Positions 1 to 64,000 of a stretch of 64,000 bases of DNA are shown here, one piece after another; the first letter of the stretch is position 1, and every line of letters starts with the position of its first letter. A model generated the notes under the pieces. The model saw only the letters and a program-made list of their open reading frames with translations. It was not told the origin of the DNA and ran no database searches. The position numbers and the translations under genes were made by a program. Origin of the DNA: Eledone cirrhosa (taxonomy: Eukaryota); assembly GCA_964016885.1 (NCBI GenBank), contig OZ024743.1, positions 352,780,001 to 352,844,000 on the forward strand, given 5' to 3'.

Positions 1-79
1 GTTTCAGAAATGTGTGCTAGCTTCCAATGTTGTTTTAAATGAAATGTTTCATTTGTAGCTTTCAAATTTCTAAAGAAAG

Positions 80-192
80 CCTGCCAGGGCCGTGAGGTGG
101 CCAACACGTGAGACACCATTTGCTCATAATACAGATAGTTGGAGAGAGATGGAGGTGATGACAGTAGGAGTTCAGCTCTTCTGTATTCGGAC
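80..192 (-). repeat. Fragment of an unclassified dispersed repeat, inverted homolog of ~14375-14495
   Basis: gccagggccgtgagg...catttgctcataatacag...gttcagctctt aligns by eye with the reverse complement of 14375-14495. Confidence 0.75.
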
Positions 193-1349
193 ACATTTAT
201 CAATTCTATGTTACTGTTGATACATAGTCCCCCATCTCCCAAGCCTGACCCTTTTGTGACTACATTTCTAGTGAAGTGAATTCTTACTGAATGTACTAGA
301 ACAACGTGGAATGAAATAACTTGTTCAACTCTAATATTGTTATGTTAACAATATACACCTGATTTAAAATTTGTTTCTGAGTGTATTTTATTAGAACTAT
401 AAACAAATTTCAACCAGATTATATCTTGATACAAGAACAGAATTGTTATGAATGTCAACATCAGTTACACATCTTGTAATGATTTCATAGAAATATCTAA
501 AACCAGGTTTGTTAATTCAGATGTTTATTGTACCTTTAATTGTAAATTGATCATTGTGAAAATTAGTGTGATATTTTTCAATAATGTCTTGTTATTTTCT
601 ATCTTGCTGTTTCATGTGGTACAGGCCGTTAAAAGTTAATTTCATCAGTTATCAACTACAGACCTTCAAACTTAGAAGGTAGAAAAGCAGCATTATATTA
701 TACAAAACACATAATCTGTCTTTTCACAATGTTACTGAAGCCAGGAATGCTTATGTCTACTGACAAGCAGATCTGAGACATACCTAGTCATAGATAGAAT
801 GCCAAGCTATTATATGTGAGGAAAAGAATCCATAGAAAAAAATGCCAGAAAAAGGCCTATCCAACCCATGCCAGAATGGAAAAGTGGAAATGATGATGAT
901 ATAATTAACAAGAAGAAGAAAGCATTGTTCACATTCTCTGATGAGTGAGACTGGTGCAGTTAATGCTCAGTTTGACTTTTGACAGAGAGCTGTGATAGTG
1001 GGATGGAATAAATGATTGAATAGAGTGTTTTAATGTAGAATCTAGGGTGTAAGGATGATGTGAGGAGAAAAAATAAGTGCTGCATCAAGTACATCTGGAT
1101 TGTGGTGGTAGTGTTGGTGATTGTACACAATTTGCAGTTTCTGAGTAACAGAGGCCACTGTAGATGAGAAAGAAAAATATGTTCCTTTAGGATGCAATGT
1201 CTCACAAAGCAGGTTGAGCTAATATTCTTCATAGTAACAAGAAGTATAACTGACTGTGAAGTATTTACTCAGATATTTCATGTATGTTTTATAGAACTTT
1301 CCCCACTCACCTTGTATGTGAGTGTGTGTAATGCCAACATTTCTGTGGT

Positions 1350-1540
1350 TATTTGACTTGCTGGAAATAATATACAAATCTTCCTCAAATCACACCCTAC
1401 TGTCTTAATAAAAGGAGTCATTGGATAATGTAATCCTATATACACTAAATCAGTTGTTTTTTTTAATAGGAAAAACTGAAGCATATTTGATCACATATCT
1501 ACTCTATCAGTTCTGATCTGGACTATATAACAATAACAAT
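1350..1540 (+). repeat. Old high-copy repeat family C (representative copy), (AAC)n-like end
   Basis: Motifs ctcaaatcacaccctactgtctta...ttggataatgta and gaatgcctttgatca...ctggggctaaacaac recur near 1780-1925, 5750-5860, 6765-6950 (-), 7250-7385, 8540-10420 (split by RTE), 10440-10650, 13140-13325, 30960-31165, 44640-44765 and 47500-47860. Confidence 0.65.
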
Positions 1541-2793
1541 CAACAGACATTTTGAAATAGTATAGACATGTAGTCTGAATGAGAATGGAAGGTATTTTGA
1601 AAATAATCCAGAATTTGGAAGGATTTAGCTATATAACTTACTCATCATTAAACTGGTGTTTGGAGAATAACTTAACAAAAGTCCTTACATAAAATTATGA
1701 TCAAAAACATTTTAAATAAATAAGAAATACTTTAAAATAAACAGCTTTGTATCATATATCCAAGGAGTTTGCTATCAAAAGTGTCCAATTATATCACATA
1801 TTGAAAAAGAAAAGATATGTTCATGGAAACATTACACCAGAAACAAAGATAAGATAATGACAGCTTCAATGCCTTTGATCACCGGTCTGCTCAATCAAAG
1901 CTAACCCTGGGCTAAACAACTGCAAGATGACAATAGAGATAAAAAGAACAAACTGATTAACATCATGATGAGATTTTGTATGTGAGTGGTGTTATTATAT
2001 ATAGGATATATTATATAATATATAGAAGTTCATAATAAAGAAAACCCATTTCAAGCAGTGCTCTTTATTTAGGAGAGAAGGTGAGGAATGAGTATATATA
2101 TGTGTGCACACATGTATAAGAAGGTGAGTTTAAGTGTGTGGTAGGAAGAAATTTGATAGAATAATATAAAGACATTTATTGGAATAACATTTTCAAATAA
2201 AGCACCAGAATGTAAATCACAAAACAACTCCGGCATTTAAAAAACATTCCACTGAAGCTCTAGATAAATGCTATGTTAATGAAAAATGTATGTACATACA
2301 TACCAGAAAGTCAGTATGTGATTAGTGGAAGAAGAATGTGAATATGTCCTTGGCAATAGAATTAACTCTTTTACTACCAAACCACCTGAAACTGCCTTGG
2401 ATTTATTTTAGAATTCTTTGTTAAGTAATATTCTAAATATCAGCTTACTAATGAAAAGGTTAGTTATTTCATAAATTTCCTGCAAATTTTTAGTTTTCAA
2501 AATTAACTGAATCACAGACAGTATCTTTCATTAGAATTATAGTAATGAAAAAGTCTCTATAAAGACAGAAATAGCACTGAAACAACACTCACCATATAAA
2601 TCATAGTTGTTAAACAATATTAGCCAATATGAGGGCAGGAGGAAGGATTGAAGGAGGATGGGTTATTTATAAGTAAAATTCAAAGAAATAGATACACAAG
2701 GAGCTGTAATAGTGATAGAGGATGGATGCACAGCTAATAATGCATATAGAGGGAGTATATTTGATAAAGTATGGACAGAATACCACAAGTAAT

Positions 2794-2982
2794 AATTGTT
2801 TCTACTTTTGGCACAAGGCCAACAATTATCCCAGTGTATTACTGGTACTTTATTTTATTGACCCCGTAGGATGAAAGGCAAAGTTAACCTCGGCGGGATT
2901 TGAACTCAGACCCTAAAGGGCCGTAACTCTTTGCTGCAAAGCATGGCGTCCGACCCTCTACCGATACTGCCAATCCACCCCC
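2794..2982 (-). mobile_element. tRNA-derived SINE family 1
   Basis: Minus strand gives a head with a B-box-like gagttcaaatcc, central gcctttcatcctacggggtc...aagtaccag and a tail gtagaaacaattattatt. Flanked by the (ta)ccacaagtaataat duplication. Confidence 0.9.
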
Positions 2983-3000
2983 TTTATTACCACAAGTAAT

Positions 3001-3184
3001 AATTGTTTCTACTTTAGGCACAAGGCCAGCAATTACCCAGTTCATTACTGGTACTTTATTTTATCAACCCCCATAAGGATGAAAGGCAAACTCAACCTCG
3101 GCAGGATTTGAACTCAGATCGTAAAGGGACGTAACTATGCTGGAAAGCATGGCGTCCGACCCTCTACCGATACTGCCAATCCAC
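3001..3184 (-). mobile_element. tRNA-derived SINE family 1, second tandem copy
   Basis: Same structure as 2794-2982; third copy of ccacaagtaataat at 3181-3194. Confidence 0.9.
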
Positions 3185-3871
3185 AAGTAATAATGATGGA
3201 TATACTGTTGACAGGAATGCATTTGATAACTGAAGATGAATAATGAGCCTAGAAAATAGATATATACTGCAACTAACAAGAGACTATAAAAAGAGAAGGA
3301 GAAAAAGGAAGAATACACAAAGCAATTGATAGAGAGATAAACAAAATTAAAGAGCGGCAGGTAGAGAGGACAGAGTGTACAAAGCAACAGATATGGCAGG
3401 AGAGAAGAATGTATTGTAGCTGTTATAGGTACAGAATGAGAAAGAAAAGTCAGGAACAGCTCACTGTCATAAAATGTTATATTAGATTCAATAATAGAAC
3501 CCATCTGAAGGTCATGTGTTCAAAAACTTCTACTGCAATTCAGCTACTCCTGCAGAAGCAAGAGCAAAGCATTGCCAAATGGTTAAGAATTTCACTTATC
3601 CATTTTTGACAAGTGTCTTTTACCATAGTCTTGAGTGAAATTGGATAGATGGAAATTATTTGGAAACCTGTTGACTGAACTGTACCTGCAAATCAAAGGG
3701 CTGACCTTGTCACACACTGTCATGCTGAATCCCCATAAGAATTATGTTATGGGTTCCATTAATCTAACAACTGAAATATTTATTGTTGAAAATCAATGGA
3801 GGTCCATTCCACTGCAGGAGCACAAGCCTCCAGTTTGCACAACTCACCATTGGCTCTTTCTTACCTGATGA

Positions 3872-3990
3872 TTGTTTTTACTTTTGGCACAAGGCCAGCA
3901 ATTATTCCAGTGCATTACTGGTACTTTATTTTATCAACCCCGTAAGGATGAAAGGCAAAGTTAACCTTGGCAGGATTTGAACTCAGACCA
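3872..3990 (-). mobile_element. SINE family 1, 5'-truncated
   Basis: Matches the 3' half of the 2794-2982 copy. Confidence 0.85.
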
Positions 3991-4118
3991 TAACTCTTAC
4001 CTGATAGTAATGACTATAGAATCTATCAGTTATGTTAATGGAGCTTCTAGTTATAGAGTTATTAATATCTAGTTATATATGTGTTACTTGGAAGATGCAT
4101 GATCTGATTGTTATTTAA

Positions 4119-4339
4119 CCTTTTAACATTTAAACCAGCCATATCCAGCCAGAATTCTCTCACCTCTTTCTGTTCAAACTGGCTATGAATGGTCACTCAT
4201 ACTGACATTTAGGTATTATTCTCAAAATAAATAATAACATCATTAAAATCTTGTAGATTCCATATTATGTGAGATAATTATATGAGATAAAGCCTTTACA
4301 ATAAAAATATAATAGTAGAGTAATGTAAATGCTAAAGGG
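4119..4339. mobile_element. TTAA-flanked piggyBac-type MITE, family 1
   Basis: TTAA at 4115-4118 and 4340-4343; TIR CC(C/T)TTTA(G/A)CATTTA...TAAATGCTAAAGGG; shared internal motif ccagaattctctcacctctttctgttcaaac. Confidence 0.85.
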
Positions 4340-5535
4340 TTAACAATGTTTCTAACACATGTTCCTCTCAACATAACATGGTCCACTCTTAGAAGGAGAA
4401 CTCTCTCATCACAGCAGAAAAAGTTGCATGAAAGTAACTAGAAGCGCTTAGAGAGGATGTCTAGAATTTGCCACAAATTGATGGTCAGTCTGATTACAAG
4501 GTGATGGTGTTTTTGTTTCCTTTTTTGTATTTTTTAAAAAGAAATGTTAATACCAACTCATTATTTAGTAAGTTTCATTTGACTTATATGAAGATGCCAC
4601 ACGTGGTTAACACACTGTAAAAACATGTCCCAATAATTTAAGATAAATAATTGGTTAATCAACATTTTTGAATTCAAAGAAAAAAAATCCAATTTATGCC
4701 AGTATGGAAAGAAAATGCATAAACAAACATATTAAACCCAACTTGTGCCATATGAAGAATAGAAATGTGGAGTTTGTTTAGTATGACAGCAAAACAATGT
4801 GTAAGAGGAAATGTTTTTCCAAAAAGATAAAAAGAGAGTGTGGTAGACAAAAGATAGCATTGAAATGCAATCTGGAATGTAAGAAGACACATTCTTCCTG
4901 CCACACTACAAGCACTAGCTCTACTATAGCTACAACAGCCACTGCTCTTATGAATTAACTGCATGTTCTCTCTATCCAGGCACCTAATCCACCCACCTTT
5001 CTTCCTTATCTCATCAAACTCAGAGTATCTTACTTCATAAACATCTCCCCAACCCCACCTTATTCATTCCTTCCCAAGACTGCAGTTCTCTGAAATTCTC
5101 ACTCCATTCACATTTATCCAGCAAGCATTGATTGATAAATTATTCAAGTTGAACATCAGCCACATCAATCTCTGCACTGGCCATAAACACTGTTGCTCCC
5201 ACCTCTTCTGAATAAAAAAAAGTCTAAAGTCTGCCTCAAGCCTGTTGTTTCTCCCAGTTTCCTGGGCCTTAAGCAACGGAGAGTAGAAGACTCGCCCCTG
5301 GATAAGACCGCAGTCCATCGTAGGCTAAAATCTCCAGCTCATATTCAGCTTAGTATACTGGAGCAATGTAAAATTAAGTGTTTTTCTCAAAAACACAACA
5401 CACAACCCAATCCAGGAATCAACCCATGATATTATGATCGTAAGTCCAACACCCTAACCACTAGGTCACATACCTTCACACTCTGCTGAGTAACTTACAC
5501 AGAAAGTTGTTTGTTTTTTTAAAGTCTGGGTATAG

Positions 5536-5751
5536 AGCATTTACATTACTCTATAATTACTATTATATTTTCATGGTAAAGGATTTTCCTCACATAATTA
5601 TCTCACATAATATCGAATCTATGAGATTTTGATATTTATTTTGAAAACAATACCTTAACATCAGTATGAGCAGCCAGTTACGGCCGGTTTGAACAGAAAG
5701 AGGTGAGAGAATTCTGGCCGGATATGGCCGGTTTAAATGATAAATGGTTAA
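5536..5751. mobile_element. TTAA MITE family 1, inverted copy with one eroded end
   Basis: Reverse complement of the 4119/8238 copies; ends taaatgataaatggttaa. Confidence 0.8.
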
Positions 5752-7720
5752 AGAAGGAAGGACACATTGAAAAGTATAGTTTTAGATAATGTCTGAATAA
5801 AACTGACAGGTTGGAATGCCTTTGTTTATAATTCTGTTTGATCAGAGTCTAACAATGGGTTCACTGGTGATATTGCCTGATGAACCAACAATTGGTATAC
5901 TCTTCATATTGTCAAATGAATTAACAATGTGTACACTCAATGAAGGCAAATGCCCATGGGTGGTATTCTCATGATCATAAGGTAATAGGTTTGATTTCTG
6001 AAGTGGTCAACACATTATATACTTGAACAAGACACTTCATTTCAGTGCTCCTGTCCACTCACCTGAAAAAATGAATACCAGCTGTAGTTGATAGGTAATC
6101 TTGCGATAGGTATTCTCTCAGTTGTTTATTGTCACATGAAACTGGGATAACCAGCCACCTTGTGAGAATCTAGGTGCAAGAAAGCCTTCAAATACTCTTT
6201 CTATTGCCCCAGAAATTAACAATGGGTACACTCTTGTAAATTAGCTATTAGCATAAGGAAGGAACATTTTGGAATTGATAATTGTGTATCATGATGCGTT
6301 AATTGTTCATAGGGTCAGTAGTTCAGTGACCACTAGATTATGAACATGACATAACAAAATCTGTGAACAATGGAGACAACTGATATTGCTAGAGGAGGTC
6401 AAATGTGCAAATTACTATATCTATCTATGATGAATGTTTCCAGAATTCTCATGAAACATAGATAATGTCTACAATTTTCAATTAATTTCAAAAACAATCA
6501 ACATTTTGGAGGAATTTAGTAATATAAATAACTTTTTCATTTTTAAGCAATTATTTGGAACATAACAAAAGCTCTTACATAAAATTATGATGGAAGGTTT
6601 AAATTTAAATATGAACACTTTAAAATACATGGTTTGTATCATAGAGCCAAAAGAAATTTCAAATGGCTTGGTATCAAAAGGGTTAAAAATCATAATTGGA
6701 TCTTTAGAAGCTAAAGTGTAACATTGCTTTTCTCAATGTTTACAATTGTTATGATGGGTATGGTTGTTGTTTAGCCCCAGATCAACTTTGATTAAGGCAA
6801 CCTAGGATCAAAAACATTCTAGCCATGGCCATCCTGTCTATCTAGGACTATATTAACTAATGTGTTCTTCCCTGTTGAAGATGATGGAGTTTGATTTGTG
6901 GGAGATTTGGTCATTATTTGTAGCAGGTCAAGCAAGCACATAGAGGTTCAGTCATTAGCTTGAGTTATAGTGGTCGGATGGTGTGGATAATCTATCAACC
7001 CTTTTGATAACAAGCCAGCCCTGGTTCTATGATACACAATTCAAGATAGTGAGTCTGGCTTTTACACATACCACCCTTCTGATTGCATTCCCCCACCCCC
7101 AAGATACTTTTTGTTTTCATACAGACTTTGTCAAGGTCAAAATTATCTCGTGAGTCTTTTCTTATTCATTTTTTTAATATAGTAATTCAGTTCCTATTTC
7201 TAACAAGTTAAATGATTACATAGAAGTCACCTCTGTCTACTTTTACATGGCTGCTTAACCAGCTAGAATTAGCAGTCAAGTCTCCATCAATTCATAGCTA
7301 ACATCCAATTAAATGATGGAAACTTTTTAACTTGGAATGCTAAGATTGACCACAGGTCTACTTCAAGGTTAAACAATAACAACTATGACAATCTCTATCT
7401 TTGAAGAAACAAATTGTTGTTGCTGTTGTGTGCGTGCATAATGGAACTGAAACAGGATTGTCCACTGGATTCACTAAGTTCTTATGTCAGAACAAATGAT
7501 AAATAGTCATAGATTTGTCTATAAATCTATTTATAGACAAATCTATGGCTATTTGTCTATAAATCTATATTACATCAAAATATATCTCTTGTACAACAAG
7601 CATTCACAAATGCATGTCTGTGCATATCGCTGTTTAACAACAGTGCACAAATGAAAACAAGAAGACACCTCAATGATGCAATAATCTGCTTCTTGTTGAT
7701 TCAGCTTTAATATTAATAAT

Positions 7721-7818
7721 AATTGTTTCTACTTTTGGCACAAGGCCAGCAATTACCCAGTGCATTACTGGTACTTTATTTTATCGACCCCGTAAGGATG
7801 AAAGGCAAAGTCAACCTT
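7721..7818 (-). mobile_element. SINE family 1, 3' fragment
   Basis: Same tail and central domain, next to an (AAT)n tract. Confidence 0.85.
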
Positions 7819-8237
7819 ATATATAGAAAAAAACTACAACAATGTTAAGATTATTATAATTCATTGAACATTCTCAATAAACACACATTTCAAAAGATGT
7901 CAAATAAAGTTTATCAATGTAGCTGTCTTTCACTCTACTAGTTCAGCTTTCATAAAGTTGAATGAGAGGCTTCAACCCTGAACTAATTCAATCAAGATTG
8001 AGTTGATACACACTGTTGGTATCCAAGCCATAAGTTTTAAGTTTCAAATCCTCACAAACTCCAAATGGAGTCATTAGGTTATCAAATCTAACAACCAATC
8101 AAGTGAGTGACAGCTATTTCATCCCACACTTGCCCTAGCTCTATCTAAATGTCAACAAGTACTCATCTACCTAGCTTTAATTAACTCTTTAAGTATCATG
8201 ATGCAAAACCTGTCCATTTTAATGTCTCCATATTTAA

Positions 8238-8449
8238 CCCTTTAGCATTTAAACTGGTCTGCCATATCCGGCCAGAATTCTCTCACCTCTTTCTGTTGAA
8301 ACCAACAGTAGCAGGTGACTCATACTTATGTTAATGTATTGTTCGCAAAATAAATAATATCAAAATCTCGTAGATTCAATATTATGTCAGATAGATTGTT
8401 TACTGTGAAAATACAATAGTATATATAGAGTAATGTAAATGCTAAAGGG
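8238..8449. mobile_element. TTAA MITE family 1
   Basis: TTAA|CCCTTTAGCATTTA...TAAATGCTAAAGGG|TTAA (8234-8237 and 8450-8453). Confidence 0.9.
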
Positions 8450-8617
8450 TTAAATTAGAATCGTCCATCAGAATTATATGTAAGCACTTTTTTTTTTATA
8501 AAGCTATGTTCCAAACACCATCTTAATATACTGATAAATGATGGACCTCTATATAGCTGCTCAACTTGCAAAAATACTAGTAAAGTCTTTCTCAAATCAC
8601 GTTTCACCATCTGAAAT

Positions 8618-10319
8618 CATCATCATCATCGTTTAATGTCCATCTTCCACGCTAGCATGGGTTTGGACAGAAATTTTCCCACTTGAGGCAAGATTGGTTG
8701 TCTTGCTCGTATAGGACTGTCTGGCGGGTTTTCTACGGCTGGATGCCCTTCCTAACACCAACCACGTTTACACTGTGGACTGGGAGGTTTTTACCATGTT
8801 ACCTACACGGCCACATTACAGCCTGGACTGTGTGTTTTTTTTTTTGTCGTGACACTTACACGACCTCATTTATTTAGGACTGGATGTTGTGGTACCAACA
8901 TAACTTTACATCGAAAGGGGTGGTGTGGCTGGGGGTGGGGGTAGTGGGACAGGGGTGTATTTTGGTAAGAGGTGACTACTGACTGTAGGTTCCGCTTTGC
9001 ACTTAGGCAAGGCAGGACTTCTGTATTACTGTGTAGCGCCAAAGATCTCGGTCCAGTGACATTGTCTTGGAGAGGTGTAAGTGTGTGAGGTCGGAATTTA
9101 TCAAGTCGTCCCAGGTTTTTCTGGGTCTGCCTACTCCATGGCTACCGTCTATTTTGATCACCCTGCACTTTTTTATACAGCTGTCATCTTTCATGCGCAT
9201 CACGTGACCATACCAACGTAGTCTTCTCTCGAGTAAACAGCATCTGATCCCTCTTATTCCTAATTTCTTACTTAGTTCATTTATGCTTTGCCGTTCACGT
9301 ATATTACTATAACACATCCAACGGAGCATGCAAGCTTCATTCCTCTCCAGTCTGCGTAGATCCTCTGCACTCAATGCCCAAGTCTCACTGCCATGTAACA
9401 TTGTTGTTCGTATGCAGGCATCATACAGCCTGCCTTTCATTTTTAGAGAGAAACCTTTAGCAGCCAATAGTGGTATAAGCTCTCTGAACTTTTTCCATCC
9501 CGTTCTGACTCTAGCTACTGTACTTTCAGAGCACCCTCCACCACTGCTGATTTTGTCACCCAGGTAACGGAAAGTGTCCACTATTTCTATAAAACCATCT
9601 GTGCAATGGAATGAGCTAGTATTCTGTGGGCACTTGCTGCTACTTATTGCACCTGAGCACCGGCCACATATAAAATCTATATTCTTAGTTAGCTTACCTG
9701 TGATCCCACTACATCTTTTATGCACCCAAACTTTGCATTTGGGACATAAAATGGAGTTTCTGCCTACTCCTTTCCTACACACTGAGCATGCCCATTTCCC
9801 AGATGGGACCAGTGCCCTATTTTCCTACCTACATACTAGAACTTTAGTCTTAGACAGGTTAATTTTAAGGCCTTTTGATTCTAGGCCATGCTTCCATGTT
9901 TGGAATTTCTTCTCTAGTTCAGCCATTGATTCAGCTATAAGCGTTAGATCATCAGCATATAGGAATTCCCATGGGCAGCCAGTCTTGAACTCCTCTGTTA
10001 TAGCCTGAAGGGCAATAATAAATAGGAAGGGGCTAAAGACGGAGCCCTGATGAACACCAACTTTTACGCTAAACTCTTCACTATATTCGTTGTTAATTCT
10101 AACCTTGCTGACTGTTTCTTTATACATGGCTTGTATAGCTCTCACAAGCCATTCATCAACACCTAGTTTTCTGAGAGCCCACCAGATAATGGGGCGTGGG
10201 ACTGTCAAAGGCTTTCTCCAAGTCAACAAAAGCTGTGTATAGGGGTTTACTTTTAGCTAGGTACTTCTCCTGTAGTTCTCGTACAATGAAAAGAGCGTCT
10301 GTGGTACTTTTACCTGACA
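8618..10319 (-). mobile_element. 5'-truncated RTE LINE, family A (RT C-terminal half, PHD-like finger, 3'UTR, (GAT)n tail)
   Basis: ORFs 10156-10419, 9825-10229 and 9003-9782 give FVDLEKAFD, GVHQGS, YADD, YLG and RLRWYGHV. Frameshift near 10200 and in-frame TAG at 9825. (CAT)n at 8618; possible GAAAT duplication at both ends. Confidence 0.95.
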
Positions 10320-10870
10320 AGAAATGGATACCTTGGATATTGTAAGCAAATATACCTCTAATATCTATGATTATTGGTCTGTTGTTTAGGGTTGACATAG
10401 GGCTTAACAATGACAACAATCAGTAAATGAATGACAAGCCTACAAGAAAGCTTCTATGCAGTCACTTAACCTGCTAGAAAGAGTCACTAAAACTATGTCT
10501 TACCACTTACACCCTACTGTCTTAAAGGAAGGGCCAATTGGATAATGCAGTACTGAATGCACTGTGCTTCAATAGAATATGGAATAGCCATAGATAGCTT
10601 GAATGCCTTTGATCATGGGTGTGGTCAGTTAGGGCTGAAACAACAGCAAATATACATGTTGTTGACTGAACCCCAGTAGCCCAGTTACTTTTGCTGTTAA
10701 TTTACTACAGTTTCCAAGATGCCTATGAATGCTTAACCTTTTCATTACCATATTTCTAATGAAATACAATATTTCAATTAATTAATGAAGAATTTTGACA
10801 AATTTACTAAAATTATATATATTATCTCATTACTAAGACAGTAACTTAACATATGGTTGTTATATAAAAT

Positions 10871-11006
10871 AATTGTTTCTACTTTAGGCACAAGGCCAGC
10901 AATTACCCAGTGCATTACTGGTACTTTATTTTATCGACCCCGTAAGGATGAAAGGCAAAGTCAACCTCGGCGGGTTTGAACTCAGATCGTAAAGGGACGT
11001 AACTAT
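10871..11006 (-). mobile_element. SINE family 1, 5'-truncated, inside a degenerate TTAA MITE family 2 copy
   Basis: Same central domain and tail; the MITE TIR ttaaccttttcattaccata is at 10734. Confidence 0.85.
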
Positions 11007-12113
11007 TTGGAAGATTTTAATTTAAATAAGAACCCCATAATATGTACGGTTTTGTTTCATAGTACCAGAATCAATTCGAGCCAGGATGGTATCAAAAGAG
11101 TTAATAATACAATGCATGATTCTACAATTGTAATTCTGTCTGTAGACTTGACTCGATGTTCAGTGACCTCAAGACCGGACACATGCCAATAAGTTACATG
11201 AATGAAGCTGACTGACAGGTATGAACAGGACTTAATGCGCAGATCTGGGCCATCAGTGAACTGAAATGGTTCACTAATGTGATACCTATTTCCTCTATGC
11301 ATCTTAATCATTTATACTGCATTCACAACTTGATTATTTATATGTCATCATCATCATCATCATCATCATCGTTTAACGTCTATCTTCCACGCTAGCATGG
11401 TCTCAAGTAAACCACTACTTGAAAAATAAATCAGATTTTTTTTCATTATTATTATTACTATTTGGTGGGTTGGCAGCATCATTCAAAATTTGGTATTTGC
11501 CGCAGGTTCTTTACATTCTGAGTCCAAATCCCATTGAGATCAACTATTCCAAGCTGTAATGGATATGTGTGTGCAAAGGAGTGAAATAACAAAGCTGACT
11601 GACATTTGTACCTTCCTGAAAGGTATAAGAGAAGTGGCAATAAGAAACTAGTGATACCAAATCACACACTAACCATTCACACTATGGAGATTGCTTTCTC
11701 CTATTTACTGTATTCTGACATCATTAGTGAATCATAAGTTCTTTTACTAGGTTCAACACTGAAACCATTTTAATTGCTTCTAACCCAAGCCTAAACACCA
11801 TTCTCCACTCCCCATTTCCTTCATTCCTAGCAGATATAAAACATTAAAAACCATTGGCTGGGGTCATTTTAGATGGGGAGAGACCTACTTTCTGATGAAA
11901 AACTCTATATCAATTTATCTTTTGTTTTAAAATTTATTTAACCTACACAATATACACTAGAAGTTTAAACTGATTATTACACACACACACACACACACAC
12001 ACATACAGTATAAAATTAGCAATGACAACTGGTGATGAAAAGTAGAGAGAGAGGTAACAAAAAGATCTATCAAGTTTAGACACAATAAGAGGTTGATATA
12101 CATATATATATAT

Positions 12114-12538
12114 ATCTTTGGCGCTACACAGTAATACAGAAGATCCGCCTTGCCTAAGTACAAAGCGAAACCTACAGTCAGTAGGCACCTCTTAACCAAA
12201 ATAGACCTCCATCCCACTGCCCCCACCCCATCTACACCACCCCTTTTCGATGTAAAGTTATGTTGATACCACAACATCCAGTCCTAAATAAATGAGGTCG
12301 TGTAGGTGTCACGACAAAAAAACACACAGTCCACGCTGTAATGTGGCCGTGTAGGTAACACGGTAAAAACCTCCCAGTCCACACTGTAAATGTGGTTGGT
12401 GTTAGGAAGGGCATCCAGCCATAGAAAACCCGCCAGACAGTCCTATACGAGCAAGACAACCAATCTTGCCTCAAGTGGGAAAATTCCCGTCCAAACCCAT
12501 GCTAGCGTGGAAGATGGACGTTAAACGTTGATGATGAT
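12114..12538 (+). mobile_element. RTE family A 3'-end fragment
   Basis: Matches the ORF end and 3'UTR of the 8618 and 62937 copies; follows (TA)n and ends ttaaacgttgatgatgat. Confidence 0.9.
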
Positions 12539-12625
12539 ATGTGTGTGTGTGTGTGCACGTGTTTGCATGTATGTGGTGGGAGGAAACATGTATGTGTGTG
12601 TGTGAGTGCATGTTTATATCCACAC

Positions 12626-12667
<42 letters not shown>

Positions 12668-14334
12668 AGAGCAAGTGCACAAAGTGTAATCAAAACAGAA
12701 ACTACTGAGAACATTGAAGAAGAAAAACAAAAAATAAATTACGTAGATTATAAAAGTCAAAGGGTGAAAAAAACTTAAATTAGGGTTATGACACTTGCTA
12801 AAGAATAAATACCAAATATAATAGACAATAGGTGTGGTTGTCTGAAAACTCATAACTTATGTTCACTCACACATATATGTACATTATATAAGTCATTTGC
12901 GGGTCAACTGCCCTTTCTAAATTTTCTGTTATACAATCATGTAATAGGTATCATGCTTAACTACACACCATCCCTCTTTTATATTACTGTTCTATCTATA
13001 TAGCCCATACTTTTCCTTGTGGTTTTATACACTTATACTCTAAAGCAGTGGCCACAGGCAACCTATTTAGGAGCATGGCTTCTCCAAAATAAAGCTACCA
13101 CACTTCAGAGATAAAACTTTCTAGACGAGCTAACAAAGCAACCTCGTGGAAATAGCAGCCAAATCTGGTCTCCAGTCCCACCATACTATCATAAAAATAG
13201 AATATGTTACATAATATAGTCCTAGATACAATGTTTGTTAAAAGATGGAATAGCTGGGGTTAGAATGCTTTTGATCATAGACTATAAACAATTAGGACTG
13301 ACCTGGAGCTAATCAGCAACAACTAAAACACTATTAACAATTAAAACAACATCAACAGCATTAATTACAAAATAGACTTCAGAGAGTAGGAAAATAGGAG
13401 TGGTGGTTTTGAAAGTTTTTGTATGGCTTGGGCAAGGAGGTAAGGGGAAGGCCACTAAGACTGCTATGAGGAAAGAAGTAATATATTCTAAAAATAGAGA
13501 CATGGCCCAAATGCTTTCGGCAGAATGAATTTTGCTATAATGGTACTAAATTGAGAGATAAAATAAATCTGTACATAGGTGATTAGTGGTATAACTGTCA
13601 TAAAATAGTTAAGTTAACAACTGAACCCTTGTCGTGGCCTCAAGATTTCTGAGAAGCTTAGGCAATACTTATTTCCCTACTATTAAGTAAACACACACAC
13701 ACAGTTTTCTATAAGCCATAAAGAAAGCAACTGGTTTAAGAGAGCAGTAACTCTGAATAGAAATGTATAGTGTACAGAGGACTCTTCAACACTGTCACAT
13801 ACAACCTAGTATGATATATTTGTAGAATCTTTTTTATGTGTACTTATGAATGAAGGCATGTAATTTCCTTCACAATAGCACAAACCAATATCATTTGGGG
13901 AAAAGAACTTAGTCCTCAATAAACCACCGATTCTCCCTCTACCAAAATAATTGACAATAGGAAGACTAGTTGACAACAGGATGACTAAAGTCAGAAACTT
14001 TACTCCACTCACTCAACACTCCATGGTGACCAACACCACAAAAAAAACTCATGACATATAGCATTTGAAAGAAGCTGTTGTCCAAACATTATTCAACATT
14101 TGTATTAAAAAGAACAAAATACCCATTAAAACCAGTTTAGTAATGGGTGTTTAGTCAAACTAGAGACCTGGTTCAAATGCTTGCAACAGAGTGGACTCTG
14201 CTAAAGGCACTCAATGACCAGGTAGTGAATACTAATTTTATGTGAAGAAAACTGGTTGAAACAAATTGTGATAAAGAACAAGAGAAAACCAAATATAACC
14301 TTCCTCCCAGAAGATATATGGGCAAATATATATA

Positions 14335-14650
14335 AACCACTACGTCCCTACGGACAACTGACACTGAAAACCAGGTCTGAACACGGAAGAGCTGAACTCC
14401 CACTGTCATTGCCTCTATCTCTCTCACCCTCCCTATCTCTCTGTATTATGAGCAAATGGGGTCCCACGTGCTGGTCGCCCCACGGCCCCGGCGGACAGAA
14501 TGGAGAAGGCGTTTCCCCGAAGTATGGTAAGGGAGATGCACTGGAAGAGCCATTCCATCTCGCGAGGCTCACACCTGTGGCTAGCCAGCTCAGCGCCTAT
14601 GGTGGTAAGTAGAGAGGTAGCCCTAGGGCCAAGGACACCAGAAGTCTTGT
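14335..14650 (+). repeat. Unclassified GC-rich dispersed repeat
   Basis: GC/CpG-rich island after a (TA) stretch; its central part has an inverted second copy at 80-192. Confidence 0.6.
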
Positions 14651-15067
14651 TAAATTGGGTGATGGTTTAAGTCTGCCACCCAGGTTGGCAACAGCAGGAT
14701 TTGAACTCAAAATGCAAAAAGAAGAAACAAATACTACTAGGTTTCACAAGACTCAAACAATTCTACTAATTCACTGCCCTGAACTGGTACTTTATTTTAC
14801 CGACTCTGAAAAGATGAAAGGCAAAGCTGACTTTGATGGTATTTGAACTTAGAATACCGAGTCGGAACGAATAATACAACACATTTATCTAACACTCTAA
14901 CAACTTTGTTAATTAGCAACCCTGGTAAATTAGGGAATTATTCACTACTTTCAAACTAGAACTACAAGAGGTACTCAATTATTCCGTTTCTGATTTCTCC
15001 TAGGATGATTTTAAATGGTAGTGCTGTACATTTTCAGACTAAGTAATAAATAAATATACTAAAAAGG

Positions 15068-15210
15068 GGCAGAGGTATGGCTGTGTGGTTAAAAAATTCA
15101 CTTCACAATCATGTGGTCTTGGTGCACCATGGACAAGTACTATAGTCTCAGGTTGACAAATATTTTATGAGTGAATTTGGTAGATGCAAACTGTATGAAA
15201 CCCATTATAT
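15068..15210 (+). mobile_element. Degenerate tRNA-derived SINE family 3
   Basis: Head ggcagaggtatggctgtgtggtt, then ...ctatagtctcaggttgac...gtgaatttggtagatgcaaactg; related minus-strand copy at ~34570-34695. Confidence 0.55.
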
Positions 15211-16106
15211 ATGGGCATAAAAAGCCAGCAAAGATATTTTTATGCCCTGACCCATAAACAATACCTCCAGCAAAACAGCAGTTCAACAAAATGTCAATCG
15301 CATGCACCAAGCTTAGAATACACTGCGGCTTGGTGTCAAAAAGGACACAAAAACCAAAGAAAACCAGCCAGAAGGGGTCTCATCCAACGTATTCAAGCAT
15401 GGAAAAACAGACGTTAAAACAATGATGATGATGATGAAGATAATGATGAAATATAATTTGGAATCTTACATCACTCAATTTGAATCCTGCCGGTTGTATA
15501 ATTAAAAAGAAAAAAATGTCAATAGATCGCATATCAGCTCCTCCTGGAGAAAATATATATCCCCAGAGATTGAAACTATGGAAAAAAAACACATCGTTGT
15601 TGTGTGAGCTAAATAACAAATAAAATATTTATTGGTTGGAATGGATTTATGAATTTCTTCTTGAAACAGCTGCTACAGTGAAGTGAATTAAACAATGTAA
15701 AAATGTACACCAACACCAGTATCACTACTATAAACAGTAATTCCATCAACAATAACTATACTATGCTTCTCACCAAAATCACTACCACCAACAACAATAC
15801 TACTATGCCACCATGAACAAGAGTAACATTAACAATACTAAACTACTAACACTATTAATACTAAACTACCAGTAACCCCACCACTCCCAACAAGATAATT
15901 AACACTATTGATGCGAACTCACACTACAACTAACAACACCACTACAAACAACAAAACTACACTCTATAATTACCACTACTACTAAAAAGTAACATACACC
16001 AAAATTCTTAACATATATAAACAAGATTTTAATAGCCTACATTGTTCCTTATACTAAAAAGAAAGTAAAAGAACCTTGTGTTAGGGTGTTGGGCTCACAA
16101 CATTAA

Positions 16107-16316
16107 CCCTTTATCATTTAAACCGGCCATATCCAGCCAGAATTCTCTCACCTCCTTCTGTTCAAATCGGCCATAACCGGTTGCTCATACTTATGTTAAG
16201 GTATTATTGTCAAAATAAATAATATCAAAATCTCGTAGATTCGATATTATGTGAGTTAATTATGTAAGGTCAAGCCTTTACTGTGAAAATACAATAGTAA
16301 TGTAAATGTTAAAGGG
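16107..16316. mobile_element. TTAA MITE family 1, inserted in an old SINE head
   Basis: TTAA|CCCTTTATCATTTA...TAAATGTTAAAGGG with the family-1 internal motif. Confidence 0.85.
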
Positions 16317-16397
16317 TAAAAGCCATAAGCCCAATCCTTAGATCAGGTGTCGTGTTGCAGCCTTGAACAAAACACTTTATATATTTATATATTTATA

Positions 16398-16741
16398 TAT
16401 CATCATCATCATCATTTCATTTTACGTCCGCTTTTCCCTGCTTGCAAGGGTGGGACGGGAACTGATTGTGGCTTGATTTCTACAACTGGATGCCCTTCCT
16501 AACACCAACCTCATTTACAGTGAGTGCTGGGTGCTTTTTTGCCGTGGCACCTCCACGACCACTTTGCAGTGAAATTATAGGGACCCCAATCCCTTTCATC
16601 TCATTTCTACAGCTGAGTAAACTGGAGCAATGTAAAATAAAGTGTCTTGCTCAAGGAAACAACACATCACCCGGTCTGAGAATTGAACTCACAACCTTTC
16701 GATTGCAAGGCCAATGCTCTAACCACTAAGCCATGTGCCTC
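16398..16741 (-). mobile_element. Full-length SINE family 2: tRNA head, central domain, RTE-derived bipartite tail
   Basis: Minus strand: tggcttagtgg (A box), gagttcaattc (B box), ccttgagcaagacactt core, ggtgttaggaagggcatcc, then cccgtcccacccttgcaagcagggaaaagcggacgtaaaatg, identical to the RTE-B 3' end. Confidence 0.92.
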
Positions 16742-16744
16742 CGT

Positions 16745-17030
16745 ATATATTAATAAAAATGATGAAGTTTCGTTTACATGTATTTAGAATTTTATCGTGT
16801 ATCAACCTTTCACAGAGGACTGGCTTAGGATCTCCCATAGAAATTATGGACCCAAAACACAATATTTTTTGTCAGATCGCCAGTTGGAAGAGCCAATCAA
16901 TAATGAAGTCAGGTCCATAACTACTATGGGTGACCCTGAGCTAATCCTCTGCGAAACACACACAGCAGGTTGATACACAATAAAAATCTAAATACATGTA
17001 AACAAAACTTCCTTGTTTGAGTAATATATA
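16745..17030. mobile_element. MITE with ~55-bp imperfect TIRs in a TA context (possibly Tc1/mariner-type)
   Basis: gaagtttcgtttacatgtatttagaattttatcgtgtatcaacct is inverted to aggttgatacacaataaaaatctaaatacatgtaaacaaaacttc. Confidence 0.75.
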
Positions 17031-17705
17031 CACTCTGCCTGTACATCAAGTGCTTGTTTTGGTACCACCACCAGTAATTCACTAAACCACATACACTATA
17101 TATTTACAATGCCATCCATAGCTTTCAATTTCCAAACACCTTTCTTTCCACATAAATTAATGTACATCCATCAAATGATAGCCATCACTCAATTCAATCA
17201 GCAGGCTGCTCTCTCTCTCTCATCCTCCCTCTATTTATCTCCATACCCTGTTGAATCACTAGATTCTCACTGCGTTCTTGTTGGATTATTCATTATGGAT
17301 GTACATAACACTGTTCTCTAAAACATTTTTCGTTGCCATCCATAGCCTTTTCTTCCACGTTACAATCATATGATAGTCAGTCAATCCAATCACCTATTTC
17401 ACCATTTGCCTCTTACCCCCCCCCCCCCCACACACACACACCATCTTAGAGTTATTGACCAATCAAACTATAGCAACACAAATATATCTTCACCCATTAC
17501 CCATAGCAATAACTACTGCAACTACTGCTATTAACTTTCTTATCTTTCTTGGAGAATTTGTGTTCATTGTTAATTACGGATGAGCTGAAATGATGGAACA
17601 ACCCTGAATGTAAATATGAATCCTCATGTTCCCAGATGACCATGTGAACCTTTGTTTCAAATACAGAAAGCATATACCCACCCTCGCAAATATCCACCCT
17701 CCTCC

Positions 17706-20700
17706 CAGTGGCGTAACTAGCTTGGGGGCAAATTCGATTTAAAGGGGGCCCACCAATTCCATATGCTCATTTCCATCGGCTGCAAGGAAATATGTTCATA
17801 CACGCATATAGAATAGATAATAATTTATAATAGAGTAGACAGCATCATAGATTATAGAGTTTGCATGTTCCGTGAAAATTTTATTAACTGCGAAGACAGT
17901 TGTCTATCCTCAGAAAAAAGACAACATCCAATAAAACTAGTTTTGCAATCGATTATTCACCAACAAAAATTCGTATGTACAACAAATCGTCCATCTAAAA
18001 CTTTACTTTCACATTCGAGCACACCACTTGTTCTACAGTTCTAATTTGCGATGTTTTACTTTAGAAAATTGTTCAATCACGATGCTGAAGTCAATTTTTT
18101 CAGCCAGTTCTCGCTTGATGTACATCATTGCCAGAGCATTCAACCGCTCTTCACTCATGGTACTACGCAAATAATTCTTTATCAGTTTGAGCCTGCTGAA
18201 GGTTCGCTCAGCCTGCGTCGAGCTAACCGGAATAGTTATGAACATTTTGTATAGGCTCTATCTAAGTCATTAGAATCATAAACAGAAAGATCTCAGAACT
18301 CGATATGTATTTATCTAAACACACTTCCTTGTAAAAATCTTTGAATGATAAATACTCGCCGGAAATAGTGTCATTTTCGATGTCACCCTCGTAGAATTTC
18401 ACAAGATTATCGATTTTCTCTCTATTGCATGTGTCGTCGTCGAAGTGCGCCGGTATCAAGCACGAAAAATCCTTCACTAGATCGTGCAAGTCGGCAAAAC
18501 GTTCGTTAAAGCTACTAATGATTCTATCTAAGATAGTAAAATAAACGTCCCATTTAAAATGCTGACACATCGTCTCATGAGGTTCGTCACTGGCATTTTC
18601 GTCATGAAAACGCTTCTTTTTTCTTTTCCGTTTTTCTGTTGTAAACTCTGGTTCAACTTGACATTGCTCGGCGAGATTTTTAGCGTCTGATAATGTTTGG
18701 TCAAAATATTCACTTGAGCGGATGTCTTCAATTTCTTTTACTACATTTTTAATCATGACGTCCACGGAATATAAGTCGATAGAGTCCTTCTGCAAATATT
18801 GTGAAACAGAATGCAGCTTTTTAAGTAAATTCTGAAAAAACTTCAACATGAAAATGAATTCAAACTTGCTCACATTTAATAGCAAACCTCTGGCCTCGGC
18901 TAATACTTTCGGAGCAGTGTTGTGAACATCCCCACTTATTATCCTCTCTAGTGCACTTATTACTGCCGGTAAGTTAATGGTAGCCTCTACGGCCTGAATG
19001 TGACTAAACCAGCGCGTATCTGAGAGTCTTTTTAATGTTAATACTGTTGAAGTCAATAGTTTTTCTTGTTCTTCTTCGAGGATTTTCAGCCTTGGCAAGC
19101 TTGATGTTAAGAAAACATAAAGGCTCTCCAATATACCAAAAAATAATTTACCATCCACTGACGATTGGCTAGCATCGATTAACACCAGGTTCAGGTTATG
19201 AGCGCAACAATGGACGTAAACAGCTTTCGAAGAGCATCCCTCTTTAACTCTAGCTTGAAGCCCAGAAATATGGCCGGACATATTCGACGCTCCGTCGTAA
19301 GCTTGTCCCCTAATATATTGAGCATCCAAGGATAGATCCTGGAAAAGAACTTTCACAAGAGTATCGTAAAATGATTCAGTGGCTGCTGATTCTAGTTCAC
19401 AAAACGACAGGAAATGCTCCTGTGCGTGGCCACTTTTCAATACATATCGCAGTGACACAGAGCATTGATCCTGATGCGAAATGTCTATTGTGGAATCGAT
19501 GATGACTGAATAGTATTTTGCCGCTTTCACTTCCGTGATTATTTGTTGAGTACATTCGTTTGCCAGGCATTCTATGAATTCGTTTTGTAATTTTGGACTT
19601 AAGTACATAGGCTGTCTTTTAGTGCGCCCAGGCGAGAATAAATGGCTTTCCAAGATCGTATCATACTTGGCCATCAATTGCAACAATTCAATAAAGTTTC
19701 CTTCATTTTCTGATTTGGCGCCAAGTCCAGCATATTCCCTGTGACCTCTAAAGGCCAGGCCTTGTTTTGCTAGAAATAACGTACAATCAAGCAATTGCCT
19801 CAATATCTGGCGATTTCGTTCAATTCGCTTCTTCTCTTCATGGATGAGGTTATTGATCACTGTTTTATCTGCGTCCAAACGATATTTTGTCATGAAGTAT
19901 TGCTTTTGTGCATTGATGTGAATGGCACATTTCTCATGCTTGGCAATTTTTTCCGATTCCTTTTTTGAAGTTTGCCATTCCATACTCTGGATTACCCCAA
20001 GTCTTCGAGTAAGATTTGGCATTTTTATCAGCAAACAGCCAACAACAAAAGCAATATAGTCTGTTAGATTCAGGAGAGTATACTAACCAGCGTCGGTCAA
20101 CTTTATGGATTCCAGCACACTTTCTCTTGTACCAACTGATGTTGAATTTTCTGTGGTTCGAGTCGAGAGGGAAATCAGCAAAAATTATCTTTCAATCCTG
20201 GCTGACAAGGGCCAATGGCCATGAGGGCGCGAATTAGAGGTGTCGTCAATGGTCTGTCCTCGAAATGTTTTGGGTCGCTTGGATACTTCTCTTGTAAATT
20301 CAACATGCATTCTACTGGCTCATACTCTGGGATTTGTTTTGCCAATGTAGTTTCCTCTGAATTATGTTCATTTTCAGATTCCGATACAGCCATTTTTCCC
20401 TCCATTGAGTTCGGATCCCCAGTTGGAACTACATCTTCAGTGACTACGACGGTTGTTGGACCTGAGGCATCTTCGGCGTCAGGTTCTCGCGACTCCCCAG
20501 TGCTTTTCTGTTTCTCCAGTTCATTTGACCAGACCGACTCGCCGGAAATTCCGGCAGTTACGTTGCTTTGGGATGCATCACTACTTGTTGACGAAGACTG
20601 TTGACTTTTCAGAAATCTTGTGATTAGATGACATTTCTTTGCAGATTCTTCCGTGGCAGCTTGTCTAGCTTCTCTCCTCTTTGTTGCTCCAGTTTTGTAA

Positions 20701-21793
20701 GATTTTTAGGCAGCATTGTTAATGAGCACTATATTGACATGTTTTCCAGTGGCTTTGTCTTTAAAAAAAATTCTTCCTTTTTCTTTTCTATAAGCCTTTA
20801 AGTACCGAAATAGCTTGTGATTAGAAAGCCACTTCACTTACCGCATTTCTTCGGTCCTGGCAAAGTCGTTGGCTGGTTTTCCTCTCTTCCACGTGTGTAC
20901 AATCCAGCTCGCCGATTGCAGCCTCAGTCCGATGACCGCCGTAGAAGAGAAAGGGGCCTCTCAAGCTGACGTCACATCTACTCGCCCTTCCGGTCGAGCA
21001 CGCTTCCGGTCAAGCACGTCCAGCCTCCGGCCACTACACACCACACCATACCCGCAATGAGCACTATATTGACACACTTGGAATAATACAATTTGCTTGA
21101 TTTGATATTCAACACCGAAGAATGTAAAACACGTCAAATAATCGATGAAAAACAAAACAGAGCAAAAGTCCAGGAAGTGTCGCAAATACCAAATTGTTCT
21201 AAAATGTGACTAATGATAAAAAGTAACAACATAAATAAAAATATTATATATATTTTTTCTATATATACACACAATATATAGATATATAGATATTTGTGTG
21301 TATATACTCATGCATAATTATACTTTTAATTAAATATTAGGTTAAAAACCTGAGTATGTATTACAACATTTCAAACAAATAGAATAATATAGAATTTAGA
21401 TATCAAATCATTTATTTATATTTACAAATCAAAGAATATAATAATCGGTTTTTAATGAGATCCCTGTGATTGATGCAAGGCTACTAATTTCTCAATGTCT
21501 GGTGTGAAAGGCGTTAGAGATAGTCATAAATCACCTCTTCTTTCTATATCAAGGCGATTTTGACTTTTTGAAAGCAGATGCATCACCTGACTGAAACCTG
21601 ACTCAACTAAACAAGGGATTGGTCTTAACTTCTAATCTTATTAGAGATTAAGCGTTTTCTTTACGTTGTTGTAGTTAAGGATTCGTAATTACATGTGTAA
21701 TAAGTTATGTTTAGAATTATAGCCTAGGGGGCCCACCTAGACCGACAGGAAAGCCAGCCCCCCCCCCCCCCCCCCCCGTTAGTTACACCACTG
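17706..21793 (-). mobile_element. hAT DNA transposon (Tip100/ZMYM1-like), full length
   Basis: TIRs CAGTGGCGTAACTAG and CAGTGGTGTAACTAA (reverse complement); 8-bp TSD CCTCCTCC at 17698-17705 and 21794-21801; encodes a hAT transposase. Confidence 0.97.
18033..20716 (-). pseudogene. hAT transposase with a few frameshifts (TTF-type Zn finger, DUF4371-like region, DDE core, hAT dimerisation domain)
   Basis: Motifs WLVYS...YCFCCWLF, LAFRGH, GNF, IIDST.D, GQAYDGASNMSG, HCCAHNLNL, LSDTRW, IPVSSTQAERTFSRLKLIKNYLRSTM. Likely ATG at 20716. Frameshifts near 20703, 20180, 19953 and 18270. Confidence 0.93.
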
Positions 21794-21801
21794 CCTCCTC
21801 C

Positions 21802-22609
21802 ACCATTGACGGCAAATGACCAAAATTCCCAATTGGCACTATCAACATGAGCACAATGAAAGGAAGAAAAGGATAAATCGTAGAGATGCTAGAATGGAAG
21901 AAAATTAATGTATACTGTATGCCAGAGATGAGACTGTGCTGGTATGGACATGTGACTCATATGACAGCTGTATAAAAAGATGCAGAGCGCTCAAAATTGA
22001 TGGAAGCCATGGAGTAGGAAGACCCAGGAAGACTTGGGATGGGGTGATAAAAGCTGACCTTGCACAACTGCACCTTTCAAAGGCGATGACACAGGACTGG
22101 GATCTCAGGCAATATGTAGTAATACAGAAGACCCACCTTCCCATGAGTACAGGGTGAAGCATACATATAGTATTCACCTCCCCCCCCACCACCACCACCA
22201 CCACCACCACCCCACTCCCATAGGCACAGGCTGAAGCATACATCTGGTATGCACCGCCTTCAACTGCATTCCCCTCCTCCCACATACTTCCCACGTCCCC
22301 TCACACCCTTCCCACCAAAACTCCCAGCCAATATTGTGAAGTGGTTGTGATGGCGACATGACAAAAAACGCCCATCCCATACTGTAAGGTGATCGTGTAG
22401 GTGTCGACAAAAAACACCCAGCCCTCACTGTAAAGTGGCCGAGTAGATTGATGTTAGAAAGGGCATTCAGCCAAAACTGGTTCTGTATGAGAAACCAAGC
22501 CAAAACTGGTTCTGTATGAGCAAGACACAGTCATCTGACTTCGACTTACCTCAAATAGGACAACCTGTATGGACATTAAACAGTGGTGATGATGATGATG
22601 ATGATGATC

Positions 22610-22610
<1 letters not shown>
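21802..22610 (+). mobile_element. Internally deleted RTE derivative (endonuclease N-terminus fused to ORF C-terminus and family-A-type 3'UTR)
   Basis: IGTINMSTMKGR...IVEMLE.KKINVYCMPEMR is joined directly to LCWYGHV...GRPRKTWD; (GAT)n tail followed by (TA)n. Its 5' part probably continues left of the hAT. Confidence 0.8.
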
Positions 22611-22667
<57 letters not shown>

Positions 22668-24079
22668 ATTACCCCGCAAAGTCTCTAAAATTGTTAAATG
22701 TTAAGAGAGGTTCTGTTTTGTTTACCCCACTCCCCCTTGAATGTCAGCATGTAGGTAAGATTAGGAGTTTTATCTGGTTATCTACTCCACTGATAACTTT
22801 CTGAGTCATTTGAGAACATTTTTATTTAGCTTTAACATTTTTTTAAAGTAAATTACATAAAAAATGTTGATCCCAAAGCAATGCTTTGAGAGACACGACT
22901 AACTTTTGCTTCCTAGGAAGCATTCAATTGAATGCAGTACTGCAGAAACTTGGATGTCCATCTATCCCCCATCACACACACACACACAGAATGGTGATCT
23001 GAAGATATATGACATATTTGTTTGAGCTCCTTTCTCATAAAACATTTAAGATGTCATTCTAAGGGGTATAGAATCCGGATAGGTACCAAAAAGAGCATCT
23101 ATTAAAAACATGCTTCAAAAAGAACCTCATGATGAGTATGACTCTTGTCATGGAGCCCACAAGGCTAGCCTTGGCTTAAGCATGGAAATGACATTAAAAC
23201 GCTTGTTGTGTTGTATATATTGTATATACCCATAAATCAGTCACTCATCCATTTAACATACAATTACAATGTACTATGTAGGTCCTGTAGATAGGTTCTG
23301 TGGTATGCTGGAGGGGGGGGGGGGGGGGTACGACGGTACTGGTCAACCATATAAGGGTAGGTCGTTGTGGAATCGAGCAAAGGAGTTAAGCACCCATCCA
23401 AAATCTGTGCCCAGTTTTCTGTATGCATGAACAAAACTTATGTAGTTAATTTTATATTAATTTGAAGCATTTATTTCATGTTACATCTGTTTTCACATAT
23501 ATAAAATATCTTCCTTGCTCACATTTCTCAGTATTAGGCCCTGAGCATCACCAAACCTCTGCACAGCACAAATAAGTTACATGGTTTTTCATGTCATATG
23601 TTCATGGAAAAAGTTTAGATTTATACATATATATATATATCCCGCTCCTTAATATCTTCTCCCCCTCCACCACACTCTACAACATGCGGTCAACCCCCCC
23701 CTCTCTCTCTCTCTATCCATATATATACAAGATAACCCACACAAGAAATTCACTTTCGCCAAATTTGAGGCCATTTTTCCTTCATGGTATAATGTAACGT
23801 ACACATTTTTCTAGCTTTTCTAACATCCGCTTAATTTCATAGTCCTTCCAAATCCTATAGCATTTCTATCCTCATTCCAATTCTTGTTCACTACTAGCCA
23901 TTCCATCCTATTTCCTCCTGTATCCTATGTAACCTATCTCGTATTTTCCAAAACAAATCTTGTATTTTGTCATCGCTTGTTAAATACAAAAGTTTTTGGC
24001 GTATTTTACGAAACAAATCTTGTATTTTTGTTATCGCTTGTTAAATACGAGGATCTCACTTAAACCTATTCTTCTCTCT

Positions 24080-27000
24080 AACAACTCAACACCCCTCCCT
24101 CCCGCCCCAACGCACCACCATTATTATTACGTGGACCAATCATAAGCCAGAGGCCTATACTATCGCTTACCTGGTCGCCTTCGATATGTAGGATGGAAGG
24201 ACTACGGAGTTCCGGAGAGTTGAAGAGAGAAAAATCTGGACGCTCAGCGACAATGCCAAAGATAAAGACAAACACACCTCGTGGACGAGAATGCGAGCAT
24301 TCCTCTTTGTTTCGGCCGCGGATGGCCAACATAACCCCATCTCCCACCGCTCCCACCCTCCAAACGCAATCCAAAACTTCAGAGTTGGTACCTTGAATGT
24401 AGGCACCTTAAAGGGTCGCTCTAACGAGGTTGTAGAAATGCTTGAACGTAAGGAGCTCGATGTTTGTTGTATTCAAGAGACCAGGTGGAGGGGTGGATCT
24501 GCTAGATTCATTGTGGGTAGAAAACGATGCTATAAGCTTTTCTGGGTGGGAAATGACAATGGGCTGGGTGGAGTAGGAATCATGGTAGCAGAAAAGTGGG
24601 CAGATAAGATAATAGACGTAAATAGAGTGAACGACAGAATAATTAAAATAAGACTTGTCCTCAATAGAACTACGGTGACATAATATCTGCGTACACACTC
24701 CAATCCGGACTGCCCGGCACTATAAAAGACAGATTCTATGAGACACTGATGCTCACTACCTCCCAAATAACCGACAGTGACTATATAATTATTGCAGGCG
24801 ACCTAAATGGTCACGTTGGACAACATTGTGACGGCTACAACGAAATCCATGGAGGCTATGGGTTTGGTACTAGAAATGAGGAAGGCTCCAGAATCCTGGA
24901 ATTCTGTGACGTAAATAACCTAACTATCTGCAACACTAACTTCAAAAAACGAGACAATCACCTGATCACCTATAGATCAGGGGAACATACCAGCCAGGTA
25001 GATTATATCCTTACCAGAAGACGTGACAGAGTGACTGTTGTAAACACTAAATCCCTCCCCCATGAAGAATGCACCTCCCAACATAGACTGATAATTAGCG
25101 ACCTAATAGTCAGGACGAGACGTACTAGACAACAGAAGAGGACTATCCTCAGGAGAAAAATATGGAAGCTAAAGGACCCCACAGCCAAAAATAAATTTCA
25201 AAGCATATTACTTGATGCTTTCGACAGTAAGGAAGAGCATTTAGAGTCGGACAATATAGAGGGGCAGTGGGAATTTCTGAAAGCAAACCTGCTGATGGCG
25301 ACAGACGAAGTCTGTGGCTGGAGCAGGCCTGTTGGCAGGAGGAGAGTAACATGGTGGTGGAACAGTAAGGTGGAGGGGTCAATTAAGGCCAAAAAGCAGG
25401 CTTGGAAAGTATGGCGGGATGGGGGAAGTAGAGAAGACTATCAAGTGGCCAGGAGGGAAGCTAGGAGACAAGTGTACTTCGCAAGAAGGGAAGCAGAGGA
25501 AAGAAAGTTCAAGCATGTTCTACAACGCGAGGACCAAAAACGTGAGGTGTTCAGGATTGCTAGGCAATGTGTCAAGGAAAACAGTGATATTGTCGGGGAG
25601 AAGTGTGTACTTAATGATGACGGCGTACTTGCCATCACCGACGCTGATAAGAAGGTAGCTTGGAAGTGTCACTATGAAAGGCTACTAAATGAGGAGAATA
25701 AATGGGAGAAAGACAGTCTCCCTCACATCGACCCAATAGAGGGACGAGCAGTGTTAGTCGAGGGTAGTATAATAAGTAAGGCAATCAAAGATATGAAGAC
25801 GGGTAAGGTGGCTGGGCCTTCGGAAATAGTTGCCGAGATGCTGAAGGCATCTGGTACGGTGGGACACACCATGGTCACCCGGATAGTCAACCAAGTCATA
25901 CAGAATGGGGCTGTTCCGAAGGACTGGCGTAGCAGCATCATCATTAACTGTTATAAGGGTAAAGGAGATGCCCTAGATAGGAGTAACTATAGAGGCATTA
26001 AATTAATCGACCAGGTCATGAAGGTCACGGAAAAAGTAATAGCGCAACTAATCAGAGAGCGAATTGATCTAGATGAAATGCAGTTCGGGTTTGTGTCAGG
26101 CAAAAGTACCACAGACGCTCTTTTCATTGTACGACAACTACAGGAGAAGTACCTAGCTAAAAGTAAACCCCTATACCTAGCTTTCGTCGACTTGGAGAAA
26201 GCTTTCGACAGAGTCCCCCGTTCCATTATCTGGTGGGCTCTTAGAAAACTAGGTGTTGATGAATGGCTTGTGAGAGCTATACAAGCCATGTATAAAGAAA
26301 CAGTCAGCAAGGTTAGAATTAACAACGAATATAGTGAAGAGTTTAGTGTAAAAGTTGGTGTTCATCAGGGCTCTTTTCTTAGCCCCCTACTATTTATTAT
26401 TGCCCTCCAGGCTATAACAGAGGAGTTCAAGACTGGCTGCCCATGGGAACTCCTATATGCTGATGATCTAACGCTTATAGCTGAATCAATGGCTGAACTA
26501 GAGAAGAAATTCCAAACATGGAAGCATGGCCTAGAATCAAAAGGCCTTAAAATTAACCTGGCTAAGACTAAAGTTCTAGTATGTAGGTAGGAAAATAGGG
26601 CACTGGTCCCATCTGGGAAATGGGCATGCTCAGTGTGTAGGAAAGGAGTAGGCAGAAACTCCATTTTATGTCCCAAATGCAAAGTTTGGGTGCATAAAAG
26701 ATGTAGTGGGATCACAGGTAAGCTAACTAAGAATATAGATTTTATATGTGGCCGGTGCTCAGGTGCAATAAGTAGCAGCAAGTGCCCACAGAATACTAGC
26801 TCTTTCAACTGCGCAGAGGGTTCTATAGAAATAGTGGACAGCTTCCGTTACCTGGGTGACAAAATCAGCAGTGGGGGAGGGTGCTCTGAAAGTACAGTAG
26901 CTAGAGTCAGAACTGGGTGGAAAAAGTTCAGTGAGCTCATACCACTATTAGCCACTAAAGGGTTCTCCCTAAAAATGAAAGGCAGGTTGTACGATGCCTG

Positions 27001-27803
27001 CATACGAACAGCAATGTTGCATGGCAGTGAGACCTGGGCATTGTGTGCAGAGGATATACGCAGACTAGAGACAAACGGAGCTTGCATGCTCCGCTGGATG
27101 TGTAATAGTAATATACGTGAACAGCAAAGCATAAACGAACTAAGGAAAAAATTAGAAATAAGAGGGATCAGATGTTGTTTACTCGAGAGAAGGCTACGTT
27201 GGTATGGTCACGTGATGCGCATGAAGGACGATAGCTGTATAACAAAGTGCAGGGCAATAAAGATAGACGGTAGCCACGGAATAGGCAGACCCAGAAAATC
27301 CTGGGACGAGCTGATAAATTCCGACCTCACACACTTACACCTCTCCAAGACAATGTCACTGGACCGAGACCTTTGGCGGTACTCAGTAATTGAGAAGACC
27401 CGCCTTACCTAAATACAAAGTAAAACCTACTACAGTCAGTAGGCATCTCTAACAAAACACACCCCCGTCCCACCACCGCCACCTCATCCACACCGCCCCT
27501 TTCAATGTAAAGTTATGTTGGTGCCACAACATCCAGGCCGAAACAAATGAGATCGTGTAGGTGTCACGTCAAAAAAACACACAGTTCACGCTGTAATGTG
27601 GACGTGTAGGCAACACGGTAAAAACCTCCCAGCCCCACACTGTAAATGTGGTTGGTGTTAGGAAGGGCATCCAGCTGTAGAAAACCCGCCAGATAGTCCT
27701 ATGCGAGCAAGATAACCAGTCTTGCCTCAAGTGGGAAAACCCTCCGTCCAAACCCATGCAAGCGTGGAACACGGACGTTAAACGATGATGATGATGATGA
27801 TGA
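24080..27803 (+). mobile_element. Near-full-length RTE LINE, family A
   Basis: Endonuclease (TLNV, CIQETRW, AGDLNGHVG, SQVDY, QH), RT (QFGF, FVDLEKAFD, QGS, YADD), PHD-like finger and (GAT)n tail into (AT)n. The 5' end is uncertain and may extend to the (TA)n at ~23640. Confidence 0.95.
24291..27412 (+). pseudogene. RTE-A endonuclease-RT ORF with a frameshift (~24681) and an in-frame TAG (26588)
   Basis: ORFs 24291-24683, 24749-26590 and 26633-27412 are colinear with the intact 1022-aa ORF. Confidence 0.93.
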
Positions 27804-27914
27804 TATATATATATATATATATATATCTGTGTGTGTGTGTGTGTGTCTTATTGTATATGTGTAGTATGTATGTATATATATATGTGTGAGTATGTGTGAG
27901 TGTCAATACATACA

Positions 27915-28900
27915 GAAGATGCCACCCATGTCATAAGCAGCTGTCGAAAGATGTCATCGCAGTACTATCTACCTATGAGGCATGATGTAGTGGCCAAAAC
28001 ACTGTATACTGCAATCCGTAGAAAAGATAGCCCCGATAGTAAACACATTAAAAACTACAGCAATGTGGAAGACATCATCATCATCATCGTTTAGCATGGG
28101 TTAGATGGGAGTTGTTCCAATTTGAGGCAAGATTGGTCGGGTGACTGTGTCTCGCTCGTATAGGACTATCTGGCAGGTTTTCTATGGCTGGATGTCCTTC
28201 CTAACACCAACCACATTTACAGTGTGGACTGAGTGTTTTTTTTTTTATTGTGATACCTACATACATATACATAATCTGAAAGAGTACTGGTGGAATGTTC
28301 CAGTAAAAACCCCAATAAAATGCAAGCATAACAGACCAGATATAAGGATATGGGACAAGGAAAAGCAGGCATGCACAGTAGTAGAAGTTAGCTGCCCAGT
28401 AGTTGCCAATATAATATCAAAGATTAGCGAAAAGGAGAATATTTATGCAGAACTAATGAGAAATCTGCAGATACTCCACCCTGACTATACCTTCAGATTT
28501 ATGTCTGTGATTATTGGGGCATTGGGATATGTTAGTAACTGCCTCAATACAAATATTGAAAAGCTGGGCTTCATAGAAACAGAAAGAACACAACTAGTTA
28601 GGAAATTACAAGTACAATCCATTAATGGCACAGTAAAAATATGTAATGCATTCCAAAAATGTTGCATCTAATAACTGCATATACACATGTACAGATACAA
28701 ATATGCACATGCATACAACTCAAAACATCAACATCCACACATACAACAACATCCATACCTGCACACACATGCAAGCATACAGACATGCATACATATCTAC
28801 CTAGCTGATGTTGTGTACATTCCAATGAAGGAGTCTTGTTAGAAACCGACTCTCTCTCTATTGGCAAAAATTTGTGAAATTATAAAACCAGAAGAACATA
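27915..28900 (+). mobile_element. 5'-truncated R4/Dong-clade non-LTR retrotransposon (restriction-like endonuclease), copy 1
   Basis: HVISSC, YLPMRHDVVAK, NRPDI..WD, VVEVSCP, K...Y and IIGALG are typical of the R4-clade C-terminus; 3'UTR ends accagaagaa(CATA)n. Confidence 0.88.
28073..28260 (-). mobile_element. RTE-A-type 3'-end fragment inserted in R4/Dong copy 1
   Basis: (CAT)n tail and ggatgtccttcctaacaccaacc motif; absent from the equivalent site of copy 2 (~29710). Confidence 0.85.
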
Positions 28901-28911
28901 CATGCATACAT

Positions 28912-30330
28912 ATGCCTGTCCTAACACCAACTTTTGGAATACTCAATTGGACGATAGACGAAATCCGAGCGATTGATGTTAGAACTCGAAAAATACTAAA
29001 CAACACCGGAAACTTCCACATCAACATTGACATAGACCGCCTTTACTTGAAACGTAAGCAGGGAGGCAGAGGCCTAACATCAGTCCAGACAGCATTTGAA
29101 TGTCGCATAATATCCCTCCGACAACATCTACGAACCTCAAAGCGTAGGAGCCCGTCTCTCGAGCAAGTCTAGCTGCATGAAACAGATAAGATCATGAGAG
29201 TTGGGAAGGAACTCCTCAAGAGATATTCTCTGCGTGATAATCAAAAACTCATACCCAGGGAAGTTGCTCAGCAGTATCGCAGTGAATCCATGGATGAAAA
29301 ACTGCATGCTTATCAGCAAAAAATCATGCATGGATATGTTGCCAGGAAGCTCCAGAGTGAGAGTAATATAGATAAAGAAAGTAGTCTATCTTGGACCAAC
29401 AACTGCTATATTGGCTCACACTTTGAAGGATATGCTTTTGCAATCCAAGAACAGGAAATTAACATGAAATACCTGATTCACAAAAGAGATAGGGATGCAG
29501 GCAAAACACCTAGATGTGATAACAAGTGCAGACTCTGCAAAGTTAACATCGAAGATGTCACCCATGTCATAAGCAGCTGTCCAAAGATGTGGCATCGCGG
29601 TACTATCTACCTATGAGGCATGATGTAGTGGCCAAAACACTGTACAATGCAATCCATAGAAAAAGATAGCCCCGATAATAATCACATTAAAAGCTACAGC
29701 AATGTGGAGGACATACATATACATAATATGAAAGAGTACTGGTGGAATGTTCCAGTAAAAACCCCAATAAAATGCAAGCATAACAGACCAGATATTATGA
29801 TATGGGACAGGGAAAAGAAGGCATGCACAGTAGTGGAAGTTAGCTGTCCAGCAGATGCCAATATAATATCAAAGATTAGCGAAAAGGAGAATATTTATGC
29901 AGAACTGATGAGAAATCTGCAGATACTCCACCTTCAGATTTATGCCTGTGATTATTGGGGCATTGGGATATGTTAGTAACTGCCTTAATACAAATCTTGA
30001 GAAGCTAGGCTTCACAGGAATAGAAAGAACACAACTAGTTAAGAATTTACAAGTACAATCCATTAATGGAACAGTGAAAATATGTAAAACATTCCAAAAA
30101 TTCTGCATCTAATAACTGCATATACACTTGTACAGATACAAAGCATATGCACATGCACAAATACAACTCAAAACATGCACAACCATACCTATGCAGGCAT
30201 ACATACATATCTACCTAGTTGATGTTGTATAAATTCCAATGAGAGAGTCTTGTGTCTATGTTAAAAACCGACTCTCTCTCTCTATTGGCAAAACTTTGTG
30301 AAATTATAAAACCAGAAGAACATACATACA
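28912..30330 (+). mobile_element. 5'-truncated R4/Dong-clade element, copy 2 (RT thumb, CCHC finger, endonuclease)
   Basis: PVLTPTFGILNW...KRKQGGRGL; AIQEQEI...CRLC...HVISSC; NRPDIMIWD; same 3'UTR as copy 1, ending catacataca. Confidence 0.9.
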
Positions 30331-32050
30331 GTTGCACACAAGAAATTCTTACAAACACACCCAATAACAAGACATACTGTACATACATGTATTTTACCAC
30401 AATATACCAACAGTAAGGACATGTATTGACCCAATGCATCATCATATAGAAAATTTATTGAAATATATAAGTATAAAATAGCCCAAAAAAACTAACATAA
30501 TGCTATAATATTGAAAATATGAAAGGTGCAGAGCAGAAAACATTCATATACAAATACATATGCCTGGATGGACATATACAAATACATATGCCTGGATGGA
30601 CATATACAACAATGAATGTGCCTGAGTCTTCCATTCTAAAAGGCACAGGAATGTTTTCTATGTTTGTAGTTGCATGTATGTGTGTGTGTGTGTGTGTGTC
30701 CATATATATATATATATGTGTGTGCGTGTGTGTGTGTACACATATATATAAGCACACACACACAATATCTATTCATAATAATACATGCAGATTATATGTG
30801 CAGTTTATATTTGAGAGAGAGGGGGGAGAAAAAAGAGAGGGAGATAGAGAGATTACATATACAATACGCTAAAACTAATAATGGTAAGATGGATGCAACA
30901 CGCTATAATGTAACATATGCACACACACACAATATGTAAATTACACAAGTAAACGAGTGCACCTCTACGAGGTCACCTGTCACCTGACCTGTTAGAAAAA
31001 TCAACCAAATCTTTCCTAAATCACAACCTGCATTCATAAAAAAAGGAAAGGCACAATGGCTATTGTAATCATAGACTTATCCTAAAACAGATGGGTTACT
31101 TACACCAGGAATGCTTTTGATCAATAGTCTGCTTTATCAGTGATAAACTACGACTCTAAACAACATTAAAGAGAGACATCAGCTAAATATCTTTCAATTC
31201 ACGTTATAGTTTATTTCCCTGATTTCTATTTGGAAATCCCCAAATTTGACAGGTAAATACTTTCAGTTTCATAGAGCCCTGGAAATGGTGAAGCACACAC
31301 ACAAACGTTTGTGTGACCGATGTAACAATTTTGTTCATGAAGTTTGCAACTTTCATGGTTGCATTGAAATTTATATACCACGTTGGTCATCTGGAGTATG
31401 TTCTGCAGTTTACCAGTCTATTGTTACATGTTAGTGAGGAGGTTCGAAAAACCTTTCAGAAAAATGATCAAACTGGAGCATAGTCTGGTTTTCAATTCGA
31501 AAAACTGATTACATTTATTGTATTCAGCCACGTAGAGCAAATATTTTCTTTTTTATTTGAATATGGCATAGCCGGCCATTTATCGCTCGTATACAGGAAA
31601 CTGACTGGCCAGTCTGCTAATATGCAAATCTGGCTGATCAGCCAGTCTGCTAGTATGCAAATCAGACCGATCAGTCACTGTGTGTTTTGAAAATAGCATA
31701 TATATTTTCACTAGCTCTGACAGTTTGGCAGGTGAACGGTGAGCTGTACTGATGTAGGGTGATACCCAGAAAAATCAGTGTCTGCAGTTCTGTTCACATG
31801 CCAACACAAGAGCAAGAATGAAGGGTTCATTCTGCTGACATGGCTATAAAATTGATGCTTGTTTGTATAATTGCAAACGAATCGAATGTTATTATTAATA
31901 TTCGAAAAACTCAGATTATATAAATATATATATAATTATTATCATCAGCATCATATGCGAAGTTGAATTATCAATAACAAAATGCTTAAAACGTAAACAA
32001 TTTTTTTCTCTCAATATTCCCTGCTGAGTGGGAGCGGGATCTTATACACC

Positions 32051-32135
<85 letters not shown>

Positions 32136-32137
<2 letters not shown>

Positions 32138-32318
32138 GCGGTGGATTGGCAGAGAGTCGGACACCATGCTTTGAAGCATAGAGTTACGTCCCTTTATGAT
32201 CTGAGTTCAAATCCCGCCGAGGTTAACTTTGCCTTTCATCCTTACGGGGTCGATAAAATAAAGTACCAGTAATGCACTGGGTAATTGCTGGCCTTGTGCC
32301 AAAAGTAGAAACAATTAT
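32136..32318 (+). mobile_element. SINE family 1
   Basis: gggcggtggattggcag...gagttcaaatcc...gtagaaacaattatt, next to (AT)n at 32054-32135. Confidence 0.9.
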
Positions 32319-32361
32319 TTATATATATATATATATAAATTAACGGAGTCATAGATTCGCG

Positions 32362-33025
32362 GGCATACGTCAAGACGGGCGGTTTCAAAAGTGAAAGTAA
32401 ATTTATTTTCATTTTCGAACGTCGTGTTTACATTTTGTGTGTGTGTTTAGATCTAAATTAGTTACTGAGATTAAAGACAGAATCAGAGCCTCTGTCGTTT
32501 TAACTGATTATATATATATGTATATGTGTGTGTGTGTGTGTAGTTAACGGTTGAGAGAAGAGTACTCAATACCGAAGTAATCTTGTCATGAGGCTTGCAG
32601 AATGGTGAGTCCGCCATTATAGACGCTGCTGCCTTGCAGAAGTCCCAAATCGAAGCTCTGACACCCTCGTCCCCATCATTCAGCAGGGATTTTGCCAGGC
32701 AGCCGCATCATCCTGACACTCTCGTCCCCATCATTCAGCAGGGATTTTGCCAGGCAGCCGCATCATCTCCGATGGTTGGGCTTCCTATTCGGAAATTGAA
32801 GGTGGGATTTACGTTCATGATGTTGTGGTGCACGAACGGAACTTTGTAGATCCTGCGGACCTTGGTGTGCACACACAGCTCATAAAGAACCCATGGAGCC
32901 GTGCAAAGAAGAAGCTTCGTCGCCAGCATGTTTCGTTTGAACACACACACAAAATGTAAACACGACGTTCGAAAATGAAAATAAATTTACTTTCACTTTT
33001 GAGACCGCCCGTCTTGACGTATGCC
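32362..33025 (+). mobile_element. Merlin (IS1595-like) non-autonomous transposon with a transposase fragment
   Basis: 86-bp TIRs starting GG (32362-32447 and 32940-33025); 8-bp TSD GATTCGCG; ORF 32747-32959 has PGSRIISDGWASY...HERNFVDP...HTQ.I.N.W...K. Confidence 0.92.
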
Positions 33026-33229
33026 GATTCGCGTTAGTCCCTGTGAATTATGACACACACACACAGACATACATACACACAATATTTATTTGTCTTATAC
33101 GCAGTTTTCCCTTATAATTTGGAGTACTTATTTTAACGAAAAACATTTTAATCCTTTCAAGGTCAACTTTCCTTTCATCCTACCGACATCGATAAAAACA
33201 AAGTACAACTGAAATACATATACAGCATT

Positions 33230-33775
33230 TATAATTCCATGTTATAAAATAAAATTACAAATATTGATAGAAATGTGAAAGAAAAAGAAAAAAAATGAAA
33301 AGAAACAAAAACACAAACAAAAGGGGAAGGTGTAAAGGGCAAATCTGAGTGTATGGCAAGGGAGGAGAAAGGGCTATAAATGCTGAAGGGGGGGGGGGGC
33401 AAGGTCTGTGAGGACACGGAGGAAGGTGATAGGCTCTGGGCCTGTGAGTGGCGGTGTTTTGGCTGCGCTCGGGGACAAAACTACAAAGGCATTTCCGCGG
33501 ACAATGGCCAGCGACACCCGCTGCAACAGCCACCCCACCACGCGGACTTCCTTCCTCAGACGTGTTGCCGACGATCTGATTTTACAGAGGAGCTCGGCAG
33601 TACGGGGTCTGAGGATGTCTCGACGGGGACCGGTGCGAAGAGGGCGCGGCCGGACAAGCCCCGGTATTTGCTATTTGCTTGTCTTCCTGTCCTCTGCATT
33701 GGGAGCCGCAGTACTGGGGTTTTGTGGCCGAAGCGACTAAGTTGGAGGCGGAGTCGATCCCCACATCTCTAACCC
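33230..33775 (-). mobile_element. CRE-clade non-LTR retrotransposon 3' fragment
   Basis: Minus-strand frames give SKYRGL..RALFAPVPVET and WLLQRVSLAIVRGNA, matching the CRE-type endonuclease C-terminus; homologous to 52060-52400. Confidence 0.75.
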
Positions 33776-34695
33776 CCTCCATGCACACACAGATCTGCTT
33801 GGGCTGTAAGAAGGACATGAAGAGTGTCCTCTTCATCCGAAACATCGCAGTGGCAGAATAAGATCGCCCGCCGAGGCTCTGACAATGACACATTCAATGA
33901 TACCTATCTAAAACACAGACGTAAATAGTAATATGTAAACACACGCAAATAGTCACATGCAAACACACACACATAATAGTAACACGAAAACACATAGCCA
34001 TGTGTAGTAGGTACTCACATCATATACAAACAATAACATAAACATAAACATGTAAATATATATACAGAAACATGTAAAGACACAGTAAAACGTAAATACA
34101 CGTAGAGTATCATATAGAACGCATAAACTGTATCGTGTAAACGCACATTGTGTGTGTGTATATATATATATATTAAGAATATTTTCGAAACGCGTGTATA
34201 TATACATACACACACACACAGTATTATGTAAACAAAACGCATATACACAGTATTATTAAACACTTAACAATATCATGCATATGTTAACTAACACAATATT
34301 CATGTAAACAAACGCACAATATTGATGTAAACAAAATATATACAGATAATATTCATGTAAACAGAACATACAATATTATATAAACAAACATACATACAGT
34401 AAATAAATGGATCCTCCGTTACTTTCAATGGCTAGTATTTTAGTTCGATCAACTGAACTGCCTACGCATTGAATAATAATATTAAGTGTCTTAATGAAGT
34501 AAGTACTCAGGCAGAATCATCGTGACGAAGTATGTGACAAAGCTGACTCTTTGAATTACATTTACAGTCCATCTGATGGATTTCTTACATAGTTTCAGCA
34601 CAAGCCAACTCCACACGCTTCGGTTGATTCAAGGCTATGGTAGAAGACGTTTCCCCAAGATGACATGCAATGGGACCGAACCTCGAACCTCCGAA

Positions 34696-34741
<46 letters not shown>

Positions 34742-36310
34742 CAACATATTACGCAACAGGAAGAATTCATACACACCATGTCGAAAACATAATCTATTAT
34801 TCACTCAACACTAATATTCGTAATACAATTGACTGATGAACTAGGGAACAAAATCGAAGATATTAACTATTATAGATACAACATATGTATCTTTATATAA
34901 TTTTCTTTCTTATAAATTTTTTTTTTTTAAACATACACAGAAAAAGAAATCGGCATTGGAAAGGACTATAAACGAGAGGGGAACGGGGGAGCAAGGACTA
35001 CTAGACAAAGCAAGAAAGAAATGGGGATGAGGAGATAGTGACAGACTGTATGTTATTTGTAAGACTAATATATATTTCAAATGACTAATTATTACTGACT
35101 TTTTTTAGAATTCACAAATCCAGAGTATTGTGGGGCAGCTGCTGCATAACTGAACAGGAGATGTGTTTTCAAAATATGGTTATAGTATAGAATAGTAAAT
35201 TGTGCATGGCACACACATACACACACAAATTACACATGAACAAATTTCAGATAGTCTTGAAATTTGAACCAATAAGTAATATCGTAGTTGATATCTTAGA
35301 CAATGGCAGGTCAAAAATGACCACAATATGACACTTTGTCAGTGCTTAACAAACATTATGCAATAATGGCTTCACATTAAATCACGAGAATTGTATAATG
35401 ATGTGAGACAAATAGAATATTTTGGCTTCACAATTTCTAAACAGGGAGTTAAACTCATGAAAACTTTAAATGTTTTGAGGAATACTCAGTTTTCTTGGTT
35501 GCTTTATACCGCATTTAACCACTAAGACAGATACACTGCTATCCATCGACAGAGCTTTAACTCCTAATGAAGTCATAGAGCTGCCATCTTGGGCTTTTAA
35601 TTTTAAACCTAGCAGAGCCCACCACTCTTCAGATCTGAACACAGCTGATTTCTTACAGAAAATAAGGAGATAGAGAGAGAGAAAGTAAGAAAGTAAGAAA
35701 GAGGTATAGAAGAATAGACTGGTATTTGACTGGTACTTCATTAAACTTTTAAAAAAAGTTAATTTAGATGGGATTTGGATTCAGAGCGCAGAGAGCCAGA
35801 ACAAATACCATATTCTATTAAACATTCTAATGACTCTGCCAATTTTCTGCCTATATAGTACAGAAACTCACAAAAGAGGAACAGTGACAGACAAGAGAAA
35901 ATATTCCAGGAATTAAAACAACACATATCACATATATACCATCCCATATGTAAAGCAACTATGCTGATGCCAGTCCTGTTGAATTGAGCACCATATTGAT
36001 ACAATATTATTTCCTACACATCTTCAAAAATCAGACATTATTCGCCCTTTTGTTAAGCTTTTTCTAATGAAAGATAGACACATCCTACTATTTTCAAATA
36101 ATTTTTAAAATAATCAAGAATTTGAAAGGATTTAGTAATAAAACTAACTTTTTTGTTAATTTACAATACAAAGCTGTTTATTTAAGTGTTTATATTTATC
36201 TAAAAACATTCCACCAAAGGATTAATAGTAGTTGATGGTCACTGAAAAAGATGAACAGTTTTTCATGTGTGGAATTTTTTGTGCCCAAATCTCAAAATTA
36301 TAATTTTCAG

Positions 36311-36534
36311 TTAAGCCCTTTTGATATCAAACCACCGAAATGGGTCCTGTTTCTGATACAAAACTGTTTATTTGAAAATGCTTTTAAAAACCCTTCCATC
36401 ATAATCTAAGTTATGTTCCAAACACCATCTTAATAATGAAAAGGTTAGTCATAATACTGAATTGCTACAAATTCTTGATTATTTCCAAAATGATTTGAAA
36501 AGCATAGGCAGTGTATTTTATTAGAAATATGGTA
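36311..36534. mobile_element. TTAA MITE family 2, left part; right TIR displaced to 41511-41523
   Basis: Starts ttaagcccttttgatatcaaaccacc and breaks at ttagaaatatggta. The family end read from 10734 (reverse complement) is ttagaaatatggtaatgaaaaggttaa, and atgaaagggttaa follows the RTE tail. Confidence 0.8.
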
Positions 36535-36645
36535 TATGAGTTTTCCAAGAGATGGCAACATGAATGGACCTGTTATTTTTCTCTAAAAACCTTTTATCCG
36601 ATTCTGCCCCGCCCGTCCCTTCAATCTTTCTAATTTCTCATTCTT

Positions 36646-36681
36646 TCTTCTGATGAAGGACTAGCGTCTGAAACGTTAAGA
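36646..36681 (+). ncRNA. Minimal type I hammerhead ribozyme (Penelope/retrozyme-like)
   Basis: TCTT-CTGATGA-A-GGAC(TAGC)GTCT-GAA-ACGT-T-AAGA: stem I TCTT/AAGA, intact core, stem II, palindromic ACGT stem III; predicted cleavage after GUU (36677). Confidence 0.75.
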
Positions 36682-37012
36682 CCCTTTTCCTGCTATTTCA
36701 AGCATTAAGTTAATCATATTCCTTCCATATACTTTACCGATTGTGTTGTTATTTCTGTTTACCTTTTACATACATATGTAGTAGATAATAGGGAGCAGCG
36801 GCTGTTAGGGCAAGACGTGTTTTCTTGGGCTCTGCTAGAGTCAGCAGCAACACACAACCACGTGTTGCTACACACACACAAGAGGAAAGAGAAAATTTAA
36901 AATTTATGAGACCAATAGAGATATGTACATTTATATATTTATATCTAGATATTGCTATTATCATTTACAGTCCCTCTGTGTTTAATGTATGTTCATTAGT
37001 ATATGTGTTGTT

Positions 37013-37302
37013 ATTTCTGCTTGCATTTTGCATATATCTATATATATGCTTGCGTGGACCCCTCTCAAAAATTCGTTGGATTTTCTAATTGGATACCCTA
37101 ACACTGGATACCAACACTGAATACACCTGAACTTCTACCAGGAAATCTTTCGTTGTCATTTCTGCTTGCATTTTACATATATAGATATATATATCAATGG
37201 TTGCGTGGACCCCTCTTAAAGATTCGTTGGATTTTCTAATTGGATACCCCGAAACTGGATACCAATTACTGAATACACCTGAACTTCTACCAGGAAATCT
37301 TT
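37013..37302 (+). repeat. Tandem dimer of a ~140-145-bp unit
   Basis: atttctgcttgcattt...ttgcgtggacccctct...gaacttctaccaggaaatctttc at 37013-37151 and 37158-37302. Confidence 0.9.
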
Positions 37303-37631
37303 CATATCAGTGAAAATTTTCTTTTCTTTGCTTCGTATATATATATTATATATACTTGTCCGCCATTGCAAAAGGCCATCAATTCAAAATTTTGAAGAGA
37401 GAGGAAAAGAGAGAAGTGATCTATGAACTTGTAACATCTCACTGACCCCCCCCCCCCCCGTCACCACACTAACAATAACGCCTACACTCGCTCCCCACCA
37501 TCACCACATTACTCTAAGGTCGCTGTCCTGTCCCCTGTTGACATACTGCTGACTCTCTTTTGATGTATGTATGTGTATATACATATGTGTATGTGTGTGT
37601 ATATGTATATCTCAGTGGATGCGGCCAGATT

Positions 37632-37930
37632 TCAACACAGCAACAACTACAACAACAACAGCAGCAACACCAACAACAACAACAACAGCAACAACACCAT
37701 CGTCTGTGTTGAATGTGTGTGTATGTATTTGTATATATGCGACAGCAATAACAGCATCAACACCATTGTCTGCAGCAACAGCAGCAGTGAAATGAAGGAC
37801 AACAACAACAGTAACAACTACAATAACAACTGCAGCACCAACAACTGCCACCACCATCACTGACCATCCACCACCACCACGCTGATACCATCCACCACCA
37901 CCACACTGACACCATCCACCACCGCCATTA
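37632..37930 (+). repeat. Degenerate (CAA/CAG)n and (CCA)n low-complexity tract
   Basis: Seen directly. Confidence 0.85.
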
Positions 37931-38219
37931 CCAGCGTAAACAAACAATTATTATTGTTATTGTTATTATATACAAGCCGAACTGGACTGGGAAAGGTCAA
38001 CAGTTGACATGATAGTGATTTTGACGATTTTGATTTTGATTTTGATTTTGTATCAGTACTGTCGGTAATATATGTATATATATATATGTTTGTGAGTGGT
38101 GTGCGTGATTGTATGCATGAATGAGTGTTGGTATGTGTGGTTGTGGTTTGTATGCATGAGTATTAGTGTGTGAGTCGTGTCAATAAGTTTCCTTTTTTTT
38201 TTTTTTTTTTTTTTTTTTA

Positions 38220-41200
38220 ATGACCATGCTGTAAAATGGAGGGGTAGAGAGGGCCCTTGAGTCTAGTAAGACATCCTCTCTAGTGCTGGTGGCACAAATA
38301 AAAGCACCCAGTCCATGCTGTAAAGTGGCGCTGGTGTTAGGAAGGGCATCCAACCAGTGTATCAATGCCAAAAAGCTTATCAGCACAGCAACAAAACAGC
38401 ATAGAAAAATATGAAGACGTCGCATCTCAGAGTTGCAACACTTAATGTTGGCACTCTCAGAGGTAGGTCTGCTGAAATAGCGGAGATGCTGGAGAGAAGG
38501 CAGGTGGATGTGTGCTGCGTGCAAGAGGTGAGATGGAGGGGTGCCTCTGCGAGACTAGTCGTAGGCAAGCGTCTTAGCTATAAGCTATTCTGGGTAGGTA
38601 AGGATGATGGGTTAGGGGGAGTAGGCATTTTCCTGGCTGAGAAATGGATCAATAAGACAATAGAGGTAGTTCGAGTTAGTAATCGAATAATTAAGCTTAG
38701 ATTAGTTGTAGGTAGGAGACTACTGACAATCATCTCGGTCTATGCTCCCCAAGCAGGCCTAGGCAAAGATGAGAAAGACTGCTTTTATGAGCAACTTTTG
38801 CAAACAACCACAATGACAGAGGACGGAGACATCGTTATGCTAGCAGGAGACTTCAATGGTCATGTTGGACAGCTCCAGGATGGTTACACTGGGGTACATG
38901 GTGGGCACGGTTACGGTTCAAGAAATGAAGAAGGAGTGAGACTTCTTGAATTTTGTGATGCAAGTACATTGACTATTTGCAACACAAACTTCCAGAAACC
39001 TGCCAATCACCTAATAACCTACAAATCTGGTGAGCACATAAGCCAGATTGACTTCCTGCTAGTTAGGCAGCGGGACAGGCAGATAGTGTCTAATACCAAG
39101 GCATACCCTGGGGAAGAATGTACCCCACAGCATAGGTTAGTTGTTAGTGATATCTCAGTAAGCAAGAGATGGAATGAGACATATAGGAAGGTGTGGAGAA
39201 GAAAGGTCTGGAAGCTAAAAGACCTTTCACTAAAATTCAAATTTAGGAAAGCCCTTCAAGATGTATATGACGAAAAAGAAGACGATTTAGAGACGTATGA
39301 CATAGATAATAACTGGAAGTTCTTACGTGACAACTTGCTGAAGGCTACTGATGAAACCTGTGGCTGGAGCAGAGCTCCAACCAGACAGAGAGTGACCTGG
39401 TGGTGGAACAGCAGTGTAGATAAGGCTATTAGAGACAAAAGACTAGCATGGAAGGCTTGGAATAAGGGTGGGAGTAGGGAAGAATATACAGCCACTAAGA
39501 GAGAAGCTAGACGTCAGGTGTACTTAGCACGCAGGGAGGCAGAGAGTAGGAGGTTTGCCAATGTTCTGCGACGGGAAGATCAGAGGCGTGCGGTGTTCCA
39601 CATTGCAAGGCAGTGTGTCGATGCAAATCAGGATGTTGTTGGTGATAAATGTGTCCGGGATGATGCCGGTGTACTTAGTGTCACGAATGACCAGAAAAAG
39701 GAGGCCTGGAAATGTCATTATGAGAGACTGATGAATGTGGAGAACGAATGGGAGAGAGAGAAATTACCCTTGGTAGATCCGACAGAGGGACCAGCTATTG
39801 AGATTGACGAATATAGGGTCCAAGAGGCGATTAGGGAAATGAAAAATGGTAAGGCGGCCGGACCATTGGGAATAGTTGCTGAGATGCTGAAGGCATCAGG
39901 GGACGTAGGCACTAAACTGGTTGCACGCATAATCAATCAGGCTATATATGGTGGTGTCATACCCAAAGACTGGTGCAGCAGTATTCTCATAAATTGCTAC
40001 AAAGGTAAAGGGGATGCTTTGGAGAGGAGCAATTATAGGGGTATAAAACTGATAGATCAGGTTATGAAAGTGGCAGAAAGGATTCTAGCACAACTAATTA
40101 GAGAAAGGGTCAAACTAGATGAGATGCAGTTTGGTTTTGTGCCTGGGAAGAGTACAACAGATGCCCTCTTCTTGGTGAGACAAATGCAAGAGAGGTTCTT
40201 AGAGAAGAATAAGCCACTATACTTAGCCTTTGTTGACCTAGAGAAGGCCTTTGATAGGGTACCCCGATCTGTCATCTGGTGGTCCCTAAGGAAGCTGGGT
40301 GTTGAGGAATGGCTTGTAAGGACAGTGCAAACTTTGTACAGAGGTACTCTCAGTAAAGTCAGGGTAGGAATGGAGTTTAGTGAGGAATTCCAGATACAAG
40401 TAGGAGTACATCAGGGTTCGGTCCTCAGCCCGCTCTTGTTCATTATAGTCCTCCAAGCCATAACAGAGGAGTTTAAGACTGGCTGTCCATGGGAACTTCT
40501 CTATGCTGACGATCTGGCTCTTATGGCAGAATCAGTAGAGGAGCTAGAGAATAAATTCCGGCTATGGAAACAGCAGTTGGAAGCAAGAGGACTGAGAGTA
40601 AATCTAGCTAAGACAAAAGTGTTGATGAGTAGAAAAGAGGACAAAACCCTGATTCCGTCAGGGAAATGGCCATGTTCGATATGCAGAAAAGGAACTGGCA
40701 TAAATTCTATAAAATGCACACAATGTAGGTCCTGGGTACACAAGAGATGTAGCGGGATAGCAGGCAAACTAACAGGTAGGGAGAAATATGTATGCAGTAG
40801 ATGTACAGGGAAATTAGACAGTAGAAGTCGCACTGATAGACACATTTTTCAAATGCGAGAGGGCGCTATAGAAGTGGTGGATAGCTTCCTGTACCTAGGA
40901 GATCAGATTAGCATGGGAGGAGGGTGTTCCGAGGCCATAGTATCTAGAATAAGGACGGGTTGGAAGAAGTTTAGGGAGCTGCTTCCTCTGTTGACGAAGA
41001 AGGGTTTCTCCCTGCGTACGAAAGGCCGGTTGTATGATGCCTGTGTGAGGAGCGCGATGCTGCATGGTAGTGAGACATGGGCAGCTACCGCAGAAGATAT
41101 GCGACGGCTGGAGAGAAATGAGGCAAGCATGCTCCGTTGGATGTGCAGTGTAAATGTGCGTGAACGACCCAGCATAAATGTGTTGAGAGAGAAACTGTGT

Positions 41201-41504
41201 CTGAGAGGGATAGAATGTAGTGTACGGGAGAGGAGACTGAGGTGGTATGGACATGTGATGCGCATGGAGGATGACCGATGGGTGAAGAAGTGCCAGGAAA
41301 TGCCAGTTGAAGGAAGACGTGGTAGAGGTAGACCACGAAAAACATGGGCGGAGGTGGTGAGAACAGACCTCAGATCATTGAAGCTCACGGTGGAGATGAC
41401 GAGGGACCGTGACGAGTGGAGAGATGCTGTGCTGAATAAGACCCGTCCCACCCTTGCAAGCAGGGAAAAGCGGACGTAAAATGATGATGATGATGATGAT
41501 GATG
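38220..41504 (+). mobile_element. Full-length, potentially active RTE (BovB-like) LINE, family B
   Basis: 5'UTR with ggtgttaggaagggcatcc, uninterrupted ORF and (ATG)n tail. The insertion may start at 36535. Confidence 0.96.
38411..41479 (+). CDS. RTE LINE ORF: AP-like endonuclease + reverse transcriptase + PHD-like finger, 1022 aa
   Basis: TLNV, VQEVRW, YAPQ, GDFNGHVG, QIDF, QH; QFGF, FVDLEKAFD, QGS, YADD, YLG; C4HC3 motif; no stop codons. Confidence 0.96.
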   Translation: MKTSHLRVATLNVGTLRGRSAEIAEMLERRQVDVCCVQEVRWRGASARLVVGKRLSYKLFWVGKDDGLGGVGIFLAEKWINKTIEVVRVSNRIIKLRLVVGRRLLTIISVYAPQAGLGKDEKDCFYEQLLQTTTMTEDGDIVMLAGDFNGHVGQLQDGYTGVHGGHGYGSRNEEGVRLLEFCDASTLTICNTNFQKPANHLITYKSGEHISQIDFLLVRQRDRQIVSNTKAYPGEECTPQHRLVVSDISVSKRWNETYRKVWRRKVWKLKDLSLKFKFRKALQDVYDEKEDDLETYDIDNNWKFLRDNLLKATDETCGWSRAPTRQRVTWWWNSSVDKAIRDKRLAWKAWNKGGSREEYTATKREARRQVYLARREAESRRFANVLRREDQRRAVFHIARQCVDANQDVVGDKCVRDDAGVLSVTNDQKKEAWKCHYERLMNVENEWEREKLPLVDPTEGPAIEIDEYRVQEAIREMKNGKAAGPLGIVAEMLKASGDVGTKLVARIINQAIYGGVIPKDWCSSILINCYKGKGDALERSNYRGIKLIDQVMKVAERILAQLIRERVKLDEMQFGFVPGKSTTDALFLVRQMQERFLEKNKPLYLAFVDLEKAFDRVPRSVIWWSLRKLGVEEWLVRTVQTLYRGTLSKVRVGMEFSEEFQIQVGVHQGSVLSPLLFIIVLQAITEEFKTGCPWELLYADDLALMAESVEELENKFRLWKQQLEARGLRVNLAKTKVLMSRKEDKTLIPSGKWPCSICRKGTGINSIKCTQCRSWVHKRCSGIAGKLTGREKYVCSRCTGKLDSRSRTDRHIFQMREGAIEVVDSFLYLGDQISMGGGCSEAIVSRIRTGWKKFRELLPLLTKKGFSLRTKGRLYDACVRSAMLHGSETWAATAEDMRRLERNEASMLRWMCSVNVRERPSINVLREKLCLRGIECSVRERRLRWYGHVMRMEDDRWVKKCQEMPVEGRRGRGRPRKTWAEVVRTDLRSLKLTVEMTRDRDEWRDAVLNKTRPTLASREKRT

Positions 41505-41799
41505 ATGGTAATGAAAGGGTTAACATAATTTAGTGAAAAGAGAAAGCTTTTGCTTATTAACATTATTTAATGAAATGAGAATGCCATTATCAAGAATACT
41601 TCACAGGGGAACTTGATTGATGTCCTACAATTGCCTTCTACAAAGCCATCCAAAGTCCAGCAGCATGTCAACTAATAGCAACAATAAAGTGTATTGATGC
41701 AGATGAATATATCAATCATGTAATTGTAAATACAATTCCTAAAGCCATGATTTTATTTAATTTGTTAAAACGTCTAAAGCTACTCAAGCAATAGTGGAA

Positions 41800-42600
41800 G
41801 CACTGAGAATCAGAGAATAGAATATATTTCACTTCAAAAGAAGAGTCTACAGAGAAAAATTGAGTATTGTTCTAGAAGGAAAGCAAACCACCATTCCTTT
41901 TATATTAAGAATAAAAATACTAGACATTACCCATGGGTGTCATATGGGGGGGAAAAAAGCAATTTCTAAGTATGAAAGTATGGTGGCTCAAAATCGACAA
42001 ACATATAGTAAAAAAAATTAGGAATTGTTTAGTATGTATATCGCTTTAAACATCTGAGCCATTGAAACCTTTGATAATGTCTACAATGCATGTAGGAGGA
42101 AATACACATAGGTTTCAAAAGTCCCTTACCCAGCAGAGAATCCTTAGTTATTATAAATACAGCATCATGTTGGCTGGAGGTATTACTCATGAAATTAACT
42201 GGAACTCATAATCTGAACAGTTAGATGAAGTTCCTTTTAAAATTAAAGGATGATAGTGGTTAGGGTTAGTTCCAAAATGAATTAGTTCTGACAAAGGCCC
42301 ACAGCTTATAAGCTATGTGTTTAAAGATTGTTTAGAAGATTGGATATACAACATGAAAGATTTACATGTTCCATCCTCAAATAAATGCTCTAGTAAAAAG
42401 ATTCAAGAGAAACTATTGTCGATGTAATCAAAGCATCAATTCAAGAAGACAAACAGTAAAAGAGAGAAATTTGGAAGTTTTTATTACTCTACAGGAATGC
42501 TCAGTTATTCATCAACAAAGATAGCACCTCCTATTTCTGCTATAAACTCAACGTCCTGTACTACATGAAACCACATTTGCAAGACATTCTTGAAAAATAC
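41800..42600 (+). pseudogene. Highly degenerate Gypsy-type LTR retrotransposon integrase relic
   Basis: Fragments read THGCHMG, WWLKID, ISSDKGPQ, FHPQINALVKRF and FLLLYRNA, matching the order of H..H.G, VSDNGPQF, YHPQSNG.VERF and FLL.YR. Confidence 0.65.
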
Positions 42601-43124
42601 AAAACGGTACTATGACTGCATCACATTAAAAATTAATGTCTTTACTCTAATATTGCAAATTTTCACAACAATCTTCTGTCCAATAATGAAAATGCCATAA
42701 ACATTTGAATTAATAAACCCTTTTATTTTATATGTCCTGTTTTTTTGTTTTGTTTTTATATATGTTATGAGTTAATTTCCCTCTAGCCTGACAAACTTCC
42801 ATGCTATGCAATTTATGTAACAGAAAAAAATATATATTTGGATAGATATATTAATAGAGACACATCTAAAAATGAAATAGACATAGATAGAAGTTGGTAA
42901 TTAAGCCATCTTGAAAAATCAACAACCTGGGTAGGAAATGCCATATTTCTAATAAAAGACATTGAATATGATGTTCAAATCATTTTGAAAATGTGGAGAA
43001 ATTTAGTAAAATCATTAACTTTCTCATTATTAGGGAGGTGATTTGGAGCATAACTTAAAGGTTCTGACATAGCTAAATACAGAAAGTAATAAAGAAAATA
43101 ATAGAAACATGTATGCTATGAAAA

Positions 43125-43923
43125 TTATAAGCATTTACAGAACTTCAATATATACAATGTTTTTAACTTTTTCTTTGGAGCATATATGAAGAGTTTGTGA
43201 GATTGACCATGTGAGAAACAACCCACTTCTAGATGGAGACCAACAACCTGCAGGGTTTGACCTTGGGACTTGTTGGTGGTCATTGTGTAACTGACCCTTA
43301 CTGGGAATTGCAATCGTTTGAAATAAAAAGGGACATCCGTTTGTATTATCGGTATTCTAGGTATAAATATGAAGTCTCCCTTACTCCATCCAGTGAAGGT
43401 TTTGGCTTCGATAATGTGAGGCTGTAGCTCAGTCACAACCATATTCATCCCATTGCACAATCATGGCTGATCCAGGTTTCTGAGAAGCATGATGATTGCC
43501 CTTCTTCAAGTGAGTGAGAATAATAACAACAATCACTTGTTATTACAGTGAAAGTCTTTTTTTTTAAGCCCGTGTTGCCTTGTTGGACATACAGAAACAC
43601 ACACAGAGAGAAACACAGAAATACACACATTATAGTTTAGTTAGTTAGAATATGGAGAGGAGGGAGAGAATGAGAGCTAGAGAAGTATTTCACTCTCTAT
43701 ATAGATAGCATGACAGACGAACAGACAGTATCTGGGTGCTAAAAAGAGTAGTAAATTCTCCCCCAACTCACCCTCCATTCCATTTTCAGACAATAAGTCA
43801 ACAGTGAGCTTCATGGAGGTCAGATTAGTTGAAAACACATGAAAAACCTTAATTATTATCAATTTTATTTAGTGTTATTTGCAGTCAACATACAAACAAA
43901 CTTCCTTTTTATAAGTATATAGA
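43125..43923 (-). mobile_element. Helitron derivative with a PIF1-helicase C-terminal fragment
   Basis: ORF 43125-43460 has CNG...IPRI...FKRLQFPVRVSYTMTTNKSQGQTL...FSHGQ; Helitron-like 5' start TCTATATACTTATAAAA at 43923. Confidence 0.75.
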
Positions 43924-45067
43924 TAACCAATTTAAAACAAAGTTTTGTATGATAGAACCAAGGGCAGTTTCGGGTGGTTACTTATCAAAAGTGTTAATTT
44001 GATTCCATTTACGATTAACAAAAGAAAAAGCAGATGAATATGAGTTACATTCCTATGATAGTTAACACAAACTAAAGAACTAAAAGGTGAAGAAAGATAA
44101 TTTGAGAAAAGAGAAGGAGTTCGATATAAGTCAAAAAGAGGGAGGGGAGAGATAACAACCAGAGAAAAGAGAGAGGAAGAAAGCAAGAAAGATAAAAAGT
44201 AGACACATGGCAATTGAAAGAAGTAAGATAAAATATGTGAGAAATATCAGAAGCAAGAAGAAGAGAGAGACAGAGTGTAGCAGAGAGGGCTAAGGCAGGT
44301 GGATCACTCATTAGATAGAACTTAGTAGCCAGTTTTCTATCTGTATGATACCAATTACCACTTGTACAACTACCACCACCATTACTTTATCCTCACCCCT
44401 TACCCCAGAAATGCTACTAAAACCATCAGCATCTCTACAACACCGCTCTTGCTACTATTACTACCACTATCATCATCACTACAGAAATTCTATATGTACT
44501 ACTAACACCACCACAACCACCATCACCATTTATAAATATCACTATCACTGTTATTCCTACACCCAAACCTACCCAGAGGACCACAAACAATCACTACCAT
44601 CATTGCCAACACTATAACCCACTATCATAGCACTCATCCTGCTATGAAGAGCAGCCAAATTTCCTCAAATCACACCCTAAAAACTTCCATATTGCCCAAG
44701 ATATGAGAAAAGGCCTTTCATCATAAATCTGCACAATCTGGACTGACCTGAAATTAAACATCAGCTAGCAATACCACTTAGCCACATCATCACCCCACAA
44801 CTTCCAACTATCACCATTAACCCTTTCATTACCATATCTATTATATATTTGAGGGTGTATTCATCTATGTATGCATCTGAAAGGCTCCAAAACAGTTTGT
44901 CCTATACAAAAACAGGTTTGATTTTTTACATCTGTGCCCCAAGAAGAATGTTTGGTTATTAGTAATCAAAAAATAATTTGTTAAGAGAAATAACTCAATT
45001 TCAAGATCTCCAAAATTGAATGTCTTTTGAAGCCACCATCATTTTTATCAACAATAATATCCATTAA

Positions 45068-45279
45068 CCCTTTAGCATTTACATTACTCTATATTTACTA
45101 TTGTGTTTCCATGGTCAAGGCTTTACCTCACATAATTATCTCACATAATATCGAATCTAGATATTATTTATTTTGAGAACAATACCTTAACATCAGTATG
45201 AGTGGCCAGTTACAGCCAGTTTGAACAGAAAGAGGTATGAGAATTCTGGCCAGATACAGCCGGTTTAAATACTAAAGGG
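45068..45279. mobile_element. TTAA MITE family 1 nested in the Helitron
   Basis: TTAA|CCCTTTAGCATTTA...TAAATACTAAAGGG|TTAA. Confidence 0.9.
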
Positions 45280-46085
45280 TTAATGTGTGATGTGAAAAGG
45301 TGACAAATGGCCAATCAGATTAGTGAAGGATTTTTTTTTTCATCCTCTGTCGAAATGCTCTTTTCTTCTATTCGACTTTTAGTTTTGTATTGTTAATGTG
45401 TGTATGACTACTCACAGCACAGCTTAGTGGTAAGGGTATTCAGCTCATGATTGTAAGGTTGTAAATTCGATTTCTGGTGGTGTGTTGTGACCTTGAGCAA
45501 TACACTTTATTTCACATTGCTTCAGTCCACTTTCTATTGAAACCATCTTGGGGACGATTGACAGGGACAGATCATAGAGAATAAGTAATGGGAGGCACAG
45601 AGGAGATATGGTCCGACATTTAAAAAAAATGAAAGGCATTCTGTGGTGAAAATTGCCTGGCAATGGCGGGCTACTAGCTTGTTTGAAAAATTCGACACTT
45701 TGGAGTTCAATCAAACTTTTCAAGCTCTCTACAAACATGAGGGTATATCTTGGTGGAGACAAACAGGCAGAGCAGTTTGCACCAAATCTCTTAAAACTCA
45801 GGGATAGAAGATTTTCTGTAGTTAGCAAGGGAGCTATTGATATAAGTATCATAGACATGATAGGTAGAATCCATACCGGATCTCATAGAAAGGGTGTTCC
45901 CTAATGTTGTGGATCTGTTCATAAGTCACACGTGGCCCAGTGAAAGGGCTATATTGGCCCCCAAAAAATGTGACAGTGAAATTGATAAATCAAGAGCTAT
46001 TAAAAAGAATTCCAGGGGTTTCAAAGCTCTATTGATCTGTTGACACTTTGATGGAACAGTTAGAAGCTGTCAATTATCCAACAGA

Positions 46086-46485
46086 ATTTCTACAGCTGAG
46101 TAAACTGGAGCAATGTGAAATAAAGTGTCTTGCTCAAGGAAACAACACATCACCCGGTCTGAGAATTGAACTCACAACCTTGCAATCGAAAGGTTGTGAG
46201 TTCAATTCTCAGACCGGGTGATGTGTTGTTTCCTTGAGCAAGACACTTTATTTCACATTGCTCCAGTTTACTCAGCTGTAGAAATGAGATGATAGGGACT
46301 GGGGTCCCTATCATTCCACTGCAAAGTGGTCGTGGAGGTGCCACGGCAAAAAAGCACCCAGCACTCACTGTAAATGAGGTTGGTGTTAGGAAGGGCATCC
46401 AGCTGTAGAAATCGAGCCAGAATCAGTTCCCGTCTCACCCTTGCAAGCAGGGAGAAAGCGGACGTAAAATGAAATGAAATGAAAT
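46086..46485 (+). mobile_element. SINE family 2 with a 5' fold-back duplication, nested in the Helitron helicase
   Basis: Body matches 16398-16741; interrupts YPTEF|LNSL; (GAAAT)n tail. Confidence 0.9.
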
Positions 46486-47893
46486 TCCTCAACTCTTTAG
46501 AACCATCAGGAATGTCCACATGTCCTTGACCTTAAAGAAGGAGCACTGATCATGTTATTGAGGAATTCTGACCCACCTAGGCTATGCAACAGCACTCCAT
46601 TGGTTCTGAAAAAAATGTATCCACACATGATTCAAGCTACCATTTCAACAGGATGTGTTCATCCCAAGAATTCCTTTGATCCCTACTGATGTCCCATTTG
46701 AATTCTAACAACTTCAATTTCCAGTGACTCTTAATTTTACCATGTCCATCAACAAATCACAAGGGAAAACATTTTCAGTTGCTGGTTTACAGCTTGAAGT
46801 GTCCTGCTTCACCTATGGTCAGCTTTATGGCAGATGTTCAATAGTAGGAAGTAAGAAAAATCTTTACATCTATACACCAAATAGAAAAACCAAAAATATC
46901 ATTTATCAAGAAGTGATAAATTTCCCCAAATAATACAGAAATTCATCCTGATCAAAAGAACTATCCAGCAAAGAAGACCTTATTGAAGAAAGTAAAGAAT
47001 TCCTTTCATGCAAAAGTCTGGATATTTGCATTCCTAATAAATAAGTTTCACCATACTATTTGTGGCATTCCTTAATTAGCTTTATGTTTTTCCATGTTCT
47101 TCTTACTCAACCCATCAGATAAACAAAATAAAGTCAGTTTTAGTGAAATCTGCATCCCAACAAGTAATGAGAGATGAGGCATGCAGGGGCAGGCATGGAA
47201 TCATGGAATCAAACATGGAATAAACAAAAAAATTGGAAGAAAGGTATGGTGAAAATTGCCCAGCAACGACAAGCTACTCTGCTAGTTTCTAACAAAAGAC
47301 AGTCTTTTTATTAAGTTGGTGTTTGGAACATAACCTACCAAAGGTTATTACATGAAATTATTATGCAAAGTTCTTAGATAAATAGAAACTAAATGGTTTA
47401 TTATAGAACTACAGGCAGTTTCAAGTGGTTTGGTATCAAAGGGTTTCACTAGAACTACTATAATTGATCACTATTATCCCACAGCTTTTACATGATCACT
47501 CTCCTCGCTAGAAATGACAGCTAAATTTCCCTCAAATTCTGCTATCTGAGAAAAGGATCAGATTAAATAATGTAGTCATGGTTTCCTTGCACAATAGGAA
47601 GACAGGATGATCATGGCTAGAATGTTTTGGATTACAGGTCCGTTAAATCAAGACTGGGGCTAAACAATAACAACAACTGATGAACCAACAAAGAAACTTC
47701 TATGTGGTCATACATCCTACAAGAAATAACAGCCAAATTTTTGCAAATCATAACCTGCTTTCTTAAATAAGTAAAGGACACATTGGATCAGTTATAGAAT
47801 TACTTTAAAAAGAGAAAATGATGACAACGGGAATGCCAAGTTTACTTGAGGGATAAAAAACAACTATTCCACACTGTAACAACAATAATAATA

Positions 47894-48077
47894 ATTGTTT
47901 CTACGTTAGGCACAAGGCCAGCAATTACCCAGTGCATTACTGGTACTTTATTTTATCGACCCCGTAAGGATGAAAGGTAAAGTTAACCTCGGCGGGATTT
48001 GAACTCAGAATGGCAAGGGCCGTAACTCTATACGTCAAAGCATGGCGTCCGACCCTCTCCCAATATTGCCAATCCAC
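47894..48077 (-). mobile_element. SINE family 1
   Basis: Full structure; flanked on both sides by acaacaataataataat. Confidence 0.9.
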
Positions 48078-48097
48078 AACAATAATAATAATGATGA

Positions 48098-49500
48098 TTT
48101 CTTTATTAGCCATACAACGCTAATATTATGAAAACATCAAGGATGCCACATGACAGTACAGTGTGGGTGTTGGCACGTAAAAATTTTTTTAACAAAAACA
48201 AGGAAAACATCTAAAAAAATTCAAATAAAATAAATTTCTCAATAGGGGGGACTTCCAAGAGTCACAGTGACTCTGACCACTAGGGCAAGTGGCCCCTCCA
48301 AGGTGCGTATTCAGAACAAGCCTATTCACTCGGACCATGCGTGCCTTTCAACAAACTGGTTGGTAGGTAGCACTTCCCTCTCCAATCCTGATTTTCCTTT
48401 GCAAGTGAAACCTGAAAATTGTTAATCAGAGCTTCACTAAAGAGGAAAGTGCTTGCCTTTAACCCTTTCAGATGTATCCACCACACCCTTTTCACCATGG
48501 CCATCAGGCAGATAAAAACTGCCTGCCCTTCTCAGCTAAAGGAAGGACCCAACCGATAGCTAGATCTGTCCCACACATGACAGCAGGTATTCGTCATAAA
48601 CCCATAAGTCAGCAATGCTCACATACTTGACAAGTGCATGTAGGGAGGTTTCATTACCCTGCGCGCATCTTGGACAGGCCCGGCTGATTGTACTTCCATG
48701 CATGTAAAGCTTATCTCGAACTGTTTATGCAACATCAGCTGTAGCATACTCAGTCCTCCATGAAGTAGGTGTTGACAGCAAATGGACTGCCTGACCAGTA
48801 AAACTTGTCCCTTCCAAAGATGTGAACCAGGATAAGGCACGACAATAGGATGGTATTAGATTTAGATAACGGACGTAATGTACGCATTCGTCACACCTGC
48901 CCAATCTTTCAGGGATAACTTCCTCTCAGCCTATTTCTGGGTATGACTAGCCACCCTACTCATTACCGTGTCCTAGTTTTTGTTGATCTGGAGGTCCGAA
49001 CCCAACCAGACCCCTAGCATTTTAACTGGTCTATCTGTGTCCGAACCCAACCAGACCCCTAGCATTTTAACTGGTCTATCTGTGTCCGAACCCAACCAGA
49101 CCCCTAGCATTTTAACTGGTCTATCTGTCCAGCACCCAAAGATGTTATTGGACAGCATGGACCTGCCTCTCTAGGTGCAAAGCTGCTAACCTACCAACTT
49201 CTCCTGGTTAATTTTTGCTCCTGTTATTACTTTATATTCTCTGAGAGTGATACCGATCATCTAAATGTGTTTGATGTTTGACACCACCATAGTGACATTG
49301 GCATATGCTGTCATCGATCTCCCACATCCTATTTCATGTGATGCACCTCCACATCTCCAATTTGTGTAGCAATGGCTCAAGAGTCAATGCATACAAAAGG
49401 GACATGAGGGGAAAACTTTGGTGAAACAACTGCCTGATGATGAACGATTTCGTAAGGTAACCATTCACTCTAACCAGAGCAAATGTTGCTGTGCATTGCA
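48098..49500 (-). mobile_element. Degenerate Tx1/L1-clade LINE, 3' part (copy A)
   Basis: Homologous to 49741-51118; MSLLYALTLEPLLHKL and K.LGVW motifs; triplicated ~45-bp unit at ~48995-49128; (TAA)n on both sides. Confidence 0.8.
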
Positions 49501-49502
49501 GG

Positions 49503-49537
<35 letters not shown>

Positions 49538-49540
<3 letters not shown>

Positions 49541-49727
49541 TGTTTCTATTTTAGGCACAAGGCCAGCAATTACCTAGTACATTACTGGTACTTTATTTTA
49601 TCGACCTCGTAAGGATGAAAGGCAAAGTTAACCTCGGCGGGATTTGAACTCAGATCATAAAGGGATGTAACTCTTTGCTTCAAAGCATGGTGTCCGACTC
49701 TCTAGCGATACTGGCAATCAACCGCCC
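49538..49727 (-). mobile_element. SINE family 1
   Basis: Full structure between two (TAA)n tracts. Confidence 0.9.
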
Positions 49728-49740
49728 ATAATAATAATAA

Positions 49741-51118
49741 TGCTTTCTTTATTAACCACAAGGGTTTACACAAAGTAGACACTAAGGACAGTACATGACA
49801 ATACAGGATGGTACAAAAGGGCATTTCTGCCTGTAAAAAACAAAAAACAGAGGATGTAATAATAGAACAATGAAAAAATTCTCCAATAGGGGGGAGACTT
49901 CCGAGGGCCATGGTGGAGAAAGCCCATTAAAAAGCCACGTGACCCTGACCACCAGGGCAATTGTCGTCTCCCAGTTTTCCACCTTCAATTTACAGGCATA
50001 TACTCAGAGTATGTCCACTCACTCGGGCCATTCTTGCTTCTCTCACCCATCTTTCAACAAAAAGCTGGGATGAGAATACCTCCCTCTCTACCCTGATTTT
50101 CCTTTTCAAATGAAATTGGAAAAAGTTAATCAGGGCATTACCGAAGCGGTAAGTGCTCGTCTTCAGCTGTGTCCACCATACTATCTCTTTCACCATGGCC
50201 ACCAGGCAGATAAAAACTGCCTGCCCTTCCCGGCTATAGGAAGAGGGCAGCGCAATCCTCACAATGGACTCAGCTGATAGTCGGATCTGTTCTTCACGTG
50301 ACAGCAGGTGTTCGACATAAACCCATAAGTCAGCAATGCTCGGACACTGGACGAGTGCATGCAGGACGGCTTCGTCGCCCTGCGCGCATCTCGGACATGC
50401 CCGGCTGACGGCACCTCCATGCCTGTAGAGTTTATCCCGAACTGGCAAGGCTCCTCGGTAGCACTGCCAGGCCAGGGATTTCTGGAAGTTGTCCATAGGC
50501 CCCGGCCCAAAATTTCTTCCGAAGAGATTGGCTAGTTGATTTTCGTCGACGCCTAGAGTTTCTCCAAGTACGTCGTCGCTCTTCCCCTCCACTAATCCTC
50601 TATAGAACGCCAAGGAGGAGTTTCCACCGATCACATTGCCCGATTGGCCGAGGACTGCAGCTCCGTCAAGGAGCTGAGCTGGGGAAAGACGCGTCTAGCA
50701 AACGGCGACCACACCTGATCACCGTCGAGGAAGAGGTGGAGATGTCGTAGCCTGAGCGCGTGTCTGCGCATCATTAGCCACGGCATGCCCAACCCTCCAC
50801 GTAGCGGGTGTTGACAGCAGATGGACCGCCTGACCATCGGAGCGCGTCCCTTCCACAAAAAGCGAAAGAGCAAACGCTCCAGCGCAGCCAGGCGAGGCTT
50901 GGCACGACGGTCAGGTGGTAGTAGATGACGGACACGATGTACACGTTAGCCACCTCCGCTCGACCTTTCAGGATAGTTTTCTCTCCACCCATTTCTGGGT
51001 AAGAGAAGCCACCCTGCTCGTCACCTCATCCCAGTTTTTGTCCGTCTGGAGGTCCGGACCGAACCAGACCCCTAACAATTTAACTGGTCCGTCCGTCCAG
51101 CGCCCGACGACGCCGTTA
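49741..51118 (-). mobile_element. 5'-truncated Tx1/L1-clade LINE (copy B)
   Basis: LGVWFG, LKGRAEVAN, FRFLW.G...GGLGMP and the CCHC finger CPRC...LHALVQC; ends AATAAA plus (ATT)n on the minus strand. Confidence 0.88.
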
Positions 51119-51959
51119 GAGAAACAAAAATAAATATAATTTAAAAGCTAGAGTCTCTGTGGTGTAAAAAGTCCATCACACTGGTGAAAGAGAGAGAGTG
51201 GTGGTAGTGGTAGCACAGACAAGAAGAATTACTTTTTAGAACACTGTGAAAGGGGAATAGTAAGAGTGTGTGTGAGAGAGAGAGAGGGGGGGGGGCACTG
51301 GTGGGAGTGGCAGCAATGCTGAAATCCCATTCTGTAACAAGTATGAAAAGAGCAAACATGTAAGGAAGAGAGAGGGAAAAGAGAGGAATTACATGGAAAA
51401 ATATTGTTTATCCTCTTATATACGAGTAAAATATTTCATTTTGGTAGCTTCAATCATTTGTTAAATTTATTCAATATACGTTATTATGTTCTACATATAC
51501 AACATAAAATGTCTTATTGATTTTTTTTGGTGGTTGTTTCTAATTAAACCATGGAATTTTCTTGGGGCTCAGTTAGTCATGATCGCCATCATCACCATCA
51601 CTGTTTAACGTCCATTTTTCCACATTAGCATGGTTTACATGAGTTGTCCCGTTGTAAGATAACTCAGATCAGGTGACCGTGTCTTGCTTATACAGAACTG
51701 TTTCTGGCTCGGTTTCTATGACTTGATGCCCTTCCTAATGCCAACCATATTTATGAACTTATATGGCAGAATAGATCAATTAACCTTTAGCATGCCGAAT
51801 TTTTTATGAATTGCTTCCCTTGAACACTGCATTGTATATTAAAGGGAGATTTCTTGGCAACATAAGGCATCTATAGCACACTGAAAGTTAAGAAAACGTT
51901 CATAGGCACCATAGTTGTCTAATTTTTTAGATAAACACTTTTATGACCATAGTCAATAT

Positions 51960-52572
51960 GATTCATTTATGCAAAAAAAAAATAGAAAAAAGGAGAGAAA
52001 GAAAAAAAGAAGAAAAAGAACAGGAAGGGGAGGGCAAGGCAAGAGCTCTGGTGTTACAGAAGAGAGCGAGGGGTGAAGAGGGGAGATTGGGCTTTGGGCC
52101 TAGGGTAAGAGGGCAGAAGTGCTGCACCTCGCTGACAAGACAGCAAAAGCTTTCCCCTGGACGAAGGCCAGAGACACCCACTGCAACAACCACCCAACAT
52201 CGCGGGGCTCTCTCCTCAGACGGGCCGCCGATGCTCCGAACTTGCAGATGAGCTTGGCAGTACGGGGTCAAGTATGCCTGAGGTCTCAACAGCAACCAGT
52301 GCACAGAGAAAGCGGCCGGACAAACCCCGGTATTTGTTTATTTTACATTCTGCGAGGCCGGCTGCGATGTCGGGGTTTGTGACCAAAGCGACTAAGTTGG
52401 AGGCAGAGAACGTGCCGCAGCAGATGGGTTCTCAGATGAGGGATCTACCTCCTTCGAATGGGAAGAGGCTGATTCAATCAGGATGCTTGCCATGTCTGCA
52501 GTCTAGGCCTGCTGGCTCCAGTTGAGATGGAAAGCCAACTGCACCCAGGCTTCTTCTCAATATTTTGTTGAG
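51960..52572 (-). mobile_element. CRE-clade non-LTR retrotransposon 3' fragment (second copy)
   Basis: Minus strand gives NKILRRSLGAVGFPSQLEPAGL...GKHPD..LFPF.GGRSLI; the 3' part aligns with 33400-33750. Confidence 0.78.
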
Positions 52573-52897
52573 AATAAACAGGAACTTGTAAATTGAAAAT
52601 TATTCACTGATGGTGTTTTTTGAAAAGATGTCTTTAAATTTCATTTAAAAGTTGACACAGATGGTGCAGTTCAGATTGAAGAGGAAGATTAGGCTAGCCA
52701 AATACATACTTCACATGTTCTAACAGATATAGTCAAACAAAGGGGTGTGAAATCCTGTCTTATAGACATTTTTCCAGAGAGTCACTGATGTTGAGCAATT
52801 CCTTAATGTCACGTCCATCTTTCCTCTCCAGCAAACACTAGCTAATCTACAAACTACACTACTGACAAATACATATTGAATATATGCACCTACTGTA

Positions 52898-52940
<43 letters not shown>

Positions 52941-53565
52941 ACATATATTTTCTTAGATTTATATATTGGTGTGTTTGTAGGTACACACGTAATCTCAGAC
53001 ATTCACACACATGCAAAACAAAATGCAAGTACACATAATTAAACATAAAATTCATAATGTGATATTTGAAGACCAATATATATCAATATACATGTGTGTG
53101 CGTATACATGTATCATCATCATCATTATTTAACATCCATTTTTCCATGCAAGCATGTGCGTGTGTATATGCATATTTAAGTCATTTCTCAACTCATTACC
53201 CCTTTGAACTCTGTTACACCTGTCATGCACCTTTGACATTAAACTGCATTTCATTTCCGATTCATTTAAATCAATTACAATAATTTTTTAAAATCATTAT
53301 CAAACATATATCCACTAAATTATGATAACTTTGTTCTACCTAAGTATCTGTCTGTCTATCTATCTTCAGATTTCTTTGGGGATTTGGGCTGTGTTGTTTT
53401 TGTTGGACTTATCTGAAGATAGATATATTGGTAAATATACATAAATATACAACTATGGAATGATAGCCAGACAGACAGATAAATAAACAGGTCGATAGGT
53501 ATATATACAGATATGCAGGTAGATAGATAGACAGACAGTTAGGTGTATATGTATATATATAAATA

Positions 53566-54357
53566 TCATCATCATCATCGTTTAACGTCTACTGACCACG
53601 CTAGCATGGGTTTAGACGAGAATTGTCCCACTTGAGGCAAGATTGGTTGTCTTGCTCGTATAGGACTGTCTGGCAGGTTTTCTACGGCTGGATGCCCTTC
53701 CTAACACCAACCACGTTTAGAGCATGGACTGTGTGTTTTTTTGTTGTGACACCTACAGGACCTCATTTATTTAGGACTGGATGTTGTGGTACCAACATAA
53801 CTTTACAGAGAAATAGGTGGTGTTGATGGGGGTGGGGGTAGTGGGATGGGGGGGGGGGGTATTTTTGGTTATGAGGTAGGTCACTGTAGGTTTCGCTTTG
53901 TACTTAGGCAAGGCGGGTCTTCTGTATTACTGCGTAGCGCCAAAGATCTCGGTCTAGTGACATTGTCTTGGAGAGGTGTAAGTGTGCAAGGTCGTAATTT
54001 ATCAAATCGTCCCAGGTTTTTCTGGGTCTGCCTACTCCGTAGCTTCCATCAATTTTGATTGCCCTGCACTTTTTTTATACATCTGTCGTCTTTCATGCGC
54101 ATCACGTAGTCTTCCAACGTAGTCTTCTCTCGGGTAAACAGCATCTGATCTCTCTTATTCCTAATTTCTCACTTAGTTCATTTATGCTTTGCTGTTCACG
54201 TATATTACTATTACACATCCAACGGAGGATGCAAGCTTCGTTTCTCTCCAGTCTGCGTAGATCCTCTGCACACAATGCCCATGTCTCACTGCCATGTAAC
54301 ATTGCTGTTCGTATACAGGCATCATACAGTCTGCCTTTCATTTTTAGAGAAAAACCT
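53566..54357 (-). mobile_element. 5'-truncated RTE family A
   Basis: ORF 54102-54341 (KGRLYDACIRTAMLHGSETW), 3'UTR and (CAT)n tail; (TA)n on both flanks. Confidence 0.92.
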
Positions 54358-54359
54358 CG

Positions 54360-54394
<35 letters not shown>

Positions 54395-54542
54395 TATTTT
54401 CCTGCTCTGTAAAACACCTGTTCTTACATTGAGCTTTTCCCTTACTGGTAATAAGGTAGTAGGAAATTACTGACCTTTCCTGTTTATAGTTGTTTATAGT
54501 ATATACATAACTATAAATAGTATCATTATTATTATATATATA

Positions 54543-54734
54543 GGGCGGTGGATTGGCAGTATCGGTAGAGGGTCGGACGCCATGCTTTAATGCAAAGAGT
54601 TACGGCCCTTGCCATTCTGAGTTCCAATCCCGCCGAGGTTAACTTTGCTTTTCATCCTTACGGGGTCGATAAAATAAAGTACCAGTAATGTACTGGGTAA
54701 TTGCTGGCCTTGTGCCAAAAGTAGAAACAATTAT

Positions 54735-54740
<6 letters not shown>
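54543..54740 (+). mobile_element. SINE family 1
   Basis: Full head-to-tail copy; attattattatatata on both flanks. Confidence 0.9.
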
Positions 54741-54776
<36 letters not shown>

Positions 54777-54780
54777 TATA

Positions 54781-55589
54781 CAGTGATACCTCACAGTACG
54801 AGTTTAATTTGTTCCATGAACAAGCTCGTTTTATGATTTACTCGTTTTACAAATCAATTTACCCCATTGAAATTAATTAAAATATAGTTAATCTGTTCCA
54901 GGCTCCCAAAAATCATTTTTATGGGTTTTAAAACAGAATAGATGCAGTTACAAGGAAAATGACAATTATAAAAACATAATAAAAGAGAATGCAAAAGAAA
55001 TGTGTTAACTGGTTTTATTAATTTAAATTGTGGATTGGCAGTATCAGTAGAGGGTCGGACGCCATGCTTTGATGCAAAGAGTTACGGCCCTTGCCATTCT
55101 GAGTTCCAATCCCGCCGAGGTTAACTTTGCCTTTCATCCTTACGGGGTCGATCAAATAAAGTACCAGTAATGCACTGGGTAATTGCTGGCCTTGTGCCTA
55201 AAGTAGAAACAATTAATTTAAATTACCTTAAAGATGGGACGAGTTTTGCGTGATGGAGCGGGGAGGAGGAGAATCTCCTTTCATTAAGTCTTCAGGAAGA
55301 CCAATTTCTGGCATTTTCTCTCTCACTTATAAATATATCAAGAAGTCTGCTTTTTCTTGCCTTTCAAAATGTTACGAAAATGCGCTAGAGCAGTGTCATT
55401 AAATAAAACTGCACGACCTGTAGACACCTTTTCAGGATGATTTTTGGGAGAGCATGTACAAGTTCAGCACCGACTAATGGTCACTTGTATGAAACTCGCT
55501 CATACTGCAGATTTCCACTTGTACTACAAGACAAAAATTTGCATGAGCCTAGACTTGTACAATGGGGCACTCGTACTACAAAGTTCTAC
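54781..55589 (-). mobile_element. Tigger/pogo-like internally deleted DNA transposon
   Basis: TA|CAGTGATACCTC...GTACGAGT at the left and a degenerate inverted end near 55565-55590. Minus strand gives NHPEKVSTGRAVLFNDTALAHFRNILKG.KKQTS, resembling a Tigger transposase C-terminus. Confidence 0.72.
55030..55211 (+). mobile_element. SINE family 1 nested in the Tigger element
   Basis: 13-bp TSD ATTAATTTAAATT at 55017-55029 and 55212-55224. Confidence 0.92.
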
Positions 55590-55989
55590 TATATCAAAAT
55601 CTCATAGATTCGATATTATAAAGGCTTTACTGCGAAAATACAATAGTAAATATAGGGTAATATAAATGCTAAATGCCTTATCAATGGAACATGGTTCTGA
55701 ATAAACATGTCATACCAGCAGATATCCTTATGCTCTGCTGTGCGTGGCTTTCCTAAAATGAGCAGTCATTTCAACACAAAACGAAACCATTCCAATAGAG
55801 GAAAGCTGATATGGTAACAACGCATTTTCTATATCTGTCTGCTTTTCTCTCTCTTTTTCTATCATGGCCGCTTGCTGCCATTTGAAGAAAGCTTTGAGTT
55901 CATTGGTGACCATTGACCACCTTTAATTTTAGCAACAGGGTGTTTTATAGTTATTTCTGTATTTGAGCTCCTCACATTTCTACATACTC

Positions 55990-56020
<31 letters not shown>

Positions 56021-56023
<3 letters not shown>

Positions 56024-57320
56024 TTGTCATCATCATCATATAACATCTACTTTCCACACTAGCATGGGTTAGACGGGTTGTCCCATTTGAGGTAAGTCAG
56101 GTCAAGTGACTATGTCCTGCTCATACAGAACCGTTTCTGGCTAGATTTCTACAGCTGGATGCCCTTCCTAATGCCGACCACATTTACAGTGTGTGCTGGA
56201 TGCTTTTTGTCGTGATGCATCAAATGTCCATACCAATGCAATCTCCTCTCCTGCACACTGCATCTCATTCCTCTTATGCCTAGTTTCTCTCTCAGTATGT
56301 TTATGCTTAGCCATTCTTGTATATTACTATTACATATCCATCAGAGCATGCAAGCTTCATTCCTTTCCAATCTACGCAAGTCTTCTGCACACAGCACCTA
56401 GGTCTCACTATCATGCAACATTGCTGTCTGTATGCAAGCATCATACAGTCCGCCTTTCATTTTGAGGGAAAAGCGTTTTGTAGCTAGCAGTGGTAGTAAA
56501 TCCCTGAACTTCTTCCATCATATTCTTACTCTGGCTACTGAACTTTCAGAACACCCACCTCCACTGTTAATTTGGTCACCCAGGTAGAAGCTGTCTACTG
56601 TTTCTACTGAGCCTTCCCAGAATTTGATAGTGCTTGTCTCCTGTGGTTATTTGCTGCCTACTGTCCCGGTGGAACCGCTACATGTAAAGCCGACATTCTT
56701 AGCTAAACTCCTTGAGATCCCACTACATCTCTTGTGTACCCACAGTTTGCATGAGGCAGAGGATGGAGTTTCTACCTACGCCTTTCCTACATACTGAACA
56801 AGGCCATTTCCCCAAGGGGATTTGGGTTCTGTTTTCTCTTCTACTTACTAGGACCTTTGTCAGATTGATTTTAAGACCACTTTTTTCTAGGCTCTTCTTC
56901 CATGTTTGGAATTTCTTCTTTAATTCCACCATAGATTCTGCTATGAGTATGAGATCATTCACGTACAGGAGTTCCCATGGGCAGTCGGTCTTAAACTTCT
57001 CTGTTATAGCCTGTAGTACAATAATAAACAGGAGAAGGCTAAGAACAGAGCCCTGGTGGATGCCAACCTGTACACTAAATTCCTTGCTATAGTCTTAATC
57101 CTAACTTTGTTGACTGCTCCCCTATATATGGCTTGTACAGCCTTCACAAGCCACTCATTTATTCCTAGTTTTCTAAGACCCCACCAGGTTATGGCACAGG
57201 GCACTCTGTTGAAAGCTTTTTACAGATCGACAAATGCCAGGTACAGCAGTTTACTTTTAGCTAGGTACTTTTCCTGCTTCACCAGGAAGAGAGCATCTGT
57301 GGTGCTTTTGCCTGGTACAA
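56021..57320 (-). mobile_element. Older degenerate RTE copy (RT C-terminal half, deleted 3' region)
   Basis: ORFs 57004-57204 and 56723-56962 (GKWPCSVCRKG); 3'UTR motif and (CAT)n next to (TA)n. Confidence 0.85.
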
Positions 57321-57443
57321 TTTTATTACACAGGAATTTCTCCTGCTTCTCACAGAGACATCAGACAAGGATGATGCAGATGAAAATGTATATTTAAACC
57401 GAGTACTCTTTTCTTTAGGCAGTTACCTACATACAGATATATA

Positions 57444-57494
<51 letters not shown>

Positions 57495-57536
57495 TTATAT
57501 ATATATATACTTGTGTATATATTTATATACATGTAC

Positions 57537-58065
57537 CATCATCACCATTTTACATCTATTTTTCCACACTAGCATGGGTTAGACGAGTTGTCCTGTCATG
57601 GGCAATGGTAGGTCAGGTGACCATGTCTTGCACATACAGAACTGATTTTGGCTTGGTTTCTATAGCTGGATGCCCTTCCTAATGCCAACCTCATTTACAG
57701 TGAGTACTGGGTGCTTTTTGTAGAGTCATATATGTGTATATATATATATATATATATACATGTGTGTGTATCCTTGCAAGCAGGGAAAAGTGGGCGTAAA
57801 ATGATGATATATATACACACAGATAAGGACCCTCTCCTGTGCACTTGGTGGAGTGTTGACCGTATATCAAGTGAGACACAAGATCCCTGGCCTACCTGGG
57901 AGATAAGTGACTAAGCTTCATAGAGCGTTAGGAAGGGCATCCAGTCATAGAATCCAAGTCAAAATCAGTTATGTATGAGCAAGACATGATCACCTGATCT
58001 AACTTGCCTCACAATTCGTCTAACCTATGCTAGCATTGAAAAATGGATATTAAACAGTGATGATA
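57537..58065. mobile_element. Cluster of short RTE-tail/SINE fragments in both orientations
   Basis: ggatgcccttcctaatgccaacc (-), ccttgcaagcagggaaaagtgggcgtaaaatgatg (+) and ggaagggcatccag...taaacagtgatgat (+). Confidence 0.75.
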
Positions 58066-58208
58066 TATATAAAGGAACGATCAACTTTCGTCAAATCGGA
58101 CCGAGGAAACAATGGTTATGTTGGTCTTTCCAATTGCTAATACTATCTATCGGTCACAACTCCAGGTATTTCACGTTGCTCCTTCTACCTGGAGTTGATG
58201 ATATATAT

Positions 58209-61200
58209 CATCATCAACGTTTAACGTCCGTGTTCCACGCTTGCATGGGTTTGGAGGGGGGTTTTCCCACTTGAGGCAAGAGTGATTATCTTGCTCGCAT
58301 AGGACTATCTGGCGGGTTTTCTACAGCTGGATGCCCTTCCTAACACCAACCAGTGTGGGGCTGGGAGGTTTTTACCGTGTTGCCTACACGGCCACATTAC
58401 AGCGTGAACTGTGTATTTTTTGACGTGACACCTACACGATCTCATTTGTTTCGGCCTGGATGTTGTGGCACCAATATAACTTTACATTGAAAGGGGCGGT
58501 GGGGATGGGGTGGGGGTGGGGTACGGGGGTGTATTTTGTTAGAGATGCCTACTGACTGTAGTAGGTTTTACTTTGTATTTAGGTAAGGCGGGTCTTCTCT
58601 ATTACTGAGTACCGCCAACGGTCTCGGTTCAGTGACATTGTCTTGGTGAGGTGTAAGTGTGTGAGGTTGAAATTTATCAGCTCGTCCCAGGTTTTTCTGG
58701 GTCTGCCTATTCCGTGGCTACCGTCTATCTTTATTGCCCTGCACTTTGTTATACAGCTATCGTCCTTCATGCGCATCACGTGACCATACCAACGTAGCCT
58801 TCTCTCGAGTAAACAACATCTGATCCCTCTTATTTCTAATTTTTTCCTTAGTTCGTTTATGCTTTGCCGTTCACGTATATTACTATTACACATCCAGCGG
58901 AGCATGCAAGCTTCGTTTCTCTCTAGTCTGCGTATATCCTCTGCACACAATGCCCAGGTCTCACTGCCATGCAACATTGCTGTTCGTATGCAGGCATCGT
59001 ACAACCTGCCTTTCATTTTTAGGGAGAACCCTTTAGCGGCTAATAGTGGTATAAGCTCTCTGAACTTTTTCCATCCAGTTCTGACTCTAGCTACTGTACT
59101 TTCAGAGCACCCTCCCCCACTGCTGATTTTGTCACCCAGGTAACGGAAGCTGTCCACTATTTCTATAGAACCCTCTGCGCAGTTGAAAGAGCTAGTATTT
59201 TGTGGGCACTTGCTGCTACTTATTGCACCAGAGCACCGGCCACATGTAAAATCTATGTTCTTAGTTAGCTTACCTGTGATCCCACTACATCTTTTATGCA
59301 CCCATACTTTGCATTTGGGACACAAAATGGAGTTTCTACCTACGCCTTTCCTACACACTGAGCATGGCCACTTCCCGGAAGGGACCGCCGCCTTATTTGC
59401 TTTCTTACAAACTAGAACTTTAGTCTTAGCCAGGTTAATTTTAAGGCCTTTTGATTCTAGGCCGTGCTTCCATGTTTGGAATTTCTTCTCTAGCTCGGCC
59501 ATTGATTCAGCTATGAGTGTTAGGTCATCTGCGTATAGGAGTTCCCATGGGCAACCGGTCTTGAACTCCTCTGTTATAGCCTGAAGGGCAATAATAAATA
59601 GTAGGGAGCTGAGAACAGAGCCCTGATGGACGCCAACTTTTACGCTAAACTCTTCACTATATTCGTTGTTAATTCTAACCTTGCTGACTGTTTCTTTATA
59701 CATGGCTTGTATAGCTCTCACAAGCCATTCGTCAACACCTAGTTTTCTAAGAGCCCACCAGATAATGGAACGGGGGACTCTGTCGAAGGCTTTCTCCAAG
59801 TCGACAAAAGCTAAGTATAGGGGTTTACTTTTAGCTAGGTACTTCTCCTGTAGTTGTCGTACAATGAAAAGAGCGTCTGTGGTACTTTTGCCTGACACAA
59901 ACCCGAACTGCATTTCATCTAGATCAATTCTCTCTCTGATTAGTTGCGCTATTACTTTTTCCGTGACCTTCATGACCTGGTCGATTAATTTAATGCCTCT
60001 ATAGTAACTCCTATCTAGTGCATCTCCTTTACCTTTATAACAGTTAACGATGATGCTGCTACGCCAGTCCTTCAGAACAACCCCATTCTGTACGACTTGG
60101 TTAACTATCCGGGTGACCATGGTGTGTCCCACCGTACCAGATGCCTTCAGCATCTCGGCAACTATTTCTGAAGGCCCAGCCGCCTTACCTGTCTTCATAT
60201 CTTTGATTGCCTTACTTATTATACTACCCTCGACTAACACTGCTGGTCCCTCTATTGGGTCGATGTGGGGGAGACTGTCTTTCTCCCATTTATTCTCCTC
60301 ATTTAGTAGCCTTTCATAGTGACACTTCCAAGCTACCTTCTTATCAGTGTCGGTGATGGCAAGTACGCCGTCATCATTAAGTACACACTTCTCGCCGACA
60401 ATATCACGGTTTTCCTTGACACATTGCCTAGCAATCCTGAACACCTCACGTTTTTGGTCCTCACGTTGTAGAACATGCTTGAACTTTCTTTCCTCTGCTT
60501 CCCTTCTTGCGAAGTACACTTGTCTCCTAGCTTCCCTCCTGGCCACTTGATAGTCTTCTCTGCTTCCCCCATCCCGCCATACTTTCCAAGCCTGCTTTTT
60601 GGCCTTAATTGACCCCTCCACCTTACTGTTCCACCACCATGTTACTCTCCTCCTGCCTACAGGCCTGCTCCAGCCACAGACTTCGTCTGCCGCCATCAGC
60701 AAGTTTGCTTTCAGGAATTCCTACTGCTCCTCTATATTGTACGACTCTAATTGCTCTTCCTTACTGTCGAAAGCATCAAGTAGTATACTTTTGAATTTAT
60801 TTCTGGCTGTGGGGTCCTTTAGCTTCCATATTTTTCTCCTGAGGATAGTCCTCTTCTGTTGTCTAGTACATCTCGTCCTGACTATTAGGTCGCTAATTAT
60901 CAGTCTATGTTGGGAGGTGCATTCTTCATGGGGGAGGGATTTAGTGTTTACAACAGACACTCTGTCACGTCTTCTGGTAAGGATATAATCTACCTGGCTT
61001 GTGTGTTCCCCCGATCTATAGGTGATCAGGTGATTGTCACGTTTTTTGAAGTTAGTGTTACAGATAGTTAGGTTATTTGCGTCACAGAATTCCAAGATTC
61101 TGGAGCCTTCCTCATTTCTAGTACCAAACCCATAGCCTCCATGGATTTCGTTGTAGCCGTCACAATGTTGTCCAACGTGACCATTTAGGTCGCCTGCAAT

Positions 61201-61762
61201 AATTATATAGTCACTGTCGGTTATTTGGGAGGTAGTGAGCATCAGTGTCTCATAGAATCTGTCTTTTATAGTGCCGGGCAGTCCGGATTGGAGTGTGTAC
61301 GCAGATATTATGTCACCGTAGTTCTATTGAGGACAAGTCTTATTTTAATTATTCTGTCGTTCACTCTATTTACGTCTATTATCTTATCTGCCCACTTTTC
61401 TGCTACCATGATTCCTACTCCACCCAGCCCATTGTCATTTCCTGCCCAGAAAAGCTTATAGCATCGTTTTTTACCCACAATGAATCTAGCAGACCCACCC
61501 CTCCACCTGGTCTCTTGAATACAACAAACATCGACCTCCTTACGTTCAAGCATTTCTACAACCTCGTTAGAGCGACCCTTTAAGGTGCCTACATTCAAGG
61601 TACCAACTCTGAAGTTTTGGATTGCGTTTGGAGGGTGGAAGCGGTGGGGAGCGGGGGGAGATGGGTTATGTTAGCCATCCGCGGCCGAAACAAAGAGGAA
61701 TGCTCGCATTCTCGTCCACGAGGTGAATTTGTCTTTATCTTTGGCATTGTCGCTGAGCGTCC
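58209..61762 (-). mobile_element. Near-full-length RTE family A (frameshift at 61308, TAG at 60721)
   Basis: ORFs 61308-61598, 60721-61242 and 58579-60702 are nearly identical to the 24-27.8 kb copy; (CAT)n tail at 58209. Confidence 0.95.
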
Positions 61763-61768
61763 TATATA

Positions 61769-63272
61769 GAAAGCCTTTGATAGAGTCCCCTGCTCCATTA
61801 TCTGGTGGGCTCTTAGAAAACTAGGTGTAGATGAATGGCTTGTGAGAGCTATACAAGCCATGTATAAAGAAACAGTCAGCAAGGTTAGAATTAACAACGA
61901 ATATAGTGAAGAGTTTAGCGTAAAAGTTGGTGTTCATCAGGGCTCCATCCTTAGCCCCCTCCTATTTATTATCGCCCTCCAAGCTATAATGGAGGAGTTC
62001 AAGACCGGCTGCCCATGGGAACTTCTATACACAGATGATCTAACGCTCATAGCCGAATCAATGGCTGAGCTAGAGAAGAAATTCCAAACATGGAAGCATG
62101 GCCTAGAATCAAAAGGCCTTAAAGTTAACTGGTCCCATCTGGGAAATGGCCATGCTCAGTGTGTAGGAAAGGAGTAGGCAGAAACTCCATTTTATGTCCC
62201 AAATCCAAAGTATGGGTGCATAAAAGATGTAGTGGGATCACAGGTAAGCTAACTAAGAATATAGATTTTATATGTGGCCGGTGCTCAGGTGCAATAAGTA
62301 GCAGCAAATGCCCACAGAATACTAGCTCATTCCATTGCCCAGATGGTTCTATAGAAATAGTGGACACCTTCCGTTACCTGGGTGACAAAATCAGCAGTGG
62401 TGGATGGTGCTCCGAAAGTACTGGAGCTAGAGTCCGAACGGGATGGAAAAAGTTCAGAGAGCTTATACCACTATTGGGCGCTAAAGGTTTCTCTCTAAAA
62501 ATAAAAGGCAGGCTGTACGATGCCTGCATACGAACAGCAATGTTGCATGGCAGTGAGACCTGGGCATTGTGTGCAGAGGATATACGCAGACTAGAGAGAA
62601 ACAAAGCTTGCATGCTCCGCTGGATGTGTAATAGTAATATACGCGATCGGCAAAGCATAAATGAACTAAGTGAGAAATTAGGAATAAGAGGGATCAGATG
62701 CTGTTTATTCAAGAGAAGACTACGTTGGTATGGTCACTTGATGTGCATGAAAGACGACAGCTGTATAAAAAAAAGCAGACGATCAAAATAGATGGTAGCT
62801 ACGGAGTAGGCAGACCCAGAAAAACCTGGGACGACTTGATAAAATCCGACCTCACACACTTACACCTCTCCAAGACAATGTCACTGGACCGAGATCTTTG
62901 GCGCTACATAGTAATACAGAAGACCCGCCTTGCTTAAGTACAAAGCGAAACCTATAGTCAGTAGGCACCTGTTAACCAAAATAATAACCCTTTCAATGTA
63001 AAGCTATGTGGTACCACAACATCCAGTCCTAAATAAATGAGTAGTGTAGGTGTTACGACAAAAAACACAGTCCACGCTGTAATGTGGCCGTGTAGGTAAC
63101 ACAGTAAAAATCTCTCAGTCCACACTGTAAACGTGGTTGGTGTTAGGAAGGGCATCCAGCCGTAGAAAACCCGCCAGACAGTCCTGAGCAAGACAACCAA
63201 TCTTGCCTCAAGTGGGACAATTCTCGTCCAGACCCATGCTAGTGTGGAAAATGGATGTTAAACGAAGATGAT
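61769..63272 (+). mobile_element. 5'-truncated RTE family A, head-to-head with the previous copy
   Basis: Starts at KAFDRVP after a TATATA spacer; ORFs 61842-62177, 62159-62791 and 62698-62937; 3'UTR and tail. Confidence 0.93.

Positions 63273-64000: not shown

Follow-up and report, generated by a model that had tools for sequence, protein, structure and literature searches.

A young RTE-type LINE of Eledone cirrhosa with 242 bp of a Penelope element, from an identified donor locus, at its 5' end

How does a LINE of the RTE type come to carry a hammerhead ribozyme motif upstream of its open reading frame? The question is raised by an intact element that interrupts a MITE in the window, the 64,000-nucleotide stretch of Eledone cirrhosa DNA analysed here. 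A first-pass annotation suggested a long 5' transduction, an RTE subfamily with a hammerhead in its leader, or later nested insertions. The features of the locus are as follows.

36311-36534, strand not assigned: the MITE with TTAA ends that served as target, left portion; the rebuilt end agrees with an intact paralogue at 31 of 33 bases
36529-36534, + strand: target-site duplication ATGGTA, left copy
36535-36538, + strand: outer linker TATG, which the C2 donor lacks and the adjacent target sequence also contains
36539-36780, + strand: foreign piece, a Penelope pseudo-LTR 3' end and its (TACA/TA) tail, which matches G000:C2:304051919-304052160(-) at 100% identity
36646-36681, + strand: candidate minimal type I hammerhead, from a motif scan, family comparison and a structure drawn by hand against PMC4209133
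36781-36790, + strand: inner linker GTAGATAATA, found once in the genome; its last ATA is the LINE family's usual prefix
36791-38410, + strand: the LINE family's native 5'UTR, 1.62 kb (from 36788 with the family's ATA prefix)
37007-37303, + strand: ~145-bp tandem dimer native to the 5'UTR (units 37007-37151 and 37152-37303, 88% alike); of 37 other leaders, 34 have both units and 3 have a single one
37633-37927, + strand: tracts rich in (CAA)n (37633-37696) and (CCA)n (37848-37927), native to the 5'UTR and present in 37 of 37 other leaders
38193-38218, + strand: poly-T native to the 5'UTR, T26 here and 9 to 36 T in 37 of 37 other leaders
38411-41479, + strand: intact single ORF of 1022 aa, with APE endonuclease, RT and a PHD-like finger
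41481-41507, + strand: (ATG)9 tail, right after the stop codon
41505-41510, + strand: target-site duplication ATGGTA, right copy, overlapping the last tail unit
41511-41523, strand not assigned: MITE end, resumed down to TTAA

The MITE runs from the TTAA at 36311 to the TTAA at 41520-41523, and the insert within it (36535-41504) is bracketed on both sides by ATGGTA. With the insert removed in silico, 31 of 33 bases of the resulting empty site agree with the MITE end that stands intact at 10733-10765 (- strand). This confirms, positions included, the annotation's description of a MITE broken by an insert with ATGGTA on each side, and supports its view that a single unit of about 5 kb entered the MITE with a short duplication. 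A 27-nt MITE end motif is matched twice in the window (at most 3 mismatches) and never in 100 shuffles. Given that ATGGTA has a background frequency of 2.7e-4 per base in the window and sits exactly where the MITE paralogue predicts, its recurrence is not a matter of chance. Because ATG, half of its six bases, is shared with the (ATG)n tail, the true duplication is 3 to 6 bp long. For RTE-clade LINEs, short duplications of 6-12 bp (PMC2887409) and a peak at 10-12 bp (PMC4245944) are given in the accessible parts of those papers. Elsewhere in this family, the duplication is 4 bp in L109, where it was rebuilt from paralogues, and most others are hidden in microsatellites. Contigs of four sequencing runs from two samples were also compared with positions 36000-42000; among the matches listed, none bridges either junction, and the tail is probably among the skipped repeats. 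One 1099-bp contig (X1-X3) has its start at the point where the path of an empty allele would diverge (its first 31-mer ends at 41524); it is no evidence for such an allele.

The LINE itself, about 4.7 kb in length, is a very young, full-length element of the RTE type. It lacks an ORF1 and has one ORF for APE endonuclease and RT (1022 aa when counted from the first ATG), and its leader is free of same-strand ORFs of at least 100 aa; the stop codon at 41477-41479 is followed by one base and then by (ATG)9, a very short simple-repeat 3'UTR. Both traits are those of the RTE clade. A protein homologue search returned unnamed relatives that share its EN-RT-PHD layout, at identities no higher than 61%, and the exact 1022-aa protein was absent from the cluster collection searched. 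The RTE label of the earlier annotation fits N-terminal motifs of this clade. The end branch of the window LINE is 0.0013 (family median 0.0015), and a same-strand ORF of at least 1000 aa is kept in 18 of 39 fetched family loci.

The family was sampled by scoring 40 of 274 candidate 5' ends. Of 39 loci elsewhere that share the LINE 5' end, 37 continue through the ORF and tail, with the same short simple-repeat 3' end in 37, and the median leader length in the family is 1615 nt. Because the 1.62 kb is thus the family's own 5'UTR, neither a 5' transduction of 1.9 kb nor nested insertions behind the dimer, the (CAA)n/(CCA)n tracts and the poly-T are borne out; the foreign sequence amounts to 242 bp plus linkers. 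The LINE part of the leader is thus joined to the ORF in 37 of the 39 other loci, whereas among 40 scored candidates only the window joins it to the hammerhead part. Against Rfam, the native 5' end yielded no ribozyme family (36500-38450, E<=10; 9 weak, unrelated matches). Two crude motif scans for HDV and twister ribozymes, which a divergent ribozyme could escape, were empty, and folding gave a z of about -0.5; an HDV-like or twister ribozyme at the native 5' end, as in ribozyme-processed RTEs, was not seen in this family. Introns in the leader were considered and rejected: the five deletions seen among four copies are bounded by microhomologies, not by GT-AG.

The foreign piece has an identifiable origin. 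It matches one C2 locus in 242 of 242 bp, copy-specific tail included, while the remaining 38 scored Penelope pseudo-LTR copies are at most 94% identical to it. All 11 non-majority alignment columns are common to the window and C2, and 3 of them occur in 0 of 28 other aligned copies. C2 is the donor, not the recipient, because its copy extends about 30 family bases farther upstream and is flanked on each side by a 15-bp repeat. This donor is old and truncated: it comprises no more than the final ~270 bp of the pseudo-LTR and differs from its relatives by 6-9%, and its breakpoint falls within a (TA)n tract. Zero differences between window and donor have a P of about 0.5-0.7 under the age of the LINE (end branch 0.0013) versus 4e-8 under the spread of the Penelope family, in keeping with the former and not with the latter. 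A Penelope pseudo-LTR should lie next to an RT / GIY-YIG ORF, and matches to a Pfam-confirmed GIY-YIG Penelope ORF within 1.5 kb support this assignment at 3 of 30 family loci (in L048 the match is upstream and in sense, in L046 and L039 it is inverted); three short Penelope fragments had no match in Pfam.

Read by hand, the hammerhead has the sequence traits of the minimal type I: a CUGANGA (here CTGATGA, 36650-36656) and GAAA core, a stem II, a short helix I (TCTT/AAGA), a palindromic helix III (ACGT) and an NUH site, with the predicted cut after 36677 (GUU). The closing pair of stem II is G-U, where 16 of 25 family copies with an intact core have G-C. Rfam returned no hammerhead at the gathering threshold in the whole window or at E<=10 in 36500-38450, and free folding of monomer and dimer did not yield the active fold. 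Since the motif lies in the 3' end of a Penelope pseudo-LTR, the annotation's attribution of it to the Penelope type is supported. Its companion statement, that RTE ribozymes are HDV-like, is incomplete, as the available text of PMC8501958 reports variants of twister from Perere-3, an RTE element. Such ribozymes at RTE 5' ends would be the precedent for a subfamily whose working hammerhead processes its 5' end, a reading that is scarcely credible here. The motif occurs in 0 of 37 other family leaders, only the window joins both parts (40 loci scored), stem II has the weakened pair, and the insert begins ~140 nt upstream of the predicted cut; at the family level, the subfamily is refuted in this assembly. 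Because the copied piece starts that far upstream of the cut, the hammerhead is likely a passenger, judging from the sequence.

How, then, did the Penelope piece become joined to the LINE? The explanation that is slightly favoured is a template jump, in which finished LINE cDNA moved from its ATATA end onto the (TA)n tail of the C2 copy and added the 242 bp during the same insertion. The (ATG)n tail would prime at the ATG of the MITE, and reverse transcription would reach the RNA 5' end, which would begin with a short (AT)nA prefix. The end of the cDNA may then have paired with a distant (TA)n, in C2 DNA or in an uncut C2 transcript, because the target offered no (TA)n upstream; a few slippage bases would be added. 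After 242 nt had been copied, the end would disengage and join the target through TATG. Several features of the family bear on these steps. AT-rich DNA lies directly upstream in 32 of 38 full-length junctions (window included) versus a window background of 1.6%, and the window's own target is without AT-rich DNA upstream of the LINE site. ATA directly precedes the LINE core start in 31 of 38 loci, and a G, possibly cap-derived, precedes the (AT)n prefix in 15 of 39 junctions versus 3-11 of 38 at control offsets; the linker bases are open to several parsings. Other templated 5' additions occur in the family: in L124, 183 bp of the 5'UTR are repeated (182/183 identical) up to an internal TA tract, before ATATA and the LINE start, in what appears to be a jump back onto its own 5'UTR. 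In L128, a 5'-inverted copy, ATATA joins two LINE arms; it is neither target nor internal sequence, and therefore belongs to the RNA end or was added by the RT. The locus has the pattern that a template switch leaves, a foreign piece and a LINE within one duplication and a donor intact elsewhere without a LINE, which is necessary but not sufficient. Some points weigh against a jump, the several parsings of the linker among them. A single assembly is compatible with a source LINE at C2 on another haplotype, and the template lies on another chromosome, whereas L1 templated insertions in tumours are described, in the portion of bioRxiv 2024.08.27.596794 at hand, as mostly local, with templates of <250 bp within 15 bp of the site.

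The main rival, a short 5' transduction, is possible though doubtful. It supposes that the (TA)n tail of the Penelope fragment at C2 formerly held a source copy of this LINE, on a haplotype outside the assembly, and that a read-through transcript begun upstream brought the 242 nt of flank along into the MITE. The LINE family favours TA-rich sites, of which the C2 breakpoint is one, it is young enough for insertion polymorphism (median end branch 0.0015), and the piece stands in Penelope sense before a full-length LINE, like the source-less L1 5'-transduction chimeras described in the accessible part of PMC13174262. However, a source element downstream of the donor flank is absent from this assembly, in which 30 kb around the donor hold no copy of this LINE at >=88%. 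A genome-wide search for the inner linker GTAGATAATA likewise found no sibling copy, nor is any sequence next to the junction common to the 38 upstream flanks. A host read-through transcript would also likely be required, because C2 has no more than the final ~270 bp of a pseudo-LTR. Two independent insertions at the same spot, with the Penelope fragment arriving alone or by break repair and the LINE before or after it, are improbable. A second small duplication might be seen in ATATG round the fragment (36534-36538 and 36774-36778) or in GTA at 36781-36783 of the inner linker, which equals the end of the duplication, and Penelope copies here end in the TA tracts that the LINE favours. Yet the ATATG at 36774 is the donor's own tail, the donor is old, truncated and 6-9% from its relatives, and both insertions would have to be equally recent (0/242 differences) and to hit the same few bases. 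An assembly chimera of C2 and C4 would account for perfect identity over 242 bp between two contigs, but it is very improbable: both junctions hold bases of neither parent (TATG and GTAGATAATA), and the duplication brackets the whole unit and restores the MITE.

If a template jump did occur, it was likely a one-off event, and events of its kind are known from other such elements. Within the family, capture is not the rule, which also speaks against a jump: the 5' flanks of L109, L118, L119, L123 and L101 have no unique near-identical donor. It is rather unlikely that the RT routinely jumps past the ATATA 5' end to the free ends of other templates, including hammerhead-cut Penelope RNAs, so that the two classes recombine repeatedly. 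In L115 (C12:25453789), a young Penelope element does stop 0-2 nt from the predicted hammerhead cut (GTC, then ATATA, then the LINE start), and L115 is the only one of the 15 variant continuations examined that really ends at such a cut.

The idea of a ribozyme in an RTE, which made the observation striking, is not upheld; what the locus offers is a clean, datable case of a non-L1 LINE gaining foreign 5' sequence, with the donor known to the base. Its youth, its preference for (TA)n sites and the unusual length of its structured leader make the family a convenient system for the mechanics of 5' junctions. Literature searches outside subscription journals brought up no description of an RTE-Penelope 5' chimera. 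By their available descriptions, HmRTE-e01 (PMC2887409) and RTE-2_OV (PMC9115989) resemble this LINE in their single ORF with APE and RT and their microsatellite 3' end, and RTE-2_OV also in its zinc finger. Compared by these descriptions, the 5'UTR is 1.62 kb here versus 276 bp and about 600 nt, and the ORF 1022 aa versus 990 and 1109 aa, respectively. The Penelope pseudo-LTR hammerheads of Cervera and De la Pena 2014 (PMC4209133) have, in the text available, a 4-bp helix I, an unpaired base before stem II, and a palindromic helix III needing a dimer, and are mostly single motifs in truncated copies, as here; the window motif differs in that its stem II is closed by a weakened pair and in its present position 5' of a LINE.

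Closest in outline are the L1 5' chimeras and transductions of Law and Burns 2026 (PMC13174262), which, in the portion available, also combine a foreign 5' piece in sense orientation with a near full-length LINE inside one duplication, the source element not being found. The window differs in that the LINE is not L1, the partner is the decayed end of a Penelope pseudo-LTR from one identified locus, and the joint is at (TA)n through extra bases, not at a splice site. Short templated or untemplated junction bases, as here, are described in the accessible parts of studies of LINE 5' extra nucleotides and templated insertions (PMC4245944, PMC2912911, bioRxiv 2024.08.27.596794), where template jumping is proposed for full-length copies and templates are <250 bp; those templates are mostly flanking DNA, whereas the template here is on another chromosome-scale contig. 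Captures of this sort are the proposed raw material for 5'-end switching of LINE families. In SolRTE of Nicotiana, according to the available text of bioRxiv 2022.11.04.512097, new 5' ends are acquired by RTE-clade LINEs, for which template switching or fusion to other RNAs is proposed, and the switched ends founded subfamilies; the window element, in contrast, is a single copy without descendants that has kept its native 5'UTR.

The insert interrupts a MITE in the window, which spans G000:C4:352780001-352844000, and the parts that define its boundaries and coding capacity are as follows.

36311, start of the MITE (TTAA)
36529-36534, left copy of the duplication ATGGTA, where the MITE breaks
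38411-41479, LINE ORF of 1022 aa, with APE endonuclease, RT and a PHD-like finger
41505-41510, right copy of ATGGTA, where the MITE resumes
41520-41523, end of the MITE (TTAA)

With the insert removed, the rebuilt MITE end agrees at 31 of 33 bases with the intact paralogue at 10733-10765; the end motif occurs twice in the window and never in 100 shuffles. The first-pass annotation had proposed a 6-bp target site duplication. The restored MITE end supports the site, but the length is 3-6 bp, because ATG is shared with the LINE tail. At another copy, L109, the site rebuilt from a paralogue has a 4-bp duplication, and thus short duplications are normal for LINE copies here.

Most of the leader is native to the LINE family. 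When the 3.0-Gb genome was searched with 36535-37000, 40 out of the 5140 candidates were scored and fell into two classes. All but a few of them start at about 36767-36790, and their similarity to the window stops sharply just 5' of GGGAGCAGC at 36791. A search with 36790-36990 only (40 of 274 candidates scored) gave largely the same loci, and all 39 distinct non-self loci listed were fetched. Of the 39, 37 extend from the LINE 5' end across the ORF into the (ATG)n tail, with identity mostly in the range 95-99%. The exceptions are L093, which ends at 38056, and the rearranged L128. The leader could be measured in 37 copies, with a median length of 1615 nt (1259-1742). Each has the CAA and CCA tracts as well as a poly-T 9-36 bases long, and there are two ~145-bp units in 34 copies and one in 3; a motif scan detected a hammerhead in none. 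Thus, of the ~1.9-kb hammerhead leader first described, the part from 36791 belongs to the family and the hammerhead does not, and the recurrence of dimer, tracts and poly-T in other leaders speaks against their arrival as later nested insertions. The leader is long compared with the 5'UTRs of HmRTE-e01 (276 bp; PMC2887409) and RTE-2_OV (about 600 nt; PMC9115989). Short stretches at the leader end (38288-38356) and 3' end (41442-41503) recur in the window as many short, scattered copies, which suggests SINE-like derivatives sharing both LINE ends.

Judged by sequence divergence, the family is very young. A same-strand ORF of at least 1000 aa is kept in 18 of the 39 loci, and in a tree without L093 and L128, which lack the 3' end, the median end branch is 0.0015; the window copy (0.0013) falls in a supported 9-member clade. 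Of 1586 relatives found, 120 were listed; the APE-RT-PHD-like layout is frequent in these, and their best identity is 61%. In several copies of the subclade L111-L113, L115, L118 and L123 the frame stays open for 1045-1046 aa from stop to stop, longer than the 1024 in the window. The 5' prefix TTTA in L102, L106 and L121, which group in the tree (86/94), co-occurs with an internal variant, suggesting that new copies take over a few upstream bases from their source. Contigs of run X4, from a second organism (organism B), match parts of the LINE at 99-100%, for example 39594-39858 (2 differences) and 40532-40776 (0 differences), although the run contains no more than a 0.09 share of the words in 35600-36800; close kinship and horizontal transfer are candidate readings. 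Older copies of a related RT-PHD family with broken frames, about 67-69% identical to the young LINE, lie at 24379-27329 (+), 58678-61612 (-) and 9110-10314 (-), and 18262-20082 (-) holds a 606-aa open frame with DUF4371, a domain found in hAT-type transposases.

The hammerhead piece, in turn, is foreign to the LINE and has a single donor, on contig C2: all 242 bases of 36539-36780 are identical in C2:304051919-304052160 (- strand). In a search with 36539-36766 only (4839 candidates), the window and C2 reach 100%, and the 38 others that were scored lie at 91-94%. At 11 columns the window departs from what most of 28 aligned copies have, and C2 shares every one of these departures, 3 of them being found in none of the 28; the identity spans a copy-specific tail that differs in every other aligned copy. 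About 30 extra upstream family bases and a 15-bp repeat at either flank show that C2 is the original insertion. Within 30 kb around it, the piece is the sole match to the window at >=97%, and there is no LINE copy at >=88%. The donor family is a Penelope pseudo-LTR: a Pfam-confirmed GIY-YIG ORF was matched within 1.5 kb in 3 of 30 loci, and at the donor-family locus L048 such a match lies upstream on the hammerhead strand. The motif, with a 4-bp helix I, an unpaired base before stem II and a palindromic ACGT, fits the minimal hammerheads of PMC4209133. Its stem II closing pair is G-U in window and C2 and G-C in 16 of 25 copies with an intact core (30 compared, 5 outside the core pattern). The cut is predicted after 36677, and the piece reaches about 140 nt further in the 5' direction, so the ribozyme did not set the 5' end of the insert.

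The insert reads duplication, TATG, donor piece, GTAGATAATA, LINE, tail, duplication, and the linker GTAGATAATA plus LINE start occurs once genome-wide. The most economical reading, which we hold somewhat better than even, is a template jump within a single insertion, which has been put forward as the model for 5' junctions of full-length LINEs (PMC2912911); extra 5' bases are frequent in non-L1 LINEs (PMC4245944). AT-dinucleotide-rich DNA lies within 20 bases upstream of 32 of 38 full-length junctions (downstream, 22; window background, 1.6% of positions), the window junction not being among them, and in 31 of 38 loci the core begins directly after ATA. The finished cDNA would end in a TA-complementary tip able to pair with any (TA)n tract and, at a target without one, may have borrowed that of C2. 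Against such a jump, the templated insertions described in bioRxiv 2024.08.27.596794 are mostly local, and no donor capture was seen in five other LINE 5' flanks tested. A 5' transduction from a source LINE once at C2 would also account for the identical sequence, is consistent with the family's site preference and parallels an L1 class with missing sources (PMC13174262); it requires an unseen allele at C2, and no sibling copy or common upstream flank was found, leaving it a plausible second choice at about one chance in three. Independent insertions of the Penelope piece and LINE, demanding two equally recent events within the same few bases, are very improbable.

L128 (G000:C3:198150011; also L147/L148) is a 5'-inverted copy, with inverted arm 36789-37504, ATATA, then 40341 to the tail, the middle being deleted; this structure resembles twin priming, in a non-L1 LINE. 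Since its ATATA, neither target nor internal sequence, lies between LINE arms, the prefix is carried by the RNA or added by RT. In L124 (G000:C6:40911725-40911917), a 183-bp copy of its own 5'UTR (182/183), ending at an internal TA tract, precedes the normal start. At L095/L149 (C3:610528) and L107/L150 (C25:4835698), a second, inverted, 5'-truncated copy with its own tail is located upstream, 200-420 bp from where the full-length copy starts, each pair within a single micro- or minisatellite array; priming may have occurred twice at one site.

At L115/L167 (G000:C12:25453789 and upstream), a young Penelope element with many 100% identical copies, a GIY-YIG in its ORF and an inverted arm upstream lies directly 5' of a full-length LINE. 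Its end, GTC|ATATA|start, is 0-2 nt from where a minimal hammerhead of the U3-A8 type is predicted to cut, a true end found at L115 only among 15 examined of 17 exact matches with non-T continuation. The LINE may have jumped here onto the end of a ribozyme-cut Penelope RNA; the loss of about 150 bp of target up to an AT microhomology is just as possible, and the inverted arm, whose end is normal, favours an earlier, independent Penelope insertion. Recurrent LINE-Penelope recombination is doubtful.

RTE priming has been linked to a 3' microsatellite (PMC6007223), to which the ATG of this LINE may be likened, and Octopus vulgaris is reported to have recently active RTE and Penelope families (PMC13282606). 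An RTE-Penelope chimera was not reported in the portions of the literature our search covered. LINE 5' chimeras are already known (PMC13174262), and 5'-end switching is described for tobacco RTE LINEs (bioRxiv 2022.11.04.512097); the window insert is a real, well-resolved and fresh example of this known type.
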